A program made the position numbers and the translations under genes. A model generated the notes under the pieces. That model was not told where the DNA came from. It saw only the letters and a program-made list of their open reading frames with translations, and searched no databases. From assembly GCF_002113885.1 (NCBI RefSeq), contig NW_018408296.1:8123-72122 (forward strand): a stretch of 64,000 bases of DNA. Direction: 5' to 3'. Positions 1 through 64,000 of this stretch are shown here, in pieces. Positions within the stretch are counted from its first letter, which is position 1; each line of letters begins with the position of its first letter. Source of the DNA: Mizuhopecten yessoensis. Taxonomy: Eukaryota.

Positions 1-250
1 CTGCCTTATCTTACTAACTTTTAGGGTAGAGAAACTGTCAAGAAATCAGATAGCAGTATGCTAATAAATTACATACATGCTTTGCTCACCTTAATTTAGA
101 CTATGTGATTGTTTAATATAAATATTAAAAAGTTTCATCAGAATGCAATCATATTTCACTAAGTTATTGTGCAGAAACCGTCAACTAATCAGAGCACAGT
201 ATGCTAATTCAATATGGCCATACATTTTTTTGATGGGCATAAAGTTTTTA

Positions 251-864
251 NNNNNNNNNNNNNNNNNNNNNNNNNNNNNNNNNNNNNNNNNNNNNNNNNN
301 NNNNNNNNNNNNNNNNNNNNNNNNNNNNNNNNNNNNNNNNNNNNNNNNNNNNNNNNNNNNNNNNNNNNNNNNNNNNNNNNNNNNNNNNNNNNNNNNNNNN
401 NNNNNNNNNNNNNNNNNNNNNNNNNNNNNNNNNNNNNNNNNNNNNNNNNNNNNNNNNNNNNNNNNNNNNNNNNNNNNNNNNNNNNNNNNNNNNNNNNNNN
501 NNNNNNNNNNNNNNNNNNNNNNNNNNNNNNNNNNNNNNNNNNNNNNNNNNNNNNNNNNNNNNNNNNNNNNNNNNNNNNNNNNNNNNNNNNNNNNNNNNNN
601 NNNNNNNNNNNNNNNNNNNNNNNNNNNNNNNNNNNNNNNNNNNNNNNNNNNNNNNNNNNNNNNNNNNNNNNNNNNNNNNNNNNNNNNNNNNNNNNNNNNN
701 NNNNNNNNNNNNNNNNNNNNNNNNNNNNNNNNNNNNNNNNNNNNNNNNNNNNNNNNNNNNNNNNNNNNNNNNNNNNNNNNNNNNNNNNNNNNNNNNNNNN
801 NNNNNNNNNNNNNNNNNNNNNNNNNNNNNNNNNNNNNNNNNNNNNNNNNNNNNNNNNNNNNNNN
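251..864. other. assembly gap (N run)
   Basis: Run of N. A second short gap lies at 4062-4113. Confidence 0.99.
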
Positions 865-2768
865 ACCTTGTTTGTCTATTATAACTCACCATCTCACATA
901 GCTGTATCAATACCTCTAAATCTCATTCCCAAGTTTGTTTATTGTAACTCACCATCTCACATATCTGTTTCAATATCTCTAAATCTCATTACCTTGTTTG
1001 TCTATTATAACTCGCCAACTCACATAGCTGAATCAATACCTCTAAATATCATTCCTATGTTTGTCAATTATAACTCACCAACTCAAATAGCTGTATCAAT
1101 ACCTATAAATCTCATTACCCTGTTTGTCTATGATAACGCGCCTTCTCACATAGCTGTATTAATACCTCTAAATCTCATGCCTATGTTTGTCTATTATAAC
1201 TGGGGGGCTCACATAGCTGTATCAAAACCTCTAAATCTCATACCCAAGTTTGTTTATTGTAACTCGCCATCTCACATAGTTGTTTAACATCTCTAAATCT
1301 CATTGCCTTGTTTGTCTATTATAACTCACCAACTCAAATAGCTGTATCAATACCTATAAATCTCATTACCCTGTTTGTTTATTGTAACTCGCCATCTCAC
1401 ATAGTTGTTAAACATATCTAAATCTCATTCTTGTGTCTGTTTTTTCAAACTTACCATCTCATCACAATTCAATTGCTACTAAATCTGATTAATCCCTGGG
1501 TGTACACGCAAACTCACCAACTGACTTTTTCTACACTCAAACTCACCAACTGGCTTTTTCTACGCTCAAACTAACCAACTGACTTTTCTACGCTCAAACC
1601 CACCAACTGACTTTTTCTACACTCAAACTCACCAATTATCTGTGTCTACAATCAAACTCGCCAAATTACAACTGTACTTGTAAATACCTCTAAATCTCAT
1701 GCCTATGTTTGTCTATTATAACTGGGGGGCTCACATAGCTGTATCACTACCTCTAAATATCATTCCTATGTTTGTCTATTATAACTCGCCATCTCACATA
1801 GTTGTTAATCATCTCTAAATCTCATTACCCTGTTTGTCTATGATAACGCGCCTTCTCACATAGCTGTATCACTACCTCTAAATATCATTCCTATGTTTGT
1901 CAATTATAACTCACCAACTCACATAGCTGTATTAATACCTCTAAATCTCATTGCCTTGTTTGTCTATTATAACTGGGGGGCTCACATAGCTGTATCACTA
2001 CCTCTAAATATCATTCCTATGTTTGTCAATTATAACTCACCAACTCACATAGCTGAATCAATACCTCTAAATCTCATCCCTAAGTTTGTTTTTTACAACT
2101 CACCATCCTACATAGCTGTATCAATGCCTCTAAATCTCATTCTTGTGTCTGTTTTTTCAAACTTACCATCTCATCACAATTCAATTGCTACTAAATATGA
2201 TTAATCCCTGTGTATACACTCAAACTCACCAATTATCTGTGTCTACAATCAAACTCGCCAAATTACAACTGTACTTGTAAATACCTCTAAATCTCATGCC
2301 TATGTTTGTCTATTATAACTCGCCAACTCACATAGCTGTATCAAAACCTCTAAATCTCATTACCTTGTTTGTCTATTATAACTCGCCATCTCACATAGCT
2401 GTATTAATACCTCTAAATCTCATGCCTATGTTTGTCTATTATAACTCGCCATCTCACATAGTTGTTAAACATCTCTAAATCTCATTCTTGTGTCTGTTTT
2501 TTCTTACTTACCATCTCATCACAATACAATTGCTACTAAATCTGATTAATCCCTGTGTATACACGCAAACTCACCAACTGACTTTTTCTACGCTCAAACT
2601 CACCAACTGACTTTTCTACGCTCAAACTCACCAACTGACTTTTTCTACGCTCAAACTCACCAACTGACTTTTTCTACGCTCAAACTCACCAACTGACTTT
2701 TCCTACACTCAAACTCACCAATTCTCTGTGTCTACAATCAAACTCGCCAAATTACAACTGTACTTGTA
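865..2768. repeat. composite minisatellite (~60-bp unit plus 28-29-bp unit), intronic to CHORDC1
   Basis: Repeated cctctaaatctcatt...tgtttgtctattataactc.cca.ctcacatagctgtatca units, interspersed with blocks of aaactcaccaactgactttttctacgctc. Confidence 0.95.
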
Positions 2769-3007
2769 CCTATAGAGATCACTTCATTTATATGTGTATT
2801 AATTCAGGATCACTGCACATCTGTCAAGGGGCTCAGATAAGCTCCAATACAGATAAATAAAAAGTTCCCCAACTGTACAAGTGTCTTTTAAGCGCTCCAA
2901 ATGTTAAGGTTCATCTCAAGGTCTTGGATAGTTCAAACACAAACAGCTCACATAATTCTAGACCTCAATGCAAACCAACTTTGGTAGTTTTCATAGAATA
3001 TATTTAC

Positions 3008-3196
3008 CTCTCGCAATTCTATATGTCTTTCATATATGTTTTTTCCTCCTTCAAATGTAATGAAGATATTGCAGGAGACTTGATTGGCTTCAATGAGACA
3101 TTTATCAGGAACGGCCACTTTGGTGAACACGGAGATGGTGACAGTGGAGGGGGTCTGGTGCCAATCTGTCCGACAAGCTATCTTTTGTTTGTTTGA
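3008..3196 (-). CDS. CHORDC1: CHORDC1 exon 8 (CS domain N-terminal part)
   Basis: Acceptor ttgcag; [26 protein letters not shown]...HIELRE; donor gtaaat. Confidence 0.92.
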
Positions 3197-6100
3197 CTGC
3201 AATAGAGATAAGGCATCAACTTAAATAATACAAATATTTACATAGAAATTAGACCATCAACGTACGCCTTATAAACTCTCCCAGATCTGGAATGTATATT
3301 TAACATCTGTATAAAAAATACAAGATTTTTGATATAGAAATCTGTTGATGATTGGATTATAAAATTTCAATATCAATGAAGCCATTATTGAAGATGTTTG
3401 ACAGCAATACATATTTTCTCTTTGGTTTTAATTGCCTTTATATGGAATATTATTTTATTTTGAAAATGTTCCTGATGATCAAAGTGTCACATTGAAGATG
3501 TCAAGAACATAACACCAACATAATAATAATAAATATTAATAATTTGAGGTTCTTATATTTATAGATTATCACACTGTATTTTCAGGGTTTGTCGTGAGAA
3601 CAATAGTGTATGATAGACTATTTATCATCTATATACTACTACCATATATATTTCTCCATTTAACAAGAGGCCCAATGGGCCTGCATCGCTCACCTGGTAT
3701 TAATCTCACACTTGTAATCTTAAAAGTGGACTAAAATACAGTTACAGGCAAAATATCAGTGTTTCATTCATAAGAACCTATTAAAAGATTTAAACATATG
3801 ACACCTGTGACCTTGAATGTTGAACAAGGACATTATAATATTAGGTTGAACAGAGTTTATAGTCTTCCAACCCAGCATGCTTCTGGAAAAATATCATTAC
3901 CCTGGACCTTTTGGTTATACAGAACAAATCATTTTAAGATTTAAACATATATTGACCACTGTGACCTTGAATATGGGCGAAGGTCATTCACTTGGTAGTC
4001 CTTCATCCCAGCATGTTAATGGCCAAATATCATCACCCTTGGCCTTTTGCTTATTAAGAAGNNNNNNNNNNNNNNNNNNNNNNNNNNNNNNNNNNNNNNN
4101 NNNNNNNNNNNNNATCACCCTAGGCCTCTCGGTTATTCAGAAAAAGTTGTTTAAAGGTTTTAAACATATTTGACCCCTGTGACCTTGAAAGTGGGTCAAG
4201 GTCATTTATTTGAACAAACTTGGTAGCCCTTCATCCCAGCATATTACTGCCCAAATATCATCACGCTAGGCCTCTCGGTTATTCAGAAAAAGTTGTTTAA
4301 AGGTTTTAAACATATTTGACCCTTGTGACCTTGAAAGTGGGTCAAGGTCATTCATTTGAACAAACTTGGTAGCCCTTCATCCCAGCATGTTACTGGCCAA
4401 CTATCATCAACCTGGGCTTCTTGGTTATTCAGAAGAAATTGTTTAAATGTTTTTAACATATTTGACCCCTGTGACCTTGAATATAAGTCAAGGTCATTTA
4501 TTTGAAAAATCCTGGCAGCCCTTCATCCCAGCATGTTACTAGTCAAATATTATCACTCTAGGCCTCTTGGTTTTTCAGAAGAAGTTGTTTAAATGTTTAT
4601 AACATATTTGATCCCTGTGACCTTGGATATAAGTCAAGGTCATTTATTTCAACAAACTTGGTAGTCCTTCATCCCAGCATGTTACTGGCCATATATCATC
4701 ACCCTAGGCCTCTCGGTTATTCAGAAGAAGTTGTTTTAAAGATTTTTACATATTTGACCCCTGTGATCTTGAATATAAGGCAAGGTCATTTATTTGAACA
4801 AACTTGGAAGCCCTTAATTCAAGCATGTTACTGGCCAAATATCATCATCCTAGGCCTCTTGGTTATTCAGAAGAAGTTGTTTGAAGATTTTAACATATTT
4901 GACCCCTGTGACCTTGAAAATTGATGAAGGTCATTTATTTAAACAAACTTCGTACCCTTCATCCAAGCAAGCTTCTGGCCAAATATCATCATCCTAGGCC
5001 TTTTGGTTACTGAGAAGAAGTTGTTTAAAGTAAAAAGTTGACGCCGGACGGACGCCGCACCATGCCATAAGCTCACTTGGCCATTCGGGCCAGGTGAGTT
5101 AAAAAAGTCAACTAAACACCATGTTTTCCAAATGACTTTTAAGTCAACGATCGCCTGTGACAAATGTAAACAAAAAGAAGTTTTGCTAGGAGGAATACAA
5201 TGAACCTTACAACTATGTAAAAAAAATCAAAAAAAATCCTATCATAACTGGCTTTAAATCCTATCGTCACTTGCTTTTCATATGTCCATTTACACCTGAA
5301 ATGGTGTTGTTATTATTACAATATTTTTTCCATAATATACTGATATGTTTATGACGAACTATTTTCTTGCGCGGATTACTTTTGTGTGGACACTATTTCC
5401 AGTTTTGAACGTCATCTGGCATTTTCAACTAGCCAATATCTTTCTCAACTCCCTGGGGAGCATACAGCCGGTGCTGCCAGTTCGGTGCTCACAGCTAGCA
5501 TTCAACTCATTTACAGCTGAGTAGGCTGGAATAAGAGGAGTAAAGTATCTTGTTCAAAGATACAACACAGTGCCATGACGTGACTCAAATTTGCCACCCT
5601 TCTGTCACGAGCCCGGCATCCTACCACCGTGCCTCAAACATAACACATTAAAATATTTAAAATCAGTCATAAAAGCTATTGAAGTACTACCAAAGCAATG
5701 ATAGTTATACCAACCTCTGGATTGATCCACAAATGAGTTTCAGTCTCACATCCTTCCTGCTCAAGAAAATTTTCAAAGTCTGATGTTTTCCTTTGGCAGC
5801 ATGACCAAAACTTCATCCTTCATTTGAATAAATGACAGAACATTAAACTTGTATTTGCCTTGCATTTCCATGACATATTAGTAAAATAATTAGAGGTTTT
5901 TATATACAGCTTTATCACAACATAGTTCGTAGGTCATCTCAAAGCAGTTCACAAATTTAACGTAAACAATACTCTACAGAATCACCCGACTTCGACTCTG
6001 GTGTGGTGATCAATACATTACATCTACACAATATGATGAAATCACAATCGTCACCCTGGAGATTATTGGCCAATGATGGCTGTTGGCTGTTTCATTGACA

Positions 6101-9100
6101 GAAATGCTTCTGTGCCTTAAATTTGAATGACAACTTCAATATTTATCTTTTAAATACAACTGGCCCCAGAGCTTGTTTTGCTCAACAAGACACTTTTAAG
6201 CAATTTTGGCAAAATATTCTCATTTAAAGTACTGTTGTAATTATCATTTCATTTTGGGACCCACCTTTTAGCACCTACAGGGACAATACCCTTCCTTCAA
6301 TAACATTTTAGTCCCTAGTCCTATGGGTGGTGATCTTGACATTTTCAAAGTAATAATCCAAAGATTATAATAAGTCCCCAGAGGCTTGCATGATCCAGGG
6401 AGCAATCATGCTACACAAACGTATTGATTAGGCCAAAATAGGGAAATCTGTGCAATATTACTTTTCATTGGAATCTTTTGCCAGGATAACTTCTATATCA
6501 TGGTTAACAATTCAGGCCTTTTAGACCTTTTGCTATATCTGTGTTTTTGTGCTATACTGATCATTAGATATGTTCATTTATCTATCATTTTCATAAAAAA
6601 TTACAGTAACATTAACCTTTGACCTTTACATTTGTGAAGAGCAATCCCATGGCCAAGCAAGTACTTTCTTCGAGGAATCCCTGTTCATGACTTAACAAAT
6701 TCATTTTAACTGACAATGGGAAGTGAAGCTATTTTACAGGAGGACAGAAATACTACATACCCTTCATGAAAAATAGGTGTACCAGGATGATATAGGCATT
6801 TCTCTTTGTTACTGTCGTCACCATTGTAACACTGGAAATAAAATGTTCAAGTATCGTACCCAAGGTGTCACTTACACTCTCTGCATCCGTGTCATAGCAA
6901 AGTTGAAGGCATGCGGCTAGCTATTTAATTGGTCTAAGGCAAAAACCTGTCCTTTGAAGATTACAGAGGAGTGACACCCAACTTCAAAACCAGACAATTT
7001 TACCTTTACATGACCAAGAGATTCTTTTGATGTGTAATCAAAGGATCAAACTAGCCTTCTCGTCCCATTAACATGGGGGTGCACATTGAGCCTTTAATTT
7101 TGCTAAGACATATTCCAGGGTGCAGGGAGCAAAAGTGACCGAAACCTCTGGAATTTCGAGGATGACAATTAATATGAGCTGTATGTTTATGAGTTTTAAT
7201 ACATACAGATAGTGATACATTTATGTTCATAATTATTAATCTAAATAACATAAGAAATGGTTAAAACATTAAGGTATATATGGAAGTAATATAGACTGAT
7301 AATAACATTATATTGACAAAACTAATATGACACAGTCTATTATTGTCTGACACTGCTCAATGAAGTCAACCATGTGAAAAATGGTGATAGACAAAGCTCC
7401 CTGCCATCGGCTGATTTGAGTATTTTGAGGGGTGAACAAAAAAAATTGAGATACTTACAGATTTACATGCATTACGTTTACAAGATGTTCCAATTTTTAC
7501 TTCCCCGCTTTTTCCATCTGTATCTGAAATGAGTGAAAGTCTGAATGAGTGGAAGTTCTGTATAGAATCATAAACTCTAATGTCACACAGAATTTAAATC
7601 CAATCTCTGGTATAAAATACTATACATTATTACAACTTTTCTAATTTCTTATTCATTATCAGGATTTATATTTTTTGGAAATTGTCCCCACGATGAAATT
7701 AGGAAAAACCATCAAAAACAAAATATTTTGAGAAATTTGGATTGTCATTATAACATATGAATACATAAATGCGAATACAAACAGGAAGTTAAAACTCATT
7801 TTGCAAGCTTTCAAAAACATTTTTTTTATCATGCAAAGAGTACAAATGACCAGTGTCTCAACTCTAAATGGCCGTTAAACTCCCACAGCCTGTTGACTAG
7901 GTACCGTGATAATATAAGCACCTGCATTCTGTTGAATTAAACTGAGCTCTTTGAGTTTTTTTTCCAGGGCTGTTTTTAAAGATGCTCCTATAGTACACTT
8001 GAGTTTTTGTTTAGGTTCGCTAGCAGATGGTCTATCATTGGGATCCTTCGGTTTCACTGGCTGGCGAGGCGGTTCACATGGAATAACCTGCATCGAATCA
8101 TCAGATATGATAATTATATATAAACTGTTGTAACAAGGGAGACAAAACAAGTAGGTTTTTTCATCACTACTTCAATGGGAGCTGTTAGTTAAGTAAAAAG
8201 GTAAAATACAGGCTCGCTGACAAGTAAAAGTAGAATAAACGGTTAAAATAAATACACATTGTTAGGAAAAACTAAAACACACAGGTAAAATATAGACTCA
8301 TTGACAGGTTATAACCTAATATACACAAGTAAAATTAACACTCACTGACATGTATAATACATGAGAAAAATACAGATTTACTGCCAGGTAAAATTGAATA
8401 CACAGTTAATGCATCACTGAAGACACATTTGAACTCTTCCAATTCAAATGATGGAATAATTCATTATGAAATTTCAGGGGCGAATGAGTTAAGAACAATG
8501 AGAAGGTGCCAATGTAAAAAGATCAGTACAGTCTTAGGGGGCCGGGTGATTTTTGAGAAAAAAAAAGATCCTTGGGCATGGGTGCTCTTATGGAAAAAAT
8601 GCCATGATCACTCACTTTGCAACACATTTACAAACGTTCCTATCTTAATTTGCCACAAAAATAAACAGCAAAATTCTGTAGCTATTGTCATTTAAGCCTT
8701 TGATTATTATATAATAATTAGGAGAGATTTGAAGAAAAAACAGATGTACCGGTAACCTGAATGGCTAACAAAAAGTAAATGTTTATATAGGTATGGGTTC
8801 AGTATTTATTTGACCAAAGTGACAATAGAAAGTATTTCAAAAGAGACATTCAGTGATAATTCATGACTTTGGCAGATTTATAAGTTTGTAGATATTGTCT
8901 TCTTATATTATTTGTCTTTAACAAATGTATGACAAATAAGGTTTATCAGTTCAGAAATATTTAATATCGAATGTAGAAAGTATAACTTTGATATTTTAAC
9001 AAGTGTATAACTTATATCAACAAGAGCATCAGTGGAACTGATGTAGAATGAACATTTTTGGGGAGCATAAAAATGGATAAAGATAAACAAGTGTTCCTAC

Positions 9101-12100
9101 CTCATTGTCAGGTTTTTGTTGTTTTTCTGCCTCTGGAGGTTTCACTTCATTATGTTTGGCATTTGTACAACCCTGCAATAGGTTAATATGCAGATGTACA
9201 ATGTAATTAAAAAAATCATCAGGTAAGTATATGTGTTACCATTTTCAGTAGCATTATATTGTTATGTTAGTTTTATCCATAATAACGTCTTGTCTTGCCA
9301 ATTTTTTGAAAACACAAATAGGCAAGTGCAGTGTGGAATTTATATTACTGTACCATTGTTTAAAAATTGTTTATACCATGTATCGATAGTTTTGTCCCTG
9401 TTTTTCAGTTGCCTTTTCATTCAATGGTTGAAAAAGAAAAGAAAAGATATAAGGGCAAACAACTTTTAGTTTGCTTATTGACAAAGAAATTGGTTTACAT
9501 ACTTCAATAATTTTTGAGGAAGACCTTAATAGCTTTCATGAACAGAATGTTATACAGAGTTACAACAACATTGTGATACACAAAGATACACTTAAATTCC
9601 ATTAGTTAAAAGATTTGACAAACACTTACAAACATTTATATTATACAGGCATCATAATGTGTACAGTAATTAAGACCTTATTATACTGCCAACAGTTGTC
9701 CAGAGTCTGAGAAAATTTGGCATTATGAAGGGGTTTGGCGATAAATTGTGGGAAATATAGAAGTTGACTAAAAAGAAGAATTAAACAAAAGGGGTGTTGT
9801 TAAATATGTTAGCGATAAACAAGTCCAAGGTGGCAAATGAAACAAAGGGCATTATACTGATGATTTAACTCATTCACCCCTGCAGACACATTTGAACCCT
9901 TCCAATTCAAAGGTTGGAAGAGTTTATTATGAAATTTCAGGGGTGAATGTTAAATGTTAAGTTTTGATTTAGTAAGATAAAATTTGAGAGAAAAGATACT
10001 CAATTTCCACTGGGGTTGGGTGAAACACTGAAGATATGTACATGTATACATAGTCAATTGCTTCTCTCTAGAGTGATTACATTTAGATGATTTTATCATA
10101 TTTTGCCGTCATGATGAAATTTTAATTTTCATGGTCACAAAGAATTTTCTTAAGTCTTGTAGTGTTAAATATAACTGACTGTTATGCTACATAACAAAAC
10201 ACACAGTCTTCTTAACACACGCTATATGCTATATTTACAGTGTGTTGTGTAAAATTAGAATTAATTAAACACTCATGAAGACTAAGAAGTTTTACATTCA
10301 ATATCACATATCTACAAAAAATTAATGTAATTGCGGAAAGGTTGCCTCAGATTTCACCCTAGGAATATTGAGAAATTTACATAAGAATTCACATACCGTG
10401 TGTACATAAACAGAAAATTACTGACAGAACATTTATAATTTTACTTCTAGTACTATAGTAGATTTATTTAACACATTTACATACAGGAATACTAAGGAAT
10501 TCGGAGAAGTCAGTGCTTCGTTTCTTACAGCAGGACCAACCCTTCAAGGCATCATGGAATACAGGTCCTCCGGGATGGTACTGACAGTCCCCTGTAACAA
10601 AATAAGTGAAGGATATTTCAAGTAACCAAAACAACATAATAATAATAAGAGTAACTGTTAGCAATCATTAAAAATAGCATTTTTGTATGTAGATATACCA
10701 TGACCTCTTATTTTAATCAGACATAAATTCCGCAACAAAATGCAAGATGTCAACAGGCTTTAATCAGTTTAATACTTGTATTCACTCTAAATTTTATTGT
10801 GCTCAACATATTTGACCCTTTAACCTTGAAAATAGTACAAGGTCATTCATTTTTCTGTAGACTGATAGACATTGGCTATGTGAAAACCAGATGGTCTATG
10901 AAACACGTCAGTATGATAATTGTATCAACTTCAAATAGCGGAAAATTTTCAAGTCATTAGAAATTAAGTATTTCACAGGCACTTTTTTCTAGTTTTGTTC
11001 GTTTCCTTAATTTAGACACAATAGGTTCAATAGAATATTGGAATATCAAGTACAGTCAACATACTACATATTCAAATGTTTAGATGGATTTAGGCAAGGC
11101 AAAAGAAAAGAAAGGCACCAGTGTCAAAATTGAAGCAACAGAAACTTGGAAGAAGATCATAATGAGATTAACAGAATCATTCACCCCCTTTGGGGTGAGA
11201 TAAGGGAATCTCAACCCGAGGGGGGAGATTCTGATGTTACCAAACACAAGGCTTTGCCGAGTGTTTGGCAACTTAAGAATCTTTCCCCGAGGGTTGAGAT
11301 CCCCCTATATCTTACCCACAAGGGGGTGAATGATTCTTTTTCTCTTACCCTGTTCTCCCAATGTGTATCATATACACAACGTAATGATAACGTTACATGC
11401 TAAATTCAGGGTTGACGTGACCTTGATGGATTGTTGACGTGACGTCATTGTATTGTTGCAGTGACGTCATACCATTATTATAAATAGGGGAATCCCCCCG
11501 TCTCAACCCTAGGGCGGAGACAGATAAATCTAGCACCGGCAAAACAGGAGATACATCTGTCAGGTGTGGGAGAAAAGGGAATACAGGTCTCTGTCTCATT
11601 AGAAGGTGGGACGGAATGGCTACTCAATAATGATGATAAAATATGGTATAGGATATGGGTTACAGTTGGCTTTCAACGTTGCAATTTTTGGCACTAGTAT
11701 ATCTTTTATCCTCTGTATCTAATGGTTACACAAGAATTCTGAATTATCTTCCGAAAGGACACCAAAGGTGTGAATCTGCATCTTAGGGATGCTAATTATC
11801 TACAGGAAGACATCGATGCCAAATTGAATTATTGAATATAGACACACGCTTTTAACAATTTTATCGACGTGCACACGATAAATATTACGAGTAATGGGTT
11901 GTTTGTTAACATTCGTCCTATACTGTATATGTATAGTAGTCAAAATATTTGACTACACTGTATATACAGTATTTGGTTAAATCAGCCCCAAGTAATATCG
12001 GCCAGGCTGATTCTACCCAAGTGAAATCGGCCCAAGTTAAAATCGACCCTACTAGTATATATCTATATGTTAAAAACATGGGATATAGACATAAATTTAT

Positions 12101-13959
12101 AAGAACAATTATATTTAAATAAATATATTAAAGGATTTATTTATTTACGTACTGGTGTTGTTGTTTGTTTCTATTGCCTAACACTTACCTCCCCTTGTGG
12201 AACTTGCGACAGAGACAAGGACATGCAGAAAGGGGTTATTGTAACATTTATGTATAATCCATGTATACATAGGGCCGATTTTAACTTGGGCCGATTTAAC
12301 CATAAATCGTATATATACAGTATAGCCTACCAGCGTACTATGGTACTTCCTGATTTACTTTCACACAAGACAAATAGAACCTGTGCCACACACTGTTGAA
12401 AATTTACTAATATCTACCCCTACAATATAAAAGTCTACACTTGTCCGCAGAATATCTATAGGGTATTATTATGATGTCTGCGCCTGTCAAATGTAACCAT
12501 TTTACTTCCGGGTTACTTATTTTGATTAAAAGGGGCATTTCTCGATAAATATGTAAGGGTTATGCCCCTTCTACCACACATTTACTCAAGGGATGCTATG
12601 CAATGGGTCATAGGTTACTGGAAGTGATTGGTCGTCTGCAAATTAACCAATCATCTGTTGTAAGCAGATGCCACCCAAACGGAGAAAACTGTCTCTATCA
12701 GAGAAAAGTGTCATCAAATCTTTGCATGAATAAGGAAGAAACCCAAATCAAATATCTGAAAAAACAGGAAACCCCCTTCCAACAATTTATGGTGTTTTGC
12801 GAAGTATTTGTGAAGAAGGATCGATTGAAAACAGAGAGAGAAGTGGCCGACCCTCCAAGCTCACTGAACGGGATCGATTCTCGTCTATTTTGTGGTATCG
12901 TTAAATCAAACAGAAGGAGATCTCTGGGTGAAATTATTAATATTTTTAATGAGTTAAGACCCAAACCATTTCTAAACATACTGTGCAAAGAAAATTATAT
13001 GAGGAAAATTTAAACAAACGTGTTGTGAAAAAGGAAATCAGAATACTCGAAGCTAATTCTTGACACCGTCGCGTTTGGTGTAAACTTAATAGATACCAAA
13101 CTGTTGATGATTACTGGAAAAACATGATACTGAGTGATGAGTGTAATGTTGAATAGGGCATGGACAACCGTGTTTTGGTATGGCGACAGCCCGGTGAAGA
13201 ACGGACCCCCTGGTGTTTGAACCCAGGAGGTGGACAATGACAGTCTTTGATGATCTGGGGCTGTATAGACTACAAAGGGGTAGGTACTTTAACTGTTGTA
13301 GATGGTAACCTAAATGTTGAAAAAAACATAGACATTGTTTACAACTTTGTGTGGCCTGTTATAGCACGCCATTTTCCAAATAACGACTATGTGTTTCAAG
13401 ATGACAATGCTCCGTTACATCGTGCTCGTGTGGTGAAAAATCTTATTGAGGAAATAGACTCAATGTCATGGAATGGCCAGCCCAGAGTCCAGACTTTAAT
13501 ACAACTGAAAATGATTGGAGAAAAAATAAGATTAAACTTCAGAAACAAGCCCACAACATCACCTCTCGTGTAATTTATAAGGATGCAATGCGCATAATAT
13601 GGACATAAATATCCCAGGAATTCATCCAAAAATTGTACAAATCAATCCCAAAGCGCATAGAAGCAGTAGTCAAAGCCAAGGGATGTATCACAAAGTATTA
13701 GGTAAGTTTAAGTCATGACACTTTCGTAGCAAATGACGTTTAATTTCTGCGGTGTCAAGCTCACAAAAATGGCAGCCATCTTGGATTTATCTTCACCGAG
13801 TTAGCTCATGCAGTAGCTATGGTTATCAAATTGTTTCTGTTATAAGCTATCATTATCAAAATATGTCGATAGCTCTACCTTACCATCATTGTTAGCGTTC
13901 AGGTCAAATCGTTTCCCACATCCTTTGTTGTAGCATTGAACTAATCCGTCTGCTGCCAT
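3008..13959 (-). CDS. CHORDC1: cysteine and histidine-rich domain-containing protein 1 (CHORD-I, CHORD-II, start of CS domain); spliced, 3' end not seen in window
   Basis: Eight GT-AG exons with matching phases: 13959-13884, 10591-10485, 9172-9101, 8087-7922, 7523-7459, 6831-6761, 5817-5715, 3196-3008. Translation: [19 protein letters not shown]...[36 protein letters not shown]...GTSCKRNAC...[36 protein letters not shown]...CRTDWHQT. Confidence 0.95.
3662..5102 (+). mobile_element. non-autonomous Helentron/HINE-type element (pearl/CvA-like) with internal ~146-bp tandem array
   Basis: 5' aacaagaggccc..gggcc..gctcacctgg; internal tandem units (gacccctgtgaccttgaa); short ggac repeat; 3' hairpin gctcacttggcc-attc-gggccaggtgagtt followed by an A tract. 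Confidence 0.8.
5440..5636 (-). mobile_element. tRNA-derived SINE fragment (Deu/Nin-like central domain)
   Basis: Minus strand reads a degenerate tRNA head, then gtgttgtatctttgaacaagatactt and ggcagcaccggctgtatgctccccagggagttgag, resembling conserved SINE core domains. Confidence 0.55.
5715..5817 (-). CDS. CHORDC1: CHORDC1 exon 7
   Basis: [34 protein letters not shown]; phase 2 in, phase 0 out. Confidence 0.92.
6761..6831 (-). CDS. CHORDC1: CHORDC1 exon 6
   Basis: Acceptor ttccag; [24 protein letters not shown]; donor gtatgt. Confidence 0.93.
7459..7523 (-). CDS. CHORDC1: CHORDC1 exon 5
   Basis: Acceptor tttcag; [21 protein letters not shown]; donor gtaagt. Confidence 0.92.
7922..8087 (-). 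CDS. CHORDC1: CHORDC1 exon 4
   Basis: [21 protein letters not shown]...[19 protein letters not shown]. The phase-1 end matches the next exon. Confidence 0.85.
8406..8492. mobile_element. short TTAA-flanked MITE, copy 1
   Basis: Homologous to 9866-9953; ends in aggggcgaatgagttaa. Confidence 0.55.
9101..9172 (-). CDS. CHORDC1: CHORDC1 exon 3
   Basis: Acceptor ttgcag; [24 protein letters not shown]; donor gtagga. Confidence 0.9.
9866..9953. mobile_element. short TTAA-flanked MITE, copy 2
   Basis: ttaactcattcacccct...aggggtgaatgttaa: terminal inverted repeats bounded by TTAA. Confidence 0.65.
10485..10591 (-). CDS. CHORDC1: CHORDC1 exon 2
   Basis: Acceptor ttacag; [35 protein letters not shown]; donor gtatgt. 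Confidence 0.95.
11176..11337. repeat. ~160-bp imperfect palindrome, probably part of a non-autonomous element extending to ~11600
   Basis: gaatcattcacccc...gagattc pairs with gaatct...gggggtgaatgattc; inner stem gttaccaaacac / gtgtttggcaac. Confidence 0.85.
11970..12310. mobile_element. MITE with TIRs and subterminal repeats
   Basis: tggttaaatcagccccaagt at left versus acttgggccgatttaacca at right; repeated aaatcggccc motifs; TA-rich flanks. Confidence 0.7.
12668..13701 (+). mobile_element. Tc1/mariner (DD34E-type) transposase pseudogene in CHORDC1 intron 1
   Basis: [13 protein letters not shown]...[16 protein letters not shown]...MIWGCI...FQDDNAPLH...[11 protein letters not shown]...[19 protein letters not shown], with stops and frameshifts. 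TIRs were not identified. Confidence 0.9.
13884..13959 (-). CDS. CHORDC1: CHORDC1 exon 1
   Basis: ATG at 13959, [25 protein letters not shown], phase-1 donor gtaagg. Confidence 0.93.
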
Positions 13960-13991
13960 GTTTACTCCACATGTAAGCCTAGATATGCACA

Positions 13992-14006
13992 GGAAATTTC
14001 CAGAAA
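13992..14006. promoter_or_regulatory. heat-shock element (nGAAnnTTCnnGAAn) upstream of CHORDC1
   Basis: gGAAatTTCcaGAAa is a perfect three-unit HSE 33 bp upstream of the ATG. CHORDC1 is an Hsp90 co-chaperone known to be heat-inducible. Confidence 0.65.
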
Positions 14007-14709
14007 TTATTTCTGACAACACTAACCGTTTCCGCCTTCAACAAAGGAGAGTTCGGCAATTACGGAAGTACTAGGCCGTGGTATAATTAGGTCTTTCGAG
14101 CTTCTGAACTCGGTACCTTTTTTCCGGAAATAAAGCGTTTAAAAAAAAATCTATAATGAAATAAAGATAAATTATCTCCGAGTCCGACATACAGTCCATT
14201 TCATTCTAGTGACACCTACCTAAGTTAGCCTTCAAACTGGCGACCTTTATGGTACAATAAGTTAAAACAAACAAACTAAAAAGTCTGAATATAATCAAAA
14301 GTTTATAGATGAAGAAGACTTCTACGATAGATATATCTATAATAATCGCATTCAACAAGTTGAAGATAATGTTATTTGAGATCGATGCATAATGAGAGAG
14401 AAGAAAGATAAATAGACAAATATATATATATAAAAATATATAGAGTCTAACTACAGATTTATGCTAGCTTTGTAATGGCTGATTTGAAGGCCGTCAATTT
14501 TTCAAGTTCAGGGATCTCTGGGGGCAGTCAGTTCCAGTCAGATATTGTTCTTGGACATGCATGATGGTACTTGAAAGGAATAAGCATGGGCCTTAATTAT
14601 ATATATATGATTCCGGGTGAGATTTGAAGGAGCAACTAAAATGTCATTGGATATGGCAATTTGAACGACATCATGGCAATGTAAAATAGCAAAACACGAT
14701 CATGATAGC

Positions 14710-15852
14710 ATGAACGACATCATGGAAATGTATGATAGCAAATAACAAGTAGATTCAGTAATTTTAGACTTTAGTAAAGCGTTTGACACGGTACCACACA
14801 GAAAACTGTTACATAAACTCAAAAAGTATGGAATTGAAAGACTTGTTTTAAACTGGATTTCGTCGTTCCTAAAGGATCGTTACCAGAGAGTTATTGTCGA
14901 AGGTGAAGCATCATCCACCTGTAAAGTTGACTCTGGAGTCCCACAGGGTACTGTATTGGGCCCGATACTTTTTTGTGTCATATCAATGATTTACCACCTT
15001 GTGTCACATCACAAGTTCGTATACTCGCGGACGACTGTCTGCTTTATCGCCAAATTGGAAACTATCAAGATCACTTATCACTACAGAAGGATTTGAAATC
15101 ACTTCAAACCGGGGCAGACAATTTGGGAATGAAATTTAACGCAACAAAATGCTTCCTGATGTCAATCCATCGTAGTAAGAAACCACCAGTTTTTAACTAT
15201 ACATTAGATAATCATATACTAAAACAAGTACAAGACAACCCCTACCTCGGTGTACAGATCAGCGAAGATCTCAAATGGTCAACATATATCAACAAAACAT
15301 GTAATCGAGCTAGTAGTATTTTAGGATTTATTCGTTGAAACTTAAGACACAGCCGTAAAGAATTCAAGGAAAAAGCATATGTATCACTAGTAAGTTTGGG
15401 ACCCGCACCCCCAAAAGGATGTAGATAAAATTGAAGCAGTGCAACGTCGTGCCGCTCAGTTTGTGTGTAATGATTATTCGTCGAAAAGTATTGTCAATAA
15501 AATGTCAACCACTTGTTGACCGTCGTAGAGAATCATCCATAACCTGTGGCCGTCCCCGCCGACACCTTATGGGAACCAAATAAATTTCAACGTCATTCAA
15601 ACACAAAATTAGTAAAATTAGTACTCTGTAACACTGATATCTATACATTTTCATTTGTACCGCACACTATCCGGGATTGGAATTTATTACCAGACTCAGT
15701 GGTTAACTGTGAAACGAACGATAGTTTCAAGAGTACCCTAACACTGTTTTGGAAATGAGATGAGGTCTTCAGCGCACACCCCTCCAACCCGCGATAAGCA
15801 GTGCTCAGTAGTGAGTTAATTTCGTGAGAAAATTACAGATACAGATGCAGAT
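14710..15852 (+). mobile_element. 5'-truncated CR1/L2-group LINE (RT fragment, 3' UTR, tacaga tail)
   Basis: LDFSKAFDTVPH, SGVPQGTVLGP, ADDCLLY, YLGV, SFVPHTIRDWNLLP; degraded; short tacagatacagat tail. Confidence 0.9.
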
Positions 15853-18330
15853 TGTGTGCAATCTTAGGGAAGGTACAAAGGCCCATATCCTTACGTCGTC
15901 TTTCTAGAGAGGGCCAGTCCAGCTTGCTCAGCATGTCACCGACACTGGACATATTCCGGTGCCTATTTGTAACATACCGATCAGCTCTACGTTGCACCAT
16001 TTCTATTTGTTGGAAGTCAGTCTTTGTATAAGGGTCCAATACAGTGCATGCATATTCAAAAGATGGTCTGACAAGGGCCTTGTACATTGTATGTATGTTC
16101 TTTGACGTGTGTAGAACCTATTTTTTAGGTTTCTGCGGAGGAAGCCTAAGGTGGAACTAGCCTTCGCACTAACTTTATTTTTATGAGCATCCCATTTTAC
16201 GCTTGATTGGATGTTAAGGCCTTTTTAAGTGTTGACATCATCTACATGTTGGAGCGGAGGTATAATACAATTTGACAGGGTACTTATTTCTAGTGATTGA
16301 CCTTGCATTACACTTGTCAGGATGAAATGACAATTTCCAGTTCCTCTCCCACTGTGCCAGAAGGTCACCTGGCACAGCCTGAACCCTTAATATTTGACTG
16401 CCAGGTAGGCAATGTTGTCATCCGCAAATATGAGGACAGTTGCATCTAGGCCCACCGGCATGTAATTGATATAGAACAGGAATAATGTCGGGCCGATGAC
16501 CGAGCCCTGAGGGACCCCAGGCCTGATGTTACTGACATTAGCATGTTCCATACATTTTCTACATATAGACGTCAAAGAAATTGGTCTATGGTTTTCTGGG
16601 ATAAATTTTGGACCCCTTTTATATATGTTTTAGATATTATGGGCTGTATTCCAGTCAGTTGATTTTAATGACTGTTGAAGGATTAAAGTGCGAATTGGTG
16701 CGATGTCATTAGCCAGTTCCTTCAAGAATTAATGTTTGAGATTGTCAGGACCAGCAGCTTTTTTTGGGATTGAGATTTTCTAATAATTTGTTAACACCCT
16801 CTACTGTAATGGTAAAATCGGGCATAACTTGATGATGTGGTATTGCCGATATGTTGCATCTTTGTTCAAATTGAGTAGCAGTAAGCTTCTCTGATGTAAA
16901 GAAGACAGACTGAAGTTGTCTGTTAAGAACTTGGGCCTTGTTCACAGGGTCATGGACGAGTTTTTCATTTTGTTTCAGTGAAGAGATGCCGTTAAAGTCT
17001 GTTTTTTGTGTTTAATGTAAGACCAGAATTTCTTCATGGTCCCATACTCTGAATCAATCTCCGGAGAAGAGTTAATAACTTCAATGTACTGCCAATATGC
17101 CAGACGCAATAACTTTTGTATAAGATGTTTTAACTCCCTATATTTCGATTTCATATTGCATCTCTTTTGTGCATCAATTTTATTTTCTGATATTAGAGGT
17201 TACCCATGGTTGACAAGGTTTGGGTTTGAATGGAATTAGTCAGACCCAATCTAAATATTTAGACCAACAACTAAACGACTCAGTACAGGTTAAATTTCAC
17301 AATGATTTTAATGGTGTACCTTTTTCAGATCACTATCAACTATAGTATTTACATCCTGGTCAGGGTTTATTTGGATTGAACTTAATATGACTGACAAGTC
17401 TGATCTCATGCTGTCACAGTTGGCTTTTTTTTATAGATGGGGTTATTTCGTGGTCTAAAAGGGGCTCTTTTGGGTGCAATTTCAAATCCAACAAATGATT
17501 TGTCGTGATCAGAAATACCAGGGACGACTTCAGTTCGGAAAATTTGACTAAGGAAATTGGTGATAATGAGATCAAGGGTATTCTCATGCCAAGTTGGTTA
17601 ATCTATGATCTGTACGAGACCAGTATCATCTAGCAAGTTGGAAAAGTTGTAATTATTTTGGACATGGTTGGTTTTGGGTATGATTATCTTTCGCTCCCAG
17701 TCCCAGTCTGGTAGATTGAAATCTCCTCCAATAAGGAGTGCCGCACCATTCAGGGCGGTTGCTCTTTTCAAGGATGTATGGAGCCTTGCAAAGCTGATTT
17801 CATTGGATGTTTTTGGGTTGTAGTAAGAGCATATGTATAATGTTTTCTTGTCCACGATTTTAATGTTTACTCACATGATTTTTGTGGTACAATGTATTAT
17901 CATCAGGTAGTAACTCAGGAACCTCATCACTGATGTAATCCCTTTTTATCGTTATGAGGACTCCTCCCCCATCCTTGTCATACGTCTGTTTTTTACTGTC
18001 ATTACGACACACTTTGAAAGTATCTTGGAATAGTTCTAAACTGTGAATGTTTGGGTTTAACCACGTTTCAGTGCCAAAGATGATAACTGGTTTGGTACTT
18101 TCGAGGAGATTGTGTAGGTGTTGTTGTTTGTTTTTAACAGACTGAAATTTGATGTTGGGTATTCTCAGGGGATTGGTCTTTCTTTTAGTATGCCTCTTGT
18201 TAATCCTAACTGGAGTTGATTAATTTACGCTTGCATGAGTAATATCAAGGTCTGAGTGAAGGCTATCAAACCTATTTAATGTAGTAACACCATGCAGCTC
18301 AAAGGAGTGTTTTAAATAGATGGGTGTCCC
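15853..18330 (-). mobile_element. degraded CR1/L2-group LINE ORF2 (APE endonuclease + RT)
   Basis: GGDFNLPDWDW, GVPQGSVIGPTLF, IFADD, YKALVRP.FEYA, MVQRRA.RYV; internal deletions. Confidence 0.9.
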
Positions 18331-18339
18331 CCTCCCCCC

Positions 18340-19254
18340 TTTTTTGGACAGACGGGGCGGGGTCCAATAGGGGCAAATCAGGTAAATCTCTAAAATCATT
18401 CTTAGTCTATACCATTGGAGGGATTTTAACCAAATTTGGTCCGGAGCACCATTTAACGGGGGTCGTGGCCTCCCTAGGAGCAGAGGGGCGGACCCCAATA
18501 GGGAGAACATGGTAATGAATGTTGAACATCCTTCTTAAGAGCATCATTAGGCTAAGGGGACTAAATTTTGTTGAAATAGAGGATGTGGCAACATTTTGGC
18601 GGAGGGGCGGGGCCCTTTAAGGAGAACATAGTAAAACATGTTAAAGATCCTTCTCCTTAGTTCGATTCGAGGGATTGAATACATTTTTTTTGTGAATAGC
18701 ATCCTTCGGCAAAGGGGACTCAATTTTGCATAAACCTTGGTCGTTGTTCATCTTGTAGCAGAGGGTCGGGGCCTTATAAGGAGAACATAATAATAAATGT
18801 TGTAAATCCTTCTTTTTAGATTGGAGGGATAAAACAAATTTTGTGTAGAGCATCAATCGGGAATAGGGACTTAATTGTGTTTCAACGGAGAGTGTGTCCC
18901 CGCCCTAGGGGCAGAGGGACGGGGCCCTATAAGGAGAACATAGTAATATTGTTTTTAATCCTTTATTTCGATTGGAGGGATTTTAAATACATTTTGTGTA
19001 AAGCATCCTGTGGCAAAGGGAACTCATTTTGGTAAAAATTGAGGGTTGATCATCGGCGACAGAGGGGCAGGGCCTAATGGGTAAATTTTCACAATCCACC
19101 CAAATTTATGAGGGCAGAAAGAAGGGATCCAATGAGTGGCTGATGTTGCTGAGAGACAGAGCTAATATTTGGAAATAGTTTTATATTTAATGACACTATT
19201 TTCCAATGGTTGCTTAATTATCCAGGTGAGCGATACAGGCCCTCTGTGCCTGTT
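18340..19254 (-). mobile_element. truncated Helentron/HINE-type element with ~150-bp tandem units
   Basis: The terminus ccaggtgagcgatacaggccctctgtgcctgtt is the reverse complement of the family 5' end; degenerate units contain ggggcggggccc..taaggagaacata. Confidence 0.7.
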
Positions 19255-19549
19255 GTTTGTGTTTGTAACGTCAATGGAACTATATTGACGACACATTTCT
19301 TGGAATTCTTAGTTTTAGGGTTTGATTCAAACGATAGACCCTCGGTTAATTCAAACAGAATAAAGACGAAAAAGTCGATAACCCGAAAAATGTAAAATGA
19401 CACCATTATCAAAATCACTGCGAATATTGTTAGCACTATCGCACTATAAGTATTTTTTTCATATCATAAATCTACATTTTAGTCTGCCACATAAATATAA
19501 TTATTTTGTTCGGACATGTTTATCCTTAAACATGAGCATATTTATAAAG

Positions 19550-21129
19550 GTACACATTGGGTGTTCAAAATGGCCAGAATGATACAAACCAAGACCCTCA
19601 ATACTACGGAACACCAGAGATGCTCGACTATCGGGATGTTGAAGTATTCAATAGAATGAAAACACCAAGAATGATCCATACCCATATGACCTATCCATTT
19701 ATACCTAAAGCGGCAGCAACTGGACAAATGAAAATCATATACGTATTGCGGAATCCAAAAGACGTTGCTTGTTCATACCACACACATGTGTAAACCTGAA
19801 AACGATGAATATAAGGGCAGCTTCTATGGAATTTTGCAGTACTTTTTGAGTGAAGAATGTAAATATTATTTCATTTACGATACAAGTGAGGTTTTTTTGG
19901 GTGTATAAAACGACGAAGTAAATATTCTTTTATCAATGTTGGTACTTTTAACATTCTGTTTCTCACTCTGAAGCTTATACAAGCGTAAAACAGTGTTTCA
20001 TTTATTCTATTTAAAGGGGTTATGTTTGCTAATTGTAGTATCATCATTAAATTGAGTACCTGATAAAAAAGACTATTCGGTTAATATACATTGTATATGA
20101 AAATGGATATTTCGATTCACCCTTGCCAGAACATGAATGCATTACTTTTGTGTCATAGACATGATGATACATTTTGTTGTAGTAAACTACCCTACCAGTT
20201 TCTCGTGTCACTCTGTACCGGAGTCATAGGAGCTGTGGATCGTGGTTTACACACACGAGGGAATGGAACACTGCGATGGTGACGAACCCAGATCTAAAGA
20301 TATTGGTGATCTGAAAAAGGTACACCATTAAAATCATTGTGTAATTTAACCTGGACTGAGTCGTTTAGTTGTTGGTTTAAATATAGTGATTTATGCAATG
20401 TGAAGTGAAACAACAGGGAATGATACTCATATTCATGGAAAGATATCATGATTTCACACTTTAAACCTAAGGCAAAAACAAGTGTTTTGGATTGGTAAGC
20501 GTTACCAGAAACACAAGTACGTGGGTCAATCATCCTGATGCTTCATATCGAATGATTAAATATCATTAACGATCTAAGGTACCGTATCGTAGGTATTAAA
20601 ATTTTAATGATTGAAATCGGGGGAGGAGTTACAGATCTATACCAAATATCTTAAAGTAGCAAGGGCGTAAAACATGTCGCAACCAGTAATCATAAAGCAT
20701 ATTCTAAGCATAACTATTGAGTAGTGGATGATAAAGGCCTTACCTAGCTTACTCTTCCCATCTACCCCATCCCCAGCCCCATCCCTACCCTCACCCCACC
20801 CTCACCCCACCCCACCATACATGCTGCATGCATACATGAGCAGGTTTAATCGTTACAAAATATACTATTTGTTTTATTGGTATAAACCCTCCAAAAATAG
20901 TAGTTTACTATTATTAGAACATGTATAATAAGATCATTTTGAGAATAACATACCTTGTCAAAACCTGTAAGAGAATATCGTGGGAATAGCAGACTTTCTG
21001 AACGTCGATCACGAGGAAAGTCTTTTGAAGAAATTGGAAGTCGCTGTAGCGTTTAAAAACATGAGGAAACAGCATGCAACATATCGGTTAACGTCAACTG
21101 TGGAAGCACAAACGAGATAAACAGGAAAG
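19550..21129 (+). pseudogene. cytosolic sulfotransferase (SULT1-like) pseudogene, three exon remnants
   Basis: Exon 19550-19858: GTHW (5'-PAPS-binding motif), PRMIHTH, KIIYVLRNPKDVACSY. Exon to 20319: SWFTHTREWN...DLKK|gt. Exon ~20944-21129: IADFLNVD..FKNMRK. Frameshifts and stops are present. Confidence 0.8.
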
Positions 21130-24100
21130 GTAAGTAAGGAAGCATATTGTAGTAACCTATTATAGCAATATGTTTTAATTTTGTGGCGATGTAATGCAAT
21201 CTAGTGACCTGTTATACACACCCTGTTACGATGTTGTTTGGCCAACTGCAATAATATCAATACTATTCACTGAATTTAAAGGTTATTTGCAAACTGATAT
21301 ACTGAAAAACTTTAAATTAATAGAAGTTTTTGTTTTCATTCATGTCTATATCTTATGTAGCTCAGCTCATTGTAGCCTTATTTAGTATTTAGCTAATATA
21401 TGTATATTGTGATTAAAATAAGTATTTCATTGAATTTTCCCACGTCACTTTATATACGTCGTTCTTGTGTTGTGACTTTTTTAATGTTTAATTTATGCTT
21501 TAAAACTCGAATAGACTTTGCAAGATGCAGATTCAAATTGAGAAGCCGAATGCACTACAGATTAAATCGAAGGCAGTTCAATTGAAAGTGTGTGAAGGTT
21601 TAAATAATGAAAATATTTGAAATTCATTAAAAGTTACTTCATCAACTCCTTCAGTATAAATCTATGATCCATTTGCTACTTCCGTTTAAAGGTGAAAAAT
21701 GAGAGAGGGAAACAATAAGGAGATTATTGAAACTGCGTACATGTAACCTTCAATGACTCCGTCATCATTACCCGAAATGGAATCCGTGTTATTTATATGA
21801 CCTTCTAGAAGTCGTCTGGTTTCATGTCAGTGTCTTCCCGTATGTCAGTTACTTGTACTGTCAGCTGTATTCCTTACGTACGTGTGATTTCACATTTCCC
21901 AGTAAAATCTCGATATTGGGGATTGTCATATAATCGTTACGCACGTGTACTATTGTTTATTAGTTGTTACTATAATTTGCACTACGGTATTGAAAATGCC
22001 CTATACGCTTTACGGAAATGACGACACGCTGTTCATGCACATTTCGATCGAGATGATTGAGTCCGAGTTTTACTTTCTCCGGAAGTACGTCACGAAAATG
22101 AACACTGATGACGATATGTGGAGCCCCCTTAAGGCTTTTAAGACTCTTGACATCGAGGTACTTGGAGAATGTTATATTTAGGCTTGTTCATTTCTAACGG
22201 CGGAGATGTTTGACATTTTAATGAATTTATCGTCTCTTCCATTTACAATGGGCGTGGTTGAATTTGAAAAGTCATATGGTTCTGGTAAGGTTTGTGTTTT
22301 ATATGAAAGGCTTTTGATACTTCGTTGTTTGCTCTATTTGAAACACTGGAAATGTAAGGCTGGATTACCAATTTGTTTAATATTTTTGGTATTTTCCATT
22401 TCAATGTAACTGAGCACGAACAAGATCATATCACATCGACACACTCCCATTCTCTTATCACCAAACGGTGGAACACGAGTCGCCATATTGCGTTATCCTA
22501 TACTTATTATCTATGTTAACGTATTCGACTTTTACTAGCTAAAGCCATCGTGACAAATAAAAACACTGGGACCAGACGCTGTTTGCCTATCAACACTGTT
22601 TTACAGAGTTCAAATGTCCCATACTGTATGCTAATTGTGGTCATTGTGTTCACACCTTTTTTCTGTTTTATAAGTTGGAATATGTTCCATATAATATCAA
22701 TGTATTTGACTAAACCCCAGTTAAACACACGACCCATTAATTATTTGAAATCCTTCACTGGGTATTTTCCATTGGAAAACATTACTAAAGTTAAATAAAT
22801 TAAAAGAAATATGTTCTGAACTTGAGAATTTTCCTTCACTTCAACAATGCTTTCATATGGGAAATAACTTGATTTAAGGAGCTTTATTCGGCTAGGTAAC
22901 CTTCTTGAATCTGGGACCAACATAGTTTACAGACGTCAGACGTCTAACTGGATAATATATTATTGACATGTGTGACCTATGATTGTGCAATTGACACCTT
23001 AGCTCGAATTTTGTATATGTTTCCCATTAGTTGTAGTTTTAACATGCTTGGCACATATAGAATATATGCCAACATCGAATTTCTTTAACAATTAACGTAA
23101 GCCAACCCCCTCCCCTCCCTGTACACGCAGACACACACAGTTACAGTGTTCCAAAAATGAATTACACTGCAATATACAGCTGTGTCGTCCTTCTTTCATT
23201 AGTTGAGACGTATATTAAGTTGGTGCACGAACTTAAACTTTCTGTTCATCTACAAAGGGCCATTGAACTTTTATACATCCACAAAATGATTAATATAATA
23301 TGTCCACAAGAGCACTCTACATATAAAAGTATCTTTAAAAAGTATATGTAGAATGAGACCAGATGTTCCGGAAGCGTAAACGTCTTTTGCTACATCGACG
23401 ACACCCACCACGTAAACCTAGGTCAAATCCAAGTAATGCCACATATTACATAGCGATACGCTAAAGAGAATTAACCAAAACAAAGTGTAACGGTCTTCGC
23501 CCCTGTCTCAACCCTTTACATAGAGAGCACGACTATTTTAAAGTGACACTTACTGCTTATGACAAGCCCCCAGGAAATTATATGGTATTTTCAAACCAAA
23601 TACCTAATGACTGACTAGATCTAAGTAAACAAGGAAGACCTGGAAAGCATAGGATCAGTTTATGAACACCTTTGCGGTTACCGTTTATTAAGGAACCCAA
23701 TATCAAATTATACAGAGACAGATACAACGATTCTACAGACTCTCTCCTAATTTTCTCACAAATATGATGTACAGTTGTGGGATCGCACAACGTTACAATA
23801 AATGGAGACCTATTTCTGAGCCCTGAATCCCAGAACTATCTGATAAATATAGGGGAAAAAACAAGTCTATTTCCCTACTGTAGTTTTGATTATAACAGAA
23901 ATGAACCTAGTGCCAATTAATATTAGCAGTACTAAAATCTCCCGTCCATCCCCTTATCACAATCCAAAAGTGTAGTAGCCGCCAGCAGCTTACATCTAAC
24001 CTCCCCCTATGAAAGTCAGACGACAACTGATTTTCAAACGACTCAACGAATCCCTACGCCACTGGTTAGACCCAAACATCAACGGGGCAACCCACGAGCT

Positions 24101-24297
24101 CAACTTCCCCAGCGGACTCCGAAGAGGCAAACGGCGCCACACCCGTTGCTCGCAACGTAGTACCCGTTGAACCCAAATAAACACGACGATCTACATTGAC
24201 ACATGTATGAAAATACTTCTCAAATCAACATTAATATATAAATATTTTATATTATTCACATCTACAACTCTTTCGCACCGTTATTCACACAATACAT

Positions 24298-24545
24298 CTC
24301 CAGCACACACACAGGCATATAACACACAGGGAGGTATTAGCCAGGTGGCATAGGACTAGTAGTTAGGGACTGATAAGGCAGCTCCTGCGAATTCCTCAAT
24401 ATTGTATTGATAAATATGTATGCTAAGTGTATTGACTGTATACAATTTTATATCTATGTACTGTAAAGCGCTTTAGAGTGGCTTATGTTAGCTAGATAGG
24501 GCGCTTTATCAAATGTTGCATATTTATTTATTTATTTATTTATTC
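24298..24545 (+). mobile_element. 3' part of a SINE with L2-like tail
   Basis: Close match to 63585-63810; tail tgtaaagcgctttagag...gcgct..atcaaatg followed by (ttat)n. Confidence 0.75.
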
Positions 24546-25239
24546 ACTCTCTGACTCACAATCCCATATTTCCAACGCATACCATATTTCCAACGAATCC
24601 CATATGTCAAATACCTCCAATACACAACGGAATAAATACCCAAGTGACCCCGATTGACACAGTTCAAGAGGTCACGAGAGTTCACAAAAAAGCGACGTTC
24701 AGACACACTCGCAGCGTCCACGCTCTCTGCCAAAACATTACCTTTCTCGCTCTCTCCAGACGGTTCTTACACTAGACTAACGGTTAATCAAGGTAATAAA
24801 GGTATTTACATTTGAATGAAAACCGTATTGCACATTGGAAAACAAAAGTAAATACCGTTTGAATGGACATTGTGTTTAAAAACATGTGCTTGACAATTAA
24901 AGATATTTATAAACATTTTCAAACTACTGTCACGCTAGAGTCAGTGACTATTATTGAACAATTCATTAAAGATCTTGCTTTATAACAAAACAATTCAGTA
25001 AAATACCACATTTTTACAATTGATCTAGACCTTCACGACATAAAAAGGAAAATCATATTTATTTTCCTGAGAGACGTTGACACCAAAACTTGTCCATTAT
25101 CTTTATATTCCTTAATCTACGGAGGGCATGTGTTGTAAGTTTGTTCATCAGCAGCCAGTATTCATTATGAAATTCGTGGTATTCGGATCAAGCACTTGAA
25201 TAAGAAACAAACTGCCACGAAAGGGAGAATTCAACATAA

Positions 25240-25992
25240 AACAAGAGGCCCAGAGGGCCTGAATCGCTCACCTGGATATCTAAGCAATCATGGCAAAATA
25301 TTCTCCAAATGAGATCCAAGGGAATATGCCAGACTCAAATGCCAATTCTTGTAGTATGTCTGTATTAGATTTTTCATGCCCAGCAATTTAATGTATGATT
25401 ATGGAGTGGGGATCTCAACTGTTTCCAAGCTGTGACTCAGAAACTAGATCCCTAGGGTTGTGGCCAGACCTCGGGATCAATTCTAATATCATGACCGCAT
25501 TCGTCTCTTTTTGTCCAGCATTTGTATTTATAGCCTTGGGGAATGGGGATCTCAACCGTTTCAAAGTTATTACCCAGGGGTTAAGTCTGCAAGGGTACGG
25601 CAGAGCCTGGAGTCAAATATAATATCATGACTGCATTCGTCTCTTTATACTCAGCAATTGTATATATGCATGGCTATAGGGTGGGGATCTCAACTGTTTC
25701 CAAGCTGTGACTAAGAAACTAGGTCCCTAAGGGTTCAGTCGTATATTCTAATATCATGACTACTTTTGTCTCTTTATGACAAGCATTTGTATATATAGTT
25801 CTGGGGTGGTGATCTCAACCGTTTCAAAGTTATGACCCAGGGACTATGTCTAAAAGGGTGGGGCCAGACCCCAGGCCATCCTGAAAGCAAATGTGCATGC
25901 TTCTCTATATACTCCACAAGTGTATCTCAACCATTTCCAAGTAACACACTTTTTTGGCCCCACCCCTTTTGCACGGGGGATGGGGGTGGTGT

Positions 25993-26034
<42 letters not shown>

Positions 26035-27381
26035 CAGCCCCATCATTCGTATAATTTTGAATCCCTGCCTCCCATGAATGCTTCTGACCAAATATGATCG
26101 ATATCAATTGCATAATGCTACAGAAGAAGTCGTTTATAGCAATATAGCCAAATTGCCCCCTTTTGATGCCCCAAGGATGCTTCAGACCAAATTTGTAACA
26201 AATCCTTTCATTCCTTCAGAAGAAGAGGTATTTTAAGGAATTGGCTATATTTTCTTTATTGGGACCCGCCGCTCAGGACCCTATGGGGCCAGACCCCCGG
26301 TTTATACAAAATTGGTTCCCCTTTACCCAAGGATGTTTCAGACCAAGAATGCAACAAATCCTTTCATTCCTACAGAAGAAGAATTATTTTAAAGAATTTG
26401 CTATGTTTCCCCTATTGGGCCCCGCTGCTGAGGCCCGTATAGGGCCAGACTCACGGTTTATACAAAACTTGTTCCCCTTTACCCAGGGATTCTTCAGACC
26501 AAATATGGAACAAATCTTTTTATTCATTCATTCAGAAGAAGGATTTTTAAGAATTTGCTATTTTCCCCCTATTGGGCCCGCCTCTCAGGCCCCTCAAGGG
26601 CCAGACCCCCGGTTTATACAAAATTGGTTCCCCTTTACCCAAGGATGCTTCAGACTAAATATGGAACAAATCCTTTCATTTCTACAGAAGGAGAAGTATT
26701 TTTAATAATTTACTACATGCATGTGTTCTCTATTGGGCCCAGCCCCTCGGCCCCTTGGGGGCCAGACCCCCAGTTTTTACAACATTGGTTCCCCTTTACC
26801 AAAGGATGCTTCCGACCAAATATCGAACAGTTTCTTTCATTCCTACAGAAGAAGAAGGATTTTAAAGAATTTGTTATGTTTCCCTTATTGGGCCCAGACC
26901 CCCAGTTTTCACAACATTGGTTCCCCTTTACCAAAGGATGCTTCCGACCAAATATCGAACAGTTTCTTTCATTCCTACAGAAGAAGAAGGATTTTAAAGA
27001 ATTTGTTATGTTTCCCTTATTGGGCCCCACCGCTCAGGCCCCTTTGGGCCCAGACCAACGGTTTTTACACAATTGGTTCCGCTTTACACAAGGATACTTC
27101 AGACCAAATATGGAACAAATCCTTTCATTCCTACAGAAGAAGAAGGGTTTTAAATAATTTGCTATATTGCCCGCCCCTCATCCCTCAGGGGTGGCCAGAC
27201 CCACCATTTCAACAAAAAAAAATCCCTTCTCCTAAGAATGCTTCTGACCAAATTTGGTCAAAATCTGCTCAGTCGTTTATGACTAATAGCGATTTTTAGG
27301 AAAAGTTGACGGACGCCGGACGCCGGACGTCGGATGCCGCGCCATGGCATAAGCTCACTTGCCCTTCGAACAGGTGAGCTA
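25240..27381 (+). mobile_element. non-autonomous Helentron/HINE-type element with two internal tandem arrays
   Basis: 5' aacaagaggcccagagggcctgaatcgctcacctgg; degenerate ~130-bp array, then (GT)n, then ~155-bp array; ggacgcc repeats; 3' gctcacttgcccttcgaacaggtgagct. Confidence 0.85.
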
Positions 27382-27753
27382 AAAATCGAAATCGTCCTCT
27401 TTAACGTACAGCTAAAAAGATCGAAGGAATAAAATAATAAATAGTAATAGTATATCCGGATGTGAAATAGAAGGCTAGATTTTTGTGACAATATCAGATA
27501 AGCTGCTCATTAGATTCAGCGTAATAAAAAGCAAAACTTGTCGGCAAGAACAACATCCCTGGCCCCTGTGTGAATGTATATTGGTGATTCATCCGTTTTA
27601 TATTTCAATAAATGTGACATTTCTCCAGTCTCACAGACAGTTGCTTTGCTACTCTGGTCAGGAATAGCTCGCATTGTTTGCTGTGCCGCCCGCTGAATAT
27701 ATTATTTCTTATATTGACATTGTTTTGTCTAACATTAGTGACATACCTCACAT

Positions 27754-27958
27754 ATGTTGAACATGATATATCGGTTTGTCATCTTAAGTACTATTGTTAT
27801 CATAAGTTCATGTTCGAGCGTAGCAGAGACCGAGAGGGAAGTGGTTACGGATCAGGTACATAAACCGTTAACGGGAAACTTGCTTTCCTCACCAGACAAG
27901 GCCAAGTGGGAAGTGCTTACGGGTCACTTACTTAAACCGTTTATGAGAAGTTTCGCAG
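27754..27958 (+). CDS. candidate first exon of a secreted or membrane protein (signal peptide)
   Basis: MIYRFVILSTIVIISSCSS hydrophobic leader, an internal ~72-bp duplication, and a strong phase-1 donor CAG|gtaagg. No homology recognised. Confidence 0.35.
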
Positions 27959-28106
27959 GTAAGGTTTTATTAATCCTATATTTTAACACTGCTATTGCAA
28001 TAACAAAAACATGGATGACATGACAAACAATTACATATTACCGCATTATGAATAAGATACTCCATGTTCCGGTAAAAATAATTATTTTATTTATGGGTGT
28101 TTAACT

Positions 28107-28309
28107 AACTGTTTACCTGGAATTTTTCGCTTAAGTTTAAATTTCGCCTTTTTCGCCCTCTGCTATGTGGGCGAATCTATCATCATGAATATAAGCAAAC
28201 AATTTACCATATACAGTTAAATGTGAAGGACGACATTACACTAGGCGAATATAGACTTTACCAGTGAAGGGCAAATATTTGACTGGACGATAGTTCCCGG
28301 TATAGAGTA
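28107..28309. mobile_element. MITE (Tc1/mariner-like ends)
   Basis: Imperfect TIR: actgtttacctggaatttttcgc versus ggacgatagttcccggtatagagta; ttcgcc / ggcgaa subterminal motifs. Confidence 0.55.
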
Positions 28310-28520
28310 AATACCGTTTCGTAGGTTTATAATGTGAACTGACTGATGTGTATCTTACACATCTACCTATCAATAATTCTATTTCGTGAGGTAGCTTCTT
28401 CTATCTCTTTTATTCTACCATTGCCTGTCATTGATTGTACATCTCTTCGCAAAATGGTGATAATTTAATCATAGTGAAGTATTCCACGCAAGTATATTTT
28501 CCATATTACAATCTCATATC

Positions 28521-28943
28521 TGTAACTCTGGTAAATACAAGCCGCAATATATCGCTCGGCTATAGAGAACTTCTTTTTAGCTCGATCGGTTGAGCGTAAG
28601 ACTAGTAAGCCAGTGGTCCCAGGTTCGATCCCATGCGGAGGCAGTGATTTATATTTAATTAATCATGCGCTCTGTTTCATTGGCGCCCACGTAGGGACCC
28701 GGGAAAAATACTCGGCCTTGCTCCACAAGCATCGCTGTTACCCCTGGAAAACTCGAGGACGACTTCTTTCCTGGAAGGGGAGTATGTAACTCTGGTAAAT
28801 ACTAGCCGCAATATATCGCTCGGCTATAGAGAACTTCTCTTTAGCTCGATCGGTTGAGCGTAAGACTAGTAAGCCAGTGGTCCCAGGTTCGATCCCATGC
28901 GGAGGCAGTGATTTATATTTAATTAATCATGCGCTCTGTTTCA
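28521..28943 (+). mobile_element. TRIM (miniature LTR retrotransposon) with tRNA-derived LTRs, Helenus-like
   Basis: 159-bp TG..CA LTRs at 28521-28679 and 28785-28943 with 2 mismatches; PBS tggcgcccacgtaggg at 28681 (tRNA-Lys-like); PPT ggaaggggag; A box tagctcgatcgg and B box ggttcgatccc in each LTR. Confidence 0.92.
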
Positions 28944-28949
28944 TTATTA

Positions 28950-30414
28950 CCGGAGACGTCCATTGAATACACCCCCATGTGCCCCGCATATGTGTATTCA
29001 AACCGGAAATGGAGCGGAAAACCTGTGAAGTGTTCACAGCGATGTTTTAACTTTCCACTCAGTTCTTGTTGCCTTTCCATGGATTAATTGACTGCCCGTG
29101 TACCGGTAAGCTGAACTTGGATGTGCGTGTTCTCCTGTGATTCTGACAGGCTAGATTTGATTCATTCGCGCTCGAGCCCTGGATTATAGTGTGCACACTG
29201 ACAGTTTCTCTATGTAATCGCCGGACTGCGTCGCCGAAGAGGAACATCAGCACATTGACTTTCGCATTTATTAAATAAGGTTATTGTGATCATATTATTT
29301 ACTTGTCTATTTATAATTATCATTTGCATTGCAATTGTATCTCATCTGCAATTTATTGTGTGTATTTTTGGTGAAATTTTTGTGGTATTAGGACCTTCTC
29401 TGTATTATATACTTTGGGTAATTTTTTTTTCAACTTTTTGCATTTCTTGTTGACACGACCTTGACCTTTGTGTTTACATCCGGTCTTGGTTTTACTTCCG
29501 GTTATATTGTAAAACATTTGTTTAGATATATACCACGGACTTAGATCTAATTCTGTGGATATAATAAAAAAAATTCAACCGGACCACTGGTATCTTTTGT
29601 TGTTATCATAATATTCAGCTTGGTGGTGCTCCATTATTTTTTTTCCTAGGCCGTTTCTTAACAGTTTTTTTTGCTGTGTCTGAATATTTTATTATTATTA
29701 TTCTCTCTAAGTATTCCTAGGTTATTCTAGTTGGTATAATTTCCTTTCTCTTTTCCTTGACTTCATTTTTACTTTGACACATTGACATTTATTGACATAT
29801 GTGGTGTATGATATGTGATTCCTGTATGCTTGCTGTGAGATTACTTGTTTTTTTGTGCATTTTGTGTTGATTTGTGTTATTTTATTTGTGGGGGTTCACT
29901 TGCATTCATTGTGAAATATTTACTTCATGTACATGTTTTTTCCTGCCTAGTGTATGATTTGCATACGTTAACTTACATATTTCATTGCAGCATTTTTTTT
30001 GGATGCAGTAACAAGCAGAAGGGATTGGTAAGTTTGTAGTTAAGTGTATTGGTGTTATTTCTTTAATAGACAATTATTTTTATATTATATGTAGTTTATT
30101 TCAGTACACCAATCTTGTGCTATTGATTCATTGGACTTTACTGATTTGCTTTTGATGTGTTGTATGCAATTTACTTTATATTGATCTGGAAATCTGTTAC
30201 TTTAATCATGTCGGATACTGAGGAAGCAAGTAAGTTGTTCAAAGGGTTCAAGGACCTGAGAGTTGTTCCAAATTTTGACTCGCCCGAGTCTCTGCGCCAA
30301 TGGATGTTAGAATACGCAGCTCTACAGAAGTCTGATGAAGAGAAAGAGGAGAAGCCTCCTGTTCTTCCATATGTAATTCCCACTCCAGCTGTTCAGGTTC
30401 CTATTACCACACAT
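28950..30414 (+). mobile_element. probable Gypsy-type retrotransposon 5' fragment (leader plus start of gag)
   Basis: GC-richer LTR-like segment, long T-rich leader, then MSDTEEASKLFKGFKDLRVVPNFDSPESLRQWMLEY, which resembles mollusc Gypsy gag N-termini. Cut off at the palindrome. Confidence 0.4.
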
Positions 30415-30693
30415 GCCGCCGTTTGGTAGTTCTTCTTTGACCATCTATCAGAGAGGTTGTATTTTTCACAAAGATGTAGATCTAATCTATATTTATTTAT
30501 TCACGTCCTGGGCACCACATGCCAAGGACTTTTGTCTATGTTCTCATCATTAAACACATCTATGAAGAGAACATGGACAAAAGTCCTTGGCATGTGGTGC
30601 CCAGGACGTGAATAAATAAATATAGATTAGATCTACATCTTTGTGAAAAATACAACCTCTCTGATAGTCAAAGAAGAACTACCAAACGGCGGC
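30415..30693. repeat. near-perfect inverted repeat, ~135-bp arms, 11-bp spacer
   Basis: gccgccgtttggtagttcttctttgac...catcat / atgaag...gtcaaagaagaactaccaaacggcggc; only a 4-bp indel and about two substitutions. Confidence 0.97.
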
Positions 30694-30939
30694 AAAAGTA
30701 CAAAAGAGAGGAAAGGAAAACGCAACGCGCATGTCCTGTACTGTCCGTCAGTGGTCAAACCTGTTTTATACCTACATACGTCATACGAACACTCTCCGGA
30801 CACTCACGAACCGCACATACAAAACACACAACGGGCAATTACCTAACACACGGTGTAAAATACGCACAACGCAACAATCACACAACGAGCGATAATAAAT
30901 ATAAACCCTAAAAACAATCCAAATTAACAGGGTGCCACA
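30562..30939 (-). mobile_element. partial LTR-like sequence
   Basis: Minus strand starts tgtggcacc, contains gtataaaa, and runs into the right arm of the palindrome. Confidence 0.4.
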
Positions 30940-32370
30940 TATCCAACATATATGTCAACAAGTATAGATTAGTACTCCTTTGTAATTATTCTTTTTAAGT
31001 ATTAGTACACTGTACATTAGTTCCGTCTTAGAAAGGCATGGTTATCTGACATCAAAACTTTCTACCAATTATCTAAACATTAATATATACATATTCATGT
31101 GACGAATAAAATCTCAAGACATTTTCAAGTGCAACTTCAATGTAATATTATTTAAACAATCAATGTTCAATATTGGGGAAAACATATAATGTGATATAAT
31201 TAATGTAAAATGTTATTGAGCTAAGGAATCTGCGAGAATTTCTTAGAATGAACACACTCAGAATCTCGTTCCCACAATGTTTTTTTCCGAATAAACAATG
31301 TACACTTATATTGATATAACAAAACATTATTCTACGGGGCGACTCGAATTGTACAGGATACGTGTAAAAAGGTGAAACAAAGATAATGATATATCAATTT
31401 TTATCATATTGCGGTTCTCCATATTTCCATCCCTCTCATAAACTGGAGATTATCACTTCCTCAGCCTCTAATATAACTCCGACCGGCACTTCCTCCCTCC
31501 TCTCAAATATAGCTGACCACGACCTTCCTCTGACTCCTTACACAGTTGACCATGACCACTTATTGACCAACATACAAGCTCCTGTTCCTGCTACTACACA
31601 GCTGACCACCTCATGCCTATATCGTTTGAAATTTTTATTTTTATTTTTTAAATATTATAGCATTGTTTGCTCATACTAAAATCCTCAATCCTACAGGCTT
31701 ATGAGACACCATACTAAAACGTCTTAATCGCTTAAGAATTATTATCATAGTAATATTAACTCAAGTTCATAACTTATTTTATGTTCATAATTTTAGACTT
31801 GAAGATAAAAACATCATTTTGCAAAATTCTGAACTCTTTATTAGTTTACACAATTATTCATATTTCTCAAATCTCAAAATAAAAAATGCATTTGAAGAAA
31901 GCAGCGATACCTTATATTTTAATCAAAATAGCAGTCAATTAAGAAAATGGTTTTATTTTCTAAAACAGTTAACTTGTAATGTGGACATAATCTTAAATCT
32001 AATAGACTTTCGGACTATAATACCACCCAATGGTAAGTTACAACATGTGATTGAGATCAAAATTCTGTGATAGTTTCTAAGAATGAACACACTTAAAATG
32101 ATAGTTTCCCGTAAACAGGTCTGATTTGTATAATGAATACGTTCTTAACATAATTCTTACAATTCTTCGTCACCTACTCTTTCACACCTCAAGTTTCTAT
32201 GATCCGCCAAATTATAATATGATCTCTCAGATAATTACTTCAAAAACGGGCGTTAATACCATTAGTAAGCCTGTTTATTTACTTATATATTCCTGTATTT
32301 GATGAATGATGCTTTCCGATTGACAATTTATGTGCAATAACAAAAAATTGTTACTCAGTAAAAAATATAT

Positions 32371-32515
32371 ACTTTTAACCAATTTCAATGACTTTTAATC
32401 AATTACAATGAGTTTTAACCAATAACAATGACTTTTAATCAATTACAATGACTTTTAATCAAGTACTATGACTTTTAATTAATTACAATGACTTTTAACC
32501 AATTACAATGACTTT
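32371..32515. repeat. 20-bp minisatellite, about 7 copies
   Basis: acttttaa(c/t)caattacaatg repeats. Confidence 0.9.
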
Positions 32516-32999
32516 AAGCATTTACTGTTCTGTTTCTTAAACATACCACTCGATTCATTTCCCCTTAGTTATGGAAGACGCCGTGATGCTTTGTCTATTT
32601 ATTATGATAAGTTAATAAAACAAAACCTTGCGTTAACATATTTGTTTATCTATGGACTGATATTTCACATTGGTATGTCATGTAGTCGTCTACGACAGAA
32701 ACGAACCTTCCTTTGAAGTTCAGCTCGGTTGAGTATCGTAAATTTTATTGTATACGTTTTTTGCCATGTTTCGCTTCCCAGAGGTGCCTTCCATTCAATG
32801 TTGAGATTCTGGAAAAACATTTTGGAGGCATTTGTCTTCTCCCCTATTTGGTAGTATTACCTGTGCTATTTATAGACATTGCGAGCTGTTTTTCACATAC
32901 CTGTGATACACCTGTGTTGTCCCTATGGTCGACGACTCGTCACGCTCCATTGAAGTACACCTGTTAGTCCCACTTACCTGTTCATCATAACCAGTGTAA

Positions 33000-35900
33000 C
33001 TTCTGAGGATCGCGTCGTGTACAATACGGAGTGGCCAGTAATAGTGGTGAATTAAAAAACTTTATTCCAAAATGGGGAAAAAGGGAGGGCAGAAACGCAA
33101 AAAGACAAATATTGTGAACGAAAGAATCCATGTTGTTGATGATGAACAGTACAGAGAGTGAACATACGGCAAACCAATCAGCGGGACTTCTAAGTTCGAT
33201 CATTAAGCCCACCGAGAACACAGAGAAACCAGACTCTAGCTACGTCGACACCCATCTCTACAAATGACAATTTCAACGACAAAATCGATGTGATACTAAA
33301 GAAACTTGACAAGCTAGATATTATCGAACAACAAGTAACTGGTCTTGCCAACAGGGTCACAAATCTTGAGGAAATATGTTGGAAGTTGAGAAAAAGTCAT
33401 CAGTGATAGAAAACACTGTCAAATTTGTTCTGATGAGTTAGATGACATCGTATCGACTAATGCTGGTCCCGACCGTGAATCTGTACAGACACTTAACTCT
33501 ATGAAACGAGAAATGGACGAAATACGGAAAGATAGAGACCAGCACCGCGAGTCAGTTATAGACCTCCAGTGCAGATTAATGAAAAACAATCTTGTGTTTC
33601 TGGGTCTTGGAGGTGGACATCGCAACGAGAACACCGAGGTTCTCCTCAAGGAGTTCCTGTACCATGAAATGAAAATCCAAAGGAACATCGAGTTTGGAAA
33701 CGTCCATCGTTTTGGTAGGTTCACCAGAGGCCACAATCGACCCATAGTGGCAAGGTTCCTCTATTACCAAGACATGCAGCTGGTAAAGAACAACTCCTTC
33801 AGGCTTAAAGGGATCCATTATGTCGTCAGTGAGCAATACCCCTCTGCGATAGAGGAGCGCAGGAAACAACTCTATCCGGTTATGAGAATATGTAGGCAAG
33901 AACATCAACATGTTCGTCTCGTAAGGGACCGGTTGTACGTAAATGGCATTCTGTACCAGGACAATGACGACGCCATACTTCCGCCACCGAATGCTACTGA
34001 CCATCGCGGTGAGGGAGGTTCATCACACTTGCCTCATAACAACCCACCAGTCGACGACTCTGACTCCAACGGCGGGTCTTTCAACACCCCACATCCGGAT
34101 AGTACTTCACCGATCCCAACATGCATCCTAATCAGCAAATGCATCCAAACCATGGACAACCTTCGAGAAGGCTACTTCCGATTTCAACGGACGTTACCAA
34201 ACCGCCACAGGCCCCGGCTAACCTCGACCAACCGACATCAGCAACAACCAGGCAGTGACATCCATCAGCCAGTGCCAAGGTCGTCCCGTCCGAATGTCCC
34301 AAATCCCCTCTCTGATACTAGCCATTCCAATACCAACGTAATCAGATAGGGATGCGAGGAGAGTGACCACCTCCAAATTGTATCATGGAACATTGGCAAA
34401 GGCATGTATAGCAAACTTGACGACCCTTAATTTTGTAATTTAATCAAAAATAAGGATATAATTTGTTTAACAGAATGTTGGATTACGGAGGAAGATGTTT
34501 TTGATATACCAGGCTACCATAAATTTTCATTTCCAAGGAAAACCAAAGGTAGAGGTATGGTTATCTTCTACAAACAATCGTTAAGCAACAATTTATCTCT
34601 TGAATATCAAATCCATAATAGCATTGTAATGCTTAAATATTCAAAACAATGTGTTAATATTTTTTTTATATTCTGTTACTTTCCTCCAGAGAGTATTCTA
34701 TCAAAATGAAAACAATAAAGACCTCTTCTTAAGCTTGGAGGAGCTGCTCTCCCAATACAAAGAGAGGGTTGATATATGTGTTACTGGCGATTTAAACTAT
34801 CGCACAGGTTGTAAATACGATCTCATAGTAAATGATGGTCTAAATGATTTTCTGTTAAACATGGTTGAAATGTTGAACTATAATAATGATGAGAATATAA
34901 TCTCACGTAAGAACGCCGATACCCGATACGTATGTCAACAATTTCGGTAGAAAATTATTGTCTATGTGTATTGCCTCTGGTTTCCGTATTGTCAATGGTC
35001 GCCATTCTCGCGACAAAAAGGGAAGTATTACTTTTTGTGGTCACAACGGAACCAGTACAATTGACTATGTTTTAGCAGAAACCGGTAAGTTTAGTAACAT
35101 TCGTGAGTTTTCTGTGGGTCATTTCACAACAATTTCTGATCACGCCCCATTGTGTTTTAGCGTAAATTATAGAACAAACTATGAATACTGTGAACAGGAT
35201 AAAAACACTTAGTCAAGAGTTGCAAGCGATTTTGTCAAATGGAAGGATGAAAACAGGGAATTGATGAAAACGAAATTAGTAGAAGATGCAATCGCTTTAG
35301 GACGAGTTTGTGAAATAAACGCTAAAACGCAATGTGACGTTGACGTCATGGTCGACAATTTTTGTAGTTTGGTAAATGCTGTTGTTATGACTTATTGTGA
35401 TGTAAAACATGTACAGACATGTGGGTTATCTAGTAACAAGAAAAACAATCCCTTCAAAAATGACAAGCCTTGGTTCACTAATGAGTGTAGAAATAAGTAT
35501 CGAGAATACAAAACTGCTCTGACAACCTTTAACAATGGTAAGTCACCAGCTACCACCGAGTTGTAAAAGATAGGAAACGCTCTAACAAAATATTAGAAAA
35601 CAGGCGTAAGAGAGGACATAAGAGATACGAAGGCGATATGTTAGAATTAGTCAGACGAAACAACCCTAGACAATTTTATAAATATTTTGGTAAAAGAAAA
35701 CCCCCTGTTTCTGCTGCTTCATCAAATATTGGCTTGGATGATTTCTTATCTCACTTTAAAAATCTTAATATCGGACAATCTGAAAGTACCGAAAATATTG
35801 TAGAAGAAAACTATGAGGCTGATTATGAAGAGTTAGACAAAATTATAACAGAAGATGAAATTGTAGTTGCAATCAGAAAATTAAAGAGAAACAAAAGCTG

Positions 35901-37980
35901 TGGTGAAGACAAAACCCTAAATGAGCTATTTTTATATGGTAAAAATGAACTTTTACCAGGTATAACTAAAATATTCAATAATGTCTTCAAATCCGGGTAT
36001 TTTCCAGATGCCTGGTCAAAAGCATGTGTTGTTCCATTACATAAAAAGGGAGATATTGATTACCCTAACAACTACAGAGGCATCTCATTATTAAGCTGTC
36101 TGGGTAAATTATTTACTGGAGTGTTAAATCAGAGACTTCTTAAATGGGATAATGAACATAATATAATTACCGATGCTCATTGGATTCAAACCTGGTTTTT
36201 CGACGGTAGATGCCATTTTCGCATTACAATTAATAAAACATTAAAAGTGAAAAAGAGACTATATTGTTGCTTTATAGATTACACAAGAGCATTCGATTTG
36301 ATTGAAAGAATTTTTTGTGGTCTTAACTCATTAAACATGGAATCAAAGGGAAAATGTTGAAAATTATTATTCAGTCGCTTTATAAAAATGTAAAATCATG
36401 TATAAAGTTTAATGGTTTGTTATCAGAGTACTACCCAAACAAAATCGGTTTGTTCCAGGGAGAAATTCTGTCACCGATTCTATATAGCCTCTATGTAAAT
36501 GATTGCGAAATGAAATTTATCACTGAAAATTGTCCATCTATTGAAATAGGTCTCTTAAACTTGTTTTTACTTATGTATGCCGATGGCACTGTATTGATTG
36601 CGGAGACACCAGAAGCATTGCAGAAACTTTTAGATTCATTATATGTATATAACCTAGAATGGACGTTAAAACACAATATCTCCAAAACCAAGATTGTTAT
36701 CTTTCGAAATGGGGGAACATAAGAGATGCTTAAAAAATGGATCTATAACAACCAGGAGGTCGATATAGTTAATGAATTTAATTATTTGGGAATGTTGATG
36801 AATTTTAACGGAAAGTTCAATGTTACCCAGAAACATATTGCTAACCAGGGAAGAAAAGCTTTATTTGCAATTAATAGTAAATTGAAGAAAAATAATTTTA
36901 ATATTAGTACAAAATGTTCAGTGTTTGATACATGTGTCAACAGCATACTCGAGTATGGAAGCGAGATATGGGGCTTTCATAAAGCACCAGAGATAGAAAT
37001 GCTCCATTCTTGCTTTTGTAAACGACTGCTTGGTGTCAAACAAAGCACAGGTACTGATTTTGTATATTACGAGCTCGGTAGACAGTCATGTTACATAAAT
37101 AGAAAGTTAAAAGTTATAAAATACTGGTTAAAATTAAAAGAATCCAAAAATTGTACATGGCCACATGTTTAGAAGAGCGATTAATAATGAATGATGATTG
37201 GATAAACAATATTAAACAAGAACTAGATAAACTTGGATTATCTTACTCTTGGACTAGTGATACTATAAATGGTAATATGTACAAAGTAGTAGAACAACGA
37301 TGTAAAGATTGTTACACCCAGGAAATGAGTGCAAGAATTATAAATGCTGCAAGAAGTGACCTATACAAACATATAATTGATCATTTTTGCATGCAATATT
37401 ATTTACTGAAACCTATTGATAATATATATAAAAAATCTATAGCCAGTATTAGATTGTCATCACACCAGTTAAAAATCGAAATTGGCCGCTATCACAACAT
37501 TGATAGGAGACGCAGAATATGTGAATGTTGCCAAAGTTATGAAATTGAAGATGAGTTCCATTTTTATACTGCAATGTCCATTTTATATAGAAATTAGACA
37601 AAGGTATATTAAAAGGTATTATAATAAGTCACCTAGCGTTTTCAAACTTGTGCAATTGTTAAGTATAAATAATGTTAAGGAACTAAATAATCTTGGAAAA
37701 TATATCCATTTTGCCTTTAAGAAAAGAAAAACACACTTTGGATAAAAGTGAATATTATCGTTATATACCTCACACATGTATTTCAGGTATATTTCGAATT
37801 CAAAGAAAAGCATGTCATCGCTGAAAACAAATTATTACTTTTACTTCTGTTTGCCTGTATAATATAAGTATTATTGCTGATGTTGTACAACATATATTTA
37901 TTATTAAACTTAAGCAAAAAGTGGTACATAAGTGGTAGATCTCTGAAAAGAACTTATTACTTATACTTCTCTCTCTATGT

Positions 37981-38014
<34 letters not shown>

Positions 38015-38177
38015 CTGTCTGTCTGTGTATGTGTTATACAGACATATATATGTTACTTTCTGTGTTCTGTATGCATGTCATGAGAGATCACTCTCCAAAT
38101 ATGCATGTAATATTATGTATTATATTTATGTATACCTATGGATCGTAAGGCCCCCGGAATAAATTTGAATGGAATTG
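33000..38177 (+). mobile_element. near full-length two-ORF LINE (RTE-X/Proto2-like), inactivated
   Basis: ORF1 from 33072 to 34349: coiled coil plus NNLVFLG..HRFG..RPIVARF RNA-binding region. ORF2 to 37745: APE (IVSWNI, LTECW, GDLN, TIDY, SDH), RT (NYRGISLL, FQGEILSP, YAD) and C-terminal RLSSH..C..C..EDEFHF..C. 3' end gaataaatttgaatggaattg. Many frameshifts. Confidence 0.92.
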
Positions 38178-39450
38178 TATTTTTTCAGTTGTAATATTCA
38201 AGAGCAATGAGTCCCGTAACGCATTTTTGTTGTGCCCAATGGTTTCATCGATGAACAAACAATTAACAAAATCATCTTTTTTTTTCTCAAAAAATGTTTT
38301 ATAAGAAGAAAACTCGTGTTTTTGTAATTGTTTATGGTTGCATCGCTGTAGCTTTTATTACACGATAAAATATTACTAAATATAGATAATTTATTTCTCG
38401 CAGATATAATGAATGAAAACCTATCGAGATATTCTCGAAATTCTATTCCATATCGACAAAAATCCTTTCTGAACACACGTGGGGGTAAAAAATTTCCCCG
38501 GCTTTTGAGACTTTCGATAGCGAGCTAAGCAGCGTGTCTTCATACCTTCTATAAAACAAAATCTGGTGTTGACAATCCGTCACATGATAATTTTTGGTTA
38601 AATGGGTATCGTTACCAATTACTGCTACTGAAAAGAACATGGATCGCAACCAGATTCGGCCATAAAAGTGATGATTTCACATACTTGAATCCGAAACTTG
38701 TTTACAACTCGCCATGATGGACTTTTTACATCCTGTGATATCACGCCGCGAATCCGAAAATGTTTCCAAAACATCGATAAAACTGATATTGTAGACTCAA
38801 AATAATAATGATTTATGTTTAGCAACAAGATTGTTATACTCAGAATATGTAATATTATGCTTAAATGCTAAAATCTCAAACAACTGACAAGCATGTAGTT
38901 CTTCGGAAGCGGAGTATAAACAATAGCACAGGTGTTGTTGAGCACATCCGGGAGCTACACGAGGAAACGTCCATACAAGTAAGTATGATTTACACATAAA
39001 TATTACTATTACGTTCGAAATCCTTATATATTATGCAATATATGCTGCATACACTATCACTGAGCTAGCCGATCGCTGATCGTCAGTTTCTTATCAATCC
39101 TATATCACTTTTTATGGTGTGGTTGCTTCGTATTGAACTGTCAGGTAAGTGTCAGATCTGCATTTTCCCGCGTGGTTTCAGGTATTTGTTTGGGGTCCGA
39201 AAACTTTCTCGTTGTATCGACAACACGACTATTTTTGAACTAAAATATTTTTTTTATGTTTCATTCATATCTCCATGTACATATGTGAGATTATTTGTTG
39301 TATTGACATTTTAATGTATTTATTATCGACAAAAACCATTTGTTGCGTATTGTGTACCACCTGCCAGTAGCCCCCGCAAATCTTACCAAGTATAAAAGAC
39401 CCTGCGGTACTGTATGGAAACTCATACACGTGGAGCACTTCTAAGCAGAC

Positions 39451-41669
39451 ATGGGAAAAAGAAAAAGACGAATTACAAAGTTAAATGCTGCAACTGGACG
39501 CCATTCTGCACGTAGCAAACTGCGACAGAGGCACTTAGCAAAACAGGTAGCAGAATTTAAGAAGCAAGATAAGGAGAAAAGGTGCAATCCATACCGGGTA
39601 TTAAGGCGATATAATATCATAAATGGCCAGCTAGTGATTTAAAGATGTGCTGTCCAGGTTGTGGAAAGGAATTTGTTCTCCAAACGAACAAGAAGATTCC
39701 TAACTCAACTCTGCAAGAAACTAATATGAGAGCAGTTTGGGGCTCAATGGTGACAGGTGGTGGACTGGCTTCTTTGAATGAAATGTTGGCTACAATTGGG
39801 CTCCCTGGACTCCGACAATCTTCCTACTCAGAGATTGAGCAAAAAATTGGGGCTCTATGGCACAACGTCCTTGAGAAAGACATGCAGGAAGCTGGAGCTG
39901 AAGAGCGTCGTTTAGCTGTGGAAAGGGGCGACTTTGATGACGGTATCCCAGCAATTACAGTAGTGTGTGATGGTGGATGGTCAAAGCGTTCACACAAGCA
40001 TACATATAATACATTAGGTGGTGTAGCTGTTATTTTTGGAGCAGAGACGGGGAAATTGCTTCAAATAGGGGTAAGAAACAAACATTGTAATGTCTGCTCA
40101 ACAGCTGAATCCAGGCATTGTGAACCCCAACCACACCTGTGCTTCCGGAATTGGACGGACACTAGTCAAGCAATGAAAGCAGAAATTACAGTTGAGGGCT
40201 TTCAGAAGGCAGAATGAACAAATGGTCTGCGTTATATGCGCCGAATTGCTGATGGGGATAGCTCTGTGTTTGCCAGGATCCAGCAGCAAGTGCCAGTGTG
40301 GGGACTGAAAGTCACAAAAATGGAATGCGCTAACCATAGTTGCAAGTGTCTGCGTACAAATATTGAAAAACTAGTGGAGAGTAGGCCTCAGAATAAAGGT
40401 CAGGGAAAACTTACCAAGATGATTCGTATTCGTCTAACTAAGGGCGTACGATGTGCAATTCGTAGGAGGTCACAGGAGACGGACAAGAAGGCGGCTGCAC
40501 GAAAACTTGAGCACGATATCCGTAATTCCGTGCATCATGTTTTGGGTAACCATGACAATTGCAGTGACTTTTGTACCAAGAAGCCGGAGAAAACCTCAGA
40601 TTGTGTTTCAAATGGTGTTGGTGGTCTGGACCCTGCTGATACCATTCCTGATGTTTTGGCGGACCAGGAGGAAGCATGGAAACAAGCAATATGTGAAGAA
40701 GGGCTTGAGAAATCACGTTTTAGAACCAAGGCGACCGGGACAATAGACCCTCAATTAATTAGAGATGTGAGTGTCCTTCTGAATTCAATGGCCGTAAAGT
40801 CTTCTCGCCTGATTGGAAATTTCACTACAAACTTGGCAGAATCATGGATGGATATCCGTGCAAAATTTGATTGTGCAAGCAGTTAACCGATACAATAGAG
40901 GGTCTTGGCACAGTCGATGCTATGGGGGTGCATTGCGGAAGAATTTTGGTACAGCGTGGTATCCAGTTGTCTGGCACACAGTTAAAGGAGTGAAACCAGG
41001 GCCATCATACACATCCCATTACCACCAGCGGGCTATTCATCAACTAGCCAGTCAGCGCAGTAATAGCAAACCCTGAGGTGAGGAGGAGAGCATTCAAAAG
41101 GAAGATGTCACACGCTACCCAAGCAGCTAGCAAAAAAGCTCGTCAAGAGTATGGTGTGGAGGCCCTGGATGTTGTCCCAGACATACCAACAAGTGTTTTC
41201 CAAACTTCACCAGATTGAGCAATCAACTCGTGACTAGTCACTAAGTGTTACCTGGATTGAGGAAAGGAAGAAAAGATTGACAGCATCTAGATTTGGAGAC
41301 GTTGTTAAGAGGAACACAAAATTAAACACAGGTACTTTGGTGAAGAGTCTGCTGTACTCAAAATGTCAGGGGAATCACTGCACAAGGTTCGGTTTAGGAC
41401 AAGAATACATTGCCATTAAAGAGTACATACAGCAAACGAAACAACACATGGGTGTGGACATGATCATGACGCCTGTCGGCCTAGTGATTGATGAACAGCA
41501 TAATTTTTTGGGAGCATCACCTGATGGAAAAGTGTCCCATGGAACTGATGAAGGGCTAGTTGAGGTAAAGAACTTGCTTCAGAGGAATCAGCTCACCTTT
41601 GAGGAGGCTGCAAAGAAGGGAAACTTTTGTCTCACACTGGTATCCGTGAGCCACTTAAACCTTGGGTAA
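39451..41669 (+). pseudogene. Mutator-like/Kolobok DDE transposase fused to YqaJ-like exonuclease, disrupted
   Basis: VVCDGGWSKRSHKH, C..C...H.C..NW...S.AM, IADGDSS, KMECANH, TTNLAES; then LTASRFG, FLGASPDG, LVEVK. In-frame stops and frameshifts. A TATA box (tataaaag) lies at 39391. Confidence 0.88.
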
Positions 41670-41948
41670 GATCCCACACCATCCCTTATCTCATAAACCA
41701 CTCTCACTTTATTTAATTTACATCACACTATGTGTCACATTAATGCATAGTTTTATGTACTTCAATATTTGTTCTTGTGTTATCACAAACAAGAAGAATT
41801 TGACAAGGTTTAATAGAGAGGGAAAACACAGATGGGGTCAGATTTTGTTTAACCAGACTAAGGGCTGCAAGTGAAAACAATTTTTGAATTAACTTCAATA
41901 TTGGATAACCTTATCCACAAAGTAATGTTTTTATGATTTTGGTTTCAG

Positions 41949-43331
41949 TTTGTACCCCAACTGACCTCCTGTGGAAACAAAAAACCAACACGTGCACATT
42001 CATGTGTGAGGAAACCTGCAAGAACTGTCAATAAAGATGAAAATACTACAGTGTGTAAGGCAACAGCATCAGGTAAACATAAGTTGATTGTAAATATTCC
42101 ATCGTAAAGTGTTTTATATACAATTCATTTTGTAATTCAATCTATGATGGATTTTACCACCAAAATATGCCTCCACATATAGGACTCTCACATCCATACA
42201 ATTATAACAATCATGATTAATCACACACGGCACTTTAGTAAAGTATAAAGTAAAGTATGTACATATGTAATTTGTACAAAATACACTAACTGACTGAATC
42301 AAAATATTTTATTTCACATTGAAATTTTACATTTTGTCATTGGGTCAGCATTTTCTTATAATTTATATGTTTTAAAATCAATGAATTGTTATAAACAATT
42401 TGGCATGATTTTGAAACTTTTTATATGCTATAAAGCTATGGAGAAATTGATGCATTACATAAATTTAAAACACATTTTCAGGTGCAAAAAGTGAAGCTCC
42501 CGCTCCAAGTGTTCGCGCATCAAGGAGACGACGAGTTAAATTTGTTGGACGGACTATCATCCATAAATGCAACAGTGATAGAAAAGGTACGCAGTTATTA
42601 AATGTATGATTTATGTTTACCAGACTGTGTTTATGACACAGATTTATTCCATAAAGAACATTTCGACCCCTTTATTTACATGTGCAATATATAATCCAGA
42701 AGTCAGCTTCAGTCTCCATGTGTGCCTGTGCTTTCTGTTCTGGTTCAACCAGTTGAAACAGTTTATGGTGATCAAAATAAAAGGCCATGGTGAGCTTTGA
42801 ATTTTGATGATCAATTCTTGCAAAGTTTGATATTGCCAGTCACTGTTTATTTCAAAGTAATTAATGTGTCTTTATCAAAACATATGCTGTTGCAGAATCA
42901 TTTTAATGATTTGTACAAAATACTCAAAGACTGAACTATTCCAGCCCCTAAAATAGCTGTGTCCGATTTTGATAGTGTGGAGTCTCATTTTCACTATGTT
43001 GGTGTGACAGTGACAATTATTGTCTGTTACTCGATCATGTTCTCAAAGTAGTTNTAACGAAAACTTTTACTTTGGCTTTGACATTTTACGGGTTCTGCAT
43101 TCAAATTTGTATGACTGATGAAGGGATGATATTTTTTTTTTTATTAATTTGCGATTGAAAACACCTGCTTTAATTAAGCTGTGTCCTTTCACTTTCTCTT
43201 TTTCATTAGGTGACTTCAACAAAGACAGGTGGTTAGAAGGGTATGTGCTGGAATGTGTTGCAGGAAAAGATGGGGAAGATGGGGCCATGTACGATGTGAA
43301 ATACAAGGGAAAAAAGCGAACTCCTAAATAG
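41949..43331 (+). CDS. three in-phase exons inside the transposon encoding a Spindlin/Tudor-like domain
   Basis: Exons 41949-42072, 42482-42586 and 43210-43331 with AG/GT ends and phase-1 joins give ...RRRRVKFVGRTIIHKCNSDRKGDFNKDRWLEGYVLECVAGKDGEDGAMYDVKYKG. Confidence 0.55.
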
Positions 43332-44019
43332 TGGAGATATGAAATTTTGGGATATTAAGGTGAGTTCAAGAAATTGAATATAGAAATGAATACTAATTTC
43401 TGTGTTGATCAAAGTAATAAGATTGTGTCATTGTATGAATAAAGACATTTATTGCATACTTTCTACATTTCCAAAATAATAATTTAATCCATGAATATCA
43501 TTGTATTCTTGTAATATTTGGATATTAACTTAAAACAAGTGTATGTTCAGTGTCATTACTTCAGTATTCGGAGATGTTGTATAAATGTACAAAGTTTTTG
43601 ATTTTTGTTGATCCAGCAATCCCGCCTCTATAGCCAAACCACTTAAACGTATGTTGGTGTCAATGCTGCATCATTGGGTACAACTTGTGCAAATAATTAA
43701 TGGACAAGTAATTCATGTAAACTCTGACATTATAAAATAAAGCAGCGTTATGTTTGATGTTCCGAACTAATAATTACACCAATAATCACCTAGTTCTTAT
43801 CAGATATAATTAGGAATTCGTTCTGCAAAATATGTAAAGGACACATAAAGGAAAACTTTACAGCTTGTTCAGGAGTTAGAACCTACGTCTACCAGAGATT
43901 TTAATGATGTAACTTTTATTTTCATATAGAATTGTTACCTAGAAAACAACCCAACATGTTTTATGTAAAACTGTTTCATTTTTCCAATTTTACAGGCAAC
44001 AGATACATGCAAACTAGCT

Positions 44020-45330
44020 GACCAGTCAGTCAACTAGACATGTCTGACAGCCTAGTCAACTAGACAAGTCAAGCAGACAAGTCAACCATCCCAGACAGCC
44101 TGTTCAGTCAACGAGTCGAATTTGCCAGACCACTCCACCAACCCCATTTCCAGTCCACCAGTGAAGTCACCCAGTACAGTCCACCAGACCAGTCAGCCAA
44201 GCCAGTCAACCAGTTCAGTAAACCAGACCAGTTGAACAGCCCAAGTCAACCAGTCCAATCAACCACCCCGAGTCAACCAGTCCACTTAACCAGACCGCTC
44301 GCCCACACCATTCAACCAGTCCTGTCCACCAGACCAGTCCGCAAGTCCAGTCCAGTCCAGTCCAGTCAACCACACCAGTCAGCCAGCCTAAGTTGACCAG
44401 TCCAGTCAGCCAGACCAGTCTGCAAGTCCAGTCCACCAGACTAGTCCACCACCCGAAGTTTACCACTCCAGTCAACCAGTCCAGTCAGCCAGTCCAGTCC
44501 ACCAGTCCAGTCAACCACACCAGTCAGCCAGCCTTAGTTGACCAGTCCAGTCAGCCCGACTTTTCAGCCAGTCAAGTAAGCCAGTCAAGTCCACCAGTCC
44601 AGTCAGCCAGATCAGTCGGCCAGTCCAGTCCACCAGACCAGTCAACTAGTCCAGTCCACCAGTTCAGGCAACCACACCAGTCAACCACACCAGTCAGCCA
44701 GCCTTAGTTGACCAGTCCAGTCACCCAGCCTTTTCAACCAGCCAAGTCAGCCAGTCCAGTCCACTAGTCCAGTCAGCCAGGCCAGTCCGCCAGTCCAGTC
44801 CACCAGACCAGTCAACCAGTCCAGTCAGCCAGTTCAGTCAACTAGTCCAGTCCACCAATTCAGTCAGCCAGCCTTAGTTGACCAGTCTAGTCAGCCAAAC
44901 GTTTCAGCCAGCCAAGTCAACCAGACCAGTCCATCAGTTCATTCAACCAGACTAGTCCACCACCCGATTTCAGCCAGCCAAGTCAACCAGACCAGGCCAT
45001 CAGTCCAGTCAACCAGACCAGGGCATCAGTCCAGTCAACCAGACCAGGCCATCAGTCCAGTCAACCAGACCAGTCCACCACCCGAAGTTTACCACTCCAG
45101 TCAACCAGTCCAGTCAGCCAGTTCAGTCAACTAGTCCAGTCCACCAGTTCAGTCCACCAGTCTTAAGTTAACCAGTCCAGTCAGCCAAACCGGTCAACCA
45201 GACTAGTCCGCAAGTCAAATCCACCAGTTCAGTCCACCAGACCAGTCCGCCAGTCCGCTCAACCGGACCAGTCAACCGGACAAGTGAGCCAGCCAGACCA
45301 AGTTAACCAGTCCATTCAGCTAGTTATCCA
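44020..45330. repeat. (CCAGT/CAGT)n-based complex microsatellite inside the transposon
   Basis: ccagtccagtcaaccag-type units with higher-order repeats over ~1.3 kb. Confidence 0.95.
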
Positions 45331-48300
45331 GCTTACCATCACAATTCAACCAAACTGCCCAAGTCAATTATACCAATCAACAAGGTGAGTCAACTGCTCA
45401 AGTCAAATTCACTAGTCAAGTTCAACCATTCCTGTCAAGATGGTTAGTCATAACTCTCAGCTTAGCATTGTTCTAGGCCCAATATTTAGTGTACTTTTAG
45501 CTGTATACATTCTTACTTTATGTGACCCCTCTGTTCATCCTACACTCATCAGAAAAAGAAGTATTGGGCAATATGGACTGTCTCTAGTAAATGTAGGTTA
45601 AACGGATAAGTGCACTCATCAGGATGAAAGTCCAGATAAATGTTTTAATGTATTCTAGCTAAGATATTGTACTGTGTAACCCATTTATCAAACAGCATTG
45701 AGGACACATGCCACCTGATGTGAAGTTACATAGTGCAGACGAATTACGTAAATGAAATATTTTACTACACAAACTGTGTAGGTAATATGTCACTCACAAA
45801 ATGCTTTTTAGTAGAATTGTTATATTTTTCTTATTTTATTGGTGACAGATACACTACACATTACCCACCGAAGCAGTTGGGTCACTTGAATTTCTAGCAA
45901 ACCAACCTTGTCAAATCAGCCGCCTAGCTCTGCCAACTCACCAGACAGCCAGCCAAATAGCTTCTACCTATCCTTATCCTGCAAGCCTTTTCATAAAGAT
46001 CTGATAACAGTCAGTCAATGATCGAGCTAGTTCAGCCATTGTTCTCCTTGAAATCCTTTCCTTGGTAAGCATATTACAATTGTTCCTTGATAAACATATT
46101 ACAATTGATCATTACTTACAACTTGCAAAACTCTTCTCCATCAGGTGTTGCATAGGGCATGGACAAGTGACCTTGTACCTAACTCATACAAGTCCATGTT
46201 TTGTGATACTATGGTAGATTTATTTTGATAATTCTTTTCATCTTCTTCCAAGTGGTGTTGATTTTAGCACAGTTGGTCATTCATTCCAACATTCTCCTGC
46301 TATTGACCTTCCCTGAATGTGTTTGTCATGTTATCAAACACCATAGACCCATTCTCTACTTAGCCTAATATTTTGAAAAGGTTGTTTGATATTTTCAGAT
46401 ATAACTGCAGGCATCTAACACAAAAGCAAACCAACCTAAGTCGCACAAATATCCCAGCCAACCAGTGAGATAAATAGCCTAATCTGAGCTAGCTACTCAA
46501 CCATGTCAACCAGTATTTCAAGCCCCACCTTAGCAGGAGTGTAACTAAGTGGCCAGTCATCAAACAGTTTTGTGTTCAATGTTCTCGTCGGTAAGTATAA
46601 CTGCAGAAATAATCCAAACTGCACTTCAGAAGGCAATTTTCACACCTATCACATGTTGTCAATTTCAACAACAAATTGGCTAATAACCCTATACAAGTAT
46701 ATATGGTTCACTGGACATTTCATTTTTATGTTGATTATGTGAACAATGGCCCCAAAAACTGTTTTTGCTTACCGGTACATAGAAAATCAAAATAGGGCCA
46801 ACCGGAGGGGAGTTATAATATTGAAAAAATGTGTTTTACTATTGTTCAATACATAAAAAGGTTTTAAGTTTAGCGTGAGTTAGTTTGTGCAAAAAATACT
46901 TTTCAGGTCTTGCACCATGGAAAACATGTTATGATTAGGTTGGGTTTACTTATTCTATGACGATGTACATGTATATCTTTCACTAAATTAATTTGGATAA
47001 AATAGTCAAGATAGTCGAAATCTCAGAGTATATCTTCATCTTATCTTTATAATGAATCATATTAACAGTATTATTAGTGATGTGTTGTTAATTAAAATAC
47101 TTTCAGACAACCAACAATTATGGAAGTCATGTGTTACAGCTATATGTTTACTAATGTGACAAATGCAGCTATCACACTGTGTAGATTCTATCTGGCTTCC
47201 TAGGCAACAGATACGTTGAACAGAAAGGCTCCTGTCTGCAGATCATAATAGATCACATGAATTTCATATACAAGGTATATCCTTTGTTTTTGTTTTCCAT
47301 AATGGTGTCGGTACAGATAACTATTTCAAATATTGTTCAATAAATAATTGTGAATTGGGAAACACAAACACAATTCATGGAAATAAAGCCTACCAAATTT
47401 CAACAATGTTGGTCAAAAACCGAGAGAAGAAATCTCCGGACAACCTTTTTAAAAATGTTGAAGAAATAAGGGGGGACAATGCTTTGAAATAAAATAAAAT
47501 TCAAATGCTGAATTGAAAAGCACAACTACATGTTGTAGCAACAAAGCCAAGCAGATTTAAAGACAATGCTTGAAGATAAAATAAAGGGTGATAACTCTTT
47601 CAAAGATTGTTTAAAAACATAATTCAATTTGGAAATCAAAACTACATTTAAACATAATGTAGTCTACAAAGGTTTAAGAGGATAGAGCCAAAACTGAGGG
47701 AAATATTTTTTTTAATTTCAGTTTGCAGCTTTGGGCCTCCAAACTTTCTGCTTCATTGACTACATGGACCACTTTCTAGCAAGAAATGGCTGCCAATTTT
47801 AGCCAAACAACCATCAGGAAATTGTGCCAGTATTTCATTGTAAATGGATTTTGAGTGAATTCTTTTCTAGGTTTTCATAGACTATGGATTGAAGATATTA
47901 AATATGATTTTTTTGGATATTTAGGACTTAGCTTGTGTGAGGTAGGGACGCAACCATCCAATAAATTTAAATATGTTCTCAGAATGTTTTGAGTCATTTT
48001 TTTCAAATTATTTTTACCTATAAATGATCGTTATGTTCTAATGAACATTTTGGTATTTGATAAGGGTATGTTTGTTGTTGTTAAAGTGAAATATTTCACT
48101 GGGTTGTATATGCATTAGAAATGCCATATGACTTATATCTCCCCCTTAACCTGATCCTTCTCTTACACAACCGTCAGTTACTTCCCCTACATCTCACTCC
48201 ATATACAACACCGACAACCACTTCCTCCTCCATCCTTCTCATATACAGTCGTCCACCTCAACGTTTCGCACTCATCCTTATAAACCCCTATGTGTGTTTT

Positions 48301-48747
48301 GATAATATTTTGTTAAAATATTCTAAACAGGGTTACATGTACCAATTTTGAATGAAACATGACGTGCATGATTAGCCTGTTTAAAGAATATTCAAACATA
48401 TTATCGGGGTATTACTATGAAAAGGACGGTTTTAAAACTTCAAAAAATCAAAAAATTTGTACTTTTAAAATGAAATTGAATGTTCTTTTATGTTGTATTC
48501 TTTAGGGAATAAATACCATAAATACCACATAAAATCTTCAACTGTGCAAACATGGCGTCATCTTAACGATTCGAAAGATAAAATCATCAATGGAGTTTCG
48601 AAATTGTTTTCTGATTCAAACCTTGTGGTTTCGTATTGGTGTTCAGAATTGTAATAAACAGAAATCCAAAATGTCTTCTGTAAAAAGTAAGATAAATGAT
48701 ATGTCTGGTATAGCAGTGATGTTCATTATATTTTAGAGAGTCTTTAG

Positions 48748-48847
48748 GTTACAGGAGAGAACGCGTGCCCGCCAGAAACTTCCCATCAGATAAAGGGATA
48801 CAAATGTTGTGTTCGCTGTCAGAAATCGGAAAAAGGAATCGGTTATG
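48748..48847 (+). CDS. candidate upstream Cys-rich exon of the LRR-GPCR
   Basis: VTGENACPPETSHQIKGYKCCVRCQKSEKGIGY, ending at G|gtaagt in phase 1, which matches the acceptor at 49899. Confidence 0.5.
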
Positions 48848-49898
48848 GTAAGTATAAAGGTTAGGGCTGGTGTTTTAATAAATCAAATCTTTGTGGATCA
48901 CATTTTTCTTTTTATTGAGACACATTATGACGTATCTGAAGCCATTGTACTCGTCAAGTTAAGAGTAAAATCTCTTGCAATGAGATACGTATCTATTATT
49001 GTGACTCCTACATATTTCGTTGGTCTTAAGCGGTTATTTTCAGACGTTGAAGTTGTTAATATATCAGAGCGAGAGCTGAAATGCATAAAAGATTGAACAA
49101 ATATAGTTTTGTGTTTGTTAAACTGATTTAAAGCCAAACAAACCGGTGAGTTCATGTATTAAGAATGCGATGTGTAATTTACCCGAATAAACGTACATTT
49201 CATATATGTATTACAGACTCGGAACCCCCCCCCCCAATAATAATGTTAAGTTGTAAACAACGTTTATTCGTTGATCTAAATTGACAACTATTTTTTCAAG
49301 GGCATTATCAAGTATCGTAATTTCAATTACCGAACAAAAAGAAAATATCGTCCAATGGTCTGGTAGGAACAGGGACCTATGTCAAGTTCAGATATATCGG
49401 TAAACTATGATTCTTGTGATACAGGAACAAAATCTTTTACCGTTTTTGATGACGAACAACTTACATTTTCATACGAATCTATTACAGTACCATTCTAATG
49501 ACTTTCAACGTCATAATGGGATCGAACGTTATTTTCTTTATTTTCATGCCGGTATGACCGTTTAAAAATTGGCGCCAATAATTAACAGTAGTCATTTGAG
49601 CGTTTGACGCAGGGGTATTCTCCATGTAATTCGAAGCGAAGCGACAAGACTCTCACTGAACAATGTTAATCTATGACGTCATAAGTAAACCAAGTGTTTC
49701 GTCACGAGAGGTTTTGCTTTCATACTGGTAACGTTTATATAGTGGATTGCAGCGCAAATGTTAATCTAAATGTATATCATTTAGATACATCCTAAGCATT
49801 TTTACCTTTTTATATGTTTTCAAACAATCTCGAGAATTAAAATACTTAGATGTTTGTATTTTATGATCATGTACAGTTGATTATGGTATTTGTTTTAG

Positions 49899-52297
49899 AA
49901 GTCAACAACTGTACGGAGACCATCTATTGCTCGAATTTTGGCCAGGAATCGGACCGATATGTTCCTCTGTATCTGTCCAACGCTGACCTAGCAGTTCTAC
50001 CTGAAAATGTGTTCCGTGGTCTGTCTGAACTGAAACAACTTGACCTGTCCAACAATATAATAACAGTTCTACCAGAAAATTTGTTCGATGAACTCTCTAA
50101 ACTTGATCAACTTTATCTGTCCGACAATAAGATAGCTGTTCTACCCGACAATGTGTTCAATGGACTGTCTGAACTTTATTTTCTTGCTCTGTCCAACAAT
50201 AAGATAGCTGTTCTACCCGACAATGTGTTCAATGGAACGTCTGGACTTTTTTTTCTTGATCTGTCCAACAATAAGATAGCTGTTCTACCCGACAATGTGT
50301 TCAATGGACTGTCTAAACTTTATGGACTTTACCTGTCCAACAATAAGATAGCTGTTCTACCCGACAATGTGTTCAATGGAACGTCTGTTCTTGCTTTTCT
50401 TGATCTGTCCAACAATAAGATGATAGCTGTTCTACCCGACAATGTGTTCAATGGACTGTCTGAACTTTATTTTCTTGCTCTGTCCAACAATAAGCTAGCT
50501 GTTCTACCCGACAATGTGTTCAATGGACTGTCTGAACTTGCACTTCTTGATCTGTCCAACAATAAGATAGGTGTTCTACCCGACAGTGTGTTCAATGGAA
50601 CGTCTGAACTTCGTTGTCTTATTCTGTCTGACAATAAAATAGCAGATCTACCTAGTCATCTGTTCAGTGAAATCACTACACTTTCACTCCTTGATTTGGC
50701 AAACAATGCACTGACTTATTTACCTGATGCAGCACTAGCCAATAATAGATTGTCTCAATTAAATATCATTGGAAACAAAATAGAAGTGTCAAAAGATATT
50801 TTTAAAGGTTTAGATCATCTTAGCAGGTTATATACTGATGTACCCTTCATATGTTGTGTCAAGCCGAGCTCGGTCGCTGACAATCATTGTTATGAAACAG
50901 ATAAACCATTATTTGATTGCTGGTTGTCTGGGTGTTCAAACACCAAAGGTGATGCGATTTCATCTTGTTCTGCTTTGGTGAGGTCGGAAGTACTTCGAGT
51001 GTGTCTTTGGATAATTGGGATAAGTGCTTTTATGGGAAACCTGCTGGTTCTATTTTATCGACTTTTCCTCGACAGTGATAATATGACAAGGAGTTATTCT
51101 TTTTTTGTATTTAACTTGGCCCTATCCGATTTACTAATGGGCGTCTACCTTATCATAATAGGAGTTGTTGATATATATTACAACGGTGTTTATGCATGGA
51201 ATGATCATATTTGGCGAAAAAGCATCTTATGTACTTTAGCTGGTGTTTTATCTAGTGTATCAAGTGAGATGTCGACGTTTCTTATTCTACTGGTAACAAT
51301 AGACAGAGTAATTGTCATAGTGTTCCCACTTTCTCGTCTTTCTAGTTGGAACATATCATGGAAAAAGGCTTTAATTTTCTCAGTTCTCTCGTGGATTGTT
51401 TCTATCACACTTGCAGTAATCCCTATTGTTACAATACAGTCCTACTTCCAAGGGGAATTTTATTCTCAGTCAAGTGTGTGTCTCGCTCTACCTTTGACAA
51501 GAGAAGAGTGGCCAGGAACGGAATATTCCTTCGCAATATTTGTTTGTCTGAACAGCAGCGTCTTTATAATAGTAGTCATAGGCCAAATCTGCATTTGCAA
51601 AAGCATGAGAAAAAGTGGTCGCCGTATTAGCTCCTCACAGAACCGTCAACGAGAGATGACTGTAGCAATTACTCTGTTCTTTGTTGTGGCCACAGACTTT
51701 TTCTGCTGGTTTCCGATTGGTGTCATGGGTAAGTTTTCCTATTCTAATTTATTAATGTATCATAATATTAAACATAATACAAGGTATGCATGTATTTAAT
51801 TCTAATTTCATGCTGAATTGGTATCTTCATTTTTCGATTTCCATTAATATATTTTGTACGTATAACAAATTGTTCTTTAACGTGAGTATGTATAGATTCA
51901 TGTGTATAAATAGCCAACTTCATGAAGCAATTTTAACCAAAATTTCATTGGTATACCATTTTATAACAGATAAAAATGTAGTTAACGAGCATACGTCATT
52001 CAGTTTAAAATGCCATTTTATCGTTTATTGTCAATAGCCCTAACAAATAGACTACTCGATTTTTCTCATATTTTTTTTAGATCGGGAGTGTTAGCATATT
52101 GTAGAAACAATTTCATAATTTACATTAAGAGCACGTGATCTGTTCCAGGAGTATTAGCAAAATGTGGAGTACGAATCCCAGATGACGTGTATGCATGGGT
52201 GATGGTGTTCGTGCTGCCTATGAACGCCGCTATCAATCCGTTTCTGTACACTGCTACAGCTATTTGGAGGAAAAGACGGAAGGTGGGTTCAGATTGA
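49899..52297 (+). CDS. leucine-rich-repeat-containing GPCR (GRL101/relaxin receptor-like)
   Basis: Exon 49899-51728: about 13 LRRs, hinge FICC..C..ISSC, TM1-6 (LWIIG..GN, NLALSDLLMGVYL, C.LAG, TIDR, VCLALP, TDFFCWFP). Exon 52149-52297: TM7 VFVLPMNAAINPFLYT, then stop. The phase-1 GT-AG join is consistent. Confidence 0.93.
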
Positions 52298-54083
52298 TTT
52301 CAAAGTACTTCTAACGATACCATTGTTTTTTTGATAAAACTTTACAATGAATGACCAAGAGTTATGTTACAGCGTACATAAGTAAGTAATTTTATGCTAT
52401 ATTTTCGGATATTTAGATTAAAATAATAAAATAGCGTATTTGCCGCTAATCCGATGTACTAACACATATCTTTCCCGGGACTACGGGCCGTATGACTTAC
52501 AAGGTAAGCGCCCTACTTTATCGGGCCTGTGAATATGCTTATTTTGTGGGAGGTAATGAGCCAAGTTGACCAGTGATGTCACAAGTGGCCATTATAAGTA
52601 CATGGCGAGTTTAGGCGTGTGTAAAATCTGATAGCATTCCTTGTTCTATACGAGAAAAGTTTGAAAAACAAGTAAGAACGTATGGAGGCACTTATAATCA
52701 ATCACTGACACATTAACTGTTTTATATGAATATTGATTTAATCACGAAGTACAATATACGTTACTCGGTCCACTTTCGAATTCAAAAAATTCCTCCAATA
52801 TGTTCGATACCTATTCAATGTATACGGTCGGATGACGTTTCATGAACTACTGTACAAAAATACTTTCAAAGCTAAGAAATGAGCCCTACAAACTCTGTAC
52901 TACATCATTGTTTAATGGAAGTATTATGCTATATTAAATAAGCTTAAGTTCGACTGTTTGCTTAATGATTTTTTTCGTTTTGTTTGTGAAGGTACCGACA
53001 ACGATGATGATACCGAAAGATCCGCCAGCAGATAAACATCATCGGTAAACAAAGTCCATCAGTGAGAAACAGCCTGCTATGTCCACGGCTGTATATACAG
53101 TTCAGTCGGTAGATAATCAACTTCAGAACACAGACAGTGTCTGCCAGTAGAGAATCAAACTCAGAGCAAAAAAAAGAGTGAATCAGTTTGAGATGCAGGT
53201 AGTGTAAGTCAGCAACGGAATACAGACAAAAGGATATCATGTTACATTTGTATAATACATATTGACTATTACTTAACCTATCTGATTGCTTTAGTTTGCT
53301 CGGTGATGAAAATGAAGAACCATGTTTTGTGAAAAATTGTTTTTGTTCTTTTTATCTTAACTTCATATGTAAATAAATATGCACTTGAAGAAAGTGATGA
53401 CTGTCTTTTGAAATTCAATTATAAGGAACAAGCAAGATTATTTGGAGGCATATACAGTATATGAAAAAATGCTTTGTACATAAATCCTCGAAAGGGTTTA
53501 TGGAAAAGAGTGCACATTTTTCGTTTTCTTTGTATAAAACTATGCATGTTGCATGGATTCGTGAAGGGTGTTATGAACAATGGTGTACACAGTTCTCTTG
53601 GTAAGTATTGTATACTCCTCAAAATAATCTTGGTCATTCCTTAATGTTTTGTAAAAAGGATGCATACAAAAATACAGAAGTCAACGAGTTCCCATTGCTG
53701 CTTGTCAAACATGCATACAACTTTATTAGTTCTCGCACCCATACAGGAAAACACAACATTATTCTTCACGATATATGTTTCAATCTTGCCAGATTTATTT
53801 TCTCTTGAAGTTATATTTTGGCCTAATTTGACATGGTGGTATATTCATCATTTTAGATACTCTATTTTGTCATTAAAATGTATTGTTTTGGTTATATTTA
53901 ATTCACTAATTATATATTTGATATTATCTTCACCGTGAAACATGTTTTATTCTTTTTTCGAACAAAGTTCATTGTGTATGAGATAGCATTAAACGTAGCT
54001 TAAGTGATGCAGAGGTCATATAAAAATGAGGTCACAGAGGTGATACTTGAAAAATATGTCGAAAATAAAGTTTCTTTTTTGAA

Positions 54084-54217
54084 TAACATTAATGTCTGAG
54101 CGAGATCAGGTTATCTTACTCTCCGGATAAAATTCTATAACATGCTAACCTCGACTTGAGACTCGTTGGGAATATGTTACAGAATCGAGTACCTGATACT
54201 GCTCAGTTACATGTTAC
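54084..54217. repeat. imperfect palindrome
   Basis: taacat..ctgagcgagatcaggt / acctgatactgctcag..atgtta; inner stem attctataacat / atgttacagaat. Confidence 0.65.
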
Positions 54218-55100
54218 AGATTATATTCATCCAGTCAAAGTACTTAGAAAATACCAATAATAACCATAATAGCAGCACAAGTCAGATTTCTTTTCACGAT
54301 GACGAATGTCTGTATTATATCAAATTTAAATGGTAAATCTATTACAAATCTTCATAAAAGAACAATTCATACCACTTGTAATGAAGATAATAAGAAACAA
54401 AACTGAAGATTTATAGAAGTTCCTCAAAAAGTGATGGTTGGTTATTATGTTTATCAAACAATTTCAAATTGCATGAGGATACAAAGTTTACCGAGAGGTT
54501 TTTAAAATTTGAATACTTAGTAATGAGAGTGAGACAAACATGATAATAACTATCGCGAGTCTGGGTGCCTTTTTCTCCTATTACCTTCGTATTTTATTTG
54601 GAAACCCACATTTTTCCATTGGAAAGTACCCAATTATTGTTTCCGATGGGGGAAACAATTGCTAGGTATAATAACGTCTAAATTGAAGATGACTTCGCAA
54701 AGACCTGTTACGGGACGTCAAATATAAAAGATTGATCAACAAAATCACGTATCCAATGAGGTGTAAGTGAGGAAACCTAGTGGTTGTGGGAGATATTTAA
54801 CAAACTTCATGTATGGTGTGCAATATCTTACTCAAAAAGTCACCAACATATTTTGCTATTTATTAAAACCAACTAATTTATCATTTAAAAGGCAACAAAG
54901 GTCAACAATATATAATTGAGAATACTTTGAAACTATGTCAATTATGATATATTTCTCAATGAAATAAACACGAGTCTTATCCTTAAACTTGTAATTTCTC
55001 ATAATCATTCTTACAAAAGATAGAGACATAACATTTAAACGTTGGACAAGCATATCATAATTTTATCTTTTTCTTGATCCCAAGGAGAACAAAAAAAAAN

Positions 55101-55134
<34 letters not shown>

Positions 55135-58100
55135 GTTGAATTTATATCAACTTAATTGTAAGGGGATGCGACAGTTACAGAGTAATTTTCCGTTGAATAT
55201 TTATTTTACACATACATGTTTAAGTTTGTTTATTTTCTATTTTAATCAAACAACATAATATACGCTTCATTATCATCAATATCCAAACAATCTACTGAGA
55301 GACCCCGACATATTGTGATGAGAAGTTTTGACTTAAAACATTGCTGTGGATTTTGTACATAAAATGTGTGACCATACTAAAGGTTCAGACAAAGTTTGGT
55401 CAATTACAACACATGTACCAACACAATAACGCTAAGTCCTTTGAGTGATCGGTGCTATCTGTCGTTATGATATAATTATTGTTTGTCGATTCCATTTTAG
55501 AACACATACCAAAAACTTCTCGAGAGTCTAATTCTTGAATCTTGTTTTTTCTGTTGTAAACTTCCAATCGTTACTTGTGCCACGGATTGCGTTAACACAC
55601 CAGAGCTTGACAAAATGACTGACATCGAAAGAGGTCAGCGCAATAAAACAGTATAACATGTCGTCACTAAAGTCACAGTCACTGGTGAAAAGTTTTCACG
55701 AAGGAACAGTGTTCGCGTGGAATTGTGTGACAGAAGAATATTGCGCAAGATCAAGAAAAGTCTGCCGGGATCAAAGGCGGAGTTAAGAGCAGCGACAAGG
55801 ACAGCCGAGACTGAACTAAGAAGACTCGCGACATTTGCAAATCAAAACCATAGAAACTGGCATGTGTTGCAAAAAAATAATAATATTATATATCATCAAC
55901 ATATAAGGACGGTTGAGGGGGAAACATAGGTACCATGCCCCATTTAACCAACAGCGAAAACCATTCCAAAAATCTCTATGGAATTTCATTTTTTATTTAT
56001 TTTTATTTTTCCTGATTATTATTTATTATTTGTCAGAGTAGGACCGTATTGAAGATCATTAATTAGTAACACATTTTTAAAAAACAGATATAATTCTATG
56101 AACACCTCTTTGCTACATATAAGTTTAGGTTGTTATACAATAATTTGGATGCCTTTCTTAAGGGATATACTGTCAAAAGCAATATTTCAGTTATTGAATG
56201 TACGTGTTTTGTGCGCTGCATATTATATTTCCTTGCTATCCATAATTGAAAATCCATTCCAAATGTCCAGTTTGTGCGGGAAACCCCTATTAAATACATC
56301 ACCGAGAACGTCCTGTGACGATTTCGAAACAAGGCAGAATCATTTCTAAACACAATCAGTGACAAGTGGGGCTCCTCGAGAGGGGGATGTATTTAGACAT
56401 TTTCTTGACCCATTTTGAAACCAACGAATAAGCTTTATGTAACTGTGTGTTGAAACTGATTGAATCACACATACAGTAAATATTTATCATCATAAGTTAG
56501 TTGTTCACATGCCAATATTCAAATGAACAAATCATGTTCGAATGGGATAAGAACGGGTCAAATTGGCACGAGAATACCCTTCTTTTTTCAAACATACACG
56601 ATCACGGGACACACCCTTTTCATCACTCTTCTAACACTGTAACAGTGTCATCATACACAAACTTACATGGACAATTCGAAAATAAAAGTACATTGTGTCA
56701 GATAGTGAAGGTGCATTATGTATCATATGTTTTTTATGACGATATAACATTTTCATTGCGATTATCTATCCTCTTGTAATGGGACATTGACTTTGTAACA
56801 AAACTGAAGGGATGGGACATATTTAAAAAAATATATTTCAAATATATTTTTCTTTTAAATATTTGTTCACAACATTAACACCACTGCGCTCGATTCCACG
56901 TCAGCTATAATCAACTTCCTACCGGCTATCCAGAAGAATACGTGTAACGGTCCGCTTGCTAGTGCATTTTATAAAACTTCCCACCAGCAATTATTGTTCC
57001 CTAACGTTATCCCTGCAATATGTTTTGACCATATTGCAACTCTTCGCTTCGTAGCTGACCCAGTAACAGTTTTAACACACTAACACTCCCACTGCAAGCC
57101 ATTTTGTTTACAATGAAATGGTGTTAAATGGGCATACATTTACCCTCTTCTTTAAGTTATTATACAATTTTATGAAAACGTATAAGCGAAATCCGACTGT
57201 CATTTTCTATTCTGAGACTCACTTGATATACGCATGCAGTATTTGAAAAACAAATCATTAAAAAAACATTTCTCCGTGATGTCCCTTTAAAATATTGTAA
57301 ACATATGTCAAAAACTATCCTCGTTGATGCTCGTAAGGCAATGAGACACTTGAATGGGTAGTCCAGGGAGAGTGTTGTGTTTTCATATGATAGGCCGTCG
57401 GTTCAAATTGATACAGTGGAGATGTTTGACCTTTAAAAAGACATCTGATAAAGCATTTGGAACATAATTTGTTCTCAAACCAAATGTCGTTAGAATTTAG
57501 TTTCTGTTTAGTTGATAGAATCGGACATGCATGACTTTCAAAACCCATATGGTCGCGATAAGGTTTTTGTTCTCATGTGAAATGCCGTTTGATATTACAT
57601 ATACTTGCATGCTATTTGTTTTGTTTGAAACACGGCATGTCAGCTTGTCAAAAAGGGTTGCTTTATGTATTTTTTGGTAATATATTTCAATATAATTAAG
57701 AACCAATCAAATTCTTATAGATACTATGGAAGCGATACGTTTGGTATCCTTACAAAATACTTCAGTATCCTGATGGGAAAAAATGTAACACCTTCGTACA
57801 AGAGACAGGAATACAACGTCGTCTTATTAAAAAACAAAGTATCTACAGAAGTCAAGGATTGTGGCAATTTGAATATCTCGTCTATCAAGCATGTTGTAAA
57901 ACATGAACTGGATATTCTTTGATAATTTTGGAGAAGACAAAGCTAAAACTTTGGGGCCAGACCAGTCCAATTTACAATCTGCCACTGCATCAGCTTACAT
58001 AACATATTACATGAGCACATGGCATGCTGATTCACAATTTGGAGAAATAATCCATAGTTTTGCAACGTTTACATGTATTCTACATAAACTTTTCTAGGTA

Positions 58101-59368
58101 AAACGTTTTGATATATACTTGATAATTGAAAGACGTATATCTAACTTATTACATAAAAATCACTGCTGAGAATGAGATAGGCCTTCTGCTTCCAGTAAGC
58201 AGTAGGTGTACACATAAAAACGCCCTTAGATAATCAAAGTTGTGGTGAAACTGTTTTCCTGTGTGCCAAAATTTAGGTACGAACGAACATATTTTCTCCC
58301 ATCATGTTCCAATACTATGTTGAAATCAATACTTATCTGATTTGCAAGTGACCTCTCGTACCCTCGAGAGCTGATTGTGACGTCACATATAATTGTTCTC
58401 CTGACGCCTTGCTATGTCTTCTTTTTACGTCATACTTGTCACACCTTAGGGGATGACAAACGAATCGTGAACTGGTAAAACAGGAGATAATTATTTGAAT
58501 GAAGTGAAAAGAGACAATCGAATGTCAAAGCTGTAAAAAATATTATATCGATTTGTTTTCTTTACAATAAAACCAATACATCAGCGTTGTAAGATAGACA
58601 AGCGAAATCATGGTCCAATCTGCTTATGGTAAAACATAAAAACTTAAATAACAATGCATATTTATTTCGTGGTAGCAATATGCAATTTGATTATTTATGA
58701 TAAAAAAATATTATTACATGTTGAAGGGCCCATCAACATAGGAAAGGTAATTTGGGCCAAGAAATGGTCGGTAAAATGTAAAATAAACATGACGAAGGAA
58801 TATGTAATAACAAAACGTCAACTTGAACTAGTAAAGAGGATATTGTGACACATATCTTCTGGAAACAGACCACCAGCATTCCGACAGTGTCAACTTGTAG
58901 ATACATTCAATGTTATATGTCTCAAAACGAACACGGAAGTGTAACGATACTAGATGGGACAACAACATATATATACTGTTTGTGAAATTGTAATAGGAAA
59001 TCTTTAAACGTTAAAAGACAGTAAAGTACAGGTTACGCATCTAAATAACGTATGTAGTGTAACATTACGTCAATGGGATATAAACATTGCTGTGTATGCA
59101 TTGTTTGCAAACATTGACGACGTTAATCAATTTAACAGTGATTGCACAGAAGTCGGACGAGTATTAGATATCTAATATTGATTTTATGAGTGGATGTTTT
59201 CCCTCATGTCCTTTCGGAGGTATCAGTGTACAGTAGAAATGGCCAGATTCTAAAAGTAATCGTCATGTCTCAGATACACATGGATATTGGTTTTACTCTG
59301 CATAACACATCTGCATACATATATATTATTTTTTATAAACTAGATTTTAAACACATTGCTTTTAGTAA

Positions 59369-60111
59369 AACAGGCACAGAGAGCCTGTATCGATCACCTG
59401 GATAATAAAGCAACTATGGAAATTATTTCTACTACATATACTATTTTTTTGCCCCCATGAATTGGGGTGGATTTTAAACATTAACTTCAGTTTCCACTAT
59501 TGAGCCCTGTCCTCTACCCTCTCAAAGCAATCCTCTATTTATATAAAGTTGCATCCTCTTTGCCCAAGGATGCCCTACACAAAATATGGTTAAAATCCCT
59601 CGAAATCAACTGAAGGAGAAGGGTTTTCAACATTAATTACATTGTTCCCCTATCCCCTCTGTACTCAATGGGGCCAGACCCTCCGTTTATACAAATCTAG
59701 TCACATTTGCCAAAGAATGCCAAAGTATAAAGGCAAAATTTGGATAAAATCCCTCCAAGGGTACAGAAATAAAGGATTTAAAAGATTGTCCCCAAATTCA
59801 CCAATTGGACCCCACCACTCTGCACCCAGAGGGGTCATACCCTCCAATTATACATAAATGAGTCCCCTTCTTTGCCCAACGGATGCTCCGGTTCAAATTT
59901 GGATAAAATCCCTCTAATGGTACATATGAAGGAGGGGCCACACTCTCCCTTTCATACAAAATTGGGTCCCCTTTGCAAAAAAGGATGCCCCTGGCCAAAT
60001 TTGGTTAAAACTCATAAGGCCGTTCCGGACTATTAGCGTTTGAAAGGAAAAGTTAACGGACGGACGACCGACGCCGCAGTTTGGCATAAGCTCCTTCGGA
60101 CCATGTTAGCC
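59369..60111 (+). mobile_element. degenerate Helentron/HINE-type element
   Basis: 5' aacaggcacagagagcctgtatcgatcacctgg; degenerate units; ggacggacg..ggcataagctc 3' end. Confidence 0.7.
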
Positions 60112-63100
60112 AAAAATGAAATCTGGTTTTAAGAAATATATCCCCAAGATTTCGGTTTTGTGAAAGAAATGAATCCCACATAAAAAACCCACTTAAGTCC
60201 AAAAAAATCACAAAACAAAACAAACAAAACATGATTTTACCCCAAAATTTTAACTCCACAGAGAAATACGCATTTGTAATTCGATTATTCGCAATGTTTA
60301 CACATGTGCTGGATACATAAGTAGGCTACATGGAACAGCTTTTGTTGTGTAGACACATATTTGTAAATGGTCAAATAGTCAACTTTATCATGCATTATTT
60401 CAAATAACTTGTTTCATAAATGTTGTGAAAATGAATAAATTTAATGTTTATATAACCAGCTATTGTCAGTCGAGTTATCTCCCTTTACATACAACTAAAA
60501 AAACGAATAATGTTGTTGCCTGTTTCAGAGTTAGAACAATATAACTTAAGCAAAGCTACTGTAAAAAATATTTAAAAGGAATATCAATCCAGTCAGTAAA
60601 AATACATAATGGTATTCACTTTAACAACAGAGTAGCTCGTGCTCACATTTATAATTAGTTGTATGCCGTATCTCATCGGACAGCTGTAATTTGCGGAAAT
60701 GTTTGGGAATTTGGGACCAGACCTGTGTGCCTTAAACAGAACTTATTGGTACTTGTAAGTATACCAAAACAAGAGATAAAAGACATATGATGGGCGGTGA
60801 ATCTTGTGGATCAAGACGTTTCAATATGGAGAGAATTTGCGAAACACAATGTTATACATGAAATAAGCATCAGTAATGCCCTAAAAGAAAAGAGAAAGAA
60901 AAGAAAAACAAGAAGAAGCACAATCTTAAGAATACACGTTAATGATATAATTATAAACAAAGCCGAAACAGCATAGAATGATTTTAACAAGGACATTTTA
61001 CATTGCATCAACTGTGAGAAGTTTTCAATTCAATTTTACTTATTCACTCTCTGTAAAAGTACGGTGAAGATGAATTTTTTTAATTTAATAAAACTTCTTG
61101 ATTACTAGATTTTGAATAGTAGCGCAGTTATCTTACTTTATTGCTTTTATTCAATTTTGCCAAGGTTTCAGCTTTTTTTAAAATAACAACTGCTTCCTGT
61201 GATAAGGATTCTTTTATTGAGGACTTTTGGAAACAAATCTCTCACAAGTTTCCTTAGCATCTATTTAAGGGGAAATATTAATCCTGTATTTCATAAATTA
61301 TATAAGGTGTCTTATATACTATATAAAGTGTACATAAAATAAATATTCATGAAAGATCTCATATACCACATACAGGTGTCATCAGTTATAACGAAAGTAT
61401 AGTCGAATATGGGCACTCGATCCGAACAAACGAGTGTCACCGGGTCAGTATGATATAATTGTATAGTTATAAGTATTTTGTGTTGTGTCTACCTGTGTAT
61501 CGTAATGTGGAAAGTACCTTGTTACTATTCATAGTTCAGACTGGGTCCTACACGTGTTGTGTCTCGGTCGTCTCTATATGTCCGTATTTGGTGTTGTTGA
61601 TGAGTTATATGTAAATTAGGGTGTGAGTTTTTAAGAAAGCATGCAAGTGTGAGCTAGAGTATTAATAAACGAGTAATACACCGTGCTAGTTCGCAGTTGG
61701 CCGTTTATCGTGAGACAGAACGTATCCTCTGGGGTCCCGCCTGCACAGCCCAGCCGTACTCGTAAATGAGTGACTATTATATAGACATGATTTTACCGGA
61801 CCTTGACAGTCTCGGAAGGTATCTTTAATATGTATAATGGAAGGTAGTCATAAATTGGAATATTTAATTCAAAGTATATAATTAAATATTGGACTTGTCA
61901 GACATAGGTATTTTATACGGCAACATACTAATTCTAGGCCATATTTTGTATTGTAGGGGTTTTCTGTATGAATCTGCGTGATACTCCGGTCATCAATAAA
62001 TTTGACTCGAAACTGTGGAGTTTTTATTCAAAAAATGTCCTGTGACACAAATGTCAGCCTCATCTTTAAGATTCGCTATCGAGCCTTATTTAAACTATTG
62101 CTGTGCATTAGTCCAACGTCCTGCTCTCGCCAATATAAGGTGTTTGTTATTATTCCTTTGTAAGTTCTCAAACGGTGTAATGGATAACCTTTACTATTGC
62201 TGTACACTTGTCACACAACACACCGCAATTGTCGTCTGCTCTGTCATTCTCGAAATTACCTTCTCTACACTCCTGGAATAGGTTATGACAAATTCGAAGG
62301 CTCGAAGTAAGCTATTTGATTTGTTTCATGCATAAAAACCTGACCAATCGCTAGGTTGATGCTGGTCCTATGAAGATTATTGTTGATATGTTCGCTTGTA
62401 AAACGGTCTATCATTATGAAGGATTAGGATGAAGTGAGCTCTATAACCGTCTGTTACAATGGGTTCTGGTTACGTACTCTCTAATGTCTCAATTATAAGA
62501 AATGAACATTAATTCACTAGTAGACAAAATGCAGATTACCTCCCTTGTCACTAATAATTCCTGAATTGAAATAAAAACGTGTCCCAAAACTAACAAATGA
62601 CCCTAGCTGTTAATAGGACATAAAACAAAATCAAACCAAACCAAACCAAAGCAAAAGCTAACAGTCGCGAGTTAAAATGTGATCAAATAGATGCAACAAA
62701 CGCCATTAAACGGTAATGTATTGGTGACGTCATTCGGTGGTTGAAGTTATTTTCATTGGCGTTTGTATCATATTGAATCACTTTAAATGCCAAGAAATAA
62801 ACCAATTGTTTTAATAGTTTGATTGTAGAAAGTCAAACAAATTCAATTTTCACCACAACATATAACCATTTTGTCCAATTAGGAAGTTATGCAGTGGACA
62901 GTATATATCAGAGGCTGGGATTAACCTGGCCTAGGGTATATTTGGGAATATTATATTAACGACAACAAGATTTATTAATTAATTAAAGAAAGGTTTATTG
63001 ATATTTTTAGAGAAGAATGTGCAGAAAAAAATAGAATATTCCCAAAAGCAATTTTTTATAGATATATTTACGATCATTTTGATCTGCAAAACTACTTGCG

Positions 63101-63194
63101 TAAACCCATACAAAAAGAAGATCTGAAAGAAAAAAAAAATATCTACTCATAACTTAAACTTAGAAAAAGGGCGATATCAAAACATAATATATTT

Positions 63195-64000
63195 TGTATA
63201 TTTTGTCATTGTATGTTACCAATGAGGTATATTCTGTCATTGGATGTTGCCAGTGAGGTATAATCTGTCACTGTATGTTACCAATGTGGTATATTCTGTC
63301 ATTGGATGTTGCCAGTGAGGTATATTCTGTCACTGTATGTTACCAATGTGGTATATTCTCTTATTGCATGTTGCCAATGTTGTATATTCTGTCAGGTCGC
63401 CGTACGCATGGATATTCAGAGAAAGTGTTTTTCTCCTGCCCACACAAATCCAACAACCCGGATGGAGGATAAATTGGTCTGGGGTGGAAGTTACGGTATT
63501 TGTGCTGTAGCATTCAAGTGAGGTGGCACCATAAATGATTCCGTTGGAAGCACGGTCCCACTACAAACAGAACACACATTAAATCTCCAGCACACACGCG
63601 GGCATACACAGATAGGGAGTTATTAGCCAGGTGGCATAGGACTATTAGTAAGCGCCTGATAAGGCAGCTCCTGCGAATTTCTCAAAATTGTGTTGATTAA
63701 TGTATGCTAATCGTATTAATTGTACATGTATATATATATATGTACTTTAAAGCGCTTTAGAGTGGCTTATGATAGCTAGATAGAACGCTATATCAAATGC
63801 TGTATATATTATAATATATTATATATTATATATTCTGTAACTGAGTGTTGTCAATGTGTTATATTCTGTCATTGTTTTGCCAGTGTGGTATGATTTGTAT
63901 ATTTTATCATTGTATGATGTCACTGAGGTATATTTTATCATTGCATGATGTCATTGTAGTATAGTTTATCATCGCATGATGTCATGGTAGTATATGATAT
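63195..64000. repeat. ~29-bp minisatellite interrupted by a SINE
   Basis: tattctgtcattg.atgtt.cca.tg.ggta units on both sides of the SINE. Confidence 0.85.
63395..63830 (+). mobile_element. SINE (5'-truncated; Meta-like core, L2-like tail) inserted in a minisatellite
   Basis: Core ttcaagtgaggtggcaccataaa; 3' half shared with 24298-24545; AT-rich tail. Confidence 0.7.

Follow-up and report, generated by a model that had tools for sequence, protein, structure and literature searches.

How does a leucine-rich repeat (LRR) array that is uniform almost to the nucleotide over most of each unit come to differ, from one unit to the next, at a few codons of a predicted binding face, and in what kind of gene does it lie? 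The question is raised by a locus of Mizuhopecten yessoensis within the stretch of 64,000 nucleotides analysed here (the window; GCF_002113885.1, NW_018408296.1, positions 8,123-72,122 of the forward strand). A run of N occupies ~250-900 of the window. The reading that we favour, at a probability of about 0.6, is that the array constitutes the predicted ligand-binding ectodomain of a seemingly intact GRL101-like receptor, with its strand codons under diversifying selection on a uniform scaffold.

The array-bearing exon belongs to an annotated gene ('G-protein coupled receptor GRL101'), and the main exon product is 100% identical to NCBI protein P0001 ('G-protein coupled receptor GRL101 [Mizuhopecten yessoensis]'). 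The next database matches are GRL101-like or relaxin receptor 2-like proteins of other scallops (54-63% identical), and no close orthologue was found in other scallops by the database search, in which the best match was 63% identical. The parts of the gene are as follows.

48748-48843 (approximate limits), + strand: upstream cysteine-rich exon, reading ...ACPPETSHQIKGYKCCVRCQKSEKGIG (tblastn and translation)
49899-51728, + strand: main exon, encoding the LRR ectodomain, the cysteine-rich hinge and transmembrane helices TM1-TM6 (acceptor AG at 49897-49898, donor GT at 51729-51730)
49949-50815, + strand: whole LRR array, a cap-proximal unit and 11 further units, each of 24 residues but for one of 25 (units cut in register L1-G24; regular AlphaFold2 strand pattern)
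50093-50599, + strand: seven core units of 72 bp, one of them of 75 bp (scaffold codons 9-24 identical at 42-45 of 45 letters; codons 1, 3, 5, 6 and 8 variable)
50420-50422, + strand: in-frame insertion of 3 nt, an extra ATG codon (NNKMIAVLP), giving one repeat of 25 residues
50600-50626, + strand: variable half of an eighth unit, TSELRCLIL, the scaffold half of which has already diverged (SDNKIADLPSHLFSE)
50831-50985, + strand: cysteine-rich hinge or C-terminal LRR cap (YTDVPFICCVKP...DAISSC; alignment with paralogues and other scallops)
50986-51728, + strand: TM helices 1-6, rhodopsin class (Pfam 7tm_1)
52149-52282, + strand: TM7 exon, with NAAINPFLY as the NPxxY motif (splice sites and match to P0001)
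52992-53048, + strand: final coding exon (VPTTMMIPKDPPADKHHR), with the stop codon at 53046-53048 (splice sites and match to P0001)

The upstream exon, located with the N-termini of the scallop homologues P0002, P0004 and P0008 (E down to 6e-6), contains only a conserved Cys motif. An open frame (49850-51799) spans the main exon, which matches LRR_8 (2.5e-59) and 7tm_1 (1.4e-21) in Pfam; P0001 matches 7tm_1 over model positions 1-260 of 260 (E 1.7e-24) and LRR_8 in 8 stretches (E 4e-59). The hinge (CCVKP...DAISSC) is kept across the family in an alignment of paralogues and other scallops, and the reading frame is open across all exons of the window copy. With a rhodopsin-class seven-transmembrane (7TM) domain and an LRR ectodomain linked to it by a cysteine-rich hinge, both hallmarks of LGR/GRL101-like receptors, the window gene is apparently an intact GRL101-like LRR-GPCR, a relative of the relaxin receptors, as judged from its sequence. 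The family has at least 15 loci in the M. yessoensis genome.

Tandem Repeats Finder (TRF) reports a period of 72 bp with 9.4 copies and 83% matches at 49971-50652, and the 48-nt scaffold is found seven times: exactly at 50189, 50261 and 50333, with one mismatch each at 50117 and 50480, with two at 50552, and with the 3-nt insertion (AAG ATG ATA in place of AAG ATA) at about 50405. The near-identical 72-bp array described in the initial annotation is thus real, lies wholly inside one exon as had been stated, and contains the one in-frame insertion. The differing xLxxLxL strings that had been named are all recovered in the same order (ELYFLAL, which occurs twice overall, GLFFLDL, KLYGLYL, VLAFLDL, ELALLDL and ELRCLIL), and an additional unit, KLDQLYL, precedes them all; unit number and order are those given by the short-read assembly. 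The units stand head to tail, are tens of bases long and are of very high identity, as in a coding minisatellite. A higher-order period of 291 bp suggested by TRF was rejected, being due to one duplicated unit (ELYFLAL, at 50165 and 50456) and not to a four-unit block. This is the only LRR array in the 64-kb window; no cassette field surrounds the gene.

Variation within the 72-nt unit falls in nucleotide columns 1-3, 7-9, 13-18 and 22-24, with four singletons elsewhere, a clustering far above chance expectation. By counting methods rather than a recombination-aware likelihood model, the 19 codons outside positions 1, 3, 5, 6 and 8 have no synonymous difference in 310 pairwise synonymous sites and a pN of 0.027 (the four singletons), and codons 1, 3, 5, 6 and 8 have a pN of 0.49 (~49% of non-synonymous sites differ). 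Substitutions are therefore concentrated in these five codons and are not spread evenly over the unit, position 1 being an L/T switch. The codons of S2, L4, L7 and L9, which are interleaved with the variable ones, are invariant in the window array even at their fourfold third positions, which argues against the variable stretch being merely old.

The AlphaFold2 model (pLDDT 76 overall, about 90 within repeats) has all of its long strands at unit positions 3-8, as at residues 44-49 and 68-73, and these positions are predicted to be the concave beta-strand; the nearest solved folds to the ectodomain by Foldseek are LGR5 and LGR4, heading generic LRR ectodomains. The initial placement of the variable positions on the concave face agrees with the model, with a nuance as to which positions vary: of the four hypervariable ones, 5, 6 and 8 are canonical concave positions in xxLxLxx numbering, and position 3 lies just before the motif; the next two canonical positions, S10 and N11, are invariant in the window array.

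The same distribution is found among related units. On a minimum-spanning tree of 64 unique units of the window type, the ratio of non-synonymous to synonymous rates (N/S) is about 3.6 at positions 3, 5, 6 and 8, 0.42 in the structural core and 2.2 at other surface positions, with 88 replacements at codons 3, 5, 6 and 8 against 42 silent changes across the unit (p about 1e-12, binomial). Recombination between units inflates such counts from trees where sites are polymorphic. The replacement excess at the beta-strand codons is large and significant, and the pattern of diversifying selection (N > S at exposed strand positions, N < S at structural positions) is present by counting. Third-position diversity among 65 pooled units is 0.00-0.17 for S2, L4, L7 and L9 versus 0.2-0.7 for the variable codons. 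An independently amplified array in the paralogue C76734 has a comparable layout, varying at positions 6, 8, 10 and 11, as does that of the Ylistrum balloti homologue P0010, at positions 5, 6 and 8; for other scallops, the comparison is one of amino-acid patterns of independently amplified arrays only.

A mutational hotspot as the cause was rejected by means of a dead array of the same family on C3085. Its 83 units, many of 71 bp and with stop codons present, vary over their whole length, including the codons of N12 and the leucines, and have no peak at codons 3, 5, 6 and 8; since variation there is spread over the unit, mutation alone is insufficient for the window pattern.

The nearest copy of the gene, on C4470, differs from the window at 152 of 4000 letters (3.8%) in flanks and introns. 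When internal units 2-8 are aligned by position, 45 of 105 letters (43%) differ in the variable codons and 22 of 399 (5.5%) in the others, and the overlap between the C4470 and window arrays is limited to the cap, the first unit and a single internal cassette, KLYGLYL, which is letter-identical at a different array position. The comparison of array content between paralogues or alleles that had been suggested, run in part, thus revealed variation in nearly all internal cassettes. Six of the seven window cassettes are specific to the window array, some being 2 letters away from cassettes of another sister copy, C736. Scaffold variants are also array-specific (Y20/S23 in C736, Q13/M21 in C4470, none in the window). 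Across the 988-Mb genome, units of this type are confined to four places, each an array of sister copies, and no donor cassettes were found elsewhere in the genome beyond the sister arrays.

Concerted evolution without positive selection is a rather unlikely account of these data. Old cassettes would have been retained or reshuffled and the scaffold homogenised by gene conversion and unequal crossing-over starting and ending in the 48-nt stretch, so that the contrast between them would be a difference in age. The array-specific scaffold variants reveal spreading within arrays, and the sharing of KLYGLYL with C4470, the near matches to C736 cassettes, and the multi-letter differences inside single codons beside zero silent change also agree with it. 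However, conversion tracts are unable to skip single codons, and the interleaved S2, L4, L7 and L9 codons are silent-invariant in the window and nearly so among the 65 units; L7 is encoded by CTG or CTC in other subfamilies, so its CTT is not forced; and the keeping of diversity despite homogenisation itself requires selection. Point mutation plus selection alone, in turn, explains poorly why many variable codons differ by two or three letters without silent change; a part of the cassettes must predate the scaffold or have arrived by unit exchange.

The favoured reading, diversifying selection on the strand codons, is as follows. The 72-bp LRR module may act as a coding minisatellite, the units of which were tandemly copied very recently or are held alike by unequal crossing-over and gene conversion; either would leave scaffold codons identical even at silent sites. 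Residues at unit positions 3, 5, 6 and 8 (plus the L/T of position 1) have been replaced far faster than neutral sites. The strand of positions 3-8 is predicted to line the concave groove, and its variable positions, repeated over 7-8 successive units, would bring together some 30 diversified side chains in one patch. Most probably the replacements were driven by selection for new or different binding specificities, aided by whole-unit exchange, and the receptor would signal via its rhodopsin-type 7TM domain. Of the initial proposal of scaffold homogenisation combined with diversifying selection or repeat shuffling, the part that agrees with the replacement excess and the contrast with C3085 is that codons of the binding face diversified while the scaffold was young or homogenised; homogenisation and young amplification are inseparable in the data.

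Neutral decay, by which a young duplicate is becoming a pseudogene and its array is a coding minisatellite with functionless variants, is improbable. In comparisons of the 7TM exon with C4470 and C736, dN/dS is about 1 and exon divergence equals intron divergence, which indicates weak constraint on the trio, with much of the decay in the sister copies, both of which are broken: in C736, frame breaks are joined by a Trp in place of an invariant Cys, and in C4470 a frame break accompanies the replacement of a conserved G by D. There is almost no RNA: one RNA run (about 1.9 billion letters) yielded 3 reads, all with C4470-type letters, and further runs that had been taken for RNA have coverage over introns, which makes them DNA in all probability. 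The family has, moreover, already yielded the dead array on C3085. Against decay, the window copy has suffered least among the three, with the frame open in all exons; its specific 7TM changes are few and conservative; the structural LRR residues are untouched, all changes but four being on beta-strand surface codons; and the truly dead array has the opposite distribution.

Equally improbable is an assembly artefact, in which a short-read assembler joined several similar arrays or haplotypes through the 48-nt scaffold into a chimeric order and number of units. The scaffold exceeds usual k-mers, public contigs (k=31) break at it inside the array, two runs have zero depth at 50432-50592, and unplaced mini-contigs (C38841, C51283 and C65187) hold pieces of sister arrays. 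These mini-contigs are, however, of other array types, six of seven cassettes being unique to the window array; the frame remains open; a 194-nt contig assembled from a different animal spans 49960-50153 with a single mismatch; no bin of the array lacks depth in run X3; and the codon-specific pattern is robust to wrong unit order.

A true system of the variable lymphocyte receptor (VLR) kind, with an incomplete germline gene completed somatically from flanking LRR cassettes, has only the appearance of the array (modular scaffold, variable concave residues) in its favour and is very unlikely, given that the germline gene is complete, other LRR cassettes are absent from the 64-kb window, the unit type is restricted to the sister-copy arrays, joints appear neither in two DNA runs, nor in a third run of uncertain kind, nor in the RNA run (3 reads; contigs break in the array), and the array is fused to a 7TM domain, not a stalk. 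The scallop array shares with lamprey and hagfish VLRs the 24-residue LRR modules, the common scaffold and the diversity on concave beta-strand residues. A VLR gene is incomplete in the germline, and lymphocytes complete it by assembly from a pool of hundreds of donor cassettes (PMC12264053, PMC11160967), in contrast to the scallop gene, a GPCR complete in the germline and with no cassette store. 'VLR-like', as the array had been called, is therefore apt as an analogy and wrong as a mechanism.

GRL101 of Lymnaea stagnalis and the type C LGRs (RXFP1/2, Drosophila Lgr3/4) resemble the window gene in having an LRR ectodomain, a hinge and a rhodopsin-class 7TM domain. Type C LGRs have one or more LDLa modules at the N-terminus, unlike the window receptor: no Pfam match to LDLa (PF00057) at E <=0.01 was found in P0001, the paralogue L005 or Pecten P0004, although the more distant relatives in Mytilus, Tegillarca and Lymnaea carry PF00057. 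The hormone-binding repeats of type C LGRs are conserved, whereas the window array is young and internally near-identical, with hypervariable strand codons. Apple snails have 29-132 GRL101-like genes (PMC6573481), the SudRes2 cluster of Biomphalaria sudanica is GRL101-like and linked to schistosome resistance (PMC12297450), a GRL101-like gene of Charonia is tentacle-specific (PMC13403566), and chemosensory or immune roles have been proposed for such receptors in snails and a sea star (PMC6573481, PMC12297450, PMC13403566, PMC6267866). The scallop shares with these snails the lineage-specific multiplication of LRR-GPCRs, structural differences between haplotypes or copies, and the proposed sensing of outside cues. 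The snail papers cover gene-number expansion, extra C-type lectin or LDLa domains and expression; our literature search found no account of repeat-level hypervariability of the LRR face in expanded snail GRL101-like families.

Plant R proteins are known for diversifying selection on the exposed residues of xxLxLxx and for unequal crossing-over that alters repeat number. Replacement excess at exposed strand residues, intragenic LRR duplication and birth-and-death evolution are described for plant NLR/Cf-type receptors and PGIPs (for example, PMC6771003, PMC3113787). The scallop gene differs in being an animal GPCR, in its shifted variable set (3, 5, 6 and 8, with 10 and 11 fixed) and in its nucleotide-identical scaffold. 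The LRR-ROCO and NB-ARC-TPR candidate receptors of Ectocarpus have 72-bp repeat exons that are shuffled by recombination (PMC3341825). Each repeat there is a single exon; the scallop units all lie in one exon. A uniform scaffold with a few hypervariable positions forming the binding surface is also characteristic of TAL-effector repeats, which read DNA, and of man-made binders (repebodies, DARPins), and in this combination the scallop array resembles all three.

The window and C4470 are colinear over about 43 kb (window 16956-59595), and the right end of the window matches C736, not C4470. Large differences between haplotypes are known in bivalves. It is conceivable, if unlikely, that the window and C4470 copies represent alternative haplotypes at a single locus. 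GRL101-type GPCRs of the Yesso scallop would then form an allelic series in which the LRR groove is rewritten by minisatellite-like unit exchange and selection on four codons per repeat; such a germline 'variable receptor', diverse at the population level and coupled directly to G-protein signalling, might serve in the recognition of pathogens, of food or toxic algae, or of cues from conspecifics.

To our knowledge GRL101 is an orphan receptor, no ligand is known for GRL101-like receptors, and the location of their specificity has never been stated. These receptors have multiplied in several molluscs, are proposed chemosensors and are candidates for parasite resistance in Biomphalaria. The window pattern appears typical of fast-evolving recognition receptors. 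If the C4470 differences are allelic, the locus would illustrate how extreme the polymorphism of a bivalve receptor can be; if not, it would be a tidy but ordinary case of LRR receptor evolution. The array marks four positions per repeat as the candidate specificity-determining face of a GRL101-like receptor, and its roughly 30 variable residues, set in a scaffold that is otherwise constant, amount to a compact natural 'library' open to swaps and assays.

An open frame at 49850 to 51799 of the window, which is eukaryotic, AT-rich and populated by many transposons, contains eight LRR_8 stretches (Pfam, 2.5e-59) and a rhodopsin-type 7TM domain (7tm_1, 1.4e-21). The gene has the following exons:

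about 48748-48843, + strand, short cysteine-rich exon matching the N-termini of scallop homologues
49899-51728, + strand, main exon, flanked by AG at 49897-49898 and GT at 51729-51730
52149-52282, + strand, exon with TM7 and the NPxxY motif
52992-53048, + strand, tail exon

Its product and the 678-aa NCBI entry 'G-protein coupled receptor GRL101' of Mizuhopecten yessoensis (P0001) agree at 100% identity, and its 7TM domain, LRR ectodomain, hinge and nearest relatives are those of the LGR/GRL101 type. Unlike more distant mollusc relatives, the gene has no LDLa module detectable with Pfam.

Within the main exon, Tandem Repeats Finder reports a 72 bp period at 49971-50652 (9.4 copies as assembled). 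Cut in the register L1 S2 x3 L4 x5 x6 L7 x8 L9 S10 N11 N12 K13 I14 A15 V16 L17 P18 D19 N20 V21 F22 N23 G24, the array consists of a cap-proximal unit and eleven more. Seven units at 50093-50599 are near-identical, the scaffold (codons 9-24) agreeing at 42-45 of 45 letters in every pair. The initial annotation had described a near-identical 72-bp LRR scaffold with one in-frame 3-bp insertion, and both features were recovered: of the seven occurrences of the quoted 48-mer, three are exact, two carry one mismatch, one carries two, and one has an extra ATG codon (50420-50422). Every amino-acid string that it listed is present, ELYFLAL twice. Position 1 is threonine (ACG) instead of leucine (CTG) in three units (50237, 50381, 50600), codons two letters apart, which creates N-G-T glycosylation sequons on alternate units. 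The window also holds a G+C-rich (49%) low-complexity array at 44149-45277, in which the 13-bp unit TCCAGTCAACCAG recurs about 86 times and higher-order periods are present. A further tandem array, at 26170-27300, has units of 156 and 132 bp and long open frames that overlap; the copies of one pair are 98% alike.

Almost all variation among the seven core units falls in codons 1, 3, 5, 6 and 8 (pN 0.49), which bears out the variable strand codons described in the initial annotation. Across the remaining 19 codons there are four replacements, each a singleton (pN 0.027), and not one synonymous difference over 310 pairwise synonymous sites; even the interleaved codons S2 TCT, L4 CTT, L7 CTT and L9 CTG are invariant, fourfold sites included. 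In an unaided AlphaFold2 model (mean pLDDT 76, about 90 in the repeats), each long strand falls exactly on unit positions 3-8. The xxLxLxx notation counts positions 5, 6 and 8 among the canonical concave ones and leaves position 3 just ahead of the motif; 10 and 11, also canonical, do not vary here, being S and N. A paralogue on contig C76734 varies at another subset of the concave face (positions 6, 8, 10 and 11). This paralogue (869640-874586 of C76734) has a single open frame exceeding 1150 aa, with some 23 LRRs that are nearly identical (LSALTxLxLxxNQIVALPDDVFNG).

These features are best read as a coding array of recent origin that resembles a minisatellite, within a GRL101-type receptor that appears intact, and in which selection diversified, or preserved the diversity of, residues predicted to line the groove. 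Sixty-four unique units of the window type were pooled and changes counted along a minimum-spanning tree; neighbour-joining with a parsimony count gave the same order of position classes, both being counting methods whose ratios unit recombination can inflate.

Rates of change by class of position
N/S rate ratio, minimum-spanning tree, 64 unique units:
positions 3, 5, 6, 8: about 3.6
other surface positions: 2.2
structural core positions: 0.42
Letters differing from the nearest copy, on contig C4470:
variable codons, units 2-8 position by position: 45/105 (43%)
remaining array codons, units 2-8: 22/399 (5.5%)
flanks and introns: 152/4000 (3.8%)

Codons 3, 5, 6 and 8 account for 88 replacements, whereas silent changes number 42 over the entire unit (binomial p about 1e-12). 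Two- and three-letter differences within single codons stand beside zero silent change, so pure point mutation plus selection fits poorly; unit exchange and scaffold homogenisation probably contribute, and some window cassettes (the variable half-units) are two steps from those on contig C736. Homogenisation without positive selection is an unlikely account. As a neutral control, the family has a decayed array of its 72-bp LRR module (contig C3085, 179263-185622; at least 83 units in 6.4 kb, twelve 71 bp spacings, stop codons). Diversity in this array is spread across the unit and is highest at codons 15 and 12; Asn and Leu codons with a structural role are hit too, and codons 3, 5, 6 and 8 do not stand out. 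Mutation alone thus does not give the window's pattern.

Window 16956-59595 is colinear with C4470 683077-713153, apart from about 10 kb at 38179-48145 that is absent from C4470 (701219 to 701500). The arrays are of similar length but correspond only in the cap, the first unit and a single internal cassette, KLYGLYL. Codons of the predicted binding face have therefore evolved roughly tenfold faster than the others, a contrast that stands regardless of events inside each array. Turnover is evident in this comparison with the C4470 copy, which may be an allele or a young duplicate. Neutral decay of a young duplicate is improbable for the window gene, with its apparently intact frame; the 7TM exon has nonetheless diverged from C4470 by 2.6%, no better than introns (2.6-5.6%), with dN/dS about 1, and the C4470 copy has a frame break between array and hinge.

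A six-frame search of the assembly (988 Mb, 82,659 contigs) identified at least 15 loci with LRR and 7TM, with arrays that run from some ten diverged repeats up to dozens of nearly identical repeats. Only four places have the window's unit type: the window, C4470, C736 and C38841 (a 305-base contig with C736-type units). The C736 copy is

402460-408552 of C736, a sister gene whose LRR units, about 75 in number, form a single run

Frame breaks lie at about 405045-405295 and 405990-406144 of this copy, and Trp replaces an otherwise invariant Cys of the family (DAISSC to DAISSW); a pseudogene or faulty assembly of the array is the probable explanation. C736 also carries six or more copies (418-448 kb, 85-88% identity) of the segment 59600-61440, which lies downstream of the window gene, indicating more local duplications in that region. 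Other scallops have no close orthologue (best match 63% identical). The Ylistrum balloti homologue (P0010) has an independently amplified array, variable at positions 5, 6 and 8 on a constant scaffold.

Public data from four runs were placed on 48500-53300 (4801 letters). Contigs of DNA run X3 have the window's own letter at none of 40 listed variant places and the C4470 base at 36; X6 is largely C4470-type, though window-type at nine places, X15 largely window-type, and three RNA reads (X23) carry C4470-type letters, though the assembled C4470 copy has a frame break. Each animal seems to show one type only (50925-52220), which suits two haplotypes of one locus or an unfixed young duplicate. 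Two points speak against simple allelism: the right end of the window (59.6-64 kb) matches C736, not C4470, and both copies lie in large scaffolds. The shared scaffold exceeds the word size of the public contigs, which therefore break within the array, so that unit order and number are given as assembled. X6 and X15 have zero depth at 50432-50592, either a gap in coverage or a true difference; every array bin is covered in X3, and a 194-nt contig from another animal spans 49960-50153. That the array is an assembly chimera has a low probability.

The description of the array as VLR-like holds for surface design, not mechanism, the likeness to lamprey receptors (PMC12264053, PMC11160967) going no further: the genome search found no spare-cassette field, and no rearrangement joints were seen in the reads (contigs breaking in the array, three RNA reads). 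A true VLR-like somatic system is most improbable.

Apple snails have large GRL101-like expansions with tentacle expression (PMC6573481), Biomphalaria has a haplotype-variable GRL101-like cluster linked to schistosome resistance (PMC12297450), and such receptors are expressed in sensory organs of Charonia and of a sea star (PMC13403566, PMC6267866). Literature searches turned up no description of hypervariability at the level of single repeats in GRL101-like receptors. Plant resistance proteins and other LRR recognition receptors follow the same familiar evolutionary pattern. The pattern in the scallop gene is real and statistically strong, in a known gene family, and its mode of evolution is already known from other LRR receptors; its significance would be greater if the array differences prove allelic.
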